From Pseudomonadota bacterium (lineage in GTDB: Bacteria; Myxococcota; JACRCW01; JAFGSX01): DNA of 64,000 nucleotides. Position 1 is the stretch's first letter; each line of letters opens with the position of its first letter. The stretch is from NCBI GenBank assembly GCA_043821645.1, contig JBDRCO010000101.1, positions 32,001 through 96,000 on the forward strand. Direction: 5' to 3'. A model generated the notes under the pieces. The model was not told the origin of the DNA, did not search any database, and saw only the letters and a list, made by a program, of their open reading frames with translations. This document shows, piece by piece, positions 1 through 64,000 of the stretch. Both the position numbers and the translations under genes were made by a program.

Positions 1-186
1 CTCGCCCTCCTCGAGCAGATCCAACTTGGGGATCATGCCCTCGGCGTGACCACCGAGCTGCAGGAACACGTACTCCTGTCCGACCGAGAGCACGCTTGCC
101 TCGATCCTCGAGCCAGGCTCCGGGCCCTTGGTCTCGTCTCCGTAGCTTTCGAGCAGTTCCGCAAAGCTGGGTTCGTCGGTGCTCAT
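1..186 (-). CDS. 5' part of S1 RNA-binding domain protein (ribosomal protein S1-like), runs off window start
   Basis: Manual translation from ATG at 186 gives MSTDEPSFAELLESYGDETKGPEPGSRIEASVLSVGQEYVFLQLGGHAEGMIPKLDL, the SFAELL...G..V..V...VF..LG...EG.IP pattern of a bS1 N-terminus. GAGGAG RBS upstream. Not in the ORF track. Confidence 0.8.
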   Translation of the reverse strand, partial: MSTDEPSFAELLESYGDETKGPEPGSRIEASVLSVGQEYVFLQLGGHAEGMIPKLDLLEEGE

Positions 187-320
187 GCACACTCCTCGTG
201 GCCTCCGTCTGTCCGGGAACCGTGTCGCGTGTGCCCGGGAGGCGTCGATAGCAGTGCAAGTTTGCACCGGCGCGTCGAGAAAAAAGCGCTACTGTATTGA
301 AAGTCGAGGAGGTGGCGAGC

Positions 321-542
321 ATGCGATGGTCGGCGCTCAAGATCCTGACCGTGGTTGGCGGTGCAGCCGGTGGCTGGGCTTTCAGTTCGTTCGTGGGGTG
401 TTACTCGTCTTGAGGCATCCTCGGCAACCCGTGGCTCGCGGGTGCTCTGGGCGCCGTGCTCGCGCTCAACCTGGTGTGGACTCCTTCCCGCAACGTTCCT
501 GAAGCCGTGGCTCCTGCGCCCGGGGATCCCCCGGTGGTCTGA
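321..542 (+). CDS. Small two-TM membrane protein (DUF6132-like), probable selenoprotein with UGA=Sec at 411-413
   Basis: GAGGAGG RBS, then ATG 321. Translation MRWSALKILTVVGGAAGGWAFSSFVGCYSS(U)GILGNPWLAGALGAVLALNLVWTPSRN... The frame stays open and hydrophobic after the UGA. The motif matches the GCxxxxCPIxxNP pattern I recall for DUF6132. Confidence 0.65.
423..446 (+). promoter_or_regulatory. Candidate bacterial SECIS hairpin
   Basis: ACCCGUG (427-433) pairs with CGCGGGU (437-443) around a G-first loop GCU, extended by GGC/GCU. The loop lies about 20 nt after the UGA. Confidence 0.5.
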
Positions 543-618
543 CCGGGCACAGGTCCTCGTCGACCCGCGCGCCCGCGACCGCTAGGATGCCTCCTTCCCC
601 ACGCTGCAGGAGGACCTC

Positions 619-1857
619 ATGACGAGCCGGTGGTTCAGTGCCTGCGTGCTGGGTCTGGCCATGTTCGTGGCCATGCCCGGCCGCAGCGCCCAGATGGTGG
701 CCCTGAACATGCGTGCCACCGGTGAAGTCAAGGCTGCCCTGGCCGAGACCCTGACGCCCCTGCTCATCGCCGAGCTGTCGCGGCGCCCCGGTATCAGCGT
801 GGTCAGCCAGGCCGACGTGCGCGCCCTGATGGAGAACGAGGCGCGCAAGCAAGCCATGGGCTGCGACGACACCACCTGCATGACCGAGATCGCGGGCAGC
901 CTGGGTGCCGAGCTGCTGCTGTCGTCGAGCCTGGGCAAGGTTGGCCGCAAGTGGATCGTGAGTCTGACCCTGATCCAGGTCGAGCAGGCCAAGGTGTTCA
1001 GGCGCGTCAGCGGCGAGCAGCTCGGTGGCGACGAGGCCGCGGCAGAAGCGGTGATCGCCGCGGTGCAGGATCTTTTTCGTGACGGACTGCCCGAGGAACT
1101 CCAGGGCCCGGCGTCCTTGTCGCGCCTGGGCTTCAAGGCCGCACTGCTGGGTTTTGCCAGGGTGGTTCGCGATCCGAAGCAGGACCCCAAGCCACCGCGC
1201 AGGCGCATCGTCCTCGATCTGGTCAACACCGAGCTCGACTACGACGTGGAGCCCAAGTTCTACCTGCTCGACGTCACCTCCAACCGCGAGATCTCCGACC
1301 TCGACCGCGTGATCCTCGCCGCCCGCGATCGCACCGAGGCCGACCATCTGCTCGACGCCCGCGACCAGTGGCGCCTGCTTCGTCAAGACTGGGATCGCGT
1401 CAAGGAGATCCGGACCCGCGCCCGCGAGCGTGGCGTGGCACCGTCGGGGCGGCCCCTGCGCTTCGAGGACCCGGAGCCCAGGGAGTGGCCCGAGGCCAAG
1501 GAAGCTCAGACCTACTGGAAGACCGTGGCACCGGCGCAGAAGGTGGTGCTGCGCGCGCTCAAGGCCTACCTCAAGCGAGACCCCAAGGCCTTCGGCGCGC
1601 AGTGGGCCAAGGGCTACGAGGGATCGGCCGGACGTTTCTTCGAGGAGCAGCACGCCACCGATCAGCGCAGCAAGTACACCTACACCATCGCCCCGCAGCA
1701 GGTCGTGACACCCTGGGATCTCAAGAGCCTGATCGAGGCCGCCAAGCCCGACGAGATCACCGTGCTGCTGGTGCAGTTCCGCGACGGAAAACCCTACGAC
1801 GACGATCGCGTGTACATGAAGCTTGAGGAAGGAGTGTGGAAGATACGTTCCTGGTAG
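619..1857 (+). CDS. Secreted hypothetical protein with N-terminal TolB-N/CsgG-like domain
   Basis: AGGAGG RBS, signal peptide, and a 'GCDDTTCMTEIAGSLGAELLLSSSLGKVG' motif typical of myxobacterial periplasmic proteins. Confidence 0.7.
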   Translation: MTSRWFSACVLGLAMFVAMPGRSAQMVALNMRATGEVKAALAETLTPLLIAELSRRPGISVVSQADVRALMENEARKQAMGCDDTTCMTEIAGSLGAELLLSSSLGKVGRKWIVSLTLIQVEQAKVFRRVSGEQLGGDEAAAEAVIAAVQDLFRDGLPEELQGPASLSRLGFKAALLGFARVVRDPKQDPKPPRRRIVLDLVNTELDYDVEPKFYLLDVTSNREISDLDRVILAARDRTEADHLLDARDQWRLLRQDWDRVKEIRTRARERGVAPSGRPLRFEDPEPREWPEAKEAQTYWKTVAPAQKVVLRALKAYLKRDPKAFGAQWAKGYEGSAGRFFEEQHATDQRSKYTYTIAPQQVVTPWDLKSLIEAAKPDEITVLLVQFRDGKPYDDDRVYMKLEEGVWKIRSW

Positions 1858-1883
1858 AGCTACCCCTGGCGGGCTGCGGTAGC

Positions 1884-4700
1884 CTAGTGCAGCACCTCGA
1901 AGCGCGCGTTGTCCGCCATGCCGCTGGTGTTCCGGTAATTCTTGAACGACGGCCACATCCGGCTCGGCGTGAAGTAGTGGATCGCCGGTACATCGCTGCC
2001 CAGGCTCCGGGTGTCGGCAATTTCTCCTGTGGCGACCACGTCCAGCAGACCGCAGCCGCTGTCCAGTTCCGTCAGCTTCACCACCAGGCGCGCAGCGGTG
2101 GGAGCGAGCTTGTGGACCTCGAGTCGTAGCCTGTACCAGGTGTCCCGTCGAATCAGGCCCGTCAGATCTGCGATTCGCGGTCGGCGGTCGACGGTGGCCC
2201 CGTCCCAGTAGCCCTCGATGTTCAGGCCGCCGGTCTCGTCCGGGTCCAGCTGCACCCCGAAGTTGAGAGCTGAATCCACCGAGGTGCCGCGCAGGCTCCA
2301 GCCCACGCGGTCGTCGTCGAAGCCTGCCGCACTGCTGCTTTGAAAATCCATCTCGAACACGACCCCGGTCAGGCCTGTGTCGTTCCAGTCGAAGGGGCTG
2401 GCCGTGCGGTTGAAGATCGAACGGCCCGGTGCCAGGCCCACCGTGTCACCGCAACCCATACCCGGGGTGACAATGGGTCCGTCGTCATCGAACCAATCCA
2501 CGTGATCCCCGACGTCCACACCCGCGGCGAAGCCGCTGTCGAAGGTCTCGAAGAATCCTGGGTCCGCGGCCACCGGGCCCTGGCAGCTGAGGTCTATGCG
2601 GAGCGCATCCTGGGCGCAGTTGGTGCGCAACTCCTCGATGCTCAATGCGTGGTCGTACAGCCGGACCACCGCGATGTCGCCGTCGAAGGCGCCGGCGGGT
2701 ACACCCGTCGAGTTCAGCATGCGTCCCACGCCCAGAGGGTTGTGGTTGCTCGTGTTCGGGATCACGGACAGGGGCTCCGCGGTGTCGACTCCGCCGTCGA
2801 CGACTAGGGCCCTGGTGATGCCATTGTAGGTGACGGCCACCTGGTGCCAGTCTCCGATAGTCAAGGCTGCAAGGCCGACGAGCGGTGTGTTGAGACTGGT
2901 ACTGGCATCCTCGAGGTCTGTGCCCACCCTGCCATCTTCGGTGATGCCCAGGATGTAGTTGAAGTCGACCAGGCTGTTTTCCTGCTCGTCCCGTCCCTTG
3001 GACACGAGAGGTTCGAGAGGGATGCCACCGGTGCCAGTGATGTTGACCGAACCCACAGCGCGCCGGCGCATCAAGACCTCGACGGTGAAGGTGGGGCTGT
3101 TCAAGACCCCTGAGGGGTCTGCGATCGCGGCCTGATCGTCGACGCCATCAAAAGACAGGCGGTAGGGATCCGTGTCCAGACCCGCGCCTGTCCAGCCCGA
3201 ATTCACGCCGCAGGCCGGTGAGGAGAAGCCGGTGAGGGCGCTTGACCAGGCGCTGTGCAGGTCGAGCCATTGCAGGGGTGCCGATACCGGGCAGGAGGCT
3301 CCGGCAAAGCTGGCGCCATCGCTTTGTGCGGCGTCCAGGTGGAGCAGGAGGCCGGAGCTGACGATGGTACATCCCTCGTCGATCCCGTCCTGGCAGTTGT
3401 TGTCCACGCCGTCGCAGGTCTCAACCTGGCCGGGTGCGATAGCGATGTCCGCGTCGTCACAATCGTTGGCAGTGGCCGTGGCCAGCCAGGTGGTGCCCGC
3501 GCCATCAGGGTCCTGGCAGGACGGGGTCACGGCGGTGTTCACGGTGTAGCCATCGCCATCCGAGTCCCGATACCACAGGGGGGCCAGGTCCTCGCCATCG
3601 TGGCCGTCGCAGTCTTGATCCTGCCCGTCGCAGCTGTCTTGAGCTGGATTGCCAGGATAGCAGTCAGCTCCACAGGCACCCGTGTCATCGTCGCAGTCAA
3701 AAGCCGTGACAGCGGAGCCGGCGATCCATCGAGAGCCATTCCCGTCCGGATCATCACAGGCCACGACGGGATCCAGAGCGCCAGGAGCGCCGTCGCCGTC
3801 GGCGTCGACAAACCACAACCGAAGGTCGTCCTCGCCGTCGCGACCGTCGCAGTTCTGGTCGAGCGCATCGCACAGGTCGCGGGTCGAGTTGGAGGGGAAA
3901 CAGGAGGCACCACACTGCTGGGGGTCGTCGTCGCAGTCGAAGGCAACTAGTCCGGCGGCGGGCAGCCATTCCCCGCCGGTCCCGTCAGGGTCCTCGCAGC
4001 TCACGACCAGCTCCGTCGCCCGGGGGAACCCGTCGCCATCCACGTCGCGGAACCAAGCCCGTCCCTCGGCCTCGCCCTCGACGCCATCGCAGTCGTCGTC
4101 GAGGTCATCACACAGGTCCGGGGCGAGGTTGCCGGGAAAGCAGCCGGCACCGCAGGCTGATGGATCATCATCGCAGTCGAGGGTCGTGGCCACGGCGACC
4201 CAGTGGATGTCCGCACCATCGGGATCCGCGCACGCTCGCAGGGTCGCGGTCGACCCCACGAAGCCATCGCCATCCTCATCCAGGTACCAGTCCAGAGTTG
4301 TCACGCCGGGTCCAGCCATCCCCGTGCAGTGGCCCTGGGCGTCGCAGCTATCGTGCTCGGTGCAGTCCAGGCCGTCGTCACAGGGGCCAGTCACCGGCAG
4401 GTGCTGACAGGTTCCGGAGGCACAGCGGTCGTCGGTGCAGTCGTTCCGGTCATCACAGTGGGCGTCCAGATGGCATGCGGCGGGACTCTCGGCGACGCAA
4501 TGCACCGCTGCGTCGAGGACAAACCCGACTTCACACGCGCAACGCGGCTGCCCGTCGACGTTCTCGCACTGGCCATGGCCGTCGCAGTTCACGCTGCTGC
4601 AGGGGTCGGAACGATCTGGGTCGAAGCCCAGGCGAGTGCATGCAGGAGCTGTCCAGAGCGCGGCGACGAGGAGGATCGTCGGATACCGTGGACGAAGCAT
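1884..4700 (-). CDS. Cys/Asp-rich surface (lipo)protein: EGF-like domain, MopE-like putative metal-binding repeats, LamG-like jellyroll
   Basis: Signal peptide ending in Cys. EGF-like CDGHGQC..CACEVG. Four W(Y/F)xDxDGDG...DCDD repeats and DCDDADIAIAPGQVETCDGVDNNC. LamG motifs LSFDGVDD, WHQVAVTY and FDGDIAVVRLYDHAL. Confidence 0.85.
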   Translation of the reverse strand: MLRPRYPTILLVAALWTAPACTRLGFDPDRSDPCSSVNCDGHGQCENVDGQPRCACEVGFVLDAAVHCVAESPAACHLDAHCDDRNDCTDDRCASGTCQHLPVTGPCDDGLDCTEHDSCDAQGHCTGMAGPGVTTLDWYLDEDGDGFVGSTATLRACADPDGADIHWVAVATTLDCDDDPSACGAGCFPGNLAPDLCDDLDDDCDGVEGEAEGRAWFRDVDGDGFPRATELVVSCEDPDGTGGEWLPAAGLVAFDCDDDPQQCGASCFPSNSTRDLCDALDQNCDGRDGEDDLRLWFVDADGDGAPGALDPVVACDDPDGNGSRWIAGSAVTAFDCDDDTGACGADCYPGNPAQDSCDGQDQDCDGHDGEDLAPLWYRDSDGDGYTVNTAVTPSCQDPDGAGTTWLATATANDCDDADIAIAPGQVETCDGVDNNCQDGIDEGCTIVSSGLLLHLDAAQSDGASFAGASCPVSAPLQWLDLHSAWSSALTGFSSPACGVNSGWTGAGLDTDPYRLSFDGVDDQAAIADPSGVLNSPTFTVEVLMRRRAVGSVNITGTGGIPLEPLVSKGRDEQENSLVDFNYILGITEDGRVGTDLEDASTSLNTPLVGLAALTIGDWHQVAVTYNGITRALVVDGGVDTAEPLSVIPNTSNHNPLGVGRMLNSTGVPAGAFDGDIAVVRLYDHALSIEELRTNCAQDALRIDLSCQGPVAADPGFFETFDSGFAAGVDVGDHVDWFDDDGPIVTPGMGCGDTVGLAPGRSIFNRTASPFDWNDTGLTGVVFEMDFQSSSAAGFDDDRVGWSLRGTSVDSALNFGVQLDPDETGGLNIEGYWDGATVDRRPRIADLTGLIRRDTWYRLRLEVHKLAPTAARLVVKLTELDSGCGLLDVVATGEIADTRSLGSDVPAIHYFTPSRMWPSFKNYRNTSGMADNARFEVLH

Positions 4701-5062
4701 GAACAACCCCTTGGAACAACACCCTGGACCGGTGACAGACTCGCGAGTCCAAGCATCCTGCGGCTGCGTCGGACCCTGCGCGTTCTTCTCGTGACTCCAT
4801 GTTTACCACAGGGTCCAGTAGGTCGGTGCGCAAGCGGCAGCTTTTTACCGTGACCGCGTGCCCTGCGTCGGCCTGGCTCGCCAGAGGATCGGAGAACTCG
4901 AGCAGATCCTGCTCAGCGAGATCGAGAGCGGTGAGCAGCGACGTGACAAGGGCCGGGATACCACGGGGCTGCTACAGGAGTTCGGACCCGCACCCATCTC
5001 CGCGGAGGCTTCCGCGGTGGCCGGGCTGGGCTGAAGGTGCGTGAATCGGCACCGGGCACAGC

Positions 5063-6016
5063 TCACATCTCGTCGATGCTCTTTCCGCCCAGCCACATCA
5101 GGGCCACTCCCCCACCAGCGCTGGCCGCGGCGGTCACGGCTGCGGCGCCGCCGAGCAGCCCCCAGGTGGTCCACAGCGCGGAACTCTGGGTCTGGTAGGA
5201 CTGGGGATTGCTCTGCTCCAGGGGGGCAAGCTGGGACACCAGGTAAGCCCCGTTGGCGATGGAACCCACGGCCGCCAGGGCGCTGACCGCGCCCACGGCC
5301 ACCAGGCCACCCCCGATGCTGTAGAAGGTCAGGGCCTCGCGCAGGGAGCTGTGCGTGTCGACCTCGGCGATGCTGCGCCGCGGGGTCTCGGGCTCCACAG
5401 TCTCTCGAGCGGGGGCCGGCAAGGGCGCCAGTTCGGGCAAGGGCTCCTCGACGGGCTCGCTGGCCAGGGCAACACGGGTCCCCTCGTCCCTGGGCTTTGC
5501 AGGAGCCTCGTCCTCATCGGCGTCACCGTCGGGCAGGGCTGTGCCACTGCTGCGGGATGCGCCATCGCGACTCCGCCGTGGCGGGCTGTCGCTGACCGGT
5601 GGATCCTTTGCGGGCTGCACGGGGCTGCGGGGGCTGGCGGCCGTGGCGCTCTCGTCGGGCTGCACCGGGCGGCGTGCGCCCTCGCGCGCGGGCTCCTCGC
5701 TCCGGCTCGGGGGGGGAGTGGGTTTGGGCTTCGGGGCCGCCTCGGCCGGCGCCTCTTTGGTCCGGCTCGCCGCGGCAGGTGCGTCCTTGGGCATGCAGGC
5801 CTTGACGCCCTTGGTGGCCAGCTCGGCGGCCGGGCCGCTGTCGTTGCGCAGCCGGTCCACGACGTCGTTGCAGGCCTTGCGCCGCTGCTCCTCGGGCAGC
5901 TTGCACACGCCCACGGCCAGCTCGTCGGCGGCGATCATGTCCCCCTGCTTGACCATCGAGATGAGCTGCTTGTGCTCGGGGCTCAGGCTCAGCAACAGGA
6001 ACAGCAATGCGTGCAT
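5063..6016 (-). CDS. Hypothetical protein with signal peptide, Pro/Ala-rich linker and two C-terminal TM helices
   Basis: GAGGT RBS, N-terminal hydrophobic stretch, low-complexity middle, hydrophobic C-terminal hairpin. Confidence 0.7.
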   Translation of the reverse strand: MHALLFLLLSLSPEHKQLISMVKQGDMIAADELAVGVCKLPEEQRRKACNDVVDRLRNDSGPAAELATKGVKACMPKDAPAAASRTKEAPAEAAPKPKPTPPPSRSEEPAREGARRPVQPDESATAASPRSPVQPAKDPPVSDSPPRRSRDGASRSSGTALPDGDADEDEAPAKPRDEGTRVALASEPVEEPLPELAPLPAPARETVEPETPRRSIAEVDTHSSLREALTFYSIGGGLVAVGAVSALAAVGSIANGAYLVSQLAPLEQSNPQSYQTQSSALWTTWGLLGGAAAVTAAASAGGGVALMWLGGKSIDEM

Positions 6017-6097
6017 GGTGACCTCGTACGTCGACGGAAACAGCGTTCGATGCTCGCTCTGTATGCGCGCGCCAGGGGCCTCGCAACAAAAAAACGG

Positions 6098-6511
6098 TCA
6101 GGCTCCTGGGCCGTGGGTGGTGAGCTGCGTGGCGAAGTGGTGGTCTGCGGGTGCGAGACGCAGTGCCCCCAGCTTCTCCGGCTCCAACCAGCGGACGGCC
6201 TGGTGCTCGAGTGCCGTGGGCTCACCCGCGGTCGTGCAGGCGTAGAAGCGGATCAGGTAGGGCGATCCCGGATCCCGGGTCTCGTACAGCACGTCTCCTA
6301 TCGTCACCTCGCGCAGGTCCAGCTCCTCCCGCAGCTCTCGACGCAGCGCACTCCCTTCGTCCTCGTCCATGCGCACCTTACCTCCGGGAAACTCCCACAG
6401 CCCTGCGTGGCGGCTCCCGGCGGGGCGCTGACACATCAAGACCTGGCCACCGCGACGTATCACGGCGGCCACCACCACGATGACGGGAGTGGAGGACTCT
6501 GGGACTGCCAT
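6098..6511 (-). CDS. Nudix hydrolase, MutT-like (d)NTP pyrophosphohydrolase
   Basis: WEFPGGKV...E...ALRRELREEL Nudix box, with VVAAVIRR and C-terminal APAD motifs. Confidence 0.9.
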   Translation of the reverse strand: MAVPESSTPVIVVVAAVIRRGGQVLMCQRPAGSRHAGLWEFPGGKVRMDEDEGSALRRELREELDLREVTIGDVLYETRDPGSPYLIRFYACTTAGEPTALEHQAVRWLEPEKLGALRLAPADHHFATQLTTHGPGA

Positions 6512-6630
6512 GGCCCCGGACTGTAGCATCCGCCTGCTGGCCAGTATTGCCCAGGGTGCGTTCCTCGGCGTACAACCGCGTCCAGGGGTGATGCATGCAG
6601 GAACGAGCGGGAGATCCCTGGGCAGGGACG

Positions 6631-7935
6631 ATGTGGACACGAGGCCTGGTCCTGGCTGGCAGTGCCGGCGCCGGGCTGGCCGCGCTGGTGCTGGTGCTGC
6701 TTCGCGTGGTCTGTGCCGAGACCACGGGCCCCCTGTGTGGTGGTCTGGCTGCGGGCCCACCCTGGCTCTTCCTGTGGCTGGTCGCGGTGACACCTGCGGG
6801 ACTGGTGCTGTGGGTGCACGCTCACCGGCTGCGTGCCCGGGCCCTCGCGCTGCAGGCCGATCAGCTGGCACTGGAGAGAGAGCGCCTGCAGCTCGCACAG
6901 CAGGGGGAACAGCGTGCTCGCCAGGCACAGCTGCTCATGGACGACGAGCGCCGATCCGCGACGAGCACGTCAGGCGAGCGGGAAGCGGCCGAGCGCTTCG
7001 CGGCGAGCGTGGCCTTGCTCGGAACCGACAAGGTGGAGGCGCGCCTTGGCGCCATTTATGCCCTGGAGCTGGTCGCTCAGGACAGCGCGCGCTTCTGCGC
7101 CGTGGTGGTCGAGACCCTGGCGGCCTTCGTGCGGCAGGCTGCGCCGTTGCCGCTGACCCGCGATGGTGGGCTGACGCGCGCAGCCGAGCGACCCGGCGAG
7201 GACGTGTCCGCGGCCCTGGCCGTGCTCGGACGTCTCCCCCGGGCTGTCCGCAGCGGAGGGAGCGGAGTGGATCTGTCCTGCACCAACCTGCGCCGTGCCA
7301 GCCTGGCCGGCGGCAACTTTGCCGGTTTCAATTTCAAACGCGCCCTTCTTCGCTGTGCAGATCTCGAAGGCGCAGACCTGCACGGGGCCAACCTGTCTTA
7401 CGCCGAACTATCGGGCGATCTGCGCGAGACCGACCTGGACAAGATCGATCGCTTCGACCCGCGCTGGGTGGGGGCGAGCCTGCGCGGGGTGGATCTGCGC
7501 GGGGCTGACCTGAGCCACGCGGACCTGCGCGGGGCGCGCCTGGGAGAAGCTCGCCTGGGCCTTCTCGACGAGGCCGATGCGGGCAGCGGCGCCGAACTCT
7601 ACGATGCGGACCTGCGCTGGGCCGATCTGAGCAAGGCCGACCTCGCCGGGGCGCGGCTCATGGCCGCCAAGCTCCGCAGCGCCAACCTGAGCGAGGCCAG
7701 CCTGCAGCGCGCCAATCTGAGCAAGGCGGTGCTCGTCGACGCCAACCTGCAGCGCTGTGATCTGCTCGAAGCCAACCTGACCCGGGCCGACCTGACCGGG
7801 GCTCGACTGCGCGGGGTCGCGGGCCTGCTGGCCAAGCAGCTCGAGTCCGCCAGCAGCTACGCCCGGGCCGAGCTCGACGACAGCTTGGCCCAGCGCCTCA
7901 AGGACCGCCTCCCCACGCCCGCCGAGCCCGGTTGA
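6631..7935 (+). CDS. Membrane-anchored pentapeptide-repeat protein
   Basis: Two N-terminal TMs, an RLGAIYALE motif, and many A(D/N)LxxA repeats in the C-terminal half. Confidence 0.9.
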   Translation: MWTRGLVLAGSAGAGLAALVLVLLRVVCAETTGPLCGGLAAGPPWLFLWLVAVTPAGLVLWVHAHRLRARALALQADQLALERERLQLAQQGEQRARQAQLLMDDERRSATSTSGEREAAERFAASVALLGTDKVEARLGAIYALELVAQDSARFCAVVVETLAAFVRQAAPLPLTRDGGLTRAAERPGEDVSAALAVLGRLPRAVRSGGSGVDLSCTNLRRASLAGGNFAGFNFKRALLRCADLEGADLHGANLSYAELSGDLRETDLDKIDRFDPRWVGASLRGVDLRGADLSHADLRGARLGEARLGLLDEADAGSGAELYDADLRWADLSKADLAGARLMAAKLRSANLSEASLQRANLSKAVLVDANLQRCDLLEANLTRADLTGARLRGVAGLLAKQLESASSYARAELDDSLAQRLKDRLPTPAEPG

Positions 7936-8116
7936 ATCGACCGAAATCCCGGCTTGTCGACGTGGCGAGTGCCTGGTCTCTCGACCAGGCCGGGGAGGGC
8001 GTGTCGTGGAGCCCAAAAAAAACGAAGCGAGGCGGTGAAGACCGAAGCGAGCACATCGGTCACAGCAAGAGGTTCCTGCGCCGCAGTCGGTGGATGTTCC
8101 CACCAGGCACCGGGGT

Positions 8117-9172
8117 TCAGGGGCGCGGCTCGTCTGTTCCCGGGTCCGCGGGCTCCAGGTCTTCGCAGCCGAGCAGGACCGGGGTGCCGTCGAGGGTGTA
8201 GCTGTCCTGGCACAGCTCAACCTCACCCTCGAACAGCGTGCAGTTCACCACCTCGGCCTCGGCCATGCAGTCGTAGGACCAGGTGCCGTCGCTGCAGTGC
8301 TGCCACACCAGGTTGTCCGAGCCATCGAACAGGACCTCGCACTGGGTCTCGCCATCGTCGTAGAGACACAGCGCGCCGCCATCGTCCTGTGGCGTGCATG
8401 ACTGCATGACGTCATCAGGGATGTTCTCCTCGCCACGATCATCAGGCTCGTCGACGTAGGCCTCGCAGCCGAGATCGAGGGGCTCCCCTTCCGGGGTGTA
8501 GCTGTCCTGACACAGCAGTTCGCCGTCGACCACCAGATCGCACAGGATGACGCCCTGCTGCGCCAGGCAGTCGTAATTCCAGCTGCCGTCGCTGCACTGC
8601 TGGCTCAGGAAGCTGTCGTCGGGGGCGAACCACACTTCGCACTGCACGACGCCATCGTCATACAGGCAGAGGGTGGTGCCGTCGCTCTGCGGTTCGCAGT
8701 TCTCCACCGGATCCAGGATGTCATCGTCGCAGGTGCTCGAGGAGAGCTGGTACTCCAGATCATAGGTGTCGACGCAACTGCCGCGTTCGCTGGTCAGGGT
8801 GCAGGTGATCTGCGCACCGCCGTTGAGGCAACTGTACTGGCCCCAGGGTCCACTGCACTCCTGAGCGAGCAGCAGCTCATCCGCGTCGACGGTGTAGCTG
8901 CACAGGGTGCCGGCGCCGTCGTCCCACAGGCAGTCCCAGCCTCCGCCGTCCCGCGCTGTGCACTCCTCGCCACTGCCTGCTGCATCCTCCGTGGTGTCGC
9001 CCTCGCCGCCGACCCCGAAGCGGCTGGTCCCGATCGGAGCGATCCCAGGAGCGGCCACGCCTGGCCCCACCGTTCCGTCGTCGCCGGTGGGATCGCACGC
9101 GGGCATGCACAGCACCATGCCCGCGATGGGTAGCAAGGTGAGTGCGGAGAACACAGGTCGAGTCTGGGTCAT
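8117..9172 (-). CDS. Acidic lipoprotein with three tandem ~80-aa 8-Cys modules
   Basis: Lipobox-like MPAC, GAGGAG RBS, and three repeats with conserved Cys spacing (CL(W/Y)DDG...C...CS....Y.C...C...C.D(S/T)Y...C). Confidence 0.8.
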   Translation of the reverse strand: MTQTRPVFSALTLLPIAGMVLCMPACDPTGDDGTVGPGVAAPGIAPIGTSRFGVGGEGDTTEDAAGSGEECTARDGGGWDCLWDDGAGTLCSYTVDADELLLAQECSGPWGQYSCLNGGAQITCTLTSERGSCVDTYDLEYQLSSSTCDDDILDPVENCEPQSDGTTLCLYDDGVVQCEVWFAPDDSFLSQQCSDGSWNYDCLAQQGVILCDLVVDGELLCQDSYTPEGEPLDLGCEAYVDEPDDRGEENIPDDVMQSCTPQDDGGALCLYDDGETQCEVLFDGSDNLVWQHCSDGTWSYDCMAEAEVVNCTLFEGEVELCQDSYTLDGTPVLLGCEDLEPADPGTDEPRP

Positions 9173-9403
9173 GGCGGACTCCTCGGCAGACCTCGATGGA
9201 GGTCAAGGTTCGACGCCGGCAACAGATCGCGGTGTGTGCAATCTGCGCCCCTGCGCCACGGGGTCTCGTGCTGTGCACCCCCCCGACCCGGGCGGGCACG
9301 TTGTTGCCTTGATAGTGCGCCGCGCAGGTGCGGGTGTTCACGCTGCGCGTGCTCAGAGGTCTTTTTTTTCTGGCAGACGGGCTCTGTCAGGTCCGATCGA
9401 GGC

Positions 9404-10195
9404 TCAGGACCGCGACCAGGGCGCCTCTGGCAGGCCCTCGATCAGCGCCTCGGCCTGCGCCACGATGCTGTCCACCATGGCCTGGCCGTAGGGCAGGGAA
9501 GCCCGGCGCGCGTCGCCCATGCACCCATTGCGGGTGAGCTGATCAAAGGGCAGCGGGATATCGAGGGCCTTGCGCCGGACCAGGGGCACCACGAGATCCC
9601 GCAGCGTGTGCAGGGGTCCTGGCTCCATGGCAGCCAGGGCCTCGCTGCGCACCAGTTTTGGCTGCAGCACCATGGCCAGGCTGACCTCCATGCCGCAAGC
9701 ATGTCCACCTTGTCCGCTGTCGTCGAAGCGCCGATCGATCTCGGGATCGTACATGTTGTAGTACGTGCAGACAGCCACCAGGTCGGGGTTCAGCTCGCGC
9801 TGGATCGACGTGCAGGCGGCGTTGAGGGTGCCGATGTTGCCGCCGTGGCCGTTGACCAGCAGAAAGCGACGCAGCCCGTGGTGCATCAAGGAGGCGATGA
9901 CGTCGTGCACCAGCGCCTGCAAGGTCGACTCGCGAAGGGTCACGGTGCCTGGAAAACCCATGTGATGGGGTGAGATCCCGAAGGGGATGGCGGGCGTGAC
10001 CAGCAGGCGTGGCCGCAAGTTGTTCTCGAGGCGCAGGCAGACCGCTCGCGCCAGGTCCGCGTCACAGGCCAGTTCGAGGTTGGGGCCGTGTTGCTCGCAG
10101 GAGCCCACCGGGATCAGCACCAGTTCCACCTTGGGCAGGATGTCCTGGATCTCGGGCCAGGTCAGGCGCTCGAGCAGCGCCGGGCGATCGGACAT
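9404..10195 (-). CDS. Creatininase / creatinine amidohydrolase family protein
   Basis: PVGSCEQHGPNL..D, SPHHMGFPGT, NGHGGN and HACGMEVS motifs. Confidence 0.92.
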   Translation of the reverse strand: MSDRPALLERLTWPEIQDILPKVELVLIPVGSCEQHGPNLELACDADLARAVCLRLENNLRPRLLVTPAIPFGISPHHMGFPGTVTLRESTLQALVHDVIASLMHHGLRRFLLVNGHGGNIGTLNAACTSIQRELNPDLVAVCTYYNMYDPEIDRRFDDSGQGGHACGMEVSLAMVLQPKLVRSEALAAMEPGPLHTLRDLVVPLVRRKALDIPLPFDQLTRNGCMGDARRASLPYGQAMVDSIVAQAEALIEGLPEAPWSRS

Positions 10196-10249
10196 GTTTC
10201 ACCTCCGGTTCGCGGGTATGGCCGAGGTCGACAAGAAGCGCCCCGACCG

Positions 10250-10948
10250 TCACAGGAATTCGTACAGCGGGATCAGCGCCACGCCGGCCATGGCGGGGAT
10301 GCGCGCCTGGAGCCCGACCGAGAGGGACCACACCTGGCCGCGCTCCAGCACTTGCCACGAGCCTCCCGCGACCACGCCCACTCCCACCTCGCCCCAGGCC
10401 CAGCCAAACAGCGCGCCGTCCTCGGAGGCCTCGGCCACGGGCTCGGCGTCGTCGAGAAAAGTGGTCCAGTCCAGGGCCAGAGACAGGCTACCTCCACCGC
10501 CACCAGCGAGTCCGGCATCCGCCACAGGCAACAGCAGGTCGGCGCTGGCGAGCACGCCCAGGCGCAGTCCGTCGCTGTCCAGGCGCCGGATCCAGGGGTA
10601 GTAGCCGAACTCGACAAAGGCTCCGTGTCTCGGCAGCTGTGCACTGAAGGGATCTGGATAGCGCAGCAGGTATCCCAGGCCGAGTTCGTAGGGCCTGTCC
10701 CTGAAAGAGCGCAGGGCTTGCAACGGATTCACCGCGGCACGCAGTTCGAGGTCAGGGTGCCCCGGGTGGTTCAGCTGCTTCTGTCCCGGGGCCTGCCAGG
10801 CCACAGGCATGCTCGCGCTCACACTCAGGCGACCGGGCGGAGCGACCATGGGTATGGGCACGCAGGCCTCGAACAGCAGGGCGCAGGCGGCCACAGCGAC
10901 GGCTGCCATATGGTGCAAGACAGGACGGTGGCACAGCATGGCACCCAT
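10250..10948 (-). CDS. Hypothetical lipoprotein / outer-membrane beta-rich protein (start uncertain)
   Basis: Hydrophobic leader ending LFEAC, alternating beta-strand pattern, same orientation as the creatininase gene. Confidence 0.6.
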   Translation of the reverse strand: MGAMLCHRPVLHHMAAVAVAACALLFEACVPIPMVAPPGRLSVSASMPVAWQAPGQKQLNHPGHPDLELRAAVNPLQALRSFRDRPYELGLGYLLRYPDPFSAQLPRHGAFVEFGYYPWIRRLDSDGLRLGVLASADLLLPVADAGLAGGGGGSLSLALDWTTFLDDAEPVAEASEDGALFGWAWGEVGVGVVAGGSWQVLERGQVWSLSVGLQARIPAMAGVALIPLYEFL

Positions 10949-11064
10949 GCTAACCCCGGCTGGTCCCGGACCAAAGTGCAGCTCGTCACTCGACGCTCGT
11001 GGGTGTCGGCACTATGTTGAGCCCGGTCCTCGGGACTTCGCGAGATCTCAGCCAGGGAGAAACC

Positions 11065-11982
11065 ATGTCACTCGTCGCACTTTTCATGGGCAAGGGCCCC
11101 AATGGCTTTGGAAATGGGAGCACGGCCGAGGAGGTGACCGAGGGCCTGGATCTGAGCGGCAAGACCTACCTGCTCACAGGCTGCAACTCGGGCATCGGCC
11201 TCGAGAGCCTGCGCGTGCTAGGCCTGCGCGGTGCACACGTCATCGCCGCGGCGCGAACCGAGGACAAGGCACGTGCTGCCCTCGAGCAGACTGGGACCGC
11301 GGGCACGCCTGTGGCCTGTGAGCTGTCCGAGCCTGCGTCAGTGAGGGCTGCGGTGGAGCAGGTGCGCGCCCTGCGGCGGCCCCTCGACGCCATTCTGTGC
11401 AATGCGGGTATCATGGCCTTGCCCAAGCGCGAGCTGCAGCACGGCTACGAGGCGCAGTTCTTCACCAACCACATCGGTCACTTCATCCTGGTGACCGGGC
11501 TCCTCGATCAGCTCACCAGCGACGGACGCGTCGTCATGGTCAGCAGCTCGGCGCACCGGACGGCACCGGCCCAGGGCATCGAGTTCGACAATCTCGACGC
11601 CAGCAAGAGCTATGGCGCCTTCCGCAACTACGGACAGGCCAAGCTGGCCAACCTGCTGTTTGCCCGGCAGCTGGCTCGCAGGTTCCAGGGCAGCGGGCGA
11701 ACCGCCTTCGCGGTGCATCCTGGGGTCATCCCGACCAACCTCGCGCGGCACATGAATCCGGTCGCGGCAGTGGGCATGGCCGTGGTGGCTCCCTTGTTCA
11801 TGAAGTCGGCAGCCCAGGGTGCTGCCACCCAGATCTACGTCGCCACGGGCAGCGTGGACCCGAGCCAATCTGGCAGTTACTTCGCGGACTGCAATCCGGC
11901 CAGGCCAGCGCGCCAGGGGCAGGACGATGCCCTGGCGGAGAAGCTGTGGCAGGTGAGCGAGCAGATCGCGGCGAGCGTGTAG
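11065..11982 (+). CDS. Short-chain dehydrogenase/reductase (retinol dehydrogenase/WWOX-like)
   Basis: TGCNSGIG, CNAGIM, NHIGHF, YGQAK (YxxxK) and VHPG motifs. Confidence 0.93.
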   Translation: MSLVALFMGKGPNGFGNGSTAEEVTEGLDLSGKTYLLTGCNSGIGLESLRVLGLRGAHVIAAARTEDKARAALEQTGTAGTPVACELSEPASVRAAVEQVRALRRPLDAILCNAGIMALPKRELQHGYEAQFFTNHIGHFILVTGLLDQLTSDGRVVMVSSSAHRTAPAQGIEFDNLDASKSYGAFRNYGQAKLANLLFARQLARRFQGSGRTAFAVHPGVIPTNLARHMNPVAAVGMAVVAPLFMKSAAQGAATQIYVATGSVDPSQSGSYFADCNPARPARQGQDDALAEKLWQVSEQIAASV

Positions 11983-11986
11983 CGGT

Positions 11987-12895
11987 TCAACTCAGGACGC
12001 GATTCCAGGCCAGAACCGAGACCAGAGCGGCAAGTTGCGCTGCCAGGGCAGCACGATCGATGTCCAGCGGGCAGTTCAGGCGAGCGGCCTCGGCCACGGC
12101 GATCAGTTCCTGGTAGAAGCCTCTCAGCGCGTGGGTGGCATGCCGGCGCTGCGAGGGGTCTGACCACAGGTCCACGGCGTCGACGACATCGTCGCGCAGC
12201 TCGGTGAGCACCTCGTGCAGGGGGCAGCGCGGCCCGGTAGCGCGGCGTCCGCGCAGGGCACGATCGACCATGATGAGCAAATCGTCGCGGTCGTGGCGCG
12301 CTGACTGCCAGCCTCCATCACGGCTGAGCTGCAGGTACTCTGGGGTCAGCACCCAGGCTGGCTTTCGTCCATTGCGTCCGATGAGGATGGCAAAGAACTG
12401 CGCGGGCTCGAGCTCGGTCTCGCCCTCCACGGCGTGGCTGCTGCGAGCCGGATCGTTCCAGCAGCGCCGGCGCAGATGCTGAACGGTCCACTCCGAGAAG
12501 CAGCGCTTGCGGTCCAGGCTATCCATGATCACGAACTTGTCGTCGCGGTGCGCGAGGACCGCGATCCAGTGCTCGAAGTGTCGGGTGAGCACGAGCGCGG
12601 GCAGCTGCTTGTCCAGGTGCTCGGCCAGCTCGGCCGCCCAGCGGCCACCCCAGGATCGTCGCGTCTGCTTGAGCTCGCGGCTTCCCACATCATAGTGGCG
12701 CGCCGCGCGTTGCAGGTCGTGCTCGTCGACGCCCCGGAACTCGCGATCGCTGCGCCACGGGTGTCCGGTGGCGCGTGCCACCTGCTGTGCCGAGGCCTCA
12801 ATGCCCAGGACCCGCAGGCAGGTTGCCAGTGCGGTGGGGCCACAGCCATTGGTCAGCTGGTACTCGGACAGGTGATCAAAAGGTTCACTGGCCAC
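11987..12895 (-). CDS. Stand-alone C39-like cysteine peptidase with C-terminal helical domain
   Basis: Q...CGPTAL catalytic Cys motif, HWIAV catalytic His, and downstream MDS Asp. Confidence 0.75.
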   Translation of the reverse strand: MASEPFDHLSEYQLTNGCGPTALATCLRVLGIEASAQQVARATGHPWRSDREFRGVDEHDLQRAARHYDVGSRELKQTRRSWGGRWAAELAEHLDKQLPALVLTRHFEHWIAVLAHRDDKFVIMDSLDRKRCFSEWTVQHLRRRCWNDPARSSHAVEGETELEPAQFFAILIGRNGRKPAWVLTPEYLQLSRDGGWQSARHDRDDLLIMVDRALRGRRATGPRCPLHEVLTELRDDVVDAVDLWSDPSQRRHATHALRGFYQELIAVAEAARLNCPLDIDRAALAAQLAALVSVLAWNRVLS

Positions 12896-13217
12896 GACGC
12901 TCTACCTGTTCAGTGTCGGGAGCACGGTGTGCACCCGCACTCGACCATCCAAAAATGAGACGGGCGCCGCGTCCGGGCCCTGGCCTGGGCGCTAGTGCTC
13001 CCACTTCCTGTGCGCGACGTCGAGCAACTTTTGGACAGGTCGTTGCATCCCTGTCATGGCTGGCCCAGATCCGTTCTTTCGGGGCCAGCAGGCTCGAGTC
13101 GAGGCGCCCATACCAGGTCTGGAAGAATGTAGTAACCATACAGAATAAAAGGAGAATACTTAGTTTCTTGTGACATCACTCCTGGCTTCTTGGCGGAGCA
13201 GGGCAGAAATCAAGTTG

Positions 13218-13259
13218 CGTCCAGATATTGTCTCAATAAATAAGGACAACACCCGGACA
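13218..13259. promoter_or_regulatory. 42-bp imperfect palindrome, candidate operator upstream of the SOUL gene
   Basis: CGTCC-N6-TGTCT-N10-GGACA-N6-GGACA, with half-sites in 11-bp phase and a TTGTC-N12-GACAA core in an AT-rich intergenic region. Confidence 0.5.
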
Positions 13260-13269
13260 GGAGTGAAGC

Positions 13270-14031
13270 ATGACCACCACCAACTTTCGTCGACCCATCG
13301 TCCTGGCCCTGGCGGCTGTCGCCGGTGTGGTCGCGTGGAGGCCTGCCATGGCCATCGAGGAACCCCGCTACACCGTCCTGCAGAGCAGCGATCAGTTCGA
13401 GATCCGGCGCTATAGCCCCTACGTGGTCGCCGAGGTCGAGGTCCAGGGAGATTTCGAGGAGGCGGGCAGCCGCGGCTTTGGCCCCCTGGCCGACTACATC
13501 TTTGGCAACAACGTGGCCAACCAGGACACCGAGGTGCCAGGCTCGGGGAGGGCTGAGGGTCCCGGCGAACGCCTGGCCATGACCTCGCCGGTGCTGCAGC
13601 AAGAACGCGACGGTGAGAAGATCGAAATGACAGCGCCTGTCATGCAGCAGGACGTTCCGGGAAGGCGCCTGGTCCGCTTCGTCATGCCGGGCAGCCGCAG
13701 CCTGGCGACCCTTCCGACACCACGAAACCCACGCGTGCAGCTGCTCCAGGTGCCGGGAGACACCTACGCCGTGATCCGCTACAGCGGGCGCTGGACCGCA
13801 GATAACTACAACAAGCACCTGGACGAATTGAGACGGGAGATCCGCGCCCGCGGTTTCGAGGAGACAGGGACAGCGCAGTGGGCGCGTTACAATGCTCCCT
13901 ACACACCGTGGTTTCTACGACGCAACGAGATCCTGGTGCCGGTGCGCTCACCGGCCAGCGGAAAAGCGACCCTGTCGCGCCCTGCGCCGCAGGCTCTCGA
14001 CGCGATAAGCGCTGAACGCAGCGACGGTTGA
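13270..14031 (+). CDS. SOUL heme-binding protein
   Basis: IEEPRYTV, FEIRRY, GFGPLADYIFGNN, IEMTAPV, FVMP and YNAPYTPWFLRRNEI motifs. AGGAG RBS and signal peptide. Confidence 0.93.
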   Translation: MTTTNFRRPIVLALAAVAGVVAWRPAMAIEEPRYTVLQSSDQFEIRRYSPYVVAEVEVQGDFEEAGSRGFGPLADYIFGNNVANQDTEVPGSGRAEGPGERLAMTSPVLQQERDGEKIEMTAPVMQQDVPGRRLVRFVMPGSRSLATLPTPRNPRVQLLQVPGDTYAVIRYSGRWTADNYNKHLDELRREIRARGFEETGTAQWARYNAPYTPWFLRRNEILVPVRSPASGKATLSRPAPQALDAISAERSDG

Positions 14032-14257
14032 GTCGCGGAGCTCGACTAAGCGCCCATCAAGAGGAGACCCGGATCCGTCTCGAAGGTCCCCGCTGCTGCC
14101 TCATCCGTTCGCGGACAAACTCCATTTTTTTGCCTGCCTCTGCTGGGCCAGGAGCAAGCCACGTCCGCGCATGCCATGGCGGCTTGGCCCGGACAGGAGC
14201 CGGGACTAGACTGGATGCGCGTTCCCTGGTGACCTGACGAGGAGTGTGGCCTCACGC

Positions 14258-17029
14258 ATGAAAACCTGTCCTGGCTGCGGGGCCTGCTTCGAGGACCTCG
14301 ACGACCACTGTGCCTTCGACGGCGGCATCCTGGACGAGGTGTTTCCGGGCTCGCGAGCGCTGGCGGCACGTTACCTGCTCGAGCAGCGCGTGGCCGAGGG
14401 CGCCATGGGAGCGGTGTTCCGGGCGGTCCACCTGCAGATCGGTTCCACGGTCGCGGTCAAGCTGATGCAGCCGCGCAAGGATGAGCTGCAGGTGGGGCTC
14501 GCCAGGTTTCATCGCGAGGCGCAGATCCTGGGTCAGATCAAGCACCCCAACGCCGTGCTGGTCATGGACTTCGGGGTCGAAGAGCGCGAGGGCCAGAGCG
14601 TTCCATACCTGGTCACCGAGTTCCTTCGTGGCGAGTCCCTGTCCGAGCTGCTGCAGCGCAAGCATACCCTGACGCTCGAGGAGGCCGAGCGCATCATCAC
14701 ACCGCTGTGCGAGGCGGTGGAGGAAGCGCACCAGGCTGGCGTCATTCACCGCGACATCAAGCCCAGCAACCTGTTCCTCGAGCGCCTGCGGGATGGCAGC
14801 GAGGTGGTCAAGGTTCTCGACTTCGGCATCGCCAAGTTCGTCGAGGTGGCGCCCGGTTTCATGCAGCAGCTGGCCCGGGACGGCCAGGGCGCACCGGTGT
14901 CCGCGACCGAGCTCGACCTGTTCGACGAGGTCGCCGCGGTGCAGACCGGCGAGCACACCGTGCCCCTTCGCCCGGTGCGCAGCGCGAGCGCCCTGGAGGG
15001 TCCGCGCAGCGACACCATCACCGAGGCGGGCTTCATGGTCGGCACCATCCCGTACATGGCGCCAGAACAGATGACCGGCGAGCGCGTGTCGCGACAGAGT
15101 GACGTCTTTGCCATTGCCAGCTTGTTGTTTCGACTGCTGGTGGGCCGGCTGCCCTTCACCGGGACCGATGACGAGGTCATTGCCGCCAAGCTGCAGGGAC
15201 CGAGACCCCGGCTGCGCGACTTGCTGGGCGGTATCCCCGTGGCGCTTGACGAGGTCGTTTTTGCGGGCCTGGCCCTTCACCCGGGTGACCGGCCGGGGAG
15301 CGCCCTCGAACTTTCGCGCGCCCTGCGTGACGCCACGGCCACATCTCGCGAGGCCACCGACGATCCCACCCTCCATCTGGCCCTGCAGCTGCACAGCCTG
15401 TCGCGAACGGTCGAGAGAATCACCGAGGCTGCACGCGTGCTCGCCAGCGACAGTGACGTCGAGGGCAGCTACCAGCTGTTGCGCGATCGCATCCTGGGCA
15501 TCGACCGGCCACTGGCACGTGCCCAGCAACTGACCGAGCGTCTGCCGGCCCGGATCGACGGCGAGGCGGCGCTCTCCCTGCGCGAGGAGCTACAGGGTTT
15601 CGAGGACAGCCTGGAACCGGTGACCCGGGCACTGCGAGGCGTCGAGCAGGCGCGCAGCGACGAGCGCATGGGCTACCTGTCCGCCCTGTGGTCGCGACTG
15701 CTGCGGCATGCAAGCCGGATGCTGGGGCGCGTGGCCGAGCTGACCGTGCCGACGGAGTTTGAACTCCTGGCGACCACCCGGCCCCACAATCCCTTCGTGG
15801 TTGACGACGAGGAGCCAACCACGGCCCTCGAGGCGCTGGCGACCGCCCTGCTGCAAGAGGATTCCCTGGACCGAACCGAGGCATTCGAATCCCTCATCAC
15901 CGAGCATGCGGTCCGGCTGCAGTCCATGCTGGCTCTGGGCGCTCAGCGCAGCACACCGCTGATCGAGCGGCTGGTCGGGGGCCTGTGGCACCAGGCCGAC
16001 TTGCTGATGTTGATGGAATTGTTTCCGCGTAGCCGCGGCGTTCGTCTGTTGCCCCTCCTCACGGCCTCGCGCGCGGTGCACGCAGCACGGCCCTTCGTGG
16101 TCCTGGCGAGCATTTACACTGGCCAGCAGCAGGGTGACACCACCGCCCATGCCAACGTGGAGGTGGCCGTCAATAGCCTGCCTTCTGCCGCCGACAGGGC
16201 GGTGCTGTGGCGCTGCCTGCTGGCGCACCCCCTGGCTGCGATCCGCGACAAGGCGGCGCAGGAGACCGGACCTGGCGAGTTCTGGGATGTTGTGGTGTAC
16301 GAGCGCACGCCGCTGTGGACCCTGCGCGCCATCTTCGATCGCGTCCGCGAAGAGGCGCCAGCCGAGTACCTCAAGATCTTCTTCCTGTGCGTTCGCGACC
16401 GCCTGTCCGCGGTGCTCGATGCCGACGACGTGCACGAGGCCTTCGGCCTGCTGCAGCGCTTCTTCACCGTGCCGTGTTTTCACGAGGATGTCGTGTTCGA
16501 GCCTCTCCTCGACCTCGATCGCGTCCTGCGCGAGCGAGCCCGGGCTGCCGGTACCTCCGTGCCGGATCAGACCGGCTATGACGAGATGCTGGCGGATTTC
16601 ACCGCCCACGGCGCCGTCGTGAGCCAGAAGCTGGAGCAGATGCGCCACATCCCGTTGCCCATCCAGCGCAAGCTCGCTCGCCAGGGCCACTTCTTGCTGC
16701 ACTTCATCAGCCACAACAACGAGCGCGTGGCGCGGGAGACCCTTCCTCATCTGCTCAGGCTCGACGATGTCACGCCCTACCTGCGTATTCCCACCATCCA
16801 CCGTGCGGTGCTGCTGGAACTGTCGCGGCACCGTCGCTTTTTTCGCAAGGCGTCGGCTCGCCTGGCCCTGCTGCAGAATCCCAAGACACCGGCCCAGGTC
16901 GCGCGCAACTTCGTCCCGCTGGTCGGGCACGAGCAGGTGCGCCTGCTCGCGAGCAACCGCCACGTTGGTGCGGATGTCCGGGCCTTGGCGCGGCTCTATC
17001 TCGAACGCTTGAAGCGTGGCGAGCAATAG
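14258..17029 (+). CDS. Hanks-type Ser/Thr protein kinase with long C-terminal alpha-helical region
   Basis: N-terminal CPGC..C Zn ribbon, GAMGAV, VAVK, HRDIKPSN, DFG and GTIPYMAPE motifs. No TM segment seen. Confidence 0.93.
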   Translation: MKTCPGCGACFEDLDDHCAFDGGILDEVFPGSRALAARYLLEQRVAEGAMGAVFRAVHLQIGSTVAVKLMQPRKDELQVGLARFHREAQILGQIKHPNAVLVMDFGVEEREGQSVPYLVTEFLRGESLSELLQRKHTLTLEEAERIITPLCEAVEEAHQAGVIHRDIKPSNLFLERLRDGSEVVKVLDFGIAKFVEVAPGFMQQLARDGQGAPVSATELDLFDEVAAVQTGEHTVPLRPVRSASALEGPRSDTITEAGFMVGTIPYMAPEQMTGERVSRQSDVFAIASLLFRLLVGRLPFTGTDDEVIAAKLQGPRPRLRDLLGGIPVALDEVVFAGLALHPGDRPGSALELSRALRDATATSREATDDPTLHLALQLHSLSRTVERITEAARVLASDSDVEGSYQLLRDRILGIDRPLARAQQLTERLPARIDGEAALSLREELQGFEDSLEPVTRALRGVEQARSDERMGYLSALWSRLLRHASRMLGRVAELTVPTEFELLATTRPHNPFVVDDEEPTTALEALATALLQEDSLDRTEAFESLITEHAVRLQSMLALGAQRSTPLIERLVGGLWHQADLLMLMELFPRSRGVRLLPLLTASRAVHAARPFVVLASIYTGQQQGDTTAHANVEVAVNSLPSAADRAVLWRCLLAHPLAAIRDKAAQETGPGEFWDVVVYERTPLWTLRAIFDRVREEAPAEYLKIFFLCVRDRLSAVLDADDVHEAFGLLQRFFTVPCFHEDVVFEPLLDLDRVLRERARAAGTSVPDQTGYDEMLADFTAHGAVVSQKLEQMRHIPLPIQRKLARQGHFLLHFISHNNERVARETLPHLLRLDDVTPYLRIPTIHRAVLLELSRHRRFFRKASARLALLQNPKTPAQVARNFVPLVGHEQVRLLASNRHVGADVRALARLYLERLKRGEQ

Positions 17030-17044
17030 CGTTCTGATAAGGGG

Positions 17045-18484
17045 ATGAACACCGACGCACCGACCCTGACCGGCAAGAGCCGGCCCGTGGTTTTGCCACG
17101 GCTGCCTGTCCAGGACGCCCAAGCTGGAGCCGTGCCTGGTGGCTTGCGCATCGAACGCGCGGGGCACGCGCCCGTCGACATGGTACTGGATCCCGAACAG
17201 CGCTACCTGCTGGGACGCCATGACGCGGCGGACATCGGCTTTGCCGCGGCCGAGGTATCCAGGCTGCACGGCGTGCTGCGCGTGGTCGACGGCGTCTGGC
17301 ACTACGAGGACATGGGCAGCCACAATGGCAGCGTGCTCCGTCGCGCGGGGCATGCAAGCCAGGTCGCGCTGCAGGCCCGCGAGGCAATGGCTGTGGGTGT
17401 GGGTGACACCGTTGCCCTTGGCTGCGACGAGGCGCGGCTGCTGTTCGTGGAACGACCGCCACTGCCAGGTGTCCGGCACGACGCCACCGCCCGCTCTGAG
17501 ATCGCCCGGCTGTTCGAGAACAACCTGCAGGTGGCCGCGCGCACCCGGGTCCCAGTGTTCCTGCTCGGTCCGTCCGGCTGTGGCAAGACGAGGGCGGCCA
17601 GGCGCATCCACGATCTCGGCAGGTCCAGCGGGTCGTTTGTGCCGGTCAACTGCGCGCGCTTGCCCGCGGACCCCTCGGCCTTGCACAGCGAGCTGCTGGG
17701 GCACGTCAAGGGCGCCTACACCGGAGCCGAGGCCGATCGGACTGGCAGGTTGGTGCACGCCGACGGTGGGACCCTGTTTCTCGACGAGGTCGAGAGTCTC
17801 TCTCCGCTGGCCCAGGGCTTCTTGCTCGACGTGCTCGAGGGCAGCGGTGACCTGGCGCCCCTGGGCAGCCGGCGGCCCTTGCAGCAGGCTCCCATCTTCC
17901 GACTCCTCTCCGCGTCCAAGCGACCTCTGGGGGAGAGCACGCTGCGCGACGACCTGTGTGAGCGCCTGGCCGAGGGACATTTGTGGCGCGTACCGACGCT
18001 GGATCAGCGGCGCGAGGACATCCCGGGCTTGATCCGGGCCTTTGCCCGCGAGCAGAGCACCTTGCTGGGCGTCGAGGTGGAACTCGCCGAGGACACGGTC
18101 ACGCTGGCTGTCGGGGCGGACTGGCCCGGCCAGATCCGGCAGCTGCGGGCAGCCATCTACGTGCTGGCACAGTGGCTGGTGGCCCGTACCATGGTCGATC
18201 ACGCACCACCACGGCGGGTGCGCATCGAGCGCGTGCACCTGGTGCAACACCTGCGCGAGCGCGACGAGGCCTTTGGTCTGCGTCGAGACATCACATCCGA
18301 TTCCGCGGCGGACTCGCGCGAGCAGGCTCCAGCCCAGAAAGCAGACGCCCGCCGCCTCAGTGCCGCTCAACTTCGCGCCATCTTGCAGGAGTGTGCAGGC
18401 AACCGCAGCGAGGCAGCTCGCCGCCTCGGCATCGCGCGCAATACCCTGGCACGCAAGATTCGCGAGTTCGGGCTGGAGCCTTGA
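17045..18484 (+). CDS. FHA-domain sigma-54 enhancer-binding protein (FHA-AAA+-Fis HTH)
   Basis: FHA motifs LGR, VSRLHG and DMGSHNG. Walker A GPSGCGKT, GAYTGA loop, Walker B LFLDEV, WPGQIRQL, and HTH GNRSEAARRLGIARNTL. Confidence 0.92.
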   Translation: MNTDAPTLTGKSRPVVLPRLPVQDAQAGAVPGGLRIERAGHAPVDMVLDPEQRYLLGRHDAADIGFAAAEVSRLHGVLRVVDGVWHYEDMGSHNGSVLRRAGHASQVALQAREAMAVGVGDTVALGCDEARLLFVERPPLPGVRHDATARSEIARLFENNLQVAARTRVPVFLLGPSGCGKTRAARRIHDLGRSSGSFVPVNCARLPADPSALHSELLGHVKGAYTGAEADRTGRLVHADGGTLFLDEVESLSPLAQGFLLDVLEGSGDLAPLGSRRPLQQAPIFRLLSASKRPLGESTLRDDLCERLAEGHLWRVPTLDQRREDIPGLIRAFAREQSTLLGVEVELAEDTVTLAVGADWPGQIRQLRAAIYVLAQWLVARTMVDHAPPRRVRIERVHLVQHLRERDEAFGLRRDITSDSAADSREQAPAQKADARRLSAAQLRAILQECAGNRSEAARRLGIARNTLARKIREFGLEP

Positions 18485-18521
18485 GCTCTCCCGCGGCGGG
18501 CCGACCGTCCCCATGCTTCCG

Positions 18522-18578
18522 AGGGGTGAAGGCGTCGGGACCTGCGCCCGCCGCAGAGGGGACGAGCCGACCGTCCCC
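18522..18578. repeat. Copy A of a 57-bp double-hairpin intergenic repeat
   Basis: 48/57 identical (hand alignment) to 42013-42069. Hairpins CTGCG/CGCAG and GGGGACG/CGTCCCC. Confidence 0.75.
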
Positions 18579-18650
18579 GAAAGAAAACGAAAACCCCGGA
18601 AGCCCTGGCCGCTGACGCGGGCGACTGGCGAGGTCGCGGACTTCCGGGGT
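18579..18650 (-). terminator. Intrinsic terminator-like structure
   Basis: 10-bp inverted repeat ACCCCGGAAG (18593-18602) / CTTCCGGGGT (18641-18650) enclosing an inner hairpin, followed on the minus strand by TTTCGTTTTCTTTC. Confidence 0.7.
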
Positions 18651-18755
18651 CGGTGATGCGCGCCCGTCCCGACCGCGGGACGTGATCGCGACGCGCAGGG
18701 TGACCAGTGCGCCGGGCCGTCGACGTGGCCGTGGCCACGCCGCCGCCGGGAGGCG

Positions 18756-18797
18756 CTAGGGCGCCATCACCTCACGTGCCTGTTGAACTGCGAACAC
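18756..18797 (-). CDS. 13-aa small ORF MFAVQQAREVMAP
   Basis: GTG start 7 nt after the GGAGG of a maximal Shine-Dalgarno. TAG stop at 18758-18756. Confidence 0.45.
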   Translation of the reverse strand: MFAVQQAREVMAP

Positions 18798-18995
18798 TGG
18801 ATCACCTCCTTTCCGGCGAGTGGCGCTGGGCGCCCGCCTCGTGGTCCGCACCCGAAGGTCGCCGCCGTCGCAACGCCCGGGTGTGCGCCGAAACCATCTT
18901 CGACTCGGGGCCGTGTCACCCCTGCCAACCAATGTACCCGTCGTCGGGCGGGCCTGCCATGTAGGTGTATCTTTTTTTGCCTGACAAGCACGCAG

Positions 18996-19856
18996 TCAGG
19001 TGCCTCGGCTGACCCTGGAAATGATCAGGCGCTTGACCGAGTCGCGCACGCGACCTGTCTTGGCCAGCTTGCGCAATTCGGTCTCGGGCAGCCGGCCCAG
19101 GAGCTTCTCCACCAGGTCCATGGGGACCTTTGGGTTGCAGATCAGATTGCGGACCACGCTGCTGTGGCGCAACCACTCGGTCCGGCTGCCGATGCGCTTG
19201 AGCAGCTCGGGCTCGAGGGTCGTCATCGCGGCCATGGCGGCCACCTCGTCGGAGGTGAGGCCGGGGTTGGCCAGAACGTACTGCTGTAGGTTGCGGTCTT
19301 GCAGCTTGAGCACGTGGCGCCGCGCAGCCAGCTGTCCGCGCTTGGCCACCATGATGCGGTCAGACACCGATAGACCGGGCCATTCGATCAGCAGTTTCTC
19401 GATGGGCCAGCCTGCCGGGCCCACCACCCCTGCCGGGCTGGGGTCTCGGTTGCTCGAGTCTGCCTGTGCCGGGTCGGTGCCGCTCCCATTGGCTGGCGAT
19501 GCCGCAGGTGGCTCCTCGCCCGACTCCGACTCCGGGTCCGGGAACTGCTGTGCCTCCATCCACGCGAGCACCGGTTCGAGGCCCCCGGTCCCGGGCTCGA
19601 CACCCTCTAGCAGCTCATCCACCAGGGCGGGTTCCAGCAAGCGAACCACCAGACCGCCGTCGGGCATGAGCTGCAGGACCTCGACCGCGAGCGCGCCAGT
19701 CGCATCGGGCAAGGTCACCTGGAGTTCCAGGCGTTCGAACTGCTTGACCTCGGGCGGGCCCTCGGCGGCTGGCAACAGCCACACCCCGCCCTGGCCCCGG
19801 CTGTCGACGAAGCGGCGCAGGTCCTCGAGGCTGTCACAGCGAAGCTGCAAGATCAT
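18996..19856 (-). CDS. Hypothetical protein: degenerate PilZ-like N-domain plus C-terminal helical-repeat (NPKxP) domain
   Basis: C-terminus VLANPGLTSDEV...EWLRHSSVVRNLICNPKVP...ELRKLAK. Acidic/Pro linker. Confidence 0.75.
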   Translation of the reverse strand: MILQLRCDSLEDLRRFVDSRGQGGVWLLPAAEGPPEVKQFERLELQVTLPDATGALAVEVLQLMPDGGLVVRLLEPALVDELLEGVEPGTGGLEPVLAWMEAQQFPDPESESGEEPPAASPANGSGTDPAQADSSNRDPSPAGVVGPAGWPIEKLLIEWPGLSVSDRIMVAKRGQLAARRHVLKLQDRNLQQYVLANPGLTSDEVAAMAAMTTLEPELLKRIGSRTEWLRHSSVVRNLICNPKVPMDLVEKLLGRLPETELRKLAKTGRVRDSVKRLIISRVSRGT

Positions 19857-20060
19857 GCTCACCCCTCGAGTGTAGCAGGGTGGCCGATCCATAGCCCGGG
19901 TTCAGGCAAACGGCAGGCCCAACCACAGCGGTCGCACGGCGACGTACCCCGCCACCACGACGAGCCACAGTGCTGCAAGGGCCCAGCTTTGCCTGCAGCG
20001 CCCAGGTCCTAGACCAGCACGATCCATCCGAGCAAGGCTGGGTCCACGAATGGACACGGT

Positions 20061-21161
20061 TCAGCGCTCGACCGGGAGCCGTGAGCCGTCCGGTGCGCAT
20101 CCCATGCGCCGCAGGATCTGCTCGCCGGTCACGGCGACATCGACATCAAACCGCCCGTCCTCGTGCGGCTGCACGCGCGCCTGCTCCAGCAGTGAGGCGA
20201 GCTCGCTGTCGCCGTCGCGCGCGGCCTGCAGGCGCCAGGCTGCCAGGGCGCCACCCACGGTCCGGGCCAGGTCCCGTGCCTGTGAGGCATCTGTGGCCTG
20301 CAGATCCAGGCTCATGGCCACGTCGTCGTCGATACCCATGCGCACGGTGGCAGCGCTGAGCATGCCGCGCAGACGCTGGGCGACAGGGTCGGCTTCATCT
20401 TCGAGAAGCGCCTGCAGGAAGGCCGGGCCGAGCTCGCCATAGAGTTCTCCCGCGGCGTGCTCGAGCGAGGGCGACGGATCGCGCGGCATCGAGCCATCTA
20501 GCCGTTGCAGCGCCTGTTGCAGGGCAGGCAGCTCGCTGGCTGACAGCAGAAGGTTCTGGTCCACGATGGCAACGTATTCCTGCTCCGCCGCGGCGTCTCC
20601 ACTTTTGCCTTCGACCGGCAGCGTGTACAGCATGGTGCGCGCATCGAGCCGTTGCCCCTCGCCAAAGACCTCGGGGATGCGCAGGCTCTGGAAGTACCCG
20701 CTGACCGCGAACACATCTCGCGACAGCGCCACGCGGTCGATGTCGCGGTCCAGGTCCAGCCCGAAGTCCTCGCTGACCATGGCCAGACCGTTGCTGAGAT
20801 CGCTGCCTCCGCAGCGCATCATCCTGTCAAACAGCGCACTCTGGCTGATGGCGTTGAGCTCGATGAAGACGGCGCCGCCCGTGCCCGGGGCAAGCACGCT
20901 GCGTTCGAGGGCGTCGGCGGGCAGGGTCGAGCTGCTCCCCACCATCGGGCCACCGTCGCTGCGCGCTGCACGCGCCTCCTCTGGCTTGGCTCGCTGTCTC
21001 GGTGGTCGTTGCCGCGGGTACACGATCTCGCGCGCGGGAGGCTCCCCTTTCTTGACGGCGACGTTGCCAGTGCCCGGGCCCGAATCACAGCGCGCGATCC
21101 ACAGGGCGACACCGAGCAGGGCCACGGCCACGAGCAGGACAGGCCAGCGCGAGTGTCGCAT
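20061..21161 (-). CDS. Exported hypothetical protein co-transcribed with the ABC transporter
   Basis: N-terminal signal/anchor. Starts 1 nt after the permease stop. Confidence 0.75.
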   Translation of the reverse strand: MRHSRWPVLLVAVALLGVALWIARCDSGPGTGNVAVKKGEPPAREIVYPRQRPPRQRAKPEEARAARSDGGPMVGSSSTLPADALERSVLAPGTGGAVFIELNAISQSALFDRMMRCGGSDLSNGLAMVSEDFGLDLDRDIDRVALSRDVFAVSGYFQSLRIPEVFGEGQRLDARTMLYTLPVEGKSGDAAAEQEYVAIVDQNLLLSASELPALQQALQRLDGSMPRDPSPSLEHAAGELYGELGPAFLQALLEDEADPVAQRLRGMLSAATVRMGIDDDVAMSLDLQATDASQARDLARTVGGALAAWRLQAARDGDSELASLLEQARVQPHEDGRFDVDVAVTGEQILRRMGCAPDGSRLPVER

Positions 21162-21162
21162 C

Positions 21163-21996
21163 TCAGTAGTCCTTTCCGCTGACCACGAAGACCGCCCCGG
21201 CGACCAGGGCTGCAGCCAGCACCAGGGCGCTCGCCACCGCCGGCGTCACCGCACTGTTCCACAGCTCGCCGCGACCGGCCGCCTCGGCACCCGCGGTGAC
21301 CATCCAGTGCAAGCGTGGCAAGGGCGTGATGATCACATCGACGGCGCTGCGTGCGAGACCAGGCTTGAACAGCGCCACGAAAGCAGCGCGGTCAGAAGCC
21401 ACGACACCCGCGATGAGCAGCAGCAGGCCGCAGCCCGCGGCGAGAGCTGGTGAGCGCACCAGCGAGGTCGCGAGCAACATGGCCGCGTACACCGGCAGAA
21501 AGCCCAGGATGGCCATGAGGGCACCTGCTGCGGGCGCCGCGGTGACGAAGCCGGTCTTGGCGAACAGCACGGCCGCCACGCCGCCCACGGCCACCAGCGT
21601 ACACAGCAAGCTGATCACGAGCACACCCGTGAACAGACCCAGCACCAGCTCGACGCGCCGCACCGGCAGCGACAGCAGCAGTTCGACCCGGCCCGGGGCG
21701 AGCATGCTGGCCGCGGTTCCCGAGGTGGCGACGATGCCAAACAGCAAGCCCAGGTAGAACATCGGATAGGCGAAGGCGGCGAAGATATCGCGCATGGCCA
21801 CGTCGAGGGGTACGATGGGATTGTGGAGCTGCAGGCCAAACAGCCGACCCGCTGCGAGGGTTCCCTCGACAACCTCCAGGTCCAGGGCCAGGGCCAGGGC
21901 GAGTACGCCCAGGGCGATGAAGCCCACCGCCGCCAGCATGAAGCGACGCGCAAAGGCCTCTCGCACCACGTCGCGCGCCAGGTTGGCGATGATCAT
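21163..21996 (-). CDS. ABC-2 type transporter permease
   Basis: About six TM helices and a G.VELLLSLPVRR motif. Overlaps the ATPase stop (ATGA). Confidence 0.85.
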   Translation of the reverse strand: MIIANLARDVVREAFARRFMLAAVGFIALGVLALALALDLEVVEGTLAAGRLFGLQLHNPIVPLDVAMRDIFAAFAYPMFYLGLLFGIVATSGTAASMLAPGRVELLLSLPVRRVELVLGLFTGVLVISLLCTLVAVGGVAAVLFAKTGFVTAAPAAGALMAILGFLPVYAAMLLATSLVRSPALAAGCGLLLLIAGVVASDRAAFVALFKPGLARSAVDVIITPLPRLHWMVTAGAEAAGRGELWNSAVTPAVASALVLAAALVAGAVFVVSGKDY

Positions 21997-22925
21997 GCGT
22001 CCTCCTGGACGAACTCGGCGAGCACCTGCTCGAGGTCGCGGACGCGCGGTGTCACCTCGACGACCTGCAAACCCAAACCGATGGCACGGGCCAGGGCCGC
22101 AGACAGCATCGCGGGATCATTGCCATCCAGAAGGAAGAGGGTGCCGTTCGCCTGCGCCGGATCGGCCCGGAAACCTGCCTGGCTCGCTCGCACCACCAGA
22201 TCGCTGGTCGCCGAGAAACGAACCGCCACGCAGTGCTCGTCGCGGAGTAGGTGCATGGGCCCGGACCTCACCACGCGACCTCGATGTGCAATGGCGACGT
22301 GGTCGCACAGCTTCTCGGTCTCGCTGAGCAGGTGGCTGTTGAGAAAGAGCGTGGCACCGCGGGCCAGGGCTTCGCGGAGCACCTCGCGGATGCGCGCCCG
22401 ACCCAGGGGATCGACGCCGTCGGTGGGCTCGTCGAGGAGCAGCAGTTCGGGTTGTCCCAGCAAGGCGATGGCCAGGCCCGTGCGCTGTACCATGCCCTTG
22501 CTGAAGGTCCCCACCCGGCGCTTCCAGGCGCTGCGCTCGAGCCCGACCTGGTCGAGCAGGTGAGGCACCTCGCGCTCGAGCTGTCCTGCACTCAAGCCCT
22601 TGAGGCGGCCCGCACTGCGCAGCACGTCGACGGCGCGCAGCATGGGCGCGAGCTGGAGGCGCTCGGGCAGGTAGCCGATACGGCGGCGGATGGCAGGATC
22701 GGCAGGATCACCGTCGAGGACCTGGACCCTGCCTGCGCTCGGGTGCACCAGCGAGAGCAGGATCTTGAGCAGGGTGGTCTTGCCGGCGCCATTGGGACCG
22801 ATGAACCCGAAGGAACTGCCACGAGGGACGGTGAGATCAAGGCCTTCGAGAGCTCGAACCGCTCCGTAGCGCTTGGCCAGGCCCACGACCGCGATGGCGT
22901 TGGTGGAGAGGTGCGAGCTGGTCAC
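21993..22925 (-). CDS. ABC transporter ATP-binding protein
   Basis: GPNGAGKTT, FSKGMVQR, LLLLDEPT and NSH motifs. True start is probably GTG 22925, not the 25190 start in the ORF track. Confidence 0.93.
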   Translation of the reverse strand: MTSSHLSTNAIAVVGLAKRYGAVRALEGLDLTVPRGSSFGFIGPNGAGKTTLLKILLSLVHPSAGRVQVLDGDPADPAIRRRIGYLPERLQLAPMLRAVDVLRSAGRLKGLSAGQLEREVPHLLDQVGLERSAWKRRVGTFSKGMVQRTGLAIALLGQPELLLLDEPTDGVDPLGRARIREVLREALARGATLFLNSHLLSETEKLCDHVAIAHRGRVVRSGPMHLLRDEHCVAVRFSATSDLVVRASQAGFRADPAQANGTLFLLDGNDPAMLSAALARAIGLGLQVVEVTPRVRDLEQVLAEFVQEDA

Positions 22926-23160
22926 GTCTTTCTCTCTGGTCGCAGGCCCGGTGACGCGCCCTGTGCCCTCGGGCAGCGGCCAGGCCCAATCTATCAGGAA
23001 CCTCGCGTCGCGCATGCCCGGGGCGTGGAGCCAGGTCCCGTGCCGGACAGAGCGGCTTTTCAGTGGCGTGCGAGTGGATAGGTCTGGCATGAGCAGAGCG
23101 AGATCACGAAACGTGCCATCGCTCGGAATCGCCCGGTTAGGTGACCGTGCGTGCAGGACG

Positions 23161-23176
23161 TGGCGTCCCGCTTGCA
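23161..23176 (+). promoter_or_regulatory. Candidate sigma-54 (-24/-12) promoter
   Basis: TGGCGTCCCGCTTGCA = TGGC-N7-TTGCA with GG-N10-GC spacing, about 135 nt upstream of the next CDS. Confidence 0.45.
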
Positions 23177-23309
23177 CCTTGGTGCTGCCGGAAGTGCGCG
23201 ATTTGCGCAGGGTGCAGCTCGCACTTAACCTGCCGCGCGGAGCTGGATAGGATGCCAGAGGTATCCTGGGCGACCCAAGCACATGCGCGGGTCGAGCAGG
23301 TCCAGGAGG

Positions 23310-25016
23310 ATGGCACAAGAAGAGATGAGCCCCGCGGATGACACGCTCCTCGACGACGAACCTGAGCGTCTGAGCACCTACGATGCTGTCAAGCTGCAGC
23401 ACGTGCTGAGCTCGACAGTGGCCAAGGCCAAGACCGGCGACCGCCAGGCTGTGGCCACGCTGGCGCGCATGCTGGCAGACCGGGAGGCTCGCGCCGGCTT
23501 CGACGAGGAGACCCGGAGCAAGATCGTCCGCAAGGCCTTCGACGGCCTGCGTACCGTCGACAAGCTGCTGGGCAAGAGCGAGATCCTGTCGCTGATCCTG
23601 GTCCTCGCCGAGAAGACCATCGCCGCCGACGTCGAGTCGCTGCTGACCTCGGCGGCCCGTGGCGGTGCGCAGCACGTTCTCCAGGCTCTGCGAGAGACTG
23701 CTCGCTCCGACGACCCGGCCCGGGAGGGCGCACTGCAAGTCCTGGCCCAGGTCCGATCCCAGCTCAACGACGGCGACTATGCCCTGATCGCCTGGGTGGG
23801 GCTGCGCACCGTGCTCGACACGCCTGCCACGCGCCTGATCCGGGAGACCGCGCTCGAGGGAAAGCCCGCGACTCTGGCGGCGCTCGAGAAGACCCTGCTC
23901 GCACCCAAGGAGGGGGGCGATGCCCTGCTTCCCTTCGCCAAGATGCGCGCGGCACGCTTGCTGTGCCAGAAGACCGAGCAGCTGAGGTCCGAGTGGCTGC
24001 CCCGCCTGGCGGAGCTCACCAGGACCGGGGACGCCAAGGACAGGGCCGCGCTCATGGAGGCTCTGGGTGCCGCGGCGACCCAGCAACCCCCCCTGGCCGG
24101 GGCTGCCCTGGCTTTTGTCGATGCCATCAAGGCCATTCCTCCCAAGGTGTCGTTCGACCGTCTGGAGGAATTGCGTGCGGTTGCGAGGTCGCACCTGGTT
24201 GCCGCCTTTGACGCCGCGGAGGAGGCGGGTGACCTCGAGGGCATGACCGTGCTGGCGCCACTCGCGATCCGCCGGGCCAAGGACGCTCGCATCGCCGTCA
24301 CCGCGGCGGAGCTGCTGTACCCCCTCGTGATGGAGGGGGATGTCGACGCCATTGCGGCCCTGGCCGAGACCGCAACGCGCCCCGTGGCCACCGCCGGCGA
24401 GGATGCCTGCAAGCTGGCCGTCAAGATGCTGGAGGCGGCTGCCAAGGCCGGACAGTCGGAGCTTGTGGTGCAGACCCTGGTCGACGAAGCCGGGCGTCGC
24501 GGTCAAAACGACGACGAGCGCGGTCTCGAGGCCCTGGGACGCACGGCCCGGCACCTGCCCGATCAGCATCAACTGCTCAAGCCCGCTCGCGCGGCCCTGC
24601 GTCGCGGCGTCAAGAATCTGCATCCCATGCGCACGCGCGGACATCTGAGCGCGCTGCGCGGCATGCTGGCTCTGGCCGACCGCCTGCGCGACCGCGACAT
24701 CGACACGCTGATGGATCACCTGGGTCCCCAGGCCGGTCAGGTGCTCGCCGCCGTGGTGCCTCGCCTGGCGCGGGAACAGCTCGAGGACATGCGCGCGACT
24801 CTGCGCCAGCGCCTCGACAAGGGTTTGATGGTCAAGGGCGCCTCCGAGGTGCTCGAGGCCATCGAGCCCGTGCTGGCCGCACCGCGTCGGGGGAGGTTGT
24901 CCGAGGCGCCCCCGGTCCTGCCTCGCAAGAGCAAGCGCAGCCCCCTCAAGCCGAGCGGCAAGAGCCTGTCGCAGATCCTGGAGGATACTGCCGAGGATGA
25001 CGATTCGACGGCGTGA
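23310..25016 (+). CDS. All-alpha (HEAT/ARM-like) hypothetical protein
   Basis: Long ORF with strong GC3 bias and Ala/Leu-rich amphipathic helices. No catalytic motif recognised. Confidence 0.75.
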   Translation: MAQEEMSPADDTLLDDEPERLSTYDAVKLQHVLSSTVAKAKTGDRQAVATLARMLADREARAGFDEETRSKIVRKAFDGLRTVDKLLGKSEILSLILVLAEKTIAADVESLLTSAARGGAQHVLQALRETARSDDPAREGALQVLAQVRSQLNDGDYALIAWVGLRTVLDTPATRLIRETALEGKPATLAALEKTLLAPKEGGDALLPFAKMRAARLLCQKTEQLRSEWLPRLAELTRTGDAKDRAALMEALGAAATQQPPLAGAALAFVDAIKAIPPKVSFDRLEELRAVARSHLVAAFDAAEEAGDLEGMTVLAPLAIRRAKDARIAVTAAELLYPLVMEGDVDAIAALAETATRPVATAGEDACKLAVKMLEAAAKAGQSELVVQTLVDEAGRRGQNDDERGLEALGRTARHLPDQHQLLKPARAALRRGVKNLHPMRTRGHLSALRGMLALADRLRDRDIDTLMDHLGPQAGQVLAAVVPRLAREQLEDMRATLRQRLDKGLMVKGASEVLEAIEPVLAAPRRGRLSEAPPVLPRKSKRSPLKPSGKSLSQILEDTAEDDDSTA

Positions 25017-25214
25017 GCCGGGCGCGTCCTTGACCGGGAAAGATTCCGGGTTCGAATCCACCGCAGCAGGATTCCGCAAAAATGGGTGAGTGGACCTGGG
25101 GACCGACAGGATCGAGCGGTGGTGACGACGGGCCGGGAGAGTGAAGCGCCGCGCCTGCGAGTCTTGAAGGACGCGCAGCGGCGACGGCACGCGGGGTGGA
25201 TCTCGACACAGCGC

Positions 25215-26657
25215 TCAGCTCTCGATGCTCTCCGGCGGGGTGAAGAAGGCTGGACCGCGCACATCTGGATCGATGTGCCAGGATTGCTGCAGTGCAGGCA
25301 GCACCCGCTGTATGCAGCCGCTGTGCTGGCACAGGCGGCAGCTCGGCCCGACGGGTACTGCCGCCTTTGTGTCACCAAGGTTCACCACATCCGCGTACAC
25401 CAGCTCGGGAGCGTGCTCGATGCGGCAGCCCAGGCAGAGGGCGCGCTCGGCTAAGGCGTGTTCCGGGCCCCGAGCAGGCCCGGAGATCGTGCGCGCGACG
25501 TCGAGGTAAACCTGGCCGCTCTCCGCTCTCGACAGCTGCACACAAAAGCGCCCTGGCGTCAGGAAAGCCCGGTGCAGGCTCCAGCGCGGACAGGCCGCCC
25601 CATGGCGCGTCAAGGCACGGCCCGAGGCACTGAACCACTTGCTGAGATTGCCGGCGAGGTCGCCCCGGGCGAGGTGAAAAGGGATGCCTTCCTGGCCCGG
25701 GCGCTGCAGCGTGGTCAGCCGGTCACAGACCATCTCGAAGCTGGCGTCGAAGACATTCTGCAGCAGTTCGAGATCGTGACGACGGGAACGGGCGGCATCG
25801 AGGAAGGCCTGGTAGGGCATCAGCACGGCACCGGCGAAGTAGCTGGCGAGAACCTCGCGGCCGAGGTCGCGTGAGGCCTCGGTGGTCAGCGCGGGATCCT
25901 CGACCAGGCGCTGCATCAGGGCGCCCTGGGTGATCCGTGCGATGCGGTGCGCGAGCTGAAAACAGCGGTGGCTGCGGGGAAGAGACTCCGACAGCAGAAG
26001 CTGCCGATCGTTCGCCACGAAGCGCGCCAGCGCGCCCCCATCCTCGGCGGACGGAATGACATGAACGCGAACGCCGAGCTGTTCCTCGAGATGGTGCAGC
26101 AGTCCTTCGAGCAGCGAACTAGGGTGCAGCTTCGCCTCGCGCCACAGGGCCTCGGCCGCGTCCTCCAGCTCGGCAAAGTGATGGCGATGCTGCTGGATGA
26201 AGACCGGGACCTCCTCCGTCGGCAGTCCGGCAGGCGACGTTCCAGGAGAGGACAGCGCCTCAGCGACTCTGTGCGCCAGATGATCTCCCGTCTCCCTGTG
26301 CTCGCAGTAGGAGCGGAACAATCGCACCACTGCGTGGCTCAGGTTGGGGGCCGCAGCCACCATGTCCTTGATCTCCGAGCTGGCCAGCTCCAGGTTCTCG
26401 AACAGGGGGTCGCCAAACACCTCGAGCAGACCCTGGGTGAGCTGAACATCGTGGCCTGCCGCCAGCTGCGCGATGTCGAGCTGGAAATGCCCCGCCATCT
26501 TGATGAGAAGTGGAGCCGGCAGCGCGCGCCGTTCGTGTTCGATGAGGTTGAGGTAACTCGACGAGATGCCGAGTTGCTTGGCCAGTTCCGCCTGGGTGAC
26601 GCCCTGGCGTCGACGAAGCGCGCGGATCTTGCCTCCCAGGTGGCTGTTCTCGTCCAT
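25215..26657 (-). CDS. XRE-family short-chain fatty acyl-CoA regulator (ScfR/RamB/PrpR family)
   Basis: HTH TQAELAKQLGISSSYLNLIEH, FAGAVLMPY, RLTTLQRPG..GIPF, D.AGN.SK, CPRW and C-terminal CRLC...C.QR motifs. Confidence 0.92.
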   Translation of the reverse strand: MDENSHLGGKIRALRRRQGVTQAELAKQLGISSSYLNLIEHERRALPAPLLIKMAGHFQLDIAQLAAGHDVQLTQGLLEVFGDPLFENLELASSEIKDMVAAAPNLSHAVVRLFRSYCEHRETGDHLAHRVAEALSSPGTSPAGLPTEEVPVFIQQHRHHFAELEDAAEALWREAKLHPSSLLEGLLHHLEEQLGVRVHVIPSAEDGGALARFVANDRQLLLSESLPRSHRCFQLAHRIARITQGALMQRLVEDPALTTEASRDLGREVLASYFAGAVLMPYQAFLDAARSRRHDLELLQNVFDASFEMVCDRLTTLQRPGQEGIPFHLARGDLAGNLSKWFSASGRALTRHGAACPRWSLHRAFLTPGRFCVQLSRAESGQVYLDVARTISGPARGPEHALAERALCLGCRIEHAPELVYADVVNLGDTKAAVPVGPSCRLCQHSGCIQRVLPALQQSWHIDPDVRGPAFFTPPESIES

Positions 26658-26849
26658 GTGCGGTCTCCCGGAACAGGGGTCGTCCGTGAACTCTGAACGA
26701 CCCTCATGAGCAGTGCCATCATGGTCCCGGATCGCGGACCTGGGAACCGGGAACTCGGCCGCCTGGCCACGGGTGCCGATGGGTCGTTTTTGGCTCACGC
26801 AGCAGGCGACAGTGCGCTATCGTCCGCGGGTCGAGGCGGGGGGACAGTC

Positions 26850-27323
26850 ATGCAGCTGATCATCTGGTTGCGCCAGCAACACGACGAGTTGATGGTACTC
26901 CTGCTCGAGTACTCTCGCCTGCTGAGTGAGCGCGACGTGGCGCAGAGTTCGATGGAGCTGCGCGGTCTGATCACGCGCATCGCCGGGAAGCTGAAGATCC
27001 ACTACGCCATGGAAGACCACTCCCTGTACCAGCCTTTGCTCGCGCATCCCGATGCTGCGATCCGGGCGCTGGCGCGGAGCTTTCAAGCCGAGGTGGGTCA
27101 TCTGGCCGCAGCGTTCCAGGGCTTCCTCGATCGCTGGCCAAGCAGTGTCGCCATCCGTGCGGACGTCGACGGATTTCGCGCGGACAGCGAGGAGGTGATC
27201 AGCAGCGTGGTGTATCGCATCCTGCGCGAGAACGAGGAACTCTATCCCCCGGCTTCCCTGGCCATGGCCACCGAGACCGGGTCCGTCTATCAGCGCGTGC
27301 GGGCCACGCAGGGTTCCCGCTAG
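26850..27323 (+). CDS. Hemerythrin-like domain protein
   Basis: QH...HYAMEDHSLY...RILRENEELYP pattern. Confidence 0.8.
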   Translation: MQLIIWLRQQHDELMVLLLEYSRLLSERDVAQSSMELRGLITRIAGKLKIHYAMEDHSLYQPLLAHPDAAIRALARSFQAEVGHLAAAFQGFLDRWPSSVAIRADVDGFRADSEEVISSVVYRILRENEELYPPASLAMATETGSVYQRVRATQGSR

Positions 27324-27342
27324 GCCACGCCATCTCGTCGGC

Positions 27343-28692
27343 TCATGCTTCGATGTCGCGCTGGTGCTTGACCACGCCGGTCTTGTAGGCGGCGTCGGCC
27401 ACCGCCTTTGCCACGGCCTCGTGCAGTTCCTTCTTGAGCAGGCTCGGCACCAGATCACCCTCGGCGGCGTGCTCGGCGATGACGGTGGCGGCGGCGATCT
27501 TCATCAGGTTGTTGACGCGGGTGGCTCGCGCCATCAGCGCGCCCTTGAACAGGCCCGGGAACGCGAGCGCATTGTTGACGCCCTTGCCATCTGCCGCGAA
27601 GGCTGCTCCGGCCTCGATGGCGTCGTCGGGGGAGATCTCGGGATCGGGGTTGCTGAGCGCGAGGATCACCTGCTTGGGCTGCACCAGCTCGGGCTTGATC
27701 AAACCGGGCACACCGGTGGTGGCGATGACGATCTTCGACTCCTTCATCACCCCGGCCAGATCCGTCGCGTTCCCTCCGCCATCCGAGAAGCGCTTGAGGG
27801 CACCCTCGTTGATGTCGGTGCCGCAGATCGTCTGCACCCCGTAGGCCTTGAGCAGCTTGAAGATACCCATGCCGGCAGCGCCAAGACCGATGATGCCCAC
27901 GTTCGATTTCTTGAGGTTGATGTAGGTGTAGCGGGCGATGTTGAGCAGAGCGGCGAGCACCACCACGGCCGTGCCGTGCTGGTCGTCGTGCACCACCGGG
28001 ATGTCCAGGATCTGGTCGAGCTGGTTCTCGATCTCGAAACATTCCGGAGCGCGGATGTCCTCGAGCTTGATGGCGCCGAAGGTGGGGGCGATCGCCTTGA
28101 CCGCCTGGATGATCACCTCGGGGTCCTTGCTGTCGATCAGGATGGGGATACCGTTGATGTCGGCGAGCAGCTTGAACAGCAGCGACTTGCCTTCCATGAC
28201 GGGCATGCCCGCCACGGGGCCGATGTCACCGAGCCCCAGGATCGCCGTGCCGTTGGTCACGATGGCCACGGTGTTGGGGATGCCCGTGTACAGGTAGGCC
28301 AGCTCGGGGTCCTTGTGGATCTTGCGGCAGATGCTGGCCACGCCGGGCGTATAGACCAGCCCCAGGTCATCGATCGACTGCACGGCCACGCGGGGCTGGA
28401 TCTCGATCTTTCCACCGCGATGCACCTCTTGCACCACATCCTTGGTGTCGATGAGGTTGACACCCTCCATGCGGCGCACATCGTCGCAGATCTGGTCGAA
28501 CACCTCCTCGGAACGGACCCAGATGTCGACGTCGCGGATCTTGTAGTTCTTGCCCATGGAGACCGAGCGGATCTCACCGAAGGCGCCGCCGTGGCTGGCC
28601 ACCATACTGGCAAAGGCACCCAGGCTACACGGGACGTGCGTGAACTTGATGCGTGCGCGCTTGATGATGCGAATGGCGGATTCGTGCTTCAT
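27343..28692 (-). CDS. NAD(P)-dependent malic enzyme with N-terminal ACT-like domain
   Basis: YTPGVA, GTAILGLGDIG, PVMEGK, LEDI.APECF, HDDQHGTA, GLGAAG, ALSNPDPEI and NNALAFPG motifs. Confidence 0.95.
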   Translation of the reverse strand: MKHESAIRIIKRARIKFTHVPCSLGAFASMVASHGGAFGEIRSVSMGKNYKIRDVDIWVRSEEVFDQICDDVRRMEGVNLIDTKDVVQEVHRGGKIEIQPRVAVQSIDDLGLVYTPGVASICRKIHKDPELAYLYTGIPNTVAIVTNGTAILGLGDIGPVAGMPVMEGKSLLFKLLADINGIPILIDSKDPEVIIQAVKAIAPTFGAIKLEDIRAPECFEIENQLDQILDIPVVHDDQHGTAVVVLAALLNIARYTYINLKKSNVGIIGLGAAGMGIFKLLKAYGVQTICGTDINEGALKRFSDGGGNATDLAGVMKESKIVIATTGVPGLIKPELVQPKQVILALSNPDPEISPDDAIEAGAAFAADGKGVNNALAFPGLFKGALMARATRVNNLMKIAAATVIAEHAAEGDLVPSLLKKELHEAVAKAVADAAYKTGVVKHQRDIEA

Positions 28693-28860
28693 CGAGGACT
28701 CCGGTACCCCCTGCAGCGGGAGCGTCGCAAAGATAGCTCTCTGCGAGGTCCGCACAAGCGTCGCCTGGACGAAATGGCAGGATTCCCTCTCGGTGATGCG
28801 TGGCACTTGCGCGGGGAGCGTGGACCGCTAATCTTGTCCTGCAATCCTTGTAGCGGGGGG

Positions 28861-29856
28861 GTGGTGCAGACTTCAGACAAACGACGCCTGGCGAGACGTT
28901 ATCCCTGTGAGATCGACGTCGAGCTCCATCTTCAGCAACAGCGGCTGTCGGCACGCACCGTCGACGTCAGCCGCCACGGTCTGTTCGTGAGCATGGCGGA
29001 GCCACCAGCCGAGAACCGGGTGGTGTTCCTGACACTGATGGTTCCGGGTGAGAAGCTCGAGACCATGGCGGTGGTCACCCACCGCAAGCTCGAGCCTTCC
29101 AGGGATGAAAGAGGGGCGGGATTCAAGTTCTTCGCCATGTCGCAGGAGGCCCTGCAGCGCTGGGAGAGCTTCCTGGCGAGCCTGGGCAGCGGGCACAGCG
29201 TGCTGCCGCAGCCTCAGGGGGAGGATCGCATCGGCGCCGCCGTGGCCACCTTCTTCATCCAGCTCGACAGCGCGATGGACATGTTCAACTTCTTCGAGCG
29301 CCACGTGGCCAGAGGCGAGATCGTCCGGGTGACCCCGCCAGTCCGCGAGCTCGGTGCCGAGGTCACCATCCTGTTCGTGCACCCGACCACCCAGGAGGAA
29401 TTTTCCCTCAAGGCTCTCGTCGAGGAGCTCTATGCGGACAACCCGCTGCGCATGGGGATCCGCTTCCCTCCTTTGGATCCGGAATTGCGCCGCGCCTTTT
29501 TGCGCTTCCTCGGGCCGAGTGCGGTGGTGGGATCCGATGGCAGCAGCGGGGCCATGCCGCTGCTGGCTGCCGCGCGCAAGGGCTGGACCGAGTACGCCTT
29601 CTTCTCTCCAAAGGTGACCCGGACTCCGGTCGAACCCGAGGTGCGGACCCTGGTGGCCTCGGATGCAAGCCTGCTTTCGATGGAGGGTGCGGACGTCGAT
29701 CTCTCTGATCTGATGGCGACAACTGCCGAGCCCGAAGACGACTTCGATATTGACGTGGTGATGGGGGACGTTCTCGAGTTGCCCGAACTCGAGCATGTGG
29801 ATCCGAAGATGCTGTTCGACTTCGACTGGTTGAAAGGCAACCGCGAGAACAGCTAG
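28861..29856 (+). CDS. Tandem PilZ-domain protein
   Basis: RRLARR (RxxxR) and DVSRHG (DxSxxG) in domain 1. A second degenerate PilZ ends in MGIRF. Acidic tail. Confidence 0.85.
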   Translation: MVQTSDKRRLARRYPCEIDVELHLQQQRLSARTVDVSRHGLFVSMAEPPAENRVVFLTLMVPGEKLETMAVVTHRKLEPSRDERGAGFKFFAMSQEALQRWESFLASLGSGHSVLPQPQGEDRIGAAVATFFIQLDSAMDMFNFFERHVARGEIVRVTPPVRELGAEVTILFVHPTTQEEFSLKALVEELYADNPLRMGIRFPPLDPELRRAFLRFLGPSAVVGSDGSSGAMPLLAAARKGWTEYAFFSPKVTRTPVEPEVRTLVASDASLLSMEGADVDLSDLMATTAEPEDDFDIDVVMGDVLELPELEHVDPKMLFDFDWLKGNRENS

Positions 29857-30086
29857 AAGCCTCGCCCGCGCAGCATCTTCCGGTACCAGGGTTCGATGGC
29901 GAGTTCGCCGCTGAAGGCCACGGCAAAGGCCGAACCTCGATCCTCGGTGTCCGCAAACTTGATGCCTGGGGGTGGCTGCTTCAGCACGCGGCAGACCAGC
30001 AGCTTGAGGTTGTAGAAGGGATCCAGGGTTGCCAGTTCGCTCTCCGAGGGCTCCAGACTCATCCCTGCTCCGGTGTTGCGCGCCAT
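29853..30086 (-). CDS. Small hypothetical protein (77 aa)
   Basis: AGGAGGAGG RBS before ATG and coding-like codon usage. Confidence 0.6.
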   Translation of the reverse strand: MARNTGAGMSLEPSESELATLDPFYNLKLLVCRVLKQPPPGIKFADTEDRGSAFAVAFSGELAIEPWYRKMLRGRGF

Positions 30087-30192
30087 GATCGCCTCCTCCT
30101 GATCGCCAGGATTTCAGGATAGCGAGGGGGAGGGGCCAGACACATCCGCAAGTCGACCGATGTCGTGACCACCGTACACTGTCGGGTCCGCG

Positions 30193-31209
30193 CTACACCC
30201 CGAGGTAGCGAGCGCACAGGCTGCGCGCCCGCGCGGTATCGCGGGTGCCCTTGACGATGGTGCGGCCATCCTCGAACACCAAGAGCTCGACTCCGTCGAC
30301 GGACACGCGCGCCATGGCACCGAGCGGGTGAACGCTCACAGCGTCTCCGAGGCGCTGTCTGAGCACGTCAAAGTCAACTCGGACCCCTGGTGTCGGGGAG
30401 ATCTGCACCGCGTCCTGGCCACACAGGACGTCGTTCCAGCTCTGCCGGGCTGGCGTCAAGAAGTCAAAACGCCCCTCGCCACAGCATCGGCAAGCGTCCT
30501 GCCTGGGGACCTGCACCGTGCGCAGCGAGGGCGACCATGCGTCGATGAGGTGTAGCCGACCCGCAGGCTCCGGGTCTCCGACCAGCAGTCGCAGTGCGAG
30601 GCTCACCTGCACGGACGCGACGAGGGAGGGTAGGGCATTCAGCACCCCCACCGTGTCACAGGTGGGCTGGCTTCCTGGCATCGGAGCATCGGGCAGCAGG
30701 CAGCGCAGGCAGGGCCCCCGACCCGGCGTGATGGCCATGGCCATGCCCTCGGTGGCCACCGCGCCACCGTAAATCCAGGGTCGCGTGCGCTGCACGCACA
30801 GGTCGTTGAGAAGGTAGCGGGTCTCGAAGTTGTCACAGGCGTCGACGACCAGATCCATGCCGTCCAGCAGCTCGGCTCCGTTGTGCAGGTTGAGATCCGC
30901 GACCCGGGGATCGAGCTCAACCTCTCGATTCACGTGCCGCAGGTGCTGACCCGCGGCCACGGCCTTGGGCGTGCCGAGATCCGCGTCCACCTCGGTGTAG
31001 AGCAGCTGGCGGTGCAAGTTGCTGCGCTCGACAACGTCGCGATCCACGAGCCTCAGGCGTCCCACACCTGCTCGCGCCAGCAGCTGTGCCTGGGTGCTGC
31101 CCAGGGCGCCGAGGCCGAGCACCAGCACGCTGGCCTGCTGGATGCGCTGCTGGCCCGGATCGCCAATCTGCGGCAGCAGGCGATGGCGTGCATGGCGGTC
31201 GATGTCCAT
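30193..31209 (-). CDS. ThiF/MoeB family adenylyltransferase
   Basis: GLGALG, DRDVVERSNLHRQ, DNFETRYLLND, CLRC, TCDTVGVL, CRCC and LCGQDAVQI motifs. Confidence 0.93.
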   Translation of the reverse strand: MDIDRHARHRLLPQIGDPGQQRIQQASVLVLGLGALGSTQAQLLARAGVGRLRLVDRDVVERSNLHRQLLYTEVDADLGTPKAVAAGQHLRHVNREVELDPRVADLNLHNGAELLDGMDLVVDACDNFETRYLLNDLCVQRTRPWIYGGAVATEGMAMAITPGRGPCLRCLLPDAPMPGSQPTCDTVGVLNALPSLVASVQVSLALRLLVGDPEPAGRLHLIDAWSPSLRTVQVPRQDACRCCGEGRFDFLTPARQSWNDVLCGQDAVQISPTPGVRVDFDVLRQRLGDAVSVHPLGAMARVSVDGVELLVFEDGRTIVKGTRDTARARSLCARYLGV

Positions 31210-31342
31210 CGGTGGGCTCCACACGGGTTCACCGGCATGCTAGCACGTCGTGACGATGGTCCACGCGCCAGGACCTGCCTATGATGCCCGCACTCCCTAG
31301 GTGGTGATCCGGGAACGGCCACACGGCCAGACGAGGTCAGAC

Positions 31343-32191
31343 ATGATCGAGAAGACTCCCACGCGCTTCGATGGCGCCGCGCGCTACGTGCTTGATGACG
31401 AGCTGGCCACGATCGTCAACATCTCCATCGCCCTGGAGATGCCGCTCCTGCTCAAGGGTGAGCCGGGCACGGGCAAGACCATGCTGGCCCACGCCATCGC
31501 CGAGCGTCTGCAGATGCCGCTCAAGGTACTCAACGTCAAGTCGAGTATGAAGCTGGTGGACGCCCTGTACCAGTACGACACCCTGACGCGTCTGAACGAT
31601 AGCCGCTTCGGGGACTCGTCGCGCGACGTGCGCCGCATCGAGGACTATATCCGCATGGGCGTCATCGGCCAGGCCTTCACCGCCGAGCACAAGGTGGTGC
31701 TGCTGATCGACGAGATCGACAAGGCAGACGCCGACTTTCAGGACGACATGCTCGATGTGCTGGATCAGATGTCCTTCGACATCCTCGAGGTGGACCGCAC
31801 CGTCCGCGCTGTGCACCGGCCCGTCATCATCATCACATCAAACGCCAAGAAGGACCTCTCGGATCCCTTTCTTGGGCGCTGCAACTTTCATCACATCGCT
31901 TTTCCGTCGGCCGAACAGATGATGCGCATCGTGCGCGTGCACTTTCCGGACGTGGCGCAGCGGCTGCTCGACGCGACGGCGAGTGCCTTCTACGAGCTGC
32001 GAGGTTTACGCGAGATCGAGAAGAAGCCAGCCACCCGGGAGCTGATCAACTGGATCCGGGCTTTGCAGACCGATCCGGATTTTGACCCGGCGCGACTGGA
32101 GCAGGGCGAGGTCCCGTTCCTGGGCTTGCTGTTCAAAAAGAGCCAGGACTTCGAGCTGGCGGCCAAGCATGCACGGCGCCAGGCGAGGTAG
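31343..32191 (+). CDS. MoxR-family AAA+ ATPase
   Basis: PLLLKGEPGTGKT, LLIDEIDKAD, IITSN and F..RC.FH.I.FP motifs. Confidence 0.93.
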   Translation: MIEKTPTRFDGAARYVLDDELATIVNISIALEMPLLLKGEPGTGKTMLAHAIAERLQMPLKVLNVKSSMKLVDALYQYDTLTRLNDSRFGDSSRDVRRIEDYIRMGVIGQAFTAEHKVVLLIDEIDKADADFQDDMLDVLDQMSFDILEVDRTVRAVHRPVIIITSNAKKDLSDPFLGRCNFHHIAFPSAEQMMRIVRVHFPDVAQRLLDATASAFYELRGLREIEKKPATRELINWIRALQTDPDFDPARLEQGEVPFLGLLFKKSQDFELAAKHARRQAR

Positions 32192-32194
32192 AGC

Positions 32195-33388
32195 GTGTTC
32201 GTCGACTTCTTCTTCACCCTGCGCGAGCGCGGTGTGCCGGCGACGCCGACGTCGTTTCTGCGCCTGCAGCAAGCCCTCGCCAGCGGGCTGGTGACCTCGA
32301 TCGACGAGTTCTATGTGGCCGCCCGGGCCATCCTGATCAAGAGCGAGCGCTTCTTCGACCTGTATGACCAGGTGTTTGCCGAGCGCTTCCGCGGCGCGAC
32401 GGTGCGGCCCGCCCGCGATCTCGAGATCGATGAGGCCGTACGTGCTTTGCTCGAGCAGTGGTTGCAGCGGCGGGACGAGCTGGCCCAGGTGCTGGGCGTG
32501 GACCCGTCGACCCTGCAGGCCATGACGCCCGACGAGCTGGTCCGCTACTTTCGCGAGCGACTGCTCGAGCAGACCGAGGCCCACGAGGGCGGCGCCTTCT
32601 GGATAGGCACCGGCGGGACCTCCCCGGTGGGACACTCCGGTTTTCATCCAGGCGGCATGCGGGTGGGAGGGCAGGGTGGCAATCTGTCCGCCGTCAAGGT
32701 GGCCCTGGATCGACGCTACAAGGACTACGCCCGCGATCGCTCGCTGGTCGATGTGCCCCTGGGCGAGGCGCTGAAGAGGCTCCGGAACATGGTTCCCAGC
32801 GGGCCGCGCGATCAGGTCGACATCGACGGGACGATCCGCGAGACCCTGCGCCAGGCCGGTGAGATCGAGATCGCGTTTGAACGGAGCCTCAAGAACCGCC
32901 TGCAGGTCGTGGTTGCCATCGACAACGGGGGCTGGTCGATGTACCCCTACATCCCCGTCGTGCAGCGCCTGTTTGGTGCAGCGCGGGCACAGTTTCGCGA
33001 TGTCCGGTTCCTGTACTTTCACAACACGGTCTACGACAGCTTGTGGGAAGACCCCACGCGCATGCGCAAGCCGGTGCGCGTCGTGGATCTGCCGCGGTGG
33101 GAGCCGGACTGCCGCTGGATCTTCATCGGCGATGCCAGCATGGCGCCCTACGAACTGTTCGAGCCCGATGGATCCATCACGTTCGAGGCCAGCTCGCCCA
33201 TCCGATCGCTGGACCGCCTGCAGGGGATCGCCGACCACTTTCAACGCGCTGTGTGGCTCAATCCCCGGCGTGCCGAGCACTGGGCCTACACGGAGAGCAT
33301 TGCGGCGATCCGGGGCATCTTTCCGATGTACGAATTGACCCTGGATGGCCTCGAAGAAGCGGTCACTGAACTCATGAAAAAACAATAA
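32195..33388 (+). CDS. VWA-domain (CoxE-like) partner of the MoxR ATPase
   Basis: WIGTGGTSP.GH.G, DNGGWSM, YFHN, GDASMAPYEL and VWLNP motifs. Starts 3 nt after the MoxR stop. Confidence 0.9.
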   Translation: MFVDFFFTLRERGVPATPTSFLRLQQALASGLVTSIDEFYVAARAILIKSERFFDLYDQVFAERFRGATVRPARDLEIDEAVRALLEQWLQRRDELAQVLGVDPSTLQAMTPDELVRYFRERLLEQTEAHEGGAFWIGTGGTSPVGHSGFHPGGMRVGGQGGNLSAVKVALDRRYKDYARDRSLVDVPLGEALKRLRNMVPSGPRDQVDIDGTIRETLRQAGEIEIAFERSLKNRLQVVVAIDNGGWSMYPYIPVVQRLFGAARAQFRDVRFLYFHNTVYDSLWEDPTRMRKPVRVVDLPRWEPDCRWIFIGDASMAPYELFEPDGSITFEASSPIRSLDRLQGIADHFQRAVWLNPRRAEHWAYTESIAAIRGIFPMYELTLDGLEEAVTELMKKQ

Positions 33389-33431
33389 AAACAGTCAGAT
33401 ATAGAATTCGACCAGCCCCGGTGAACAACGC

Positions 33432-33459
33432 TTGTGCTCCGCTACCAGAAAGCTATGGT
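33432..33459 (+). promoter_or_regulatory. Candidate sigma-70 promoter for the RRM gene
   Basis: TTGTGC-N16-TATGGT. Confidence 0.4.
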
Positions 33460-33584
33460 TCGAGGCGCTTGCCACACCAGGTCCCTACGGGGGGACCTGC
33501 GATTATGTCGGAATATGCCGTCAGCGTGTGGTGAGACAACGGGAAGCTGCAAGGCGCAGCTTAGAGACTGGGAGTAAGAGCAAG

Positions 33585-33893
33585 ATGTCGAAGAAGCTGT
33601 ATGTTGGAAATCTGGCTTGGGGAACGACCGACAGTGGGTTGCAGCAGGCCTTCGGGCAGTTCGGGGAGGTGACCGAAGCGGTCGTCGTGATGGACCGCGA
33701 ATCGGGCCGTTCGCGCGGCTTCGGTTTCGTCACGTTCTCGGATGACGGCGCGGCCATGGAAGCGGTCAATCAGATGAACGGCACCGCGCTGGACGGCCGG
33801 AACATCAAGGTCAACGAGGCCAACGAGCGGCCGCCTCGCGGCGGTGGCGGCGGCGGCGGCGGCGGCGGTGGTGGCCGGCGCGAGCGCTGGTAG
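33585..33893 (+). CDS. RRM (RNP-1) RNA-binding protein with Gly-rich tail
   Basis: RNP2 LYVGNL, RNP1 RGFGFVTF, LDGRNIKVNEA motif and GGAG RBS. Confidence 0.96.
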   Translation: MSKKLYVGNLAWGTTDSGLQQAFGQFGEVTEAVVVMDRESGRSRGFGFVTFSDDGAAMEAVNQMNGTALDGRNIKVNEANERPPRGGGGGGGGGGGGRRERW

Positions 33894-33912
33894 TTCTCTC
33901 TCGTGATAGTAG

Positions 33913-33944
33913 AAAGCGGCGCCCCTGGTGGGCGCCGTTTTTTT
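33913..33944 (+). terminator. Rho-independent terminator
   Basis: CGGCGCCC-CTGGT-GGGCGCCG followed by T7. Confidence 0.85.
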
Positions 33945-35607
33945 ATCTGCTGTCGAGCTCGACCAGCCGTGATCCGGCCGCGGGGACGACGATCGTGTCA
34001 CCTCCTTTGGGGCTGACGAGAACGGGTGCTCGCTGCCCACTGCGGAGCGACTCCCGGCCTGGACGAGCGCAGGTCGCACGCGTCGTGCCCAGATTGTGGA
34101 TCACCAGGACCGATCCTGACGTGTGGCCGCGCACGAAGGCCAGGACCTGGGGTCCGCAGTCCACCCAGCGCAAGCTGCCCTGACGCAGCGCCGGGAGGCG
34201 TCGCCGCTCTGCGATCCAGTGCCGCACCGCACTCCAGCTCGACGCCGCATCCTGAAGCTGGCTCGCCCTGGGCGCTCCACCGAGCACCGGGCCGGTGGAT
34301 GTCCAGTCCGCTGTGGACGTGCCGTCGTCACCCCAGGGGAAAGGCGTGCGCTGTGCCAGATCGCCCGGAGCGTCGCTGCCGAGCATGCCCAGCTCGTCGC
34401 CGTAGTAGATCACGGGTGTTCCAGGCAGGCTGAGCAGGATGGCGTGCGCCAGGGACAAGCGCGCCGAATCCGCGCCCAGGCGTCTGGCCAGCCGCGGCAG
34501 GTCGTGGTTGCCGGCGAAGGTGGCGTCGATGCTCTGGTTCGCATAGCTCGCCTGAGCCTCGTCAACGACCGCGCGAAGGGCCGCCGGATCCGCGTCGCGC
34601 ACGGCCTGCTCGATGGCGCGGGCGAGGGGGAAGTTGAAGGCGCCGTCGAGGCCGGGGGGGCCGCCATCGTCGCTGCCCAGGTAGCGCGCGATGGTCTGTG
34701 TGTCGGACCACACCTCGCCCAGCAGCAGCGCGGCGGGGAAGCGCTGGTGGAGCTGCCTGCCGAAGCGCCGCCACCAGTGCAGGGTTTCGGGCTGATCACT
34801 CTGACCCGCGCCACTTCCGTGCGCGATCAGGTGTCGCGCGGCATCGAGCCGGAAGCCGTCGACACCGCGCCGCAACCAGGCTGCTGCCACGTCGAGCAGC
34901 TCGCGTTCCACCTGCGGGTTTTCGAGGTTGAGATCCGGCATCCCTGGTGAGAACAGGCCGTGGTACCAGCCCGTGCTGCGCTGGTGCCAGCTCGGCGCGG
35001 TGCTCCAGGGTTGCACCCAGCCCGGATCCTGATCGCGCCACAGGTACCAGTCGCGGCGGGCGTTGTCGGTGGAGGCTGCGGATTCGCGAAACCAGGGGTG
35101 CTGATCGCTGGTGTGGTTGAGCACCAGGTCCACGACGATCCGCAAGCCGCGCTGGTGAGCCGCCTGGATCAGGGCCTCGAAGTCGTCGAGCGTCCCCAGG
35201 GCCGGAGCCACGGAGCGATAGTCGGTGACGTCGTAGCCATGATCGCTGCTCGCAGCGAACACGGGCATGAGCCACAGCGCATCCACCTCGAGGTCGTCGC
35301 CGGAGCCTGGACTGCCATCGTTGAGGGCATCCAGATGTTCGCGCAGGCCATTGAGATCGCCCAGTCCGTCCCCGTCGCTGTCCGCAAAGGAACGCACGAA
35401 GACCTCGTAGAACACGGCGCCGCGAGCCCAGTTTCGCCCTGTGTCGGCGCTCGCCGTATCGGAACCGATGGCCTCGCGGGCCGGTGCATGCTGGCACGCC
35501 GCGAGGATAATGAGCGTCAGGACGGCAGCAGATCCCACATCCTTTGGGTGGCCAATCCTTCCAGGCGGAGCGGAGCGAGTGGGGCCCGGATGGGTGCGCA
35601 ACAGCAT
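33943..35607 (-). CDS. GH13 alpha-amylase family glycoside hydrolase, probable lipoprotein (start uncertain)
   Basis: FYEVFVRSFADSDGDG.GD, HGYD, DLVLNHTS, GFRLDA, GEVW, NHD and YYGDELG motifs. Lipobox LAAC. Confidence 0.93.
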   Translation of the reverse strand: MLLRTHPGPTRSAPPGRIGHPKDVGSAAVLTLIILAACQHAPAREAIGSDTASADTGRNWARGAVFYEVFVRSFADSDGDGLGDLNGLREHLDALNDGSPGSGDDLEVDALWLMPVFAASSDHGYDVTDYRSVAPALGTLDDFEALIQAAHQRGLRIVVDLVLNHTSDQHPWFRESAASTDNARRDWYLWRDQDPGWVQPWSTAPSWHQRSTGWYHGLFSPGMPDLNLENPQVERELLDVAAAWLRRGVDGFRLDAARHLIAHGSGAGQSDQPETLHWWRRFGRQLHQRFPAALLLGEVWSDTQTIARYLGSDDGGPPGLDGAFNFPLARAIEQAVRDADPAALRAVVDEAQASYANQSIDATFAGNHDLPRLARRLGADSARLSLAHAILLSLPGTPVIYYGDELGMLGSDAPGDLAQRTPFPWGDDGTSTADWTSTGPVLGGAPRASQLQDAASSWSAVRHWIAERRRLPALRQGSLRWVDCGPQVLAFVRGHTSGSVLVIHNLGTTRATCARPGRESLRSGQRAPVLVSPKGGDTIVVPAAGSRLVELDSR

Positions 35608-35615
35608 CGCCAGGC

Positions 35616-36080
35616 TCAGAGAATGTCCAGCAGCTCGACATCGAACACCAGCGTGCCGGCCGGAGCCCCTGGGCGGCTGGGCCGCTCTCCATAGGCCAGG
35701 CGCGCCGGAATCCAGAATCGCCTGCGCTCACCCACGACCATCAGCTGCACGCCCTCGGTCCAGCCCGGGATCACTCGGTCGAGGGGAAAGGCGACGGGCT
35801 CTCCGCGCGCCACCGAGCTGTCGAACATGCGGCCATCCACGGTCCAGCCGGTGTAGTGCACGCGCACGGTGTCCGTTGCTGTGGGGTGATTGTGTCCGGT
35901 GCCGGGGCGCAGGATGCGAGAAGCCAGGCCCGAGGGTGTGCGCTCGGCATCGGCAGGTGCAGCCGCGACGTCGTCAGGTGCGGGAATGGGCGTCGCGGGT
36001 GTGGAACTCGCGCGTGGCGAGACGCAGGCTGTGGAGGCAAACACCGAGCTGGCCAGGAGGAGACCGGTGAGCTGTCGCAT
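35616..36080 (-). CDS. FKBP-type peptidyl-prolyl isomerase (lipoprotein)
   Basis: VRVHYTG, FDSS, VIPGWTEG, IP..LAYG and TLVFDVELL motifs. Confidence 0.96.
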   Translation of the reverse strand: MRQLTGLLLASSVFASTACVSPRASSTPATPIPAPDDVAAAPADAERTPSGLASRILRPGTGHNHPTATDTVRVHYTGWTVDGRMFDSSVARGEPVAFPLDRVIPGWTEGVQLMVVGERRRFWIPARLAYGERPSRPGAPAGTLVFDVELLDIL

Positions 36081-36271
36081 GGACAGGCTGTAGCACGCCG
36101 TGCGCGTCCTGGCGAGACAGGCCTGGTACACACGTCAGCGTCGGCAAGGGCGCGCTTGACCGTGCCAGCAGCGGTGTGCGACCGTCCCTTGAATCGTGAA
36201 CGCTGGATCCCGGACACCCGCCACAGAGACCCTGTGCGGTATTCCTGTCCGGGCAGGTGGAGGGCTTGCTC

Positions 36272-39200
36272 ATGCGGCACATTGGAATGACCCCGGTCTC
36301 GACACTCGGCCTGCTGGCCGTCCTGGCATTGCCTCGCTGTGACTGTGGTGGCGAGTCCAGCACCGTCAACAAGGAGTACTGCAGCAAGCTCGGGCTCGAG
36401 TTCAAGGAGAAGGACGGCACCGGTTACTGCTTCCAGAAGGGCGAGACCGTCCTGGTCAACGTGGACTGCAGCAATGCCTCCGAGACGACTCCCTGCGACG
36501 ACGGGGACGCCTGCACCTTCGGGGATCACTGCGACCCGGGGAGCGGCACCTGCGCGGGTACGCCACTGACGGGTGTCGACGACCAGAACCCCTGCACCGA
36601 GGACCGTTGCGATCCGGCCACCGGGGAGATCGTGTTCGACCCGCTGCCGCTCGACGGCGACAGCTGCGATGACGCCGACCCCTGCAGTAACAACGACATC
36701 TGCCAGAATGGGACCTGCGCTGGCACCTACACCATCGACCGTAATGGCAACACCATCGACGACGGGGATGCCTGCACCCGCGATTTCTGCGACGCCACGG
36801 GCACGCGTCAGAACGCGCCATACACGCCGGCCGAGGCTGCTGCGGCCGGGCTGGGTGGGATCACCTCTGCCCAGGTCGGCAACCCCTGTCTGCAGTACGC
36901 GTGCGTCGTGGGGACCGGGGCGACCCCGGCCATGACCCCCCTCGCCGACGACACGAGCTGCGCCGATCCGGCCCAGGGGCGAGGCAACGGACCCTGCGTG
37001 GCGTGGACCTGTCAGAGCAGCCAGTGCGTGTCCACCGTCGATGAGGAATCCGTGGCCACCGCTCCCCCCACGGGTGGCCAGACCTTGCACCCCGACTGCC
37101 GAATGCGGGAGTGCGACACCCGGACCGGTCAGGTCGTGTTCGTGCCAGACCCGCGCACCGTGGATGCGGCCTGCGACGATGGGAACTCGTGCAGCTTCGA
37201 CGACGCGTGTGGCGTGGACGGCATGTGCAGCGGGCTCGAGCTGGCGCATGGCACGGCCTGCGACGACGAGAATCCCTGCACCGTGGGTGACTACTGCCAC
37301 ATGTTCACGTGCCGTTCTGGTCAGGACCGTCTGGCCCTCGCCAACGAGTTGAAGATCACCCCCCCGGATGCGCTCAATACCTACCGCGATCCTGCGGGGA
37401 TCCTGGCTGCGGGCAATCCCTGTGCGGCCTACGCCTGTGACCCCTCGCGCGGCGTGATCGTGAGCAACGCGGCAGACGGCACGACCTGCGACGACGGCAA
37501 TCCCTGCACGACCTCGTCTACTTGCCACGGTGGGCTGTGCGAAGGTGAGCGCAACGCTCTCAATGACACGGTGCCATGCCCCAACCCGCAGAACGAGTGT
37601 GAGACCGGAACCTGCGACAAGGGCGTCTGCCTCAATTTCCAGCCGGTGACGACGCAACGCGCGTGCACGGGACTGGATGCCTGCCGTCGCTACCGCTGCG
37701 AGGATGTGGCGGGTGTCGGCACGTGTCGCGACTTCGAGAACGTGCCAGACAGCCCTCAGGTGATCTGCTCCAACGCCCTCGAGTGCGTCGTCGGCTACTG
37801 TGTAGGGGGGATCTGCACCTCCCAGATGAACGCACTGGATGGGCAGGCCTGCGAGGGGACGCCAGCCCTGGACCTGCGCTGCAACGCACCGACGTGCAGC
37901 AATGGAAACTGCCAGGCCAACCCACTGGCCCTGGACACAGCCTGCGCCCTGACCCTGGACGATCTGACCGCGGCCGGGCTCTCCGTGGTGGACCTGGCGT
38001 GCAACCAGGGCAGTTGCCAGGGCTCGCCGCGGGCCTGCACACCGACCCCGGTCAATGCCGATGGACCCTGCAACAACAACAATCCCTGCGACGGCGTCGA
38101 CTGGTGCCAGACCATGGGGTCCTACGGGCGTTGCATGGAGAAGTTCACCAGCGACGATCCGACCGCCGCGGCACCGCCGGATCCCTCGTGCACCAACAAC
38201 CCAGGGAGCTGCTTCGACAATACCGTGCCCCTGGCCTCGGGGGCGCAGCCCTGCGACCTGGACGGCGATCCGTCGACGGTCGGTCGCTGTCGTTACACCG
38301 GCGAGTGCATCGAGATCAGCCAGGTGGTCGACGACGAGAACGACTGCACTACGCCTGAGTGGAACGACACCACAGGTGCGGTGGAACTCACCCAGCGGCC
38401 CAACGGCGTGCCCTGCCACGTCGTCGGTATCAACCCCTGCATCGAGAACCGTGGAGTCTGCATCGACGGGACCTACCACACCAACCCCATGCCCGACGGT
38501 TCAAGCTGCGACCTGGTGGACCAGGCCGTGCCCGACATCAGCGATCTTCCCGCCGGTCACGCGCTCGAGTGCTACAACGAGGTCTGCGTGGGAGGCCTCT
38601 GTGTCATCGATACCTCCCTGCGCAACGGGGCGGACTGCGCGGACAGCGAGACGACCTGTACCGAGCGCGGCGCGTGCCAGAACGGCGCCTGTGTCGAGAG
38701 CACGGTCCCCCGTGGCTACGGTGAGACCTGCTCGCCGACCGGGAGTGCCTCGATCGTCGATCGCGAGGGTTCGGCCATCGCGGCCAAGGATGTGCCGTGC
38801 TGGGTGGCCTTCGAATGCTCCGAGACCGGTTCGTGCACGGTGGCCATGACCAAGGCCGCCCAGGGGACACCCTGCGACTTCACCCAGGACGGGGACATGT
38901 GTGATGGGCAGTGCAACGAGGGCATCTGCAACGCCCATCCCTGGGACAGCAGCAATGTTCTGGCCAACCTGTCCTGCGACGACGACAACGCGTGCACGGT
39001 GGACCAGTGCAACGGTGCGGGCAACTGCAACAACACCGCGCGCAATGATGGTCCTGCGCCCGGTCTGTGCCAGGGCCAGGATCCGACCAATGGCTGCCGC
39101 AGCCTCGAGTGTCGCAGCGGTGCCTGTGTGGGAATCGACAACAACAACACCTGCGACGACGGAAATGCCTGCACGCTCAACGACCGATGCAACAACGGGG

Positions 39201-41833
39201 TCTGTGCGAGTTCGACCTTTGCCCCGGCGGGGATGGCCTGCGGAGACCCGGATTCCGATGACGATTGTCGTCGAAGTGTGTGTGACAACAACGGCCAGTG
39301 CTCGGGCATCGAGGACGAGGGAAATGGATCGCCCTGCGACACCTCGGATCCCTGCAGTCGCTGGTTCTGCCAGGGTGGGCAGTGTGTGCACCAGGGGCCC
39401 GGTCAGCAGATGCCCGACGGCACCAACTGCGATACCAACGACATTCCCTGCGATGAGGCCTGCCTGGATCTCGACGGTCCGCTGGGCGTCGGGGTGTCGG
39501 AGTGCCGGCCCTTCAGCAACTTCATCGGCCTGATGCCTGCCAAGGTCATGGCTGCCAACGGTAACCCTGTCGACGACACGGGAAGCGAGGAGATCGCGTG
39601 TCGCACAATGTACGACCCGACCTTTGATCCGCAGGTCGCCAATCCCGAGCTCTCGGGTCACAGCTGTGCGCGCTACCTCTGCTACTACGGGGCGTGTCGG
39701 CCCTGGGACGCCGAGCTTCCCTCGGGTCTGCAAGCGGCTGCTGCCAATGCGTATGGCAACAGCCCGGAGGTCCCGGCCAATCCGAGCGATGGACGGTCCT
39801 GCGGCGAATCTGGTGAGTGCACCTCGCAGGGCATCTGCCGGGACAACATCTGCCTGAGCTACCACCTCGACAACGATGGTCAGCTGTGCAGCGCGCCGCG
39901 CTGCGTGGCAGGCACCGAGGAGGTGATGCAGCCCATTTGCGAGGCGGGCGCCTGTGGCGACGCCAGCACACTGGTGGACACCTGCAGCAAGGGTCTGGCA
40001 GCGTGCTCGGGCAACGGCTGCAAGGGCGAGGACTGCGACCTGCTGTGTGCGTCCACGACCTTCGACTACGTCAATGTGTTCGAAGACATCAGTCTCCTGG
40101 GCGGAACGCCCCGGGCAGCCGATCTGCGCAGCCCCCTGGATGCCCTGCAGACCTGCGGAGTCTTTGGCGTAAATGCCCCCCGTACGGAGCAGCAGCGCAT
40201 GGCCTGTGACGACGGATCAGTATTGCTCGACCTGCAGACGGACCTCGGGTTCGGAAACCCGGCTGGTGATGGAGATGGATTCTGGTACTACAACAGGCGC
40301 TTCCGCTACATCTCGATCTCGGCCAACGGCACCGTGCTGTTGCACAAGGATCATCCGACCAGTCTGACCCGCGCCGAGGAGACATTGTTCGTCGCAGGGA
40401 ATGTCGGCGGAGCGGTCTTCGATCCCGATGCCCTGGATCAGCCGGGGGATCCCAGGAACAACGGTGAGGACGCCGCCCAGATCCGCGTGTTCCGCGATGA
40501 CCTGACCTTGATCACGGACACCGACGCAGCGAACATCCCCTCGGATCCTCGTGTCGCCTACGGTGCTTTCGACCGCCTCGGTGAGATCTACACCAAGCAC
40601 ATGCCAGGCTCGGATGGCCAGCCCAACACCGGCGACGACTACCTCATCGTCCAGTGGAACGACCTTGGGTTCTATGGCTGCTCGCAATCTGTGGCCCAGC
40701 GCGCCCACATGACCTTCCAGCTCAAGTGGTGGCCGGTCTCGGGCATGATGGCCTTCGTCTACCCGCACACCGTGAACGATGACGGTCCCAGTGGAACGGA
40801 CTGCCTGGTGGGCCGAGTCCACGGCTCGGACGCGGCCGTGGGCCTGGTCGATGAGAACGGAACGCCGGCCGACGAGGTGGGCACCAACCAGCTTGTCATC
40901 ATCAACGACAGCGGTCCGAACACGGACCCCTTTGATGCCTACTATCTGTTCTGGCCCAGCGACTACCCGACCACGCACTATGGCTGGCGCACCATGCAGT
41001 GGTTCGATGACATCACCACCTACTCGCCCGCCCGGGGGGCCTCGGTGGGTACGCAACTGGACGAGGTGAGCAACTGCGACGATTGCTGCGAGCGCGTGGA
41101 CCTGGCGCAGCCGCTGCGCATCGATGGGCAGCTGCGGGACTTCCTGTACGTGTGCGTCGACGGCTACGTGCACTTCGCTCCGCCCAGCGATCCGGATTTC
41201 ATGGCGATGAGCAACAACTGCGGCGGTTTCGATCTGGTCTCGACCGGTTATCCGCCCTTCACGGTGGCACCGTTCTGGGCATCCTTCCGCAACAGCCGGA
41301 GCCCCAAGGCCAGGGTCCACGTGCTGGACGCCACCGTCGACGGGCAGAGGCAGGTCATCGTGCAGTGGAGCCATGCCGAGTACGCCGCACGAACTGGCCT
41401 GATAGGCAACCTGCCGATGCGAAGCCAGGAACGGGGTGAGGCCCTGTGTAGCAACAACGCCGATGACGACGGGGACAACCGTGTCGACTGTGAGGATTCC
41501 AACTGCACCTGCGCGGCAGCCTGTGGCGGCGAGGGGTGCGGCCTGACATTCCAGGTCGTGTTCCACGAGGGCCTGGGCTTCGTCGAGTTCCGTTATCTGG
41601 GCGATGACTGGGAATACATGCACGCCGAGGCAAGCGTCAGTGGTGCCTCGATCGGTATCAAGCAGGGTAGCCTGGATAGGGGTGTGGACCTGCTGGACAA
41701 CAGGAACGGCGGCGCTGCCATGCCGTGGTTCAGCAACCTCGACACCGCAGATGTCGACGAGCAGTGGCCTGGCCAGCAGCGCAGCATCCTGCTGCTCCAG
41801 CAGAGCCACTTCATGCCCTTCGCGCGGCACTGA
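36272..41833 (+). CDS. Giant (~1850 aa) Cys-rich surface protein with CDDGNxCT repeats and two C-terminal nidogen(NIDO)-like domains
   Basis: Signal peptide followed by CDCGG. Many C(D/N)DG(N/D)(P/A)CT.D.C modules. C-terminal ISISANG...IVQW...TFQ and VCVDG..PFW...IVQW...TFQVVF motifs. Confidence 0.85.
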   Translation: MRHIGMTPVSTLGLLAVLALPRCDCGGESSTVNKEYCSKLGLEFKEKDGTGYCFQKGETVLVNVDCSNASETTPCDDGDACTFGDHCDPGSGTCAGTPLTGVDDQNPCTEDRCDPATGEIVFDPLPLDGDSCDDADPCSNNDICQNGTCAGTYTIDRNGNTIDDGDACTRDFCDATGTRQNAPYTPAEAAAAGLGGITSAQVGNPCLQYACVVGTGATPAMTPLADDTSCADPAQGRGNGPCVAWTCQSSQCVSTVDEESVATAPPTGGQTLHPDCRMRECDTRTGQVVFVPDPRTVDAACDDGNSCSFDDACGVDGMCSGLELAHGTACDDENPCTVGDYCHMFTCRSGQDRLALANELKITPPDALNTYRDPAGILAAGNPCAAYACDPSRGVIVSNAADGTTCDDGNPCTTSSTCHGGLCEGERNALNDTVPCPNPQNECETGTCDKGVCLNFQPVTTQRACTGLDACRRYRCEDVAGVGTCRDFENVPDSPQVICSNALECVVGYCVGGICTSQMNALDGQACEGTPALDLRCNAPTCSNGNCQANPLALDTACALTLDDLTAAGLSVVDLACNQGSCQGSPRACTPTPVNADGPCNNNNPCDGVDWCQTMGSYGRCMEKFTSDDPTAAAPPDPSCTNNPGSCFDNTVPLASGAQPCDLDGDPSTVGRCRYTGECIEISQVVDDENDCTTPEWNDTTGAVELTQRPNGVPCHVVGINPCIENRGVCIDGTYHTNPMPDGSSCDLVDQAVPDISDLPAGHALECYNEVCVGGLCVIDTSLRNGADCADSETTCTERGACQNGACVESTVPRGYGETCSPTGSASIVDREGSAIAAKDVPCWVAFECSETGSCTVAMTKAAQGTPCDFTQDGDMCDGQCNEGICNAHPWDSSNVLANLSCDDDNACTVDQCNGAGNCNNTARNDGPAPGLCQGQDPTNGCRSLECRSGACVGIDNNNTCDDGNACTLNDRCNNGVCASSTFAPAGMACGDPDSDDDCRRSVCDNNGQCSGIEDEGNGSPCDTSDPCSRWFCQGGQCVHQGPGQQMPDGTNCDTNDIPCDEACLDLDGPLGVGVSECRPFSNFIGLMPAKVMAANGNPVDDTGSEEIACRTMYDPTFDPQVANPELSGHSCARYLCYYGACRPWDAELPSGLQAAAANAYGNSPEVPANPSDGRSCGESGECTSQGICRDNICLSYHLDNDGQLCSAPRCVAGTEEVMQPICEAGACGDASTLVDTCSKGLAACSGNGCKGEDCDLLCASTTFDYVNVFEDISLLGGTPRAADLRSPLDALQTCGVFGVNAPRTEQQRMACDDGSVLLDLQTDLGFGNPAGDGDGFWYYNRRFRYISISANGTVLLHKDHPTSLTRAEETLFVAGNVGGAVFDPDALDQPGDPRNNGEDAAQIRVFRDDLTLITDTDAANIPSDPRVAYGAFDRLGEIYTKHMPGSDGQPNTGDDYLIVQWNDLGFYGCSQSVAQRAHMTFQLKWWPVSGMMAFVYPHTVNDDGPSGTDCLVGRVHGSDAAVGLVDENGTPADEVGTNQLVIINDSGPNTDPFDAYYLFWPSDYPTTHYGWRTMQWFDDITTYSPARGASVGTQLDEVSNCDDCCERVDLAQPLRIDGQLRDFLYVCVDGYVHFAPPSDPDFMAMSNNCGGFDLVSTGYPPFTVAPFWASFRNSRSPKARVHVLDATVDGQRQVIVQWSHAEYAARTGLIGNLPMRSQERGEALCSNNADDDGDNRVDCEDSNCTCAAACGGEGCGLTFQVVFHEGLGFVEFRYLGDDWEYMHAEASVSGASIGIKQGSLDRGVDLLDNRNGGAAMPWFSNLDTADVDEQWPGQQRSILLLQQSHFMPFARH

Positions 41834-41933
41834 TCCCGACCTGACGCGGTTCCCTCCTTCCATACGTGATCGATCTCGGGCTCGTCCCGCTCTGGCAACC
41901 GACACAGCTCCGGTCGCCCTTCTCTCCTATCCG

Positions 41934-42069
41934 TTCACCCAGGCAGCGCCCGACGCAGAGGGGGCGTGCCGAACGCCCGACCTTGGATCCCGTGATCGCC
42001 GCCGCTGCTGCCAGGGGTGAATGGGTCGGGGCCTGTGCCCGGCGCAGAGGGGGCGTGCCGAACGCCCCC
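41934..42069. repeat. Copy B (42013-42069) plus partial copy (41948-41978) of the double-hairpin intergenic repeat
   Basis: CGCAGAGGGGGCGTGCCGAACGCCC occurs twice. The full copy aligns with 18522-18578. Confidence 0.75.
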
Positions 42070-42077
42070 TGAGAAAG

Positions 42078-42590
42078 CTAATAAGGAGAAAACCCCGCCT
42101 CGCTCCAGAAATCATCCTTGAGCATGTCCTGCTGCCTCAACAGGGCACGGTAATGCCCCGTCTCCCACTGCGTGAGCTCCTCGAAGAACCGCTGAACTGC
42201 CGGATCTTCGACCGTCCGCGCGCATTCGGCGTAGTACGCCATCGCGCTCTTCTCGAGGTGAATGGCGATGGACAGCGAGCTCATCTCGAAGTGAGCGTCC
42301 TTGATACGGCCCTTGAACTCCTCGGAGAAGATCGGGCTGGCGGAGGACAGGTCAGACGGAATGCCCAGCTTGATCCGGGAGTCGATCTGCCCGGTCTGCG
42401 ACACAGCCTTGTGCTGCGCACGCAGGAACTCCTGGTGGCCACGCTCTTCGTCGGCCAGCCGGCGAAACACCTGCTGCGCCTGTTCGTCCTCGGTGCGGTC
42501 CGCGGCCATGCGGTAGAAGTGCTCGCCATCGTGCTCGGCGGTGATGGCCTTGAACAGCAGCTCCGCGACCACCTTGTTTGCCTCGATCAT
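42078..42590 (-). CDS. Rubrerythrin/ferritin-like diiron protein
   Basis: Duplicated AI..E.....FY / E..H motifs (AEHDGEHFY..EERGH and LEKSAMAYY..WETGH), ending in FW..GFSPY. Confidence 0.9.
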   Translation of the reverse strand: MIEANKVVAELLFKAITAEHDGEHFYRMAADRTEDEQAQQVFRRLADEERGHQEFLRAQHKAVSQTGQIDSRIKLGIPSDLSSASPIFSEEFKGRIKDAHFEMSSLSIAIHLEKSAMAYYAECARTVEDPAVQRFFEELTQWETGHYRALLRQQDMLKDDFWSEAGFSPY

Positions 42591-42661
42591 CCTCTTCTCC
42601 CTTTCTCGATGTGCTTCCCTGGGCACCTAGCGCGCTCGCAGCGCGGGCACCACTCGAGGGG

Positions 42662-43135
42662 TCAATACTCGCATCCCTCGTCGTCGACCTCGACCATGGG
42701 GAGCGCCCTCGCCACCTCGACACGCCCGTACAGGTAGCTGCGCGTCCGACCACCACTGCGGACAAAGCGCACGCGCAGGAGGTCTCCCGGCATGCGGGCG
42801 ATCTCTATGGTGCGCCGCCTCTCCTCGATCACCAGCACACCCTGAACCAAGCGCGGGTCCGGGTAGCGACGCGCCTGGGTCGTGCCGGACCAGCGCAGAA
42901 GGAACACGCCCCCTTCGCTGGAGAGCACGAGCTGGTCGTCCACGCCACAGCGCTGGGTCTTGCGCAGGCCCTGGGGCGTCTGCAGGACCTCGAGGTAGGC
43001 GCCGTCCAGTTCGGACAGCGATCGAATGGGCTGGCTCGCCGGCTGACTCGTCGGCTGTGTCGCCGGGGCAGAAGTCTGAGCCGCAGCCTGGGCCGCGAAG
43101 ACCAAACCCACAGCACAGATCAGAGTCCGGAGCAT
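42662..43135 (-). CDS. Secreted hypothetical protein
   Basis: GAGGT RBS, signal peptide MLRTLICAVGLVFAAQAAA and an SQPTSQPASQP linker. Confidence 0.7.
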   Translation of the reverse strand: MLRTLICAVGLVFAAQAAAQTSAPATQPTSQPASQPIRSLSELDGAYLEVLQTPQGLRKTQRCGVDDQLVLSSEGGVFLLRWSGTTQARRYPDPRLVQGVLVIEERRRTIEIARMPGDLLRVRFVRSGGRTRSYLYGRVEVARALPMVEVDDEGCEY

Positions 43136-43260
43136 GGCCACCTCTTGCCCCCTCCACCATAGCCAGAAGGGCGCGTGCTGTCCGCTGTCCCGTATGCCGC
43201 AGACGCGGGTGCGCATCTCGCCAGGGCGCATGTGCCCGGTGCCTGCGCTAGAATGCAGAG

Positions 43261-44670
43261 ATGCTCTGTGCGGCCTGCGGTGAACAGGTGTCCTTTGTTG
43301 AGCCCTGTCCACGCTGCGGACAGCCGGGCTTGCTGGTCCAGCGCTTCGAGCTTGTCGAGATCCTGGGGCACGGTGCGGTGGGGACAACCTACCATGCACG
43401 GCGCCTCAGCGATGGCCAGGCGGTGGCCGTCAAGGAGATGATGGTGCGCCGCGTGCTCGCGGCCAAGTCGCTGGAGCTTTTCGAGCGCGAAGCGCAGGTT
43501 CTTGCCAGCCTTCAGCATCCAGGCATCCCCGCGCTGTACGAGTCTCTTCAGGCAGGGGAGGGGCGTCACCTGGCGCTGTACCTGGTGCAGGAGATTGTCG
43601 ACGGAGAGACTCTGGCCGAGGAGCTGTTGCGACGCCGTTGCTCCGAGGCCGACGTGATCGCGGTGATGCGGGGCGTGCTCGAGATCCTGGCCTACCTGGC
43701 CGACCGTCGGCCCCCGGTGGTTCACCGCGACATCAAGCCGGCCAATATCATGCGTCGCCGTGACGACGGACGGCTGGTGCTCATCGACTTTGGTTGCGTG
43801 CGCGCTGCGCTCGATACACCGGAGGGAGGCAGCACGGTGGCCGGAACTTTTGGCTACATGGCTCCGGAGCAGTTGCTCGGGCGGGCGCTCCCTGCCAGTG
43901 ATGTCTACGGCCTGGCCGCGACGGCGGTGCATTTGCTGAGCGGCGAGGATCCACAGCGCCTGATGGACCTGGAGCACCGCATCGCTCTGGATCAGATACC
44001 GGTGCTCAGTCCCGCGCTGCGCGAGGTGCTGCAGTGGATGCTGGCTCCCGAGCCTGCAGATCGCCCCTCGGATCCAAGAGCCCTCGCCGAGCACCTGGGA
44101 CGGATCCTGCACGGCGAGGAGCACGCCCTGACCAGCGTTCCATCGCGCGCCCTCGGGCTGCTGCCTCCCCCTCCGCGCGCACTCCCGGAGCGCTTCTCGC
44201 ATGTCCACGCTGCCGCAGACCGCGTCAAGATGCAGTTCGGCTTCATCCTCTTGGGCTCCGGGGGCGCGGCAGGCCTGCTGGGCATCGCGGCCACTCTCGC
44301 CAGTCCCTCGCTCCCGCTCCTGGATGTCCTTCTGCCTGCGGGCGGCCTGCTCCTTGCCCTGGGCGGGTCCGGTGCCGCGGTGCTCGCACGTGCCTGGCAG
44401 CGACTGATTCGACTGCGGCGCATCTACACCAACGGTGCCGCGGTCGATGGTCGGATCGTCGAATGCACGCGCTCCAGCTACACGGTCAACGGCGCTCGTG
44501 CCTGGTGTTATCACTATCGGTACACGGTTCGCGGACAGGAATATGCAGGCAGCACCGACAGCTGGATCGCGCTCGAGGTTTCTTCCGGAGACCGCGTGCT
44601 TGTGCTGCATGACCCGCTTCGCCCCGAGCGAAGCCTGCTTCATATCGACGCTGCACGACGACGTTCTTAG
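43261..44670 (+). CDS. Ser/Thr protein kinase with two TMs and a C-terminal DUF3592-like domain
   Basis: CxxC...CxxC, GHGAVG, VAVK, HRDIKPAN, DFG and GTFGYMAPE motifs. C-terminal GDRVLVLHDP..P. Confidence 0.92.
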   Translation: MLCAACGEQVSFVEPCPRCGQPGLLVQRFELVEILGHGAVGTTYHARRLSDGQAVAVKEMMVRRVLAAKSLELFEREAQVLASLQHPGIPALYESLQAGEGRHLALYLVQEIVDGETLAEELLRRRCSEADVIAVMRGVLEILAYLADRRPPVVHRDIKPANIMRRRDDGRLVLIDFGCVRAALDTPEGGSTVAGTFGYMAPEQLLGRALPASDVYGLAATAVHLLSGEDPQRLMDLEHRIALDQIPVLSPALREVLQWMLAPEPADRPSDPRALAEHLGRILHGEEHALTSVPSRALGLLPPPPRALPERFSHVHAAADRVKMQFGFILLGSGGAAGLLGIAATLASPSLPLLDVLLPAGGLLLALGGSGAAVLARAWQRLIRLRRIYTNGAAVDGRIVECTRSSYTVNGARAWCYHYRYTVRGQEYAGSTDSWIALEVSSGDRVLVLHDPLRPERSLLHIDAARRRS

Positions 44671-45488
44671 ATCACGCCCTGTTTGAAATGCTCCCGGCCC
44701 AGGAAGAAGAGCGAGCCCTGCCGCGGGTAGCTGCCCTGGCAGGTATCGCAGACGACGCGCGCCGAGAGCACGCGGAGCGCTCCGTGGCAGCGGCTGCAGC
44801 GTATGAAGGGGGAGATATCGACGGCTGGGCGGATCGTGCGAAGGCCCCGTGCGATCGCCACCTCACCGCGCTCGCGCGCTTGCTGTGCCAGGGCGCGTGC
44901 GAGATCGCGAGCACTCTGGCTGGTGTCCGGCATGGCTTCATCCAGCGAGAAAGGCTGGGTGCCGACCGTGTATGGGATGCGCGTGTGCCAGTCGAGGCGC
45001 GTGGCCCGCAGGGACGGATTGGTCGCATTGAAGAGCCGGAACGACAGGTTATGGCGGGTGAGCGCCTCGAGCAGTGCGTTCCTGTCGTGGGGCCCGGGTG
45101 TCTTGGGACGGATGTCCAGGACGCCGGCGCACTCGCGCAGCATCCAGCGGTGGTAATCGCGGTGGGGCTCCAGCAGCTCGAACAGCGCTGACGGGGTCTC
45201 GAGGTAGCCCGCCTGGCTGACACGCTGGATCTCGTCGAGGCAGCGATGGATGTCCTCGGCGTGTTCGATCACGTGGCAGCAGATCGAGTAGGCGAAGGCG
45301 CCGTCGACAAAAGGAAGATCCTGCACATCCGCGACGATCAGCGGTCGCTGATCCTGAGCCAGCGCGCCTTCGCGCTCGCGCGGCTCCAGGAACTTGTCCA
45401 CCAGCACATCGGCAAAGGGCAGGGGTCGGTGGCCGCTGCCGATCTCGACGACGGGACCGCCGCGGACAAACTGGCTGAGGCTGATCAC
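44667..45488 (-). CDS. Class I SAM-dependent methyltransferase with C-terminal Zn-ribbon (Trm112-like)
   Basis: VEIGSG, LPFVDGAF, HVIEH and CSRC...CDTC motifs. Confidence 0.85.
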   Translation of the reverse strand: MISLSQFVRGGPVVEIGSGHRPLPFADVLVDKFLEPREREGALAQDQRPLIVADVQDLPFVDGAFAYSICCHVIEHAEDIHRCLDEIQRVSQAGYLETPSALFELLEPHRDYHRWMLRECAGVLDIRPKTPGPHDRNALLEALTRHNLSFRLFNATNPSLRATRLDWHTRIPYTVGTQPFSLDEAMPDTSQSARDLARALAQQARERGEVAIARGLRTIRPAVDISPFIRCSRCHGALRVLSARVVCDTCQGSYPRQGSLFFLGREHFKQGVI

Positions 45489-46909
45489 GCTCGCTGCTCC
45501 GTGGTTTCCATCGCCTTACCATCGCGCGCGGCCAGGACCAGGCCAATCAGGCACCACACGTCGGTGCGAAACAAGGTCTGGTTGAACTGGTACATGATCC
45601 CGAACAGAACCACAGCTGCCAGCAGCAGCGCACGACCCCGGGCGTTTGCCCAGGGATCCCGCGAGCGCAGGAGCCGCCAGCACGCGCGCAGCACCAGCAG
45701 CAACGCGGCGATCACCAGCCCGAGGCCCAGCAGACCATTCTCGGCCGCGAGCTCGGCGTAGAGATTGAAGGTGACCAGCTGATCCATGCGCTCGGGGGAG
45801 AGCACCTGACCGTGCTCTCGTGCCAGAGCGCCACCGAATTGACCGAGCCCTACCCCCAGCACAGGACGGTCGCGAAACATGCCCAGGGCCTGCCGCACGC
45901 CTTCGAGCCGTGGTGCCGAGGAACTCTGCTCCTCGAGATCAAAACCTCGTCGCGCCATGCGCGCATAGCTGTCCGACGACGAGATCAGGAGCAACAGCGC
46001 TGCCAGTGCGTAGCCGGAGGCCAGAACCCCCAGTCCCCGGCGTTGCACGCGCTCCATCCTCGACCAGCCGGTGACGATGACGGCGAGGGCGCACAGCGTG
46101 ATCACGGCGAGCCCTATCCAGCCTGACCGTGACGAGGCCAGCACCAGGCTGATCACCAGCACTGAGGAGCAGCCCGCTGCAAGCAGGGGGTGCAGAAGCG
46201 GTGGTCGCCGCAGAAAAGATGCGAGGGCCAGGCCGAGCACCGTCACCATGGAGAACGCGAAGTAGCTGGGTTCGTAGGACAGGCCATTGATGCGCGGCAG
46301 TCCCTCCATCCACTGCGTCACCAGCGGAGGGTCGCCCCCCAGCGCACCCACCAGCCACTGCAGGAGGCCGAACATCGCGATGGCGGTCGCCGCGAGGATC
46401 GTGCTGCGAAGCGCGAGATCAACGTCGTCACGGGTCGAAAGAACCAGCCACAGGCCACCGGCGACGCCGAGGCTCGTGAACAGGGACCAGGCAACGTAGG
46501 CCAGGCCCTTGGTCGGATTGGGGACTTCTCCGAGTGCGACGTGTACACCGGCGATCACCGCAAACACCACCATGAGCAGCAAGGGACGCGGAAACCGGCG
46601 CAGCGATTCCCGCAGGGTCCCGTGACCCAGCTCGCGGGCCAGCACTCCCAGGCACATGCCCAGAGCCGCCACCTGGCTCGCACGCAGGGTGAATCGCCCG
46701 AGCTCCGCGGTTCCAACCAGGTCTGGCGCAGCGAGCACGACCAGTGCCAGAGCTCCGAGGCGGGGATTCCACAAGCCCAGGGCCGCGAGGACGACGCTGC
46801 TCAGCGCAAACAGGACCGGGGCACCCGCCCACATGAGCAGGGGCAGCAAGCCAAGCACCAGTGCGGCGAGCACGGTGCTCGCGACCAGGTGACGTCGGGG
46901 AAATGGCAT
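45485..46909 (-). CDS. O-antigen ligase / Wzy-family membrane protein
   Basis: About 12 TMs. R..G...EPS, SSRSGW, R......MFRDRPVLGVGLGQF and NLYAELAAENG motifs. Confidence 0.88.
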   Translation of the reverse strand: MPFPRRHLVASTVLAALVLGLLPLLMWAGAPVLFALSSVVLAALGLWNPRLGALALVVLAAPDLVGTAELGRFTLRASQVAALGMCLGVLARELGHGTLRESLRRFPRPLLLMVVFAVIAGVHVALGEVPNPTKGLAYVAWSLFTSLGVAGGLWLVLSTRDDVDLALRSTILAATAIAMFGLLQWLVGALGGDPPLVTQWMEGLPRINGLSYEPSYFAFSMVTVLGLALASFLRRPPLLHPLLAAGCSSVLVISLVLASSRSGWIGLAVITLCALAVIVTGWSRMERVQRRGLGVLASGYALAALLLLISSSDSYARMARRGFDLEEQSSSAPRLEGVRQALGMFRDRPVLGVGLGQFGGALAREHGQVLSPERMDQLVTFNLYAELAAENGLLGLGLVIAALLLVLRACWRLLRSRDPWANARGRALLLAAVVLFGIMYQFNQTLFRTDVWCLIGLVLAARDGKAMETTEQRA

Positions 46910-46975
46910 GTCGTGGGGGTGCAGAGCCGTGGTCTCCTCGTGGCACTCGTGGTACATGAGCGGCCGGAGGTGTTT

Positions 46976-48448
46976 TTGGCAGAAATCGCTGACGACGGCA
47001 ACCGCACCTCGCGGCGCTCCGCCGGACACAACGCTGTGTCCCTGCTGGTTGGCCAGACGCTGTCTCGCTTGGTGGCGCTGGCGTTCTACATCGTGCTGGC
47101 TCGTCTCCTTGGACCCGGACGCTATGGCGATTTCGGCGTGGGCATGGCCTTCGGAACACTGCTGGCTGTTCCCCTCGAACCCGGTCTCAATCCCCAGCTC
47201 ATCCGCGAAGGCGCCCGCAACATCGACCGCCGCCGGGCCTATGCGGCCGATGCCTTTCGCTACAAGGCGGTGACCACGCCTCTGGCGGCACTGTTGATGG
47301 TACTTGCCGCCTGGCTGCTCGGCTACCGGGATGACGCCCTGACGGCCATCGCTCTGGTCGGGAGCGCGGTGCTGGTCATGCAGATCGAGGAGTTTGCCGC
47401 CGCGGCCCTGGCGGCGTGCGAGCGGCTGGACGTGAGCGGTGCACTGAGGCTGGCCAACAAGCTCCTGACGGCCTTTCCGGCGACGGTGGTGGCGGTGGCG
47501 GGAGCGCCTTTCGATGCGGTGTGCCTGGCCTTCTTGCTGGGTGCGGTCGCCTCGGCGCTGCTGTCCCTGATGGTGGTGCACCTGCGGCATGTCCCTCTGT
47601 GGGGGGCGCGCAGCGGAAGAGGCTTGCGCGCCAAGATCCGCATGGGACTGCCCCTGGCGCTGTCGAGTGCACTGTGGATGCTCGCTCTTCGCCTCGACCA
47701 GGCCATGGCCTCGCTGTTCGGAGTACCCGTCGAGGACATCGGTGGATACAACGCGGTGATCAAGCTCAAGGAGGCCCTGATCATGTTCCCCGCGGTGGTG
47801 GGGCTGGCCTTCACCCCGGTTTTCTCTCGCCACATCGACGACGATGGGGCGCTGAGAGAACACGTCGCCCGCGCCATGCACTGGGGCCTGGGTGGGGCCA
47901 TACCCGTGGCCGTGGGTACGTGGCTGGTGGCTGCGCCTCTCCTCGGCGTACTCTTCGGACAGCCCTTCGTCAGCGCCGCGCCATTGTTGCGCATCATCTT
48001 CATTGCCTACGTTGCCAATGGCTTGATGACACTGCTCACGGCGCTGGTGGTGGCCCGTCACCACTACGCGCTGCAAGCGTGGGCTTCGGCCGCGGTCCTG
48101 CTGGGCAATGTCGTGCTCAACGCACTGCTGCTTCCTCGCTGGGGCATGGCCGGAGCTGCCGTGGCGACGGCCGTGGCCACGACGCTGGGTGCCCTGGTCC
48201 TGATGACCGAGGCCTGGCGCGCGCGTTGTGTCGGGGCCGTTTTCGCGGCCACGCTGCGAAGCGTGCTGGCCTGCGTTCCGATGGTCGTGCTGGTGCCCTT
48301 GCTCGTCGACGTGAACCTGGGACTTGCGATCGTGGCCGGTGCCGTGGCCTACATGGTCGTCTACCTGCTTGTGGGTGGTCTTGGGCCTGGTGGAGCCCGG
48401 GCTGCCTGGCGCTTCGTGCAGCGACGCGGGCGTGCGGAGGCTCCATGA
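46976..48448 (+). CDS. Wzx-type polysaccharide flippase (start approximate)
   Basis: ARLLGPGRYG, G.Y....K and LN..LLPRWGMAGAA.AT motifs. Multi-TM. GGAGG precedes TTG 46976. Confidence 0.9.
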   Translation: MAEIADDGNRTSRRSAGHNAVSLLVGQTLSRLVALAFYIVLARLLGPGRYGDFGVGMAFGTLLAVPLEPGLNPQLIREGARNIDRRRAYAADAFRYKAVTTPLAALLMVLAAWLLGYRDDALTAIALVGSAVLVMQIEEFAAAALAACERLDVSGALRLANKLLTAFPATVVAVAGAPFDAVCLAFLLGAVASALLSLMVVHLRHVPLWGARSGRGLRAKIRMGLPLALSSALWMLALRLDQAMASLFGVPVEDIGGYNAVIKLKEALIMFPAVVGLAFTPVFSRHIDDDGALREHVARAMHWGLGGAIPVAVGTWLVAAPLLGVLFGQPFVSAAPLLRIIFIAYVANGLMTLLTALVVARHHYALQAWASAAVLLGNVVLNALLLPRWGMAGAAVATAVATTLGALVLMTEAWRARCVGAVFAATLRSVLACVPMVVLVPLLVDVNLGLAIVAGAVAYMVVYLLVGGLGPGGARAAWRFVQRRGRAEAP

Positions 48449-49503
48449 TACGGGTGCTGGTCGACGGGCGAATGGTCCGCGGCGCCCGGCATGGCATCGC
48501 GCGGTACACATTGTCGCTGGTCGAGGAGCTGGTTCATCACGGTGGCTTCGAGCTGGTGGTGGCTGCTCATCCAGACGAGGCTCGAAGCTTTTTAGATCTC
48601 GGAGCCGCTGTGGCTCCCACCCGGGTCGCCTTCGTGTCGGTCCGCGCCTCCCTCGAGCTGTCGAAGCTGGAGCGGGCGGTGCACCCCGATGCGGTCTTCT
48701 GTCCGTCCTTCGTGGTCCCACTGCTCCCGCGAGCGCCTCTGGTGATGACCCTCCATGACGCCACGCACCTGCAATCCCCAGGCGACTACAGCCGTGCCGT
48801 CGCAGCCTACTATCGTCTGGTCACGTTGCCCGCGGCGCGGCGAGCGGCGTCGGTGCTCACGGTTAGTGAAGCCTCCAGCAGCGCCCTGCGGCGCTGGACG
48901 AAGCTCGACGATGTTCAGGTCATCCCCAATGGCGTGGACAGCCGGAACTTCCACGCAGGGGGGCCGTTGGATCCCAGGATCCCGACCGGCTGCATTCTCT
49001 ACGCGGGTGGCTTCAAGCCGCACAAGCGGGTCGAGATGCTGATCGATGCCCTCGCCTTGCTGCCTGGGGTTCCACTCGCCCTGGCGGGCGCGGTCCCGCA
49101 GCCGCTGCGCGAACGTGCCTGGTCTTCCGGGCTCGGCGGACGCTGGCTCGAGCTTGGCCTCGTCGACGACGAGGTACTTGCGGCCGCCTACCGAGCAGCC
49201 ACGGTCTTCGCCTACCCGTCCTGCAGCGAGGGTTTCGGGCTTCCCCCGCTCGAGGCCATGGCCTGCGGCACGGCCGTCGTGTGCTCGGCACTGTCATCGC
49301 TGCCCGAGGTGGTTGGGGACGCTGCCATGCTGTTCCAGGGCGACGCGCGAGAGCTTGCAGCAGCCTTGCGCAGCGTGCTCGACGATGAGGTCCGGCGCCG
49401 GGAGATGATTCAGCGTGGTGCCGCGCGCGCCCGCGTTTTTACATGGCAGCGGGCCGGGGTTCACCTGGCGGCTGTGCTTCAGAGGGCTGCGGGCAGCTCG
49501 TGA
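48445..49503 (+). CDS. Glycosyltransferase family 4 (GT-B)
   Basis: GIARY, TLHD, IPNGVD, KPHK and EGFGLPPLEAMACG motifs. Confidence 0.95.
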   Translation: MIRVLVDGRMVRGARHGIARYTLSLVEELVHHGGFELVVAAHPDEARSFLDLGAAVAPTRVAFVSVRASLELSKLERAVHPDAVFCPSFVVPLLPRAPLVMTLHDATHLQSPGDYSRAVAAYYRLVTLPAARRAASVLTVSEASSSALRRWTKLDDVQVIPNGVDSRNFHAGGPLDPRIPTGCILYAGGFKPHKRVEMLIDALALLPGVPLALAGAVPQPLRERAWSSGLGGRWLELGLVDDEVLAAAYRAATVFAYPSCSEGFGLPPLEAMACGTAVVCSALSSLPEVVGDAAMLFQGDARELAAALRSVLDDEVRRREMIQRGAARARVFTWQRAGVHLAAVLQRAAGSS

Positions 49504-50482
49504 GAGCCCCTCCCGACGATGGGCGCAGGGCCTCACGCACCAGCGCCTCGGTCAGCTCGGGACGACGGAGCACCTCGCTCCACTCGGCCAGCTGCAGCAC
49601 CAGGGTACGTGGTCTCGGGCGCAGTGCGCTGATCACCTGCGCTGGCGTGTGATCGCGAAGCACGCCCAGGGCCAGGCGCCGGGCCTGGGCGGGATCACCG
49701 GGGGCGATGAACGAGACCTTCCACAGAAGGGCTTCGGCGCCAGACAGCGTTCCCGGGGCCAGCACTCCACCCCAGCTCAGTGTCTGCACGGCCTCCCGCC
49801 TCTCACCCCGCGCGAAGGCCTCACATGCGTGGTCCCGTAGAGCTGCGGCCACACGTTGCCGGAAACCCAGCCGTGCTCCCTCGACCCAGCGCGGTTCCAT
49901 ACGTGTGGGCGTATCGAACACGGGGTCCTGTCCCGCACTCCACAAACCGAAACGAACCACCAGGGCCAGGACGCAGACGAGGGCGGCAGTGGCTGGACCA
50001 CGAGGATCGCCGGTGGCTGGCCTGCGCGCGTGGACCCAGGCAGCCAGGGCAACGGTCGAAAGCACACGAGCCAGCGCCGGGAGGGCCAGCGTGGGTGGTT
50101 GAGGCCCGCTCGAGGCAAGGATGGCCAGCGCCAGGACGACAGACCCCCCGGCAGCCAGCGCGGGCGCCACACGCGCTCGCGCGCGGATCAGATCCACCCC
50201 ACAGAGCACCGCAAGACAGACCGCGAGCACGGCCGGGACCTGCCAGGCGCTGACAGCGACACAGGCTGACAAGACCACTGCCCCGAGCGACTGGCTCCAT
50301 GTCGCATGGGGATTCCACAGTAGGACGATGGCTGCTGTCGCCACCAGGCAGGCGCCGCCTGCACCCGTGCTGAATCCTGTGCCGAGTGCAGCGACGAGCC
50401 AGAGCAGGCGCCAGAGCTTAGTTGCCGACAAGGAAAAGACCGCGCTTGGCGGGGAGCAGATCCAGGCTGGCCCGGAACGCAC
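49439..50482 (-). CDS. Hypothetical membrane protein (start uncertain, probably near 50430)
   Basis: Several hydrophobic segments. Directly follows the TPR gene and overlaps the GT 3' end. Confidence 0.5.
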   Translation of the reverse strand: MRSGPAWICSPPSAVFSLSATKLWRLLWLVAALGTGFSTGAGGACLVATAAIVLLWNPHATWSQSLGAVVLSACVAVSAWQVPAVLAVCLAVLCGVDLIRARARVAPALAAGGSVVLALAILASSGPQPPTLALPALARVLSTVALAAWVHARRPATGDPRGPATAALVCVLALVVRFGLWSAGQDPVFDTPTRMEPRWVEGARLGFRQRVAAALRDHACEAFARGERREAVQTLSWGGVLAPGTLSGAEALLWKVSFIAPGDPAQARRLALGVLRDHTPAQVISALRPRPRTLVLQLAEWSEVLRRPELTEALVREALRPSSGGALTSCPQPSEAQPPGEPRPAAM

Positions 50483-53414
50483 TCATGTACTGATCGCGAG
50501 CCTCGGCGAACTTGTTGCGCTTACGGGCGATGTCACCCAGCGTGATCATTGCGGGCAAAAAGGTCGAGTCGTCGTTGAGTAGATCTTGCAGTGTCTTCTC
50601 GGACGCGTCGAGCCGGCCGTCCTTGAACTGGGCCAGGCCGAGGAGATAGCGGGTGACGATGTGGAGCCGATTGACCTCGTGCGCCTTCTCGAGGTGATCC
50701 AGCGCCGCCGTGTTGTTGTTGCGGCGCAGTGCCACGGCCCCCTCGTACATCAACGCAGCCAGATTCTTGGGGTCTTCTTTGAGAGCCTGTCGCAAGTAGG
50801 AGTCTGCGGACGCGAGCTCGCCCTGATGATAGGCCACGATGCCCATGGATGAGAGCCGGATGGACGCGTCGTCCTCACGCTCCTGGAAGCCCTTGAGCGC
50901 GGTCATGAAGGCATCAAGATCCGAGGGATACGAGGGGAAATCACTGAGCATGATGCGGTTCTGTTCGACGTCGGGTTCGACGTCGATGAGCTTGCGCATG
51001 GCCATGGCCATGTTGGCAGCGTCGCCCAGGCTCGCGTTGGCTGCGGCCAGCCCGAGGTAAGCCCGGATCTGGGTCGGGAAGTTCTCGACGACACGCTGAA
51101 ACTCAGAAGCAGCCTCGCGGTTCTGACCGCGCTTCAAGCGCAGGCAACCCGCAACGATGCGGGCGGGAGCCTCCAGGTAGCGTCCCTGGGTGGCCTGCAG
51201 AACGCGGTCGAGGTACTTGAGTCCCTCGTCGGGTTCGCCCTTGTTCATCATCACGCGGGCCATCATGTAATGGGCCGGCAGGAAAGTCGTGTCCGCCTGA
51301 AGGGCGTGCCTGGCGTAGCCCTCGGCTTCCTTCCACTTGTTCCGCATGGCGCGCACATGGGCCAGGTGCACCAGCACGGCCAGGTCGACCTCGGTCAGAT
51401 CCTCCTCGCTGGCCACACTCTCCGCCGCCACGGTGAGCTGAAGGTCGGCGCGGGCCTGATCGTTGAGCGCCTGGGAATAGACCTTGCCCAGCAGCAATCG
51501 GGCGACGCGGTTGGAGTCGTCCGCGGAGATGACCTTCTCCAGGGTCTTGACCGAATCCTGGAACGCGCCGATCTCGATGTAGAGGTTGGCCACGGCCATC
51601 AGGGTCTCGATGTGCTCGGCGTCGCGGGCGAGGCGTTTGTTGAACCGCTCGAGGGCGGCCTTGAACTCACCCTGCCCCGCCAGGGCCTGACCCACGACCA
51701 AGTCCACCCGGGCCAGCGAGGGATCCAGGGCGCGCGCCTGCTCGGCCTGCTTGATCGCGGATTCGTTGTTGCGATTGATGTCCGACTCGGCGAGCAGGAG
51801 CAGGGTCAAAGGGTCCTGGGCGTCGATACGCAGTGCCATGTGCAGCGAACTCTGGGCCTTCTGTACGTTATCCAGCGCGAGGAGCAGTGCGCCATGGGCT
51901 CGGTGCAGGGATGCCTTGTTGCCGTCGCGCTTGAGAGCGAATTCGATGCCCTCGAAGGCGGCCTTCACATCCTCGGTGCGCTGGCGAATACCGGGGAGCC
52001 GGGCCAGGTTCTCGACAAAAGCCGAGATGGTGTCGACGTTGTCCGGATCCAGGAGCAGGGCCTTGCGCAGTTCGTCGTCCGCGAGTCGGTGGCTGATCTC
52101 CGTGTCGTCGAGGTAGTACTTGCGCCCCTTGCGCAGGTGCTCATCCGCCGTTCCCTCGACGTCCGGGTACTGCAGACGCCACAGGTTGACCTGCCGCATG
52201 AACGGGTTCTCGACCTCGCTGCCGCCGAGGCCAGGGAGGAGGTCTGGCTTGACGAAGGCGACGACAATGGCGCCTGCGAGCACGAGCAGCAGCAGAACTC
52301 CGATGGTCAGCGGAGTCCGGGAACGCTGGCGTACCGATGCCCCCCGGGCATGCTGTCGCTCGACGGTCGGGGCTCCTCCCGAGGCAGCTCGCAGCGAGGG
52401 GCCGAAAACCCGCTTCTCGCCCACTGTCATGAACAAGTCGTCGCCCAGCGCCACCTCGTCCTTGTCCGTGATTTCACCCGCGCGAATGCGCTCCTTGACC
52501 TCGTCGGTGTCAAAGGGGCCTGCCATGTCACCGTTGGGCTTCTTGACTCGCCACTTGCCGGCGCTGGCCATCACGGACTCGGCGGCACCCGGACCTGCTG
52601 CCGAGGATCCTGCAAAGGGATCCTGGGCGGAGGCTCCGAATCCGGCCCCTGCGGCAGGTGGCTCCCAGGCGGGGGGAGGGCTGGCGGCGGGCGGCGCAGC
52701 GCCGAAAGGGCTCCCAGAACGTGGACCAAGCGGAGAACCCGCGCCCCGGTTGGGGCTTGGCGCGCTGGCGCTTGCACTTCCGAAAGGCCCTCCCGGCGCG
52801 AAGGGGTCCGTCGTGGGCTGTGGGGCAGGACTGCCCGAGAAGGGGTCTCGCGGCGCTGCCGGCGCTGCGGCAAAGGGGTCGGGCAGGCCCGCGCCCGAAG
52901 AACCGGGTGCTCCGGCAGGGGGCTGAGCCGCGAACGGCGACGCGGCAAAGGGGTCAGACGGCGGAGCGCCAAAGGGTGATGGCGCGGGCGCTGGGGCCGC
53001 CGCAAAGGGATTGGCTGGGGCGCCAGGTCCTACAGCGGGTGCGACGGGAACCGCCCGGGGTGCACCGGCCGGAGGTCCGAAGGGGCTTTCCGCCGCACGA
53101 GGAGCAAATGGGTCCGCGGCGGACGCTGCTCCCCCCGGGGGGGGGCCTGCAAAAGGATCCAGGGTAGCGGCTGGGGCTGTGGCTGCAGGTCTGGGCGCGA
53201 AGGGATCCAGCGGCGCGGCGGGCGCAGCGGGAGGGGGCGCGGCGGGAGCGGCAGCGCCAGCAAAGGGATCCAGGGGTGGTGCGGCGGCGGCCGGCGGCTT
53301 GCGGATGACCTTCTGATGCCCGCAGCGGGGACACTGTGCACGCACGCCACGATCCGAGATGAGCGAGTCATCGATGGCGTACACGGCACCACAGCTCTCG
53401 CAGTCGATGCGCAT
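50418..53414 (-). CDS. Zn-ribbon / Pro-rich / GYF-like / TM / TPR protein (architecture like myxobacterial gliding-motility proteins)
   Basis: [12 protein letters not shown]......[12 protein letters not shown]-repeat linker, GPF (GYF_2-like), one TM, and many TPRs. Confidence 0.88.
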
Positions 53415-53519
53415 GGCAGGGCTCTCCCAGCGACGCTGGTCAGCGACAGGAGCGCCGAGCGTCGTCAATCCATGTAAACAGAGACCTCACGGCGCGTTCT
53501 GCGCGGTACAGGACACAAG

Positions 53520-53981
53520 TCAATCGTCCCGGCGCGGATCCCATCCCTCGAACGCCTCCAGGCCACCATCGTCCTCGGGCATGTCCTTGAGCTTGGACAG
53601 GCCCAGCACCTCGACCTGGCGGATGCGCTCGCGGGTCAAATTCATGATGACTCCGACCTCCTCGAGGGTGATGCCTCCGCGGTCGGCGACGTCCAGGGCG
53701 CAGGTCTCCTCGAGCTCCCACACTTCCTTGTCCGGGAAGTTGAGCTTGACCGACCCCGTGATGGGATTGACGTCGAGGTAGAGGTGGTGACGACAGGACA
53801 CGAACAGGCAGGGACGCACACCCGTGCGACACTCATCGCGGGTACGCGGCCGGTCATAGTTGACCACCTCGAAGGTCTCGCCGCGCGCAAGGGCGCGACG
53901 CCGCTCTCTCGCCATCTCCTTGCGGGACATGGTCCGAGCGCGCTGCCGCTTGCTCTTTGCCGCGCCGTCGGTATCACCCAT
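53520..53981 (-). CDS. Small Cys/His-cluster plus sigma-70 region-4 HTH DNA-binding protein
   Basis: RPRTRDEC...[11 protein letters not shown]...ETCALDVA, followed by [18 protein letters not shown]. Confidence 0.88.
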
Positions 53982-54062
53982 CGTCACCTCCGAGCCATTG
54001 TGAATGACACGAATGCCCGGGTCGAGTCAACGGGCTGCTCGTGTGTCCGCCGCTTCAACCCC

Positions 54063-56474
54063 TCAAAGCCGCCGGGGGTGTGCGCGCCGGCGCAGCCACA
54101 GCACGAGCAGCAGCACGGCTGGCAGGGTCCGGGGGCCCGGCGCGCCGCTGCACCCGCACGCCGCTGCGGTAGGATCCTGATTCGATGCGCCATCTTTTCC
54201 CGTGTGTGGAGCGTCGGAGGGGGAGGTGTCGCCGACGCCAACCTCCTGCAGCGCATCTGGCGCGGCCCGATCGAGAATCGCCGCATCCAGAACATGGGTG
54301 TCTGTCCCGACCTGGGCATCCGCGAAGATCTGGTCCGCTTGGTCCAGGTCCGGCAGCTGGTTGTCCCCTGTCGCGACGTCGACGGTCGGGGCATCCCGTG
54401 GGATGCTATCCGCCGTGACCACGTCACCGGGTCCCGTGTCGCTCGACCCAGCGTCTGTGATCCCGGCGTCCGCATCGCCTGCTCCGGAGTCGCTCGCGGC
54501 GCTGTCCGTGCTGCCAGCGTCCATCGATTCCAGGGTTGCAGCGATCACCAGCTGTGGCGGATGCGCGCCCTCGCGGGATTCGAAGTCCGCGCCATCTCCA
54601 CCCGTGGGGATCAGCACCAGGGTGATGGGCCCGGATCCGACGACCGCAGGTGTGATGTCGACCTCGCTCCAGGCATCGACAGAGCCCGCCGGCAGGGCAC
54701 CCCGGTTCGCAGCATCCACGGCAGGTGCCTGATTCCAGGTCGGTGCATCTTCAGCCCAGCTCAGGTCGGGAGAGGTCCGGACCGACGGTGGCGCTCCCGC
54801 GTTGACGCAGAACAGCCGCAGCGTGGCGCGCTGCACCTGGGCCACCTGCGGTGGGACCACGAAGCGCAGGTAAGCGCGGGCCGTGCTCGGGGCGTCATCG
54901 ACCTGCAACACCGTGGCGCTGCCATTGTTGGTGTCCGGGGTCGCGCTGTCGACGAAGGTGTCGGCGATGGCATCGAGCACGAGGACCTGATCGCTCACCT
55001 CGATCTGCACCAGATCCGGGGGAGAGGTGTGCTGCCCGTCAGAGACGCGAAGGTGAAACTGTACGCGGCCGGCACGGGTGGCGAGAAATTGAGGTCTGGC
55101 CGGGTTGCTCTCGTCGAGTACGACCGTCGGGCCCGAGCGCTGGGTCCAACCAAAGGTCAGGGGCACGGCCTCGGGATCGACGCTCCCGCTGCCGTCGAGG
55201 GTCACCAGGTCGCCCACCTGTGCACGCTGATCGGGGCCTGCCACCGCGGCCGGCGGCCTGTTTCCAGTCGTTCCCCCGTAGGACGCGACGTCAAAGAGCT
55301 GTCCCTGGCTGTCGACGGCCCGCAGTGTCATGGCACCGGGTTCCACGTCGATGGCGAGAAACTGGAACACCGCGGCCGAGGTCGCGAGACTGGCGCCGCT
55401 CCAGGGAGTGTAGGTGTCCGTGTGCAGCGGAGCTCCACCGCCGCCCGAGGTGACGTAGGCCACACCGTCCACCGGCTCGTAGCGCGCGTAGAGGTGATTG
55501 TGGCCACCCAGGACCAGGGGGACGCCATGGTCGCGATACAGGGGGTGCAAGGTGGCGCGAAGGTCCGCGGCTTCGCTCTCGACGTGTCCTCCCAGCGACC
55601 AGGGGGCAAAGTGCACCAGGCCGATGCGCCAGTGCACACTGGCAAGCTGGGCCGCACCGGCAAGGTCCGCGCTCAGCCAGGTATTCTGGGGGCCGCTCTG
55701 ATAGCCCGTGTCGTCGTACATGGCAATGGTCGCGACGTGCAGGTCCGCATAGTCGAGCGCGAACCATTTCTCGTCGGTGGACCCGGACTGGCTCGCGGGG
55801 TGCGAGAAGTAGCCATACAGGAACGCGTCCGAGGTCGCGGTGTTGCGGTCCTCGTGATTGCCGAAGGCGGTGTACATCGGGAGTCGTGCCAGCAGTTCCC
55901 GTGCCGGAGGCCACAGCTGGTCCCAGTCTCCAGCCACGGACCCGTCCGCCACGAGGTCGCCGGTGTGCAGAAGCACGGTTTGATGCCGATCCGGGTCCTG
56001 CTCCAGATCCTCGAGAATGCGCTGCGCGACCAGACCCCAGTGCGCGGGATCGGACCGGGAGTCTCCGGCGACATAGAAGCGAAAGCTGCTACTCCCCGCG
56101 GCCGGCGCTGTTCGAAAGCTCAGGGTCTCCGTCGTCGTCGCGCCGCTGTGTACGCTGTACAGGTGCCGCGTGCCAGACTGCAGTCCGCTGAGCTGTGCGG
56201 TGTACACGACCTGCCCGTTCACTGACGAGGACTGTGCGTTGACGCGCGCGAGCTCGTTTCCCGCGAGTGAGGTGACGACCACTTCTGGAGAGGTGCTCTC
56301 GACCTCATCCGCACGCCACAGCACGCTGATCCCGTCGACGCGCACGTCCTGCAGCCAGGGACCGTACTGGATGTCCTGGGCGCGCACGGGACCCGATCCC
56401 AGAATGCCTGTCAGCAGACTGATCGTGGTCACGTAGTGGCGGGGGTGCGCGAGCATCGGCGACGGACGTGTCAT
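54063..56474 (-). CDS. Purple-acid-phosphatase-like metallophosphoesterase with PKD-like and DNRLRE/CBM96-like domains and MYXO-CTERM-like tail
   Basis: GDSR, HTGDLV, GNHE and GHNH motifs. NRPPAAVAGPDQ, ADTFV..ATPDTNNG, and terminal GCS...LLLVLWLRRR. Confidence 0.9.
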   Translation of the reverse strand: MTRPSPMLAHPRHYVTTISLLTGILGSGPVRAQDIQYGPWLQDVRVDGISVLWRADEVESTSPEVVVTSLAGNELARVNAQSSSVNGQVVYTAQLSGLQSGTRHLYSVHSGATTTETLSFRTAPAAGSSSFRFYVAGDSRSDPAHWGLVAQRILEDLEQDPDRHQTVLLHTGDLVADGSVAGDWDQLWPPARELLARLPMYTAFGNHEDRNTATSDAFLYGYFSHPASQSGSTDEKWFALDYADLHVATIAMYDDTGYQSGPQNTWLSADLAGAAQLASVHWRIGLVHFAPWSLGGHVESEAADLRATLHPLYRDHGVPLVLGGHNHLYARYEPVDGVAYVTSGGGGAPLHTDTYTPWSGASLATSAAVFQFLAIDVEPGAMTLRAVDSQGQLFDVASYGGTTGNRPPAAVAGPDQRAQVGDLVTLDGSGSVDPEAVPLTFGWTQRSGPTVVLDESNPARPQFLATRAGRVQFHLRVSDGQHTSPPDLVQIEVSDQVLVLDAIADTFVDSATPDTNNGSATVLQVDDAPSTARAYLRFVVPPQVAQVQRATLRLFCVNAGAPPSVRTSPDLSWAEDAPTWNQAPAVDAANRGALPAGSVDAWSEVDITPAVVGSGPITLVLIPTGGDGADFESREGAHPPQLVIAATLESMDAGSTDSAASDSGAGDADAGITDAGSSDTGPGDVVTADSIPRDAPTVDVATGDNQLPDLDQADQIFADAQVGTDTHVLDAAILDRAAPDALQEVGVGDTSPSDAPHTGKDGASNQDPTAAACGCSGAPGPRTLPAVLLLVLWLRRRAHPRRL

Positions 56475-56595
56475 GTTTTCTCCCTGGACGAACCGCTTGC
56501 CGCGAGAGCGCGACCACCAAAGGTCACGATCCCCTCACATCCTATTCGAAGGCCCTGTGCGTATCACGGCCACGTCACGGGTGCGTGGCGAGTTT

Positions 56596-57009
56596 TCAAG
56601 CAGGAGGCTCCCCGGGCGTCTCGGTGCTCGACCGCCGGGCCGTGAGGTCTGGCGCCGGTCGACGGCCGTCGAACAGGTGCAGCGCGGCCAGGACAGGGTG
56701 GTTCCACACCATGCGAGGTCCGGCAAAGCGCATGACCTGCCGCACTTGCTCGCGACGGTCAGGCTTGTAGCAGTGCACCGGGCAGTTGACGCAGGTCGGT
56801 TTGTCGAGCCTGAAGGGACAGTGATGGATGCGCGCCTGCGCGTAGGTCCACAGGGCGGCGCAGTCGTCGCACAGGCCACCGTGGCCTGCGTGATGGTGCC
56901 GACAGTACATGCCGATCATCAGTTGGATGGTATGCAGTTCCCGTTGCACGCGCCTTGCTGCGGCTCCCTGGACCTCCCGTGGTCTCGCCTTCACGGTCAT
57001 GGCGTACAT
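56596..57009 (-). CDS. YgbA / nitrous oxide-stimulated promoter family Cys-rich protein
   Basis: RE..TI..MI.MYC..HH, LCDDC, CPF..KPTC..C..HCY and VMRFAGPRM motifs. Confidence 0.9.
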   Translation of the reverse strand: MYAMTVKARPREVQGAAARRVQRELHTIQLMIGMYCRHHHAGHGGLCDDCAALWTYAQARIHHCPFRLDKPTCVNCPVHCYKPDRREQVRQVMRFAGPRMVWNHPVLAALHLFDGRRPAPDLTARRSSTETPGEPPA

Positions 57010-57147
57010 CTAGCGCACGGGTGCGACGCTGTGTTTGACCTTTGTCAAGGCAGGCGGGAGCCGCACCTTCTCGGCCGCTGAGGCCCGCCCTGGTGTCCCG
57101 GGCCGCGGATGGGTAGGCTTCGTCGAACACCGAATCGGGGGCATGCT

Positions 57148-57708
57148 ATGACCTCACGCGAAGCTCGGACCCTGCTGGCCCGCCAGCGCATTCCCATTGC
57201 CTGCGCCGTGGCTCGGCAGATCCAGCAGACCGTGCCCTCGTACCAGGCGATCGATGGCATCCAGCTGGCGCGGGGTGTCAGCAACGTGCTCGACGCCGTG
57301 GTGCGCCTCCTCGACGGCGGGGACTATCGCGTCCTGATGGACGTGCTCGACGTGCTCAAAAAACAGCGCCATGAGCAGGGCTTCAAGGACAGCGACTTCC
57401 TGGTTGCCGTGCTGTGCGGGCTGCCCGTGATCCGGCGTTTCTTTCTCAATCACGCGTCGGCCTTGCGCACCGGGCTCGCACTGTTCGAGGAGGTCGAACG
57501 CGTGCTGCTCCCGCTCTATGGCTACCTGGCGCAGAGCGATGTCCGCGCCTTCGAGGAGATGGCCACCGCCCCCGATACACGCAAGCCTGCGGTCATGGCC
57601 GGGCGTGCCGAGGGGGGCACCCTGATCGATTTCGAGATCGCCACCGTCGACGAGGCCGTCAACCAGCAGTGGACGCGGCCGTACATCGAGCGCTACGGCG
57701 AAGGCTGA
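57148..57708 (+). CDS. Hypothetical all-alpha protein (RsbRD-N/globin-like sensor fold possible)
   Basis: Coding-like codon usage. The 'VPSY...R..QGF' pattern is only weakly suggestive. Confidence 0.6.
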   Translation: MTSREARTLLARQRIPIACAVARQIQQTVPSYQAIDGIQLARGVSNVLDAVVRLLDGGDYRVLMDVLDVLKKQRHEQGFKDSDFLVAVLCGLPVIRRFFLNHASALRTGLALFEEVERVLLPLYGYLAQSDVRAFEEMATAPDTRKPAVMAGRAEGGTLIDFEIATVDEAVNQQWTRPYIERYGEG

Positions 57709-57779
57709 AACCCCCGGTCTGGGCGGTGTCATTTTCTGGAGCCGGCCACGGGCGCTGGGCTTGACGGGCGACGGGCCGT

Positions 57780-58523
57780 TCAGGCGTCGAGGTCGAGCTG
57801 GCGGTAGTGCAAGAAGGCGAACAGGATGGAGACGGATCCCAGCACGTGCCAGATCGCATGGCCGTGCAGGATCAGGTTCTCGGGCTGGCACCATGTGCGG
57901 CTGACGTCGAGCAGCGAGAAGCTCTCCGCCACCACGATGATCAGCAGGGACAGCCCGAAGTAGCGATAACGGTAGCGCTGCCAGTCGCCGCGGCGCATGC
58001 AGATGACCTCGGTGACGACGAGCACCAGCACGCCAATCGCGATGAGAAGCTGGTAGGGCAGGTCGAGCAGGTACATGCCGTGCACGAGTCCTGTGCTGCC
58101 CAGGATCAGGCCCCAGTAGATGGGACGTTGCCAGGTCCTCAGACCAGGCCAGACGCGCACGAGATTGATCCGCACCAGCAGGTACACGTAGAGGAACATG
58201 CCGACAAAGTCGAACACCTGGGTCAGGTAGTTATTGGACGCGTGGTAGACAAAAGAGAACAGTCCCATTAGGAACGCGGTCGGCGCGAACAAGCGCACCG
58301 CGACGCTGCGTGCGCTGCGGGCCAGGCGCCAGAACACCACGGCCACCGCCAGGTAGCCGAGGTTGGACCAGGTATTGGCAGGCTCGCTGATCCACTCGCA
58401 GCGGGTGGGCTCGCACCACTTCAGGTTGGGTGCTCCGACGACCTCGGTGACGTCGTACCAGGGACAGCCCGGCGCGTGCGGGTTTGGGTATTGTGGCAAG
58501 GCAGCCTCCTGCCCGCCAACCAT
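57780..58523 (-). CDS. Alkaline-ceramidase-like (CREST superfamily) membrane hydrolase
   Basis: WCE, EPANTWSN, S..YHA, D and HAIWH motifs with about 7 TMs. Confidence 0.85.
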   Translation of the reverse strand: MVGGQEAALPQYPNPHAPGCPWYDVTEVVGAPNLKWCEPTRCEWISEPANTWSNLGYLAVAVVFWRLARSARSVAVRLFAPTAFLMGLFSFVYHASNNYLTQVFDFVGMFLYVYLLVRINLVRVWPGLRTWQRPIYWGLILGSTGLVHGMYLLDLPYQLLIAIGVLVLVVTEVICMRRGDWQRYRYRYFGLSLLIIVVAESFSLLDVSRTWCQPENLILHGHAIWHVLGSVSILFAFLHYRQLDLDA

Positions 58524-58642
58524 GCGCGAGGATGCAAGGCTGCGCAATGCTCATTCACGGGGTCAGGCGGGTGCACTGGGCTGTGGCCACGTTGCCACGG
58601 CGCGGGGAGCCAGGCACGCACCCTGTCGCCAGGGGCCGGAGA

Positions 58643-59257
58643 TCAGCCGCGCGTGCTGTTGAAGTTCTCGGCGACCTTGTCCCAGTTGACCACGGACCAC
58701 CAGGCCTTGAGATAGTCGGGCCGACGGTTCTGGTAGTTCAAGTAGTAGGCGTGTTCCCACACATCCAAGCCGAGGACAGGCGTCAGACCGTCCATCAGCG
58801 GGCTGTCCTGGTTGGCCGTGGAGCTCACGGTCAGCCTGCCAAAGTGGTCCCGAGACAGCCAGGCCCAGCCCGACCCGAAGCGCGTGGTGGCTGCCACCTC
58901 GAACTGCTTCTGGAATTCGGCGAAGGATCCAAAGTTCTTGTCGATGACTTTCTTCAGATCTCCCTTGGGCTCGCCGCCGCCGTTGGGGTCCATGACCTCC
59001 CAGAACAGCGAGTGGTTGAGATGGCCACCCCCGTTGTTGCGGATGGCGGTGCGGATCGACTCGGGCACACTGGCCAGGTTGGTGATCAGATCCAGCAGCT
59101 TGACGTCGAAAAGAGCCGGCTCCTTTTCGAGCGCAGCGTTGAGGTTATTGACATAGGCCTGGTGATGTTTGGAGTGGTGGATCTCCATGGTCCGGGCATC
59201 GATGTGCGGATCCAGGGCATCGTAGGCGTAGGGCAGCTTGGGCAGTTCGTGCATCAT
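58643..59257 (-). CDS. sodA: Superoxide dismutase, Mn-type signature
   Basis: [40 protein letters not shown] and DVWEHAYY motifs. Confidence 0.95.
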
Positions 59258-59416
59258 CGTCGCCTCCTCACCACGGACCGGCGAGCCGCCGCCCGGGGTC
59301 GTTAGTATGCGACTCATGTAGTGCGTAAAAGCACACTGGCAAGCTCGGAATTAATGTCTTTGAGATGTCGCCGCTGACTGCGGAGCAGGGGAGGCGAGCC
59401 GGTCGGGTCTGTACGC

Positions 59417-59722
59417 CTAGTCTCCGCTAGCTTTCTCGCCCAGGTCCCCGAGCTGATGCGCCCAGTAGCCGCGGCTGGCCAGGAAGGTCTCGCCGGTCCG
59501 CATCTCGAACGGGCGCCGCTCATCCACGGGCGCGCCAAAGAAATGCATGGCCTCGGCCACGTCGTCGGCGAGATCGTCGGGGACATACGCGTGCACCGGC
59601 CCGCGCCAGTCGTCCTGTTCCCAGATCACGTAGTCATACCAGAGCTGTTCCAGCTCCTCGGCCCGCGCGCTGCGCCGTGGATCTGTCGCTGTCCTGCCAG
59701 GTGAACTGGTCTCGGTCTGCAT
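59417..59722 (-). CDS. Small hypothetical protein (101 aa)
   Basis: GAGGAGG RBS, then MQTETSS...DWRGPVHAYVP...VAEAMHFFG...GYWAH. Confidence 0.65.
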   Translation of the reverse strand: MQTETSSPGRTATDPRRSARAEELEQLWYDYVIWEQDDWRGPVHAYVPDDLADDVAEAMHFFGAPVDERRPFEMRTGETFLASRGYWAHQLGDLGEKASGD

Positions 59723-59947
59723 GATTCCCCCCTCCTCATCGCCCGGTGCGGACCGTAGCACAGACCTCGCCTCAGACCAACCCAGGCCACGACCACCAAC
59801 ACCCGTCGCGCACGCCTCAGAGGACCCCTTCGAGTACAGGACCGCGCGGTGCACGCCCTTGACGACGAGGTTCTCCAGCGGGAGATGATCTGGACCTCCT
59901 TTCGGGCTAGACTCACCGCGCCGTTCCGGGAGCGGCAGGAGGTGGCG

Positions 59948-60277
59948 ATGAGAGCGATGCTGGTGCTTGGCCTCGCGACAGCGGTCCTGACGTGGACCGC
60001 GTGCGCACCGGTGGTGCACGCAGGCTGTGACAGTGACGCAGACTGCGAGAGTCGGTGCGAGACCGGCCGCGGTGCGTTCCCCGGCGGTCTGTGCACGCGG
60101 ACCTGCAACAAAACCGAGGACTGTCCGGCCGACGCGCACTGCATCGACATCGAAGGGGGCCTGTGTCTGATCGCCTGCTCCAGCATGGACCAGTGTCGAG
60201 ACTTCGGTTCGGGTTATCTGTGCAAGGACAAAAAGGACGTTCACGGCCAGCCGCAGCTGGTGTGCCTGGGCGACTGA
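59948..60277 (+). CDS. Small Cys-rich lipoprotein
   Basis: AGGAGG RBS, lipobox WTAC, and C.SDADC...C...FPGG.CT..C....CP...C pattern. Confidence 0.8.
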   Translation: MRAMLVLGLATAVLTWTACAPVVHAGCDSDADCESRCETGRGAFPGGLCTRTCNKTEDCPADAHCIDIEGGLCLIACSSMDQCRDFGSGYLCKDKKDVHGQPQLVCLGD

Positions 60278-60316
60278 ACGCTTGGTTCCGGGACCTTCTC
60301 GACGAGGTGGCGCCCC

Positions 60317-60700
60317 ATGCCCTCAGGACGACAACCCGCGCGCACGGGGTGCCCCTACTGCTGGGAATGGATCCCCGAGCCGCGCAAGCTGGACAAGGTC
60401 TATACGCCCGATGGCTGCATGGGTGGGCGCTGCGAGTGCGGTGCATACTTCGTCATCGACGAGATCGGGCGCAATGGAGGCATGGCCCTCCTCAACGCCC
60501 AGGTCCTGGCCTGCGATGGCGACGTGGACCGTGCCCTGCAGCTGAGCCACGGCGATGACTTCGAGGTGCTGACGCGCGACTACCAGCAGCCGGGAGGCGT
60601 GGGTTTTCGCGGCTATGCCCACGCGTCGCGTCGCGCCAAGATCTGGTTCCTCAAGCTCAAGGGGCCCGTGGCCTCCAATGTCCCGGGAGGCCAGGCCTGA
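60317..60700 (+). CDS. Hypothetical Zn-binding protein (CPYC...CECG)
   Basis: GAGGT RBS and Cys pairs. Sits in a same-strand run with ridA. Confidence 0.75.
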   Translation: MPSGRQPARTGCPYCWEWIPEPRKLDKVYTPDGCMGGRCECGAYFVIDEIGRNGGMALLNAQVLACDGDVDRALQLSHGDDFEVLTRDYQQPGGVGFRGYAHASRRAKIWFLKLKGPVASNVPGGQA

Positions 60701-60767
60701 GCCCCTTGCTCCTTCCAACCATCCAGCGCGCCAGCGCTCCCCGGAGTCAGGCGCCCAGGAGGTCCAC

Positions 60768-61154
60768 ATGCGTCAGGTGATCACCACGGACAGGGCGCCC
60801 GCGGCCATCGGACCTTACTCCCAGGCCATCGCGAGCGGCGAGATGGTGTTCTGCTCGGGGCAGATCCCCCTGGATCCGGCGACGGGTCAGCTGGTCGGTG
60901 CCGGTGATGTGGTGCTCGAGACGCGGCAGGTGCTCGACAACCTTGAAGCGGTCCTCAAGGCGGCGGGTTGCGCGCTCCGCGACGTCGTCAAGACCACGAT
61001 CTTCCTGGCCGACATGAACGACTTTGGCGCGGTCAATGCCCTCTACGGTGAGCGCTTCTCCTCCGAGCCTCCGGCGCGCGCCACGGTGCAGGTGGCGGCG
61101 CTGCCCAAGGGGGCACGGGTGGAGATCGAGGCCATCGCGGTGAAGTCGCGCTGA
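60768..61154 (+). CDS. ridA: RidA/YjgF/UK114 enamine deaminase
   Basis: APAAIGPYSQA, SGQIP, VVKTT.FL.DM, PPARATV and VEIEAIA motifs. Confidence 0.95.
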   Translation: MRQVITTDRAPAAIGPYSQAIASGEMVFCSGQIPLDPATGQLVGAGDVVLETRQVLDNLEAVLKAAGCALRDVVKTTIFLADMNDFGAVNALYGERFSSEPPARATVQVAALPKGARVEIEAIAVKSR

Positions 61155-61246
61155 GCCGCGCCCGTCGTCCCAGACCTCCACCGGAGGGCCCATGGATTGA
61201 AGAATGCGTCCCTCGGTCAGGCGGGGATCCTCTCACCAGACCGTGC

Positions 61247-61792
61247 TCAGGGAAGGGGCGTGCGATCACGCTGCAGCGTCGGGCAGAAGGTCCCCATGGC
61301 CTTCTTCAGGGCCGCATGCGCCTCCTCGAAGCGGGCACCCTCGGTCCGCGTCTCGCTGATGGTGGCGGTCGGTGTGCGGGCCGCGCTGCAGCGCACGGCG
61401 ATCCAGTGTTTCTTGTTCTTGTAGCCAAAGCTCGCCACGACGCGCCACGGCGCGGACTTCTTGCAGGACTCGTAGCTGGCGATCTGCTTGTCCTGCATCT
61501 CGGTGCTGGTCGGCGAGCCCGCCAGCATCTTCTTCATCTGCCTCGCCATGGTGGCAAGTCCGCCGTACAAGGCGCGATCCCGTCCCACTCGGTTGTTGAG
61601 TTCGGTCTGCACCGTCTGGGCGATGCTCTGGGTCTCGCTGATGCGCATTCCCTGGCTGCCCATGTCCTCGAAAAGAACCCAGCATGCGCTGGCAGGCGGG
61701 GGAGCCGGCACGGGCGTCGGCATTGCCCCGGGGGCTGCCGCGAGCGCGGTGGCAGGAAGGGCGAGGAGATACCACGGAGCGACGCGTCGCAT
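61247..61792 (-). CDS. Secreted hypothetical protein
   Basis: GAGGTG RBS, signal peptide and four Cys. Confidence 0.7.
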   Translation of the reverse strand: MRRVAPWYLLALPATALAAAPGAMPTPVPAPPPASACWVLFEDMGSQGMRISETQSIAQTVQTELNNRVGRDRALYGGLATMARQMKKMLAGSPTSTEMQDKQIASYESCKKSAPWRVVASFGYKNKKHWIAVRCSAARTPTATISETRTEGARFEEAHAALKKAMGTFCPTLQRDRTPLP

Positions 61793-62189
61793 GCTGGTCA
61801 CCTCGATCGCATTGTAGCGCGGGCGTCAGGCCAAGCCCAGGTGGATGCGCCTGCAAGTGCTCGACCACCCCAGCGCATGCTGCGGTTCACCGTGCGGGGT
61901 TCGAGAACACGAACAGCTGCATTGTCGTCAAGGACCGATCGTGCAGTGCTCTGCGGTACTGGGAGCGCCCCATTTGCTGCGCCAGGACAACGGGGAGGCG
62001 CGGCAGGTCGATCAGATCGCTCAGACGGGCTCGCGGTGCCGGTGATCCTGGGACCGCAACCCGTCACCTGTGGACACGCGCATCATGTGCCCAGGCTTTG
62101 TGACGGGTGGTGAGCAGCGACGCAGAGATGTTGTCGCCTGCACGCGCAGGGAGGCGGGGAGTCCCTCTGCGGCAGCGACGGTTGTCCTG

Positions 62190-63641
62190 TCACGCCGTCG
62201 CCGGGGACGACACTTCGCTTTGAGATTTGCGCCCGATGAGCTTGGTCGCGATCAGGTCCGCGACCTTGAGAGCACTGCGCAGCTCGCCCTCGAGGCCCCA
62301 GGCAGGCAGCACGTCGCTGCCCACACGCAGCAGGCGTGCGTGCTCGGTGGTCACCGGTCGCAGCGGCCCCATCGCCCCCGAGGTCACACCCTCCGGGCTG
62401 CGGAACAGCTGCCGCGTCCGACCCTCGTGCTCGGCGACGACGTGGCTGTGGCAGAAGGGGAGAAGCTCATCGACCACCTCGCACAGGTCGCGACGGCCGT
62501 CCGCCTCCTGACCCTGATGCACCACGCAGGCCGCGCTCAAGGTGGACACACCCTCCACCACCGAGCGATCACCCTCGGCCGGACGTGCGAGGTGATCGAC
62601 GGAGAGCAACATGGTGCGGCCGTCCGCGGTGTGCACGATCAGCTTGTGGCCAATACCCTCGGGCAGGCCCGCAGGCTTGAGCACCCAGTGTCGGGTCACC
62701 ACGATGTCGTCAGCCAGGACCTGGGCGCGATCCGTCGCGTACTGTCGCGCCGCTCGTTCAGGGGCCAGCATGGCTCCAAGCCAGTTCGACCGCGAGGCAT
62801 CGACGACAAAGGTGGCCAGGTTCTCGGTCCTGTCCCCAGCGAGCTCGATCAGGGCCTCGCTACGGCGCATCTCGACCCTGGCCACGCGGCTGTCCGGCTT
62901 GACCTCCCCACCATGCGTGGTGATGAAACCGCGCGCCATGCGTGCCAGCATTGCTCTCTCACCGCCCGTGCTGTGCCGTGTTCCCAGCACCAGACGCGCC
63001 GCTGCGCGCTCGGTCAGGAGCGGCGACACGCTCTCGTCGCCGACGTGTGATGCGTAGGGCGTCAGGCCGCGCAGCCAGTGCGCGATCGCGCTACCCGCAG
63101 GGAGCCGAGCCCACAGCGAGCCCTGGTTCTCCAACCGCGAGGCCGTGAGCAGGTACTTGTTCAGCCCACGGCGGGCAAAGAAGCCGCTCTCGCACAGGCC
63201 CGGTGCCGCATCGATCCAGTTCGCGATCTCCGTCGTGCGGTCGTCGAGACCTCGCAGCAAAGCGGCCAGCGGCGGACCCGCTTCCCCGAATTCACGCTGC
63301 AGTTCAGCCAGCCGGGGCGCTTCTTCGTCGTGCAGGTCGAGACGGTGCAGGGCATCGATGAGCTGCAGGGTCGGCGCCGCGAAGGGTACCAACCGACGCA
63401 CATCTTGACGCAGACCCAGATCTTCGACAACCCGACGCACCGCGGAGCTGGCCTCGAAGTCCGCGACCAGAAAGGGGAGTTCGGGCAGCAGGACGCCCTC
63501 GACAGCCAGGTGGCCCTCGATCTCGCCGTGGCCGAACACCTTGCAGCGCAGGCCCCTCTTGGCCAGGAGTGCTGCGGTGAACAGCCCTGCCAGTTCCCCA
63601 CCGAGCACGATGACGTCGGTGCGATGGCGCGGTAACTCCAT
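62190..63641 (-). CDS. FAD/NAD(P)-binding oxidoreductase, phytoene-desaturase-like
   Basis: N-terminal DVIVLGGELAGLFTAALLAKRG dinucleotide-binding motif and C-terminal VG..VLP.WGLEGE. Confidence 0.75.
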   Translation of the reverse strand: MELPRHRTDVIVLGGELAGLFTAALLAKRGLRCKVFGHGEIEGHLAVEGVLLPELPFLVADFEASSAVRRVVEDLGLRQDVRRLVPFAAPTLQLIDALHRLDLHDEEAPRLAELQREFGEAGPPLAALLRGLDDRTTEIANWIDAAPGLCESGFFARRGLNKYLLTASRLENQGSLWARLPAGSAIAHWLRGLTPYASHVGDESVSPLLTERAAARLVLGTRHSTGGERAMLARMARGFITTHGGEVKPDSRVARVEMRRSEALIELAGDRTENLATFVVDASRSNWLGAMLAPERAARQYATDRAQVLADDIVVTRHWVLKPAGLPEGIGHKLIVHTADGRTMLLSVDHLARPAEGDRSVVEGVSTLSAACVVHQGQEADGRRDLCEVVDELLPFCHSHVVAEHEGRTRQLFRSPEGVTSGAMGPLRPVTTEHARLLRVGSDVLPAWGLEGELRSALKVADLIATKLIGRKSQSEVSSPATA

Positions 63642-63834
63642 GTCGGGCACGCTACGACGGGGTTCTGACGGAGTAAAGTGGTGGGATGAGGTGGGAGCTT
63701 GTCCGACAGGATCGAGACGGCGGGGAGGGACTCTGGGGGGTAGGGAAAACACTCCAGCACCAGGATGCGATAACCTGATCGTTCGTGACCTGATCGTGTC
63801 GGGCGCGGTGCCCGTGAGAACTCCGGAGGGACCC

Positions 63835-64000
63835 ATGGCCAGGATCAGCTCCAACCCACCTCCAGCTCTCAGAGTGCCCGCGACAGCGGCCGACAGCGTG
63901 CAGAAGAGCCAGACCGGCAAGGGGGTCAGCACGTCCTCGGGCTCGAGTCCCTCCCGAGACGCCTACCTGAGAGGCGGCACTCCCGCGATCCTGTCCAGTA
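63835..64000 (+). CDS. 5' part of a hypothetical protein running off the window end
   Basis: GGAGGG RBS, then ATG. Open frame MARISSNPPPALRVPATAADSVQKSQTG... to the window end. Confidence 0.5.
   Translation, partial: MARISSNPPPALRVPATAADSVQKSQTGKGVSTSSGSSPSRDAYLRGGTPAILSS

Follow-up and report, generated by a model that had tools for sequence, protein, structure and literature searches.

The window, meaning the whole 64,000-nucleotide stretch of DNA that was analyzed, comes from a 7.07 Mb genome (G000; 140 contigs, 94.7% complete) and carries a short putative selenoprotein gene on the forward strand at positions 321-542. It is preceded by a divergent gene (1-186, reverse strand, continuing upstream; L029:158-1444) whose product has multiple S1 RNA-binding domains, and the same arrangement in the related genome G001 indicates that synteny holds within family f1. 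Downstream, 619-1857 (forward strand) encodes 412 residues that match no Pfam family and start with an N-terminus resembling a signal peptide, and 1884-4706 (reverse strand) encodes a Cys-rich protein of 940 residues that is probably secreted and contains both a Laminin_G_3 domain and a putative metal-binding motif of the MopE type. The features of the short gene are as follows.

306-312, forward strand: ribosome-binding site GAGGAGG, read directly, 8 nt ahead of the ATG at 321
321-542, forward strand: putative selenoprotein coding sequence of 73 residues (ATG 321, selenocysteine codon 411-413, stop TGA 540-542), from its translation, orthologs, and profile-profile match to DUF6132
324-392, forward strand: predicted transmembrane helix 1, residues 2-24, with a Gly-rich GGAAGG, from AlphaFold2 and the invariant alignment columns G14 and G18
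399-401, forward strand: TGT codon of Cys27, first of the C-x3-U pair, invariant in 44/44 aligned relatives
411-413, forward strand: UGA probably read as selenocysteine (residue 31), in the column of the second Cys of DUF6132, TGA in 5/5 orthologs, with the base call repeated in the independent run X3
427-443, forward strand: SECIS-like hairpin with stem 427-433/437-443 and triloop GCT at 434-436, the loop starting 20 nt past the UGA
429-476, forward strand: predicted transmembrane helix 2, residues 37-52, from the invariant Pro-Trp, based on AlphaFold2, the match of the post-UGA peptide to DUF6132, and a third-position GC of 0.91

Translation of the locus with Table 11 gave ORFs of 30-38 residues only, and reading through the internal UGA gave a peptide of 73 residues, ...FVGCYSS-U-GILGNPW..., flanked by two hydrophobic stretches. 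This is the product that the original prediction, made from the sequence of the window, had described as missed by ORF callers, and its ribosome-binding site, ATG, first transmembrane segment, VGCYSS-UGA-GILGNPW core, second transmembrane segment, and stop at 540-542 were each located where it had placed them. The GC content by codon position past the UGA (414-479) was 0.77/0.50/0.91 and resembled that of the neighbor gene at 619-1857 (0.69/0.45/0.87), and the overlapping ORFs on the opposite strand all resembled GC-rich noise. A scan of the locus for promoters and terminators found nothing. In the ortholog from genome G110 the gene begins with a GTG start preceded by GGAGGAGG. Together with the conservation described below, these features suggest that 321-542 is very probably a real gene that ORF callers overlook.

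In total, 61 related genomes were searched first, with the read-through protein as query. Matches interrupted by an in-frame TGA were recovered from G001, of the same family, and from G037, and Cys forms from G008; weak matches in G012, G045, and on contig C50 of G001 were dropped after translation, the motif being missing. Three Sec and two Cys forms were then combined into a profile (A1), which identified relatives in 60 of 401 genomes taken as a sample of the phylum, probably Myxococcota; seven of the matches have an in-frame TGA, and all seven were inspected. The C-x3-U column is common to five (G000, G001, G037, G085, and G110; families f1 and f21) with the consensus (V/I)GC-x3-U-(G/M)(I/L/F)(L/M)x(N/S)PW, and past the UGA these five species keep the frame, 29-42 further codons, and the pattern G-I-L-x-(N/S)-P-W...G...L. 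A second Sec type, ...VGC-x5-U-MFTGSAW..., was found in genus g101 (L067, contig C96 of G339; L068, contig C24 of G169) with its own 8-bp hairpin and an 8-nt loop starting 18 nt past the UGA; the occurrence of both x3 and x5 spacers suggests that Sec entered the family with at least two different spacers in one phylum. The codon after the Sec UGA was AUG in G037 (L030), L067, and L068 (UGA-AUG-UUC) and Gly in the other four.

The remaining A1 matches were Cys forms of the type VGCRTGTCPITSNP(W/F), with 14 of the 17 scanned passing the Pfam DUF6132 cut-off and the two Cys copies of G008 lying slightly below it (21.3 and 22.4 bits against 23.2). In a library of 1.84 billion representatives, A1 returned 950 matches at E <= 1e-3; among the best 150 of these the spacing was C-x4-C in 121 and C-x3-C in 16, showing that ungapped Cys counterparts of C-x3-U exist, and five of the 16 C-x3-C proteins scored above the Pfam DUF6132 cut-off. 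The closest Cys counterpart, also among the best 150 of the 950 matches, was the C-x3-C protein P0020, which in the ESM Atlas clusters with DUF6132 at 0.89 (a lead only). A tree of 44 sequences, built on a short alignment and with long branches, placed the five Sec forms and P0020 on one branch (support 99/93) and the Sec forms by themselves on another within it (79/75).

Wider scans yielded no new Sec members: the genome contigs gave four loci with proteins identical to four already known, and the metagenomes gave two copies of one known protein plus two Cys forms, both scans being poorly aimed because the back-translated patterns had C rather than TGA at the Sec position. A word-indexed protein search and a tblastn search of plasmids with a canonical DUF6132 protein as query gave no match. 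Apparent fusions upstream of the f15 Cys forms, in frames of up to 542 aa, contained no domain besides DUF6132 and were set aside as GC-rich open frames.

The recurrence of TGA at this column also bears on the base call itself. In a window from an assembly fragmented into 140 contigs, a TGC or TGT wrongly sequenced or assembled as TGA might be suspected; however, five separately assembled genomes, and two more besides, have TGA in this column, and a contig from run X3, an independent groundwater metagenome of another study, spans 371-674 with 0 differences and the same TGA. A further run, X1, perhaps the source sample, spans the whole stretch, no RNA run having turned up for it, and with independent contigs reading TGA where TGC or TGT would have spoken against the proposal, the probability of such an error is negligible.

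The relation of the read-through protein to DUF6132 (PF19628) had been put forward from a family motif, and the Pfam search proposed for verifying it failed: the DUF6132 model (gathering score 23.2 bits) did not match the read-through protein at E values of up to 10, a profile-profile comparison being needed instead. PF19628 was likewise silent over the whole G000 genome, as it was in the control genomes, and NCBIfam, including the selenoprotein models of release 20, gave no match to the protein. Comparison by hhalign of a five-member Sec profile with a 30-member Cys DUF6132 profile gave a probability of 98.9% (E 3e-17, 59 columns); U, which was written as C in the Sec profile and so helps that one column, fell at the second, invariant Cys, and the spacer was aligned with a gap of one residue. 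The post-UGA peptides alone (A5, no placeholder) matched DUF6132 directly after the second Cys at 92.3% (E 5.5e-7); the homologs therefore do align beyond the UGA, and the proposal that the UGA falls at the second Cys of the family was borne out by both alignment and hhalign. In addition, a profile that included the protein of the window retrieved proteins above the Pfam DUF6132 cut-off.

Invariant positions across the 44 sequences were G18, G26, C27, C31 (U in the Sec forms), and P37. An AlphaFold2 model from the 44-row alignment (mean pLDDT 76.4, loop about 68-71) consisted of a helix at residues 2-24, a loop at 25-36, a helix at 37-52, and a disordered tail. The motif given for DUF6132 was right for the Cys relatives, but the spacer in the window, C-x3-U, is one residue below the common C-x4-C, and the usual family spacing is not that of the protein encoded here. 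These comparisons make it very likely that the protein belongs to a small Sec clade at the edge of DUF6132, in a family whose members carry C-x4-C or C-x3-C.

Bacterial SECIS elements have a G early in the apical loop, which lies 16-37 nt from the UGA. The hairpin past the UGA of the window has two 7-nt arms (427-433 and 437-443, 7 bp) and a GCT loop (434-436) that starts at +20, in agreement with the predicted stem-loop with a G-first loop about 20 nt downstream. The segment from the UGA to +57 aligned free of gaps in the five C-x3-U genes, and columns 17-23 against 27-33 were paired in 35 of 35 cells (7/7 pairs in 5/5 Sec forms). Pair 17-33 was A-U, G-C, or C-G, position 2 of an Asn/Ser codon and position 3 of a Gly codon varying together. 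Pair 21-29 was G-C except in G001, which has A-U; here the third position of a Pro codon varies along with a substitution of Met for Thr. This covariation rests on few events because the C-x3-U genes number only five and all derive from one phylum, in assemblies of the metagenome type. The observed pairing score was reached by 4 of 500 shuffles, and sliding the partner by 1-3 columns reduced pairing to 29-60%. The triloop began with G in all five, this G being the third position of the invariant Trp codon.

At the same columns the Cys forms (n = 26), those with N-P-W included, formed 0-4 of the 7 pairs (mean 2.7), and the hairpin was missing from 26/26. The selD gene of G000 provides a second point of reference, its SECIS having an 8-bp stem and a GGA triloop whose start is likewise 20 nt past the UGA. 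Genome-wide, 73 of 157,553 TGA trinucleotides, the selD Sec codon among them, were followed by a perfect stem of 7 bp or more and a G-first triloop at +20, a criterion picked after seeing the data. At 37 TGAs of G000 with a selD-like hairpin there were also at least 25 open codons on each side; besides selD and the gene of the window, these were mostly Arg/Pro-rich strings resembling wrong frames. Rfam models searched against 300-600 gave chance-level matches only.

The same evidence weighs on the reading of the UGA as a genuine stop, in which the locus would encode a 30-residue one-helix peptide or a pseudogene, with the downstream hairpin as, e.g., a terminator-like or regulatory stem. TGA is a stop in Table 11 and also the terminal stop of this gene, and the hairpin energy is unexceptional: the 76-nt stretch folded with ordinary energy (z = -0.62), and 52 of 200 shuffles folded equally well. 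Selection past the UGA is also not clearly purifying in every pair, dN/dS for this short and saturated region being below 1 in seven of 10 pairs, at or above 1 in two (1.03 and 2.15), and saturated in one. Against this, five species preserve the TGA together with an open frame of 29-42 codons beyond it and the sequence that these encode, and the post-UGA peptide by itself matches the second half of DUF6132. The hairpin is confined to Sec forms and copies the SECIS of the genome's own selD, and a T-run terminator was not present. Termination at 411-413 is consequently considered very improbable.

The organism also possesses the machinery that Sec insertion would demand. The genome G000 encodes selD, selB, selA, and tRNA-Sec above curated cut-offs (387.7, 256.3, 531.3, and 78.6 bits, respectively), as the original prediction had implied in expecting SelA/B/C/D, and its selD is itself a selenoprotein gene with one in-frame TGA (...CGAG-U-ASKLGPGDL..., G000:C87 ~204907, reverse strand, locus L001). 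The genomes G001, G037, and G085 contain all of selA, selB, Sec-containing selD, and tRNA-Sec, while selA is present in G169 and G339. G110 (81% complete) yielded only selD with a Sec codon and part of selB at the end of a contig, and neither selA nor tRNA-Sec. All seven TGA carriers thus have selA or a Sec-containing selD, and selA, selB, selD, and tRNA-Sec are all missing from G008 (100% complete), the genome with two Cys forms. The association between Sec trait and Sec form is statistically weak because selA is widespread in the phylum (296 of the 401 genomes sampled, a tally that includes the unpublished G195).

Passage of the UGA by other means would involve either a near-cognate tRNA inserting Trp or Cys or termination followed by restart, giving two peptides. 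Restart draws some support from the AUG directly after the UGA in G037 and the two g101 genes, but in 4/5 C-x3-U genes that codon is Gly and not a start codon. Bypass without Sec also sits poorly with the presence of selA or Sec-containing selD in all seven carriers and with the Cys-carrying G008 being the genome devoid of the whole machinery, and it leaves the Sec-specific hairpin with no role. Such bypass is therefore regarded as improbable.

Recoding of the UGA at 411-413 as selenocysteine, with a probability that we put roughly at 0.9, is instead consistent with the conserved UGA, the homology on both sides of it, the covarying hairpin specific to Sec forms, and the machinery, all of which favor the Sec assignment first made for the locus. 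In the proposed mechanism, SelB and tRNA-Sec would recode the internal UGA, directed by the SECIS hairpin at 427-443, which would lie within the coding sequence and be built from its N-P-W-L-A-G codons. The product would be a 73-residue helical-hairpin membrane protein with Cys27-x3-Sec31 in the short loop between the helices.

The N-termini of all five C-x3-U proteins contain 2-3 Arg/Lys and by the positive-inside rule are probably cytoplasmic, which would place both termini in the cytoplasm and the C-x3-U loop at the outer membrane face or buried. Several relatives are adjoined by genes related to thiol redox chemistry. In G085 the Sec gene lies ~40 nt downstream of an OsmC gene, and each of the two Cys copies of G008 has OsmC immediately after it, one of them also being accompanied by thioredoxin and an AhpC/TSA-redoxin gene. 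The OsmC-like neighbors were thus found in three loci of two families (L059:2514-2960, L028:1642-2088, and L032:1044-1490), the order being reversed between G085 (OsmC first) and G008 (OsmC second). Among the f15 Cys loci scanned, a thioredoxin-reductase-like gene adjoins 4/6, mostly in convergent or divergent rather than shared orientation, and thioredoxin adjoins 2/6. The locus in G000 had no redox neighbor, being flanked by the divergent S1-domain gene and the gene for a secreted protein, and G001 likewise showed the divergent S1-domain gene alone.

Because OsmC, thioredoxin, and thioredoxin-reductase genes adjoin its relatives, a membrane thiol/selenol redox role is favored for the protein, although given Sec recoding the odds for it are about even. 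The protein was originally described as a redox or metal-binding membrane protein, of which the two-helix membrane part stood and the choice of chemistry continues to be inferential. In the favored role, the Cys/Sec pair would cycle between selenol/thiol and selenylsulfide as a membrane-bound redox center tied to thioredoxin/OsmC peroxide-defense systems, with Sec replacing the more reactive of the two cysteines. More speculatively, DUF6132-type mini-proteins may represent a minimal two-helix membrane dithiol/selenol-thiol module that works with thioredoxin/OsmC and into which Sec was recruited repeatedly with different spacers, x3 and x5 among them in this phylum; within the bilayer it might act on hydroperoxides, lipid or organic, or on species of chalcogens and metalloids.

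The main rival to the redox role accepts a real selenoprotein and supposes, by analogy with MerF and MerT, that the Cys/Sec loop serves to bind thiophilic metals or metalloids such as Hg, As(III), Cu(I), or selenium or tellurium species, or to pass them along the membrane or through it. The variable spacer (x3, x4, or x5) would suit a flexible chelating loop, and a selenoprotein already catalogued (PMC13188914, Table 1), a "putative mercuric transport protein" resembling MerT, has a C/SxxU motif. Some Cys loci moreover adjoin ArsR with an ACR3-type (SBF) carrier or SAM methyltransferases (2/12 loci), others adjoining a CoA-disulfide-reductase-rhodanese gene. In the scanned loci, however, OsmC, thioredoxin, thioredoxin-reductase, and AhpC/TSA neighbors were commoner, mer genes were not seen, and Pfam scans gave no similarity to the MerT/MerF families. 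Soft-metal or metalloid handling is accordingly a possible but rather unlikely function, and the redox role is retained as the working interpretation.

With regard to novelty, Table 1 of a 2026 review lists 119 prokaryotic selenoprotein families and subfamilies (PMC13188914), among which neither PF19628 nor a C-x3-U motif nor a membrane mini-protein of this kind appears. The family is also missing from the deep-Sep paper and four supplementary files, the supplements covered being those of PMC12013277 only. Literature searches on selenoproteins of Myxococcota and on CxxxU-type motifs returned nothing relevant, and in the library searched DUF6132 led to no relevant paper, its single match being false. 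Judged by its sequence, the locus is thus best described as a real, uncatalogued selenoprotein gene, and its lineage as a new Sec-containing one bordering on DUF6132. Recoding would follow the usual bacterial mechanism, and the novelty lies in the family.

The new family would consist of a 7-kDa integral membrane protein that gene callers cut to nothing, and the SECIS geometry taken from a genome's own selD can pick out such hidden selenoprotein genes. Since Sec marks the chemically active residue, the gene supplies a testable hypothesis for DUF6132, i.e., a redox-active or metal-binding membrane Cys pair, and flags the OsmC, thioredoxin, and thioredoxin-reductase neighbors as candidate partners of DUF6132 proteins. 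If the redox-module reading is true, the family would be among the few integral-membrane selenoprotein families in bacteria.

The gene resembles other bacterial genes with a SECIS within the ORF, the prototype of which is E. coli fdhF, in its in-frame UGA at the position of the Cys of homologs, the G-first hairpin downstream, and the presence of the machinery; against the selD element of G000 in particular, the distance and stem length of the hairpin match. With DUF6132 the protein shares its size, Gly-rich helix, loop of the type (V/I)GC-x-C...(N/S)P(W/F), and second helix, and it differs in having Sec for Cys, a spacer of x3 rather than x4, and G-I-L-G in place of P-I-T-S past the second position; the Pfam model is also blind to it, and the Sec forms together with P0020 occupy their own branch. 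The mercury proteins MerF and MerT, Cys-pair proteins of two and three helices, respectively, provide an analogy as very small helical membrane proteins with a thiol/selenol pair at a helix end, but a sequence relationship was not detected, the motif and spacing are other, and a mer operon is not present here. Finally, the protein encoded in the window would be an integral membrane mini-protein, in contrast to the thioredoxin-like fold of most characterized selenoproteins as given in the review (PMC13188914).

Follow-up and report, generated by a model that had tools for sequence, protein, structure and literature searches.

Comparative sequence analysis of the 64,000-nt stretch of DNA examined here (the window) indicates that an element on its minus strand is a real, conserved small RNA gene, belonging to a larger, undescribed family of structured RNAs. 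We regard it as probably a small mRNA of ~340 nt with its own transcription and extensive structure, running from ~18923 to ~18585 (minus strand), of the rre ('ribosome-regulated expression') type. The features of the element and its surroundings, in window positions, are the following.

17045-18484, plus strand: flanking gene, convergent with the minus-strand gene at 19892-18996
19892-18996, minus strand: flanking gene of 298 aa, on the same strand as the element and ~60 nt upstream of it
18954..18959, minus strand: possible -35 element TGGCAG, 17 nt ahead of TACATT; weak, and without a conserved -35 in relatives
18931..18936, minus strand: likely -10 element TACATT (TANNNT), 8 nt ahead of the 5' hairpin
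18901..18922, minus strand: 5' hairpin GGGG-UGACACGG-CCCC, then GAGUCG, at or near the RNA 5' end
18835..18900, minus strand: structured, GC-rich leader whose sequence varies among relatives; predicted hairpins, their pairs poorly supported with three sequences
18822..18834, minus strand: hairpin H3 ahead of the Shine-Dalgarno (SD), GGCGC-CCA-GCGCC, which aligns in the family alignment A3
18797..18813, minus strand: extended SD of 17 nt, exactly complementary to the 3' end of the genome's own 16S and unique in the genome outside the 16S gene
18809-18805, minus strand: GGAGG, 7 nt ahead of the GTG at 18797-18795
18797-18756, minus strand: short ORF (sORF) MFAVQQAREVMAP, consisting of GTG, 12 sense codons and TAG (13 codons)
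18773-18768, minus strand: internal GAGGTG, from the sequence
18766..18773, minus strand: internal SD-like GAGGUGAU, whose GGUGAU is the 5' strand of the long-range helix H7
18752..18765, minus strand: hairpin GGCGC-CCUA-GCGCC, its loop containing the stop codon, from the sequence
18699..18709, minus strand: candidate anti-RBS strand CACUGGUCACC, complementary to GGUGAUCCAGUG
18652..18657, minus strand: H7 3' strand AUCACC, just ahead of the terminator, partner of the GGUGAU at 18771-18766
18594..18649, minus strand: composite terminator, an outer 9-bp stem around two small hairpins (18637-18621 and 18620-18609)
18649-18641 and 18602-18594, minus strand: terminator arms CCCCGGAAG and CTTCCGGGG, from the sequence
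18580..18593, minus strand: U-tract UUUUCGUUUUCUUU, directly past the terminator stem

An earlier note on this DNA had described the ribosome-binding site as the reverse complement of the conserved 16S 3' end, and comparison with the genome's own 16S sequence bears this out exactly over the 17 nt of GAAAGGAGGTGATCCAG (18813-18797, minus strand). Sixteen of these nucleotides fall within the Rfam SSU model and the 17th lies one base beyond the model end. The 14-mer AAAGGAGGTGATCC is found at a single place in the window, where 0.01 occurrences are expected, and the 7.07-Mb genome has two copies, one in the 16S gene and one in the 18813-18797 element. The final G of the 17-nt complement is also the base with which the GTG start begins, and the trait by which rre RNAs are recognized, perfect complementarity of at least 16 nt to the organism's own 16S ending at the first base of the start codon, is present here with 17 nt. 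The accompanying trait of a GTG start on a tiny ORF, of 14-18 codons in the clades described so far, is present as 13 sense codons followed by TAG. The note had also likened the following CGCAG-TTC to the 3' strand of helix 45; four relatives differ at that place, and we read the resemblance as chance.

The family comprises five of 401 genomes of the host phylum (probably Myxococcota), namely that of the window together with G003, G034, G142 and G150, and 92 metagenome loci that were found with a pattern omitting the SD but fixing the stop-hairpin stem and the C-terminal codons. Relatives were thereby available for the proposed comparison of architecture, and the succession of SD, sORF and terminator is conserved in them. 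The window copy is the most divergent member of the family, and carries the family features of an SD, an in-frame start, a stop codon in a hairpin loop and the H7 pairing to a pre-terminator strand. Model R1 recovered it as a single copy in its genome (57.8 bits, E 3e-12), a score that is partly by construction with the window in the seed, and found nothing at E <= 0.1 in either G001 (82 % complete, of the same family) or G002 (92 % complete). In most members the uninterrupted stretch complementary to the 16S tail is only 6-12 nt long, and the range over sub-clades is 6 to 18 nt; a maximal SD therefore characterizes a sub-clade and not the family. Several candidates were set aside. G313 matches a 22-nt block alone and has TGG there, and was not counted as a member. 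Matches to GGAGGTGATCCARTG in G000 (contig C81), G001 and G118 lie within long, mutually similar open frames and were read as coding; a second G001 match lies within another open frame, that in G204 looks like chance, and those in G127 and G356 stand ahead of ORFs of 501 and 350 aa.

The reading frame is conserved across these sequences: GGAGG, an in-frame GTG or TTG at a distance of 6-9 nt (7 nt in 92) and a stop are found in 96/97 members, the 97th being cut by the end of its locus. In the window, the GTG 7 nt past GGAGG does open the 13-aa ORF described previously (18797-18756, minus strand), and the second SD-like GAGGTG was found inside it (18773-18768, minus strand). Start codons in the family are GTG (59) or TTG (37) and never ATG, whilst the stops, all at one site, are TGA (62), TAG (25) and TAA (10), with no case of TGG although the search pattern permitted it. 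The sORF is 14 codons long in 93/96, and where its length differs between the five genomes (12, 13 or 14 aa) the difference preserves the frame. Mean entropy over codons 2-8 was 0.93 at first, 0.43 at second and 0.78 at third codon positions, and the third positions of base-paired sORF codons were invariant. In the metagenome clade the C-terminal sequence is ...TTASEV(A/V/T)AS, and the window peptide MFAVQQAREVMAP has only EV.A in common with the family consensus. On these alignments it is the frame that is conserved and the peptide is not, and the suggestion that the RNA serves to make a micropeptide is not supported.

Base pairing was also compared across the family. In 36 sequences, 91.9 % of cells in the family structure were paired, compared with 33-52 % when partners were slid, and 47 cells were double-changed against 19.3 +/- 3.3 in shuffles (0/500 as high); these figures include the helix between the sORF and the 3' domain, and the pseudoknot. 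The helix in question, H7, covaries over the five genomes (GGUGAU/AUCACC, GGUGGC/GCCACC and GGUGGU/ACCACC), and in the metagenome clade it is 96-97 % paired with 7-9 double changes from G-C to A-U. Its pairs were the only ones of a three-sequence consensus fold to be of later use. The two near-identical hairpins reported before the SD and over the stop are indeed there, at 18834-18822 and 18765-18752 (minus strand), with TAG in the loop of the second. The family homologue of H3 is paired in 322/348 cells, 11 of them double-changed, and the stem of the stop hairpin is invariant, partly by construction as this stem was fixed in the search pattern. The terminator stem is 96-98 % paired in the family, with covariation, and in the window a terminator with a U-tract closes the unit at 18649-18580 (minus strand), as had been claimed. 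A simple terminator scan missed it because its loop is long; the only terminator-like site of that scan was on the plus strand at 18952-18966, with 0.7 expected by chance. In the family pseudoknot the loop of the terminator's first inner hairpin pairs with sORF codons 6-8, and the window matches it weakly, with only 3-5 bp. The anti-RBS duplex of the window (RNAduplex, -22.9 kcal/mol) was not significant, 62/300 shuffles being as good; it is stronger in G003 (3/300 shuffles) and G034 (4/300), and an 11-nt segment inside the G003 RNA is perfectly complementary to that RNA's SD. The whole-RNA fold of the window (MFE -177.5 kcal/mol, z = -1.35) was unremarkable, and is uninformative at this G+C.

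A consensus promoter scan of 18300-19200 returned no sigma-70-like site. The hexamers of the promoter proposed earlier, TGGCAG-N17-TACATT, are present, one base off the positions then given, and TACATT aligns with a family TANNNT, which stands 7-11 nt before the homologous 5' hairpin in 73/73 upstream regions with a recognized hairpin (among 81 unique family regions). The same region reads TAGAAT, TAGGCT and TATGAT in G003, G034 and G142, in which the 5' hairpin and GAGUCG are also kept; the metagenome clade has an equivalent hairpin with the loop YUCACUC, followed by GAGUY. Metatranscriptome contigs from two studies match the window at 100 % identity over 18627-18938 and 18771-18915, matches that cannot give strand, ends or level, and RNA-library contigs of two further studies represent relatives at 90-95 %; DNA may occur in RNA libraries. 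The predicted length of ~340 nt fits the stretch covered by these contigs and agrees with the ~345-nt RNA of the earlier proposal. One contig reaches 18938, ~15 nt upstream of the predicted start. Across four RNA libraries, contigs fell on neither 17800-18580 nor 19007-19900, and contigs cannot show absence.

The genomic surroundings vary. The element sits between two convergent genes with no gene downstream before the terminator, as first described, and the next gene is convergent. No homologues of the window's flanking genes were found near the element in G003, G034, G142 or G150. What is conserved between genomes is the proposed stand-alone unit of promoter, leader, extended SD, short ORF and terminator, and the neighbours are not. 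In the metagenome loci, where neighbouring genes were assessed by motif counts and by NCBIfam scans of nine fragments, purU lies beside the element in most members, but not beside the window's copy. It is on the same strand past the terminator in 17/62 metagenome loci with enough downstream DNA, and divergent in 42/75.

The window element is, to judge from sequence, a relative in kind of rreB/rreR in a different phylum, with no sequence homology to them detected beyond the SD. In both, a 16-17-nt complement of the 16S 3' end has as its last base the G of a GTG start, the sORF is short (14 or 18 codons there, 13 here), and a small stand-alone transcript, predicted in the case of the window, ends in an intrinsic terminator. 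The SD region is partly base-paired inside the RNA, again a prediction in our case, and genomic context is not conserved between clades. The differences are that the window host is in another phylum, probably Myxococcota, that its RNA is about twice as long (~340 nt vs 165 nt) and has a 5' domain and a composite terminator, and that 30S binding, shown for rreB, is proposed here by analogy. In a search for homology beyond the SD, R1 gave at most 22 bits, driven by the SD, on 100/120 16-mer-bearing loci (alphaproteobacterial and other). According to Hahn 2016 (RNA Biol, PMC5711450), rreB co-sediments with 30S, is weakly translated owing to its long SD and GUG start, and is stabilized by removal of the start codon, whilst the function of rreB/rreR is given as unknown. 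The same study places rre in four alphaproteobacterial orders only, to which the paper's supplements may add taxa (PMC5711450). The novelty of kind implied at the outset fell away: rre small mRNAs are already in print, and Rfam CC2171 has the same 20-mer.

Two Rfam families and one regulatory principle invite comparison. The consensus of RF01867 CC2171 (Caulobacter sRNA), expression of which has been confirmed by Northern blot in Methylorubrum (bioRxiv 10.1101/2022.01.24.477521), begins with that 20-mer, GAAAGGAGGUGAUCCAGUGU. A family of the same kind does then exist in Rfam, but the window is far below its gathering cut-off of 75 (20.5 bits, E 0.05, or E 0.09 for the whole genome), with a match resting on SD and terminator only; the G034 copy, at 25.3 bits, is also below it. 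The CC2171 model scored 120 bits on the Caulobacter locus, 97 on Methylobacterium, 91 on Brevundimonas and 52 on a tRNA-adjacent rreB-type locus, from which we conclude that CC2171 and rre are the same thing, a link that Hahn 2016 does not draw (PMC5711450). RF02471 Ms_IGR-5, an actinobacterial sRNA expressed in Streptomyces (PMC8079986, PMC8780764), has GGAGGUG, GUGAGGUGG, a pre-terminator CACC strand and a terminator in the same order, as seen in weak full-length matches. By our own reading of its consensus line, the family frame ends there in ...EVAAR-stop, vs ...EVAAS-stop here. However, only 4/13 sources match it (3/10 metagenome loci and G034), at 23-27 bits and below the cut-off of 45, and the window gave no match at E up to 10 in this comparison against the model. 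With leader-peptide attenuators the element shares a short frame, translated in their case, whose RNA pairs with a downstream terminator domain, and in part of the family a purU downstream on the same strand; it differs in that the window has no regulated same-strand downstream gene, the next being convergent, and the sORF has no run of regulatory codons. Literature searches with the sequence strings matched only primer and oligonucleotide tables. Further searches turned up neither later work on what rre does or how widely it occurs nor an sORF RNA linked to purU.

Four other explanations were weighed. That the element is a decayed rrn operon fragment or a chance match has next to no probability and is already refuted: the 17-mer does reproduce the 16S end's complement exactly, but a search of 18300-19200 with E up to 10 gave no match to SSU rRNA, so that the flanks raised as a possible degraded rrn remnant do not align, and the identity ends after 17 nt. 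Frame and structure are moreover conserved in other genomes, and a 14-mer of this kind is expected 0.01 times per window. It is very improbable that the element acts in cis on a neighbour, as the 3'-UTR or terminator of the upstream 298-aa gene (19892-18996) or as a leader-peptide attenuator. It does share the strand of that gene and begins ~60 nt past its stop, the RNA-library contig reaching 18938 extends upstream of the proposed -10, and purU follows the terminator on the same strand in the 17/62 metagenome loci. Against this, the window lacks a same-strand downstream gene, homologues of the 298-aa gene and of both other neighbours are absent next to the element in the four other genomes, and the family retains a -10 element of its own.

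The remaining two explanations take opposite views of the sORF. In a purely non-coding structured sRNA, the SD-like stretches would pair with internal anti-SD-like strands (AUCACC, CACUGGUCACC), the sORF would be incidental and ribosomes would be uninvolved. Pairing does constrain the sORF nucleotides (H7, the pseudoknot and the invariant third positions), the internal complement in G003 fits such a role, and Rfam and two transcriptome papers class the related CC2171 and Ms_IGR-5 as sRNAs. We nevertheless consider it improbable, given that the start spacing to GGAGG and a frame with stop are kept in 96/97 members, that three stop codons swap at one site where the permitted TGG is never seen, that the five genomes differ in sORF length by in-frame changes, and that rreB is translated, if weakly, and binds 30S, according to the rre study (PMC5711450). 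The converse possibility, a micropeptide gene whose 13-aa product is functional and whose long SD merely tunes synthesis, appears distinctly improbable. It would account for the conserved frame and for the C-terminal motif of the metagenome clade, and Hahn 2016 counts RreB and RreR among small proteins conserved in their respective clades (PMC5711450). Those C-terminal codons, however, were fixed by the search pattern and also lie within RNA helices, the free N-terminal codons are as variable at first as at third positions, and the window peptide retains only EV.A of the family consensus. In the same paper, synthetic RreB and RreR are unstructured and their over-production is without phenotype (PMC5711450).

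Under the preferred reading of an rre-type small mRNA, the ribosome-binding site could pair with the whole single-stranded 16S 3' tail, forming 17 bp up to the G of a weak GUG. With such pairing and such a start, very tight 30S docking but poor translation of the window RNA would be expected. The 13-codon frame would then serve as a track for the ribosome and would not be valued for its peptide. Its second half (GAGGUGAU and neighbouring bases) is predicted to be paired with the 3' domain beside the terminator, and because of this pairing a ribosome would have to refold the RNA; binding or translation may thereby alter its stability or the action of the 3' domain. We infer 30S anchoring and ribosome-dependent refolding by analogy with rreB, and suggest that ribosome occupancy is the signal being read. 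Over-expression of rreB in Bradyrhizobium gave no growth phenotype, as reported in Hahn 2016 (PMC5711450), and simple ribosome trapping is therefore unlikely as the purpose.

A broader and doubtful proposal is that the window RNA, the 92 metagenome RNAs, rre/CC2171 and Ms_IGR-5 all descend, as branches, from a single ancient class of ribosome-anchoring small mRNAs found in several phyla, which would report free 30S or initiation capacity by a fold switch upon docking or translation by a ribosome, wired to purU in the largest clade. Members of such a class would combine an SD that is strong or maximal with a weak start other than AUG, a short frame in which a second SD-like GAGGU precedes the stop by a few codons, and an anti-SD-like CACC strand beside the terminator. 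What rre-type RNAs do has been an open question since 2016, and they were known from Alphaproteobacteria only and filed separately in Rfam as 'Caulobacter sRNA'. Our data add a full-length anti-16S SD with a weak start and a tiny frame in another phylum, this design placed inside a larger RNA in which pairing between the frame and the terminator domain is predicted, and a comparative data set with covarying helices, a conserved promoter element and sub-clades with 6 to 18 nt of 16S complementarity. The adjacency of purU is a first genomic lead to physiology. Together, these additions make the question of what ribosome-anchoring mRNAs do more testable. If the broader proposal is true, the link to purU (10-formyl-THF deformylase) would tie formyl-group supply for initiator tRNA to the capacity for initiation, and a downstream purU would be controlled by terminator read-through.

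Re-reading of the window upheld most of the minus-strand unit proposed in the earlier note, namely an extended Shine-Dalgarno (SD) sequence, its spacing to a GTG start, a short reading frame (sORF), two hairpins, a terminator and a U-tract. Both proposed promoter hexamers were present, albeit one base away from the positions first assigned. The two flanking genes are in convergent orientation.

Features of the element and its flanks
18959-18954, minus strand: TGGCAG, proposed -35
18936-18931, minus strand: TACATT, likely -10
18834-18822 and 18765-18752, minus strand: two look-alike hairpins, with the stop codon in the loop of the second
18813-18797, minus strand: extended SD, GAAAGGAGGTGATCCAG
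18809-18805, minus strand: GGAGG, then 7 nt, then GTG at 18797-18795
18797 (GTG) to 18758-18756 (TAG), minus strand: sORF, peptide MFAVQQAREVMAP
18773-18768, minus strand: internal GAGGTG
18649-18641 and 18602-18594, minus strand: outer arms of a long composite terminator
18593-18580, minus strand: U-tract directly 3' of the terminator
17045-18484, plus strand: flanking gene, sigma-54 activator with FHA, AAA+ and HTH_8 domains
19892-18996, minus strand: flanking gene, 298-aa protein without Pfam match

A weak terminator-like site, a 6-bp stem followed by a T-run, was also seen on the plus strand at 18952-18976, overlapping the proposed -35 region; chance alone would give about 0.7 of these in the stretch searched.

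The 17-mer, described earlier as the complement of the 16S rRNA 3' end, is exactly complementary to the 3' end of the genome's own 16S gene, which lies on a different contig, and 16 of the 17 nt of its complement fall inside the Rfam SSU model. Chance predicts 0.01 copies per window of the 17-mer's 14-mer core; the 7.07-Mb assembly contains two, one belonging to the 16S gene and the other to the element. An rRNA relic, which the earlier note had raised as an alternative, was rejected because 18300-19200 gave no SSU rRNA match even at E up to 10. A supposed echo of the helix-45 strand 3' of the 17-mer was kept in none of the relatives.

The element is real, and the interpretation first given to it coincides with a published class, the alphaproteobacterial rre mRNAs; the unit and most of its anatomy stood, but its kind is already in print (Hahn 2016, PMC5711450). 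According to that paper, rreB of Bradyrhizobium is a 165-nt mRNA with a 14-codon sORF and 17 nt complementary to the 16S 3' end, the G of the GTG start included. It co-sediments with 30S subunits, is weakly translated because of its long SD and GTG start, and becomes more stable if a stop codon takes the place of the start; its function 'remains elusive', and over-expression caused no growth phenotype. By analogy with rre, the RNA in the window would dock tightly on the 30S subunit through the full 16S tail, its weak start would make for poor translation, and it may undergo ribosome-dependent refolding and turnover.

A match to a described Rfam family, the other alternative raised earlier, was likewise rejected: the best match of 18300-19200 was CC2171 (RF01867), at 20.5 bits and E 0.05 against a cut-off of 75; the CC2171 consensus opens with the same 20-mer as the element. 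With each species represented by one genome, a scan for the 16-mer followed by GTGT yielded at least 120 loci, mostly alphaproteobacterial among the 80 titled matches listed. Among the matches listed, 115 of the 119 loci whose frame after GTG reaches a stop had sORFs of 10-32 codons, and 110 unique sORFs ended in TGA (42), TAG (37) or TAA (31). Nine loci were scanned against Rfam, and CC2171 scored 120 bits in Caulobacter, 97 in Methylobacterium, 91 in Brevundimonas and 52 at an rreB-type locus beside a tRNA; a Planctomycetaceae MAG (L028, 39 bits) and three Gemmatimonadales MAGs (L019, L032 and L109, 28-36 bits) fell below the cut-off. These scores identify the published rreB/rre genes and CC2171 as the same RNA class (loci L080, L049, L068 and L095). 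Hahn 2016 (PMC5711450) names neither CC2171 nor Rfam. In a study of Methylorubrum, CC2171 expression was detected by Northern blot and the RNA treated as an sRNA of unknown role and regulating condition (bioRxiv 10.1101/2022.01.24.477521). The four non-alphaproteobacterial loci also carry the 16-mer followed by a short frame, of 14 codons (MSxDxxKARIAxSx) in Gemmatimonadales, suggesting that the rre design may exist in more phyla than reported.

The element in the window is part of a family that is separate from rre/CC2171, and larger. Its host is probably a Myxococcota, a lead drawn from the adjacent regulator gene, whose nearest Atlas clusters fall mostly in that phylum. A model of the family (R1, with the window sequence in its seed) never exceeded 22 bits when run on 100 of the at least 120 16-mer loci, with no homology to rre/CC2171 detected beyond the SD. 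The search of relatives proposed in the earlier note bore out conservation in five genomes and in metagenome loci. Among 40 relatives searched at the DNA level, G003 and G034 had homologous elements, and GGAGGTGATCCARTG was matched in 10 of 401 genomes of the phylum, five of which carried the element on inspection (the window's genome G000, G003, G034, G142 and G150). The remaining matches were rejected as elements, since they sit within open frames or before long genes. The sORFs of the five carriers encode MFAVQQAREVMAP, MSNPMASEVAAS, MSGSNPMACEVVAS, MSGSKPTAREVVAS and MSGSNPTACEVAAS and differ in length in frame; three stop at TAG, two at TGA. The block that follows the SD, GTGAGGTGRYGGCGYCCTRRCGCC, served as a pattern silent on SD and start codon and found 92 loci in metagenome contigs. 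GGAGG was followed by an in-frame start 6-9 nt on (7 nt in 92) in 96 of the 97 members, the sole exception being cut off at the end of its locus. Starts were GTG (59) or TTG (37) and never ATG, the sORF had 14 codons in 93/96, and stops were TGA (62), TAG (25) or TAA (10); TGG, which the pattern would have accepted, never occurred. Run on the 401 genomes, this pattern returned the same five plus one chance-like 22-nt match, indicating that most metagenome members come from lineages without taxonomic placement here. The window holds the most divergent member.

Contiguous 16S complementarity, scored by matching each SD region to the complement of the 16S tail from the window's genome, was 6-12 nt in 74 unique metagenome SD regions, 13 nt in G034, 14 nt in both G142 and G150, 17 nt in the window and 18 nt in G003. 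What the family has in common is a strong SD combined with a weak start, and complementarity to the full tail is a specialised trait of the Myxococcota sub-clade, shared with rre through either parallel origin or common descent. Elsewhere, the 15-mer GGAGGTGATCCAGTG lies within a long open frame, alike in three genomes and encoding ...EEVIQW... (G000:C81:44743-44757, L136; G001:C337:2606-2620, L144; G118:C336:424-438, L143), read here as a chance likeness of coding sequence to the anti-16S string. Extended SDs of at least 13 nt also run into the GTG or ATG start of two ordinary long genes (G127:C25:46608-46622, L139; G356:C21:19702-19716, L137; ORFs of 501 and 350 aa), so very long SDs in the phylum are not confined to tiny frames.

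The family is a structured RNA with the reading frame as its hub. A structure drawn by eye was tested on 36 diverse metagenome members, picked from the 62 that remained after near-duplicate removal: 91.9 % of cells were paired, versus 33-52 % with slid partners, and both-side changes numbered 47 versus 19.3 +/- 3.3 in shuffles (0/500 as high). A second test with 58 sequences gave the same picture. Part of the invariance arises by construction because the search pattern fixed 21 positions; the 3' partner strands were free.

Helices of the family structure
RBS-region closing stem: pre-SD CGCCGAG with downstream CUCGGYG, 95-96 % paired
Variable stem: spacer and start codon with the strand 3' of the stop hairpin, 58-66 % paired, many double changes, poor alignment
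Stop hairpin
H7: in-frame GGUGRCG with CGYCACC directly before the terminator, 96-97 % paired, 7-9 G-C to A-U exchanges
Pseudoknot: sORF codons 6-8 (CUACGGCG) with a hairpin loop within the terminator, 463/464 cells paired, three C-G to U-A exchanges
Terminator stem

H7 covaries cleanly in the five genomes (GGUGAU/AUCACC in the window; GGUGGC/GCCACC and GGUGGU/ACCACC in the others), and the pseudoknot has only 3-5 bp in the window. The window's candidate anti-RBS strand (18709-18699) was no better than shuffles (62/300), the pairing being better in G003 (3/300) and G034 (4/300). CUCACUC, the conserved loop sequence of the family's 5' hairpin, is perfectly complementary to GAGUGAG in sORF codons 9-11 (e.g. 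upstream of L149 and L157); by base complementarity the two would form a third long-range contact involving the frame, its sORF side fixed by the search pattern. About 4 bp of it are left in the window loop at 18918-18911 (CACG with CGUG). Over codons 2-8, mean entropy was 0.93 at the first, 0.43 at the second and 0.78 at the third codon position, and paired codons showed no third-position variation; these statistics point to conservation of the frame rather than of the peptide. Ms_IGR-5 (RF02471), an actinobacterial sRNA expressed in Streptomyces according to PMC8079986 and PMC8780764, gave weak full-length matches to 3/10 metagenome members and the G034 copy (23-27 bits, cut-off 45) with the same order of GGAGGUG, GUGAGGUGG, CACC strand and terminator, a possible link that sequence likeness offers as a lead.

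The element is probably an independent transcription unit. Homologues of the window's three neighbouring genes were absent within 1.5 kb of it in the other four genomes. In 73/81 unique family upstream sequences GAGUY comes after a hairpin whose loop is YUCACUC, the other eight being visible variants that the search expression missed, and in 73/73 a TANNNT hexamer, mostly preceded by CCGA, lay 7-11 nt before the hairpin stem. The window reads TACATT, 8 nt, GGGG-UGACACGG-CCCC and GAGUCG, which supports the -10 element first proposed and puts the predicted start near 18923 and the predicted RNA length at ~340 nt. Metatranscriptome contigs, which attest presence in an RNA library and not strand, ends or level, matched 18627-18789 and 18776-18938 in one study and 18771-18915 in a second, all at 100 % identity; two more studies held relatives 90-95 % identical. 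One contig overshoots the predicted start by ~15 nt.

In the metagenome loci (L146-L237) the RNA gene adjoins purU, encoding formyltetrahydrofolate deformylase (e.g. L154:667-924 and L163:538-855). By motif search over this clade's loci without de-duplication, a PurU N-terminus was divergent on the opposite strand in 42/75 loci whose upstream flank spans at least 200 nt, 3' of the terminator on the same strand in 17/62 with a downstream flank of at least 200 nt, and on either side in 40/57 with both flanks. PurU models matched 9/9 scanned fragments (E 1e-8 to 4e-23). An Rfam scan of 10 of the metagenome loci gave no family at cut-off, and our literature search found no purU-linked RNA. All five Myxococcota copies lack a nearby purU, and of these genomes G003 alone has a true purU, on another contig; the RNA's role in the window's organism is thus independent of purU, and the adjacency serves as a lead to physiology. 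What is new here is the phylum carrying an rre-type design, the much larger structured RNA surrounding the frame, a family, at least 97 members strong, whose long-range contacts covary, a promoter element that is conserved, the recognition that rre and CC2171 are one class, and the purU neighbourhood.
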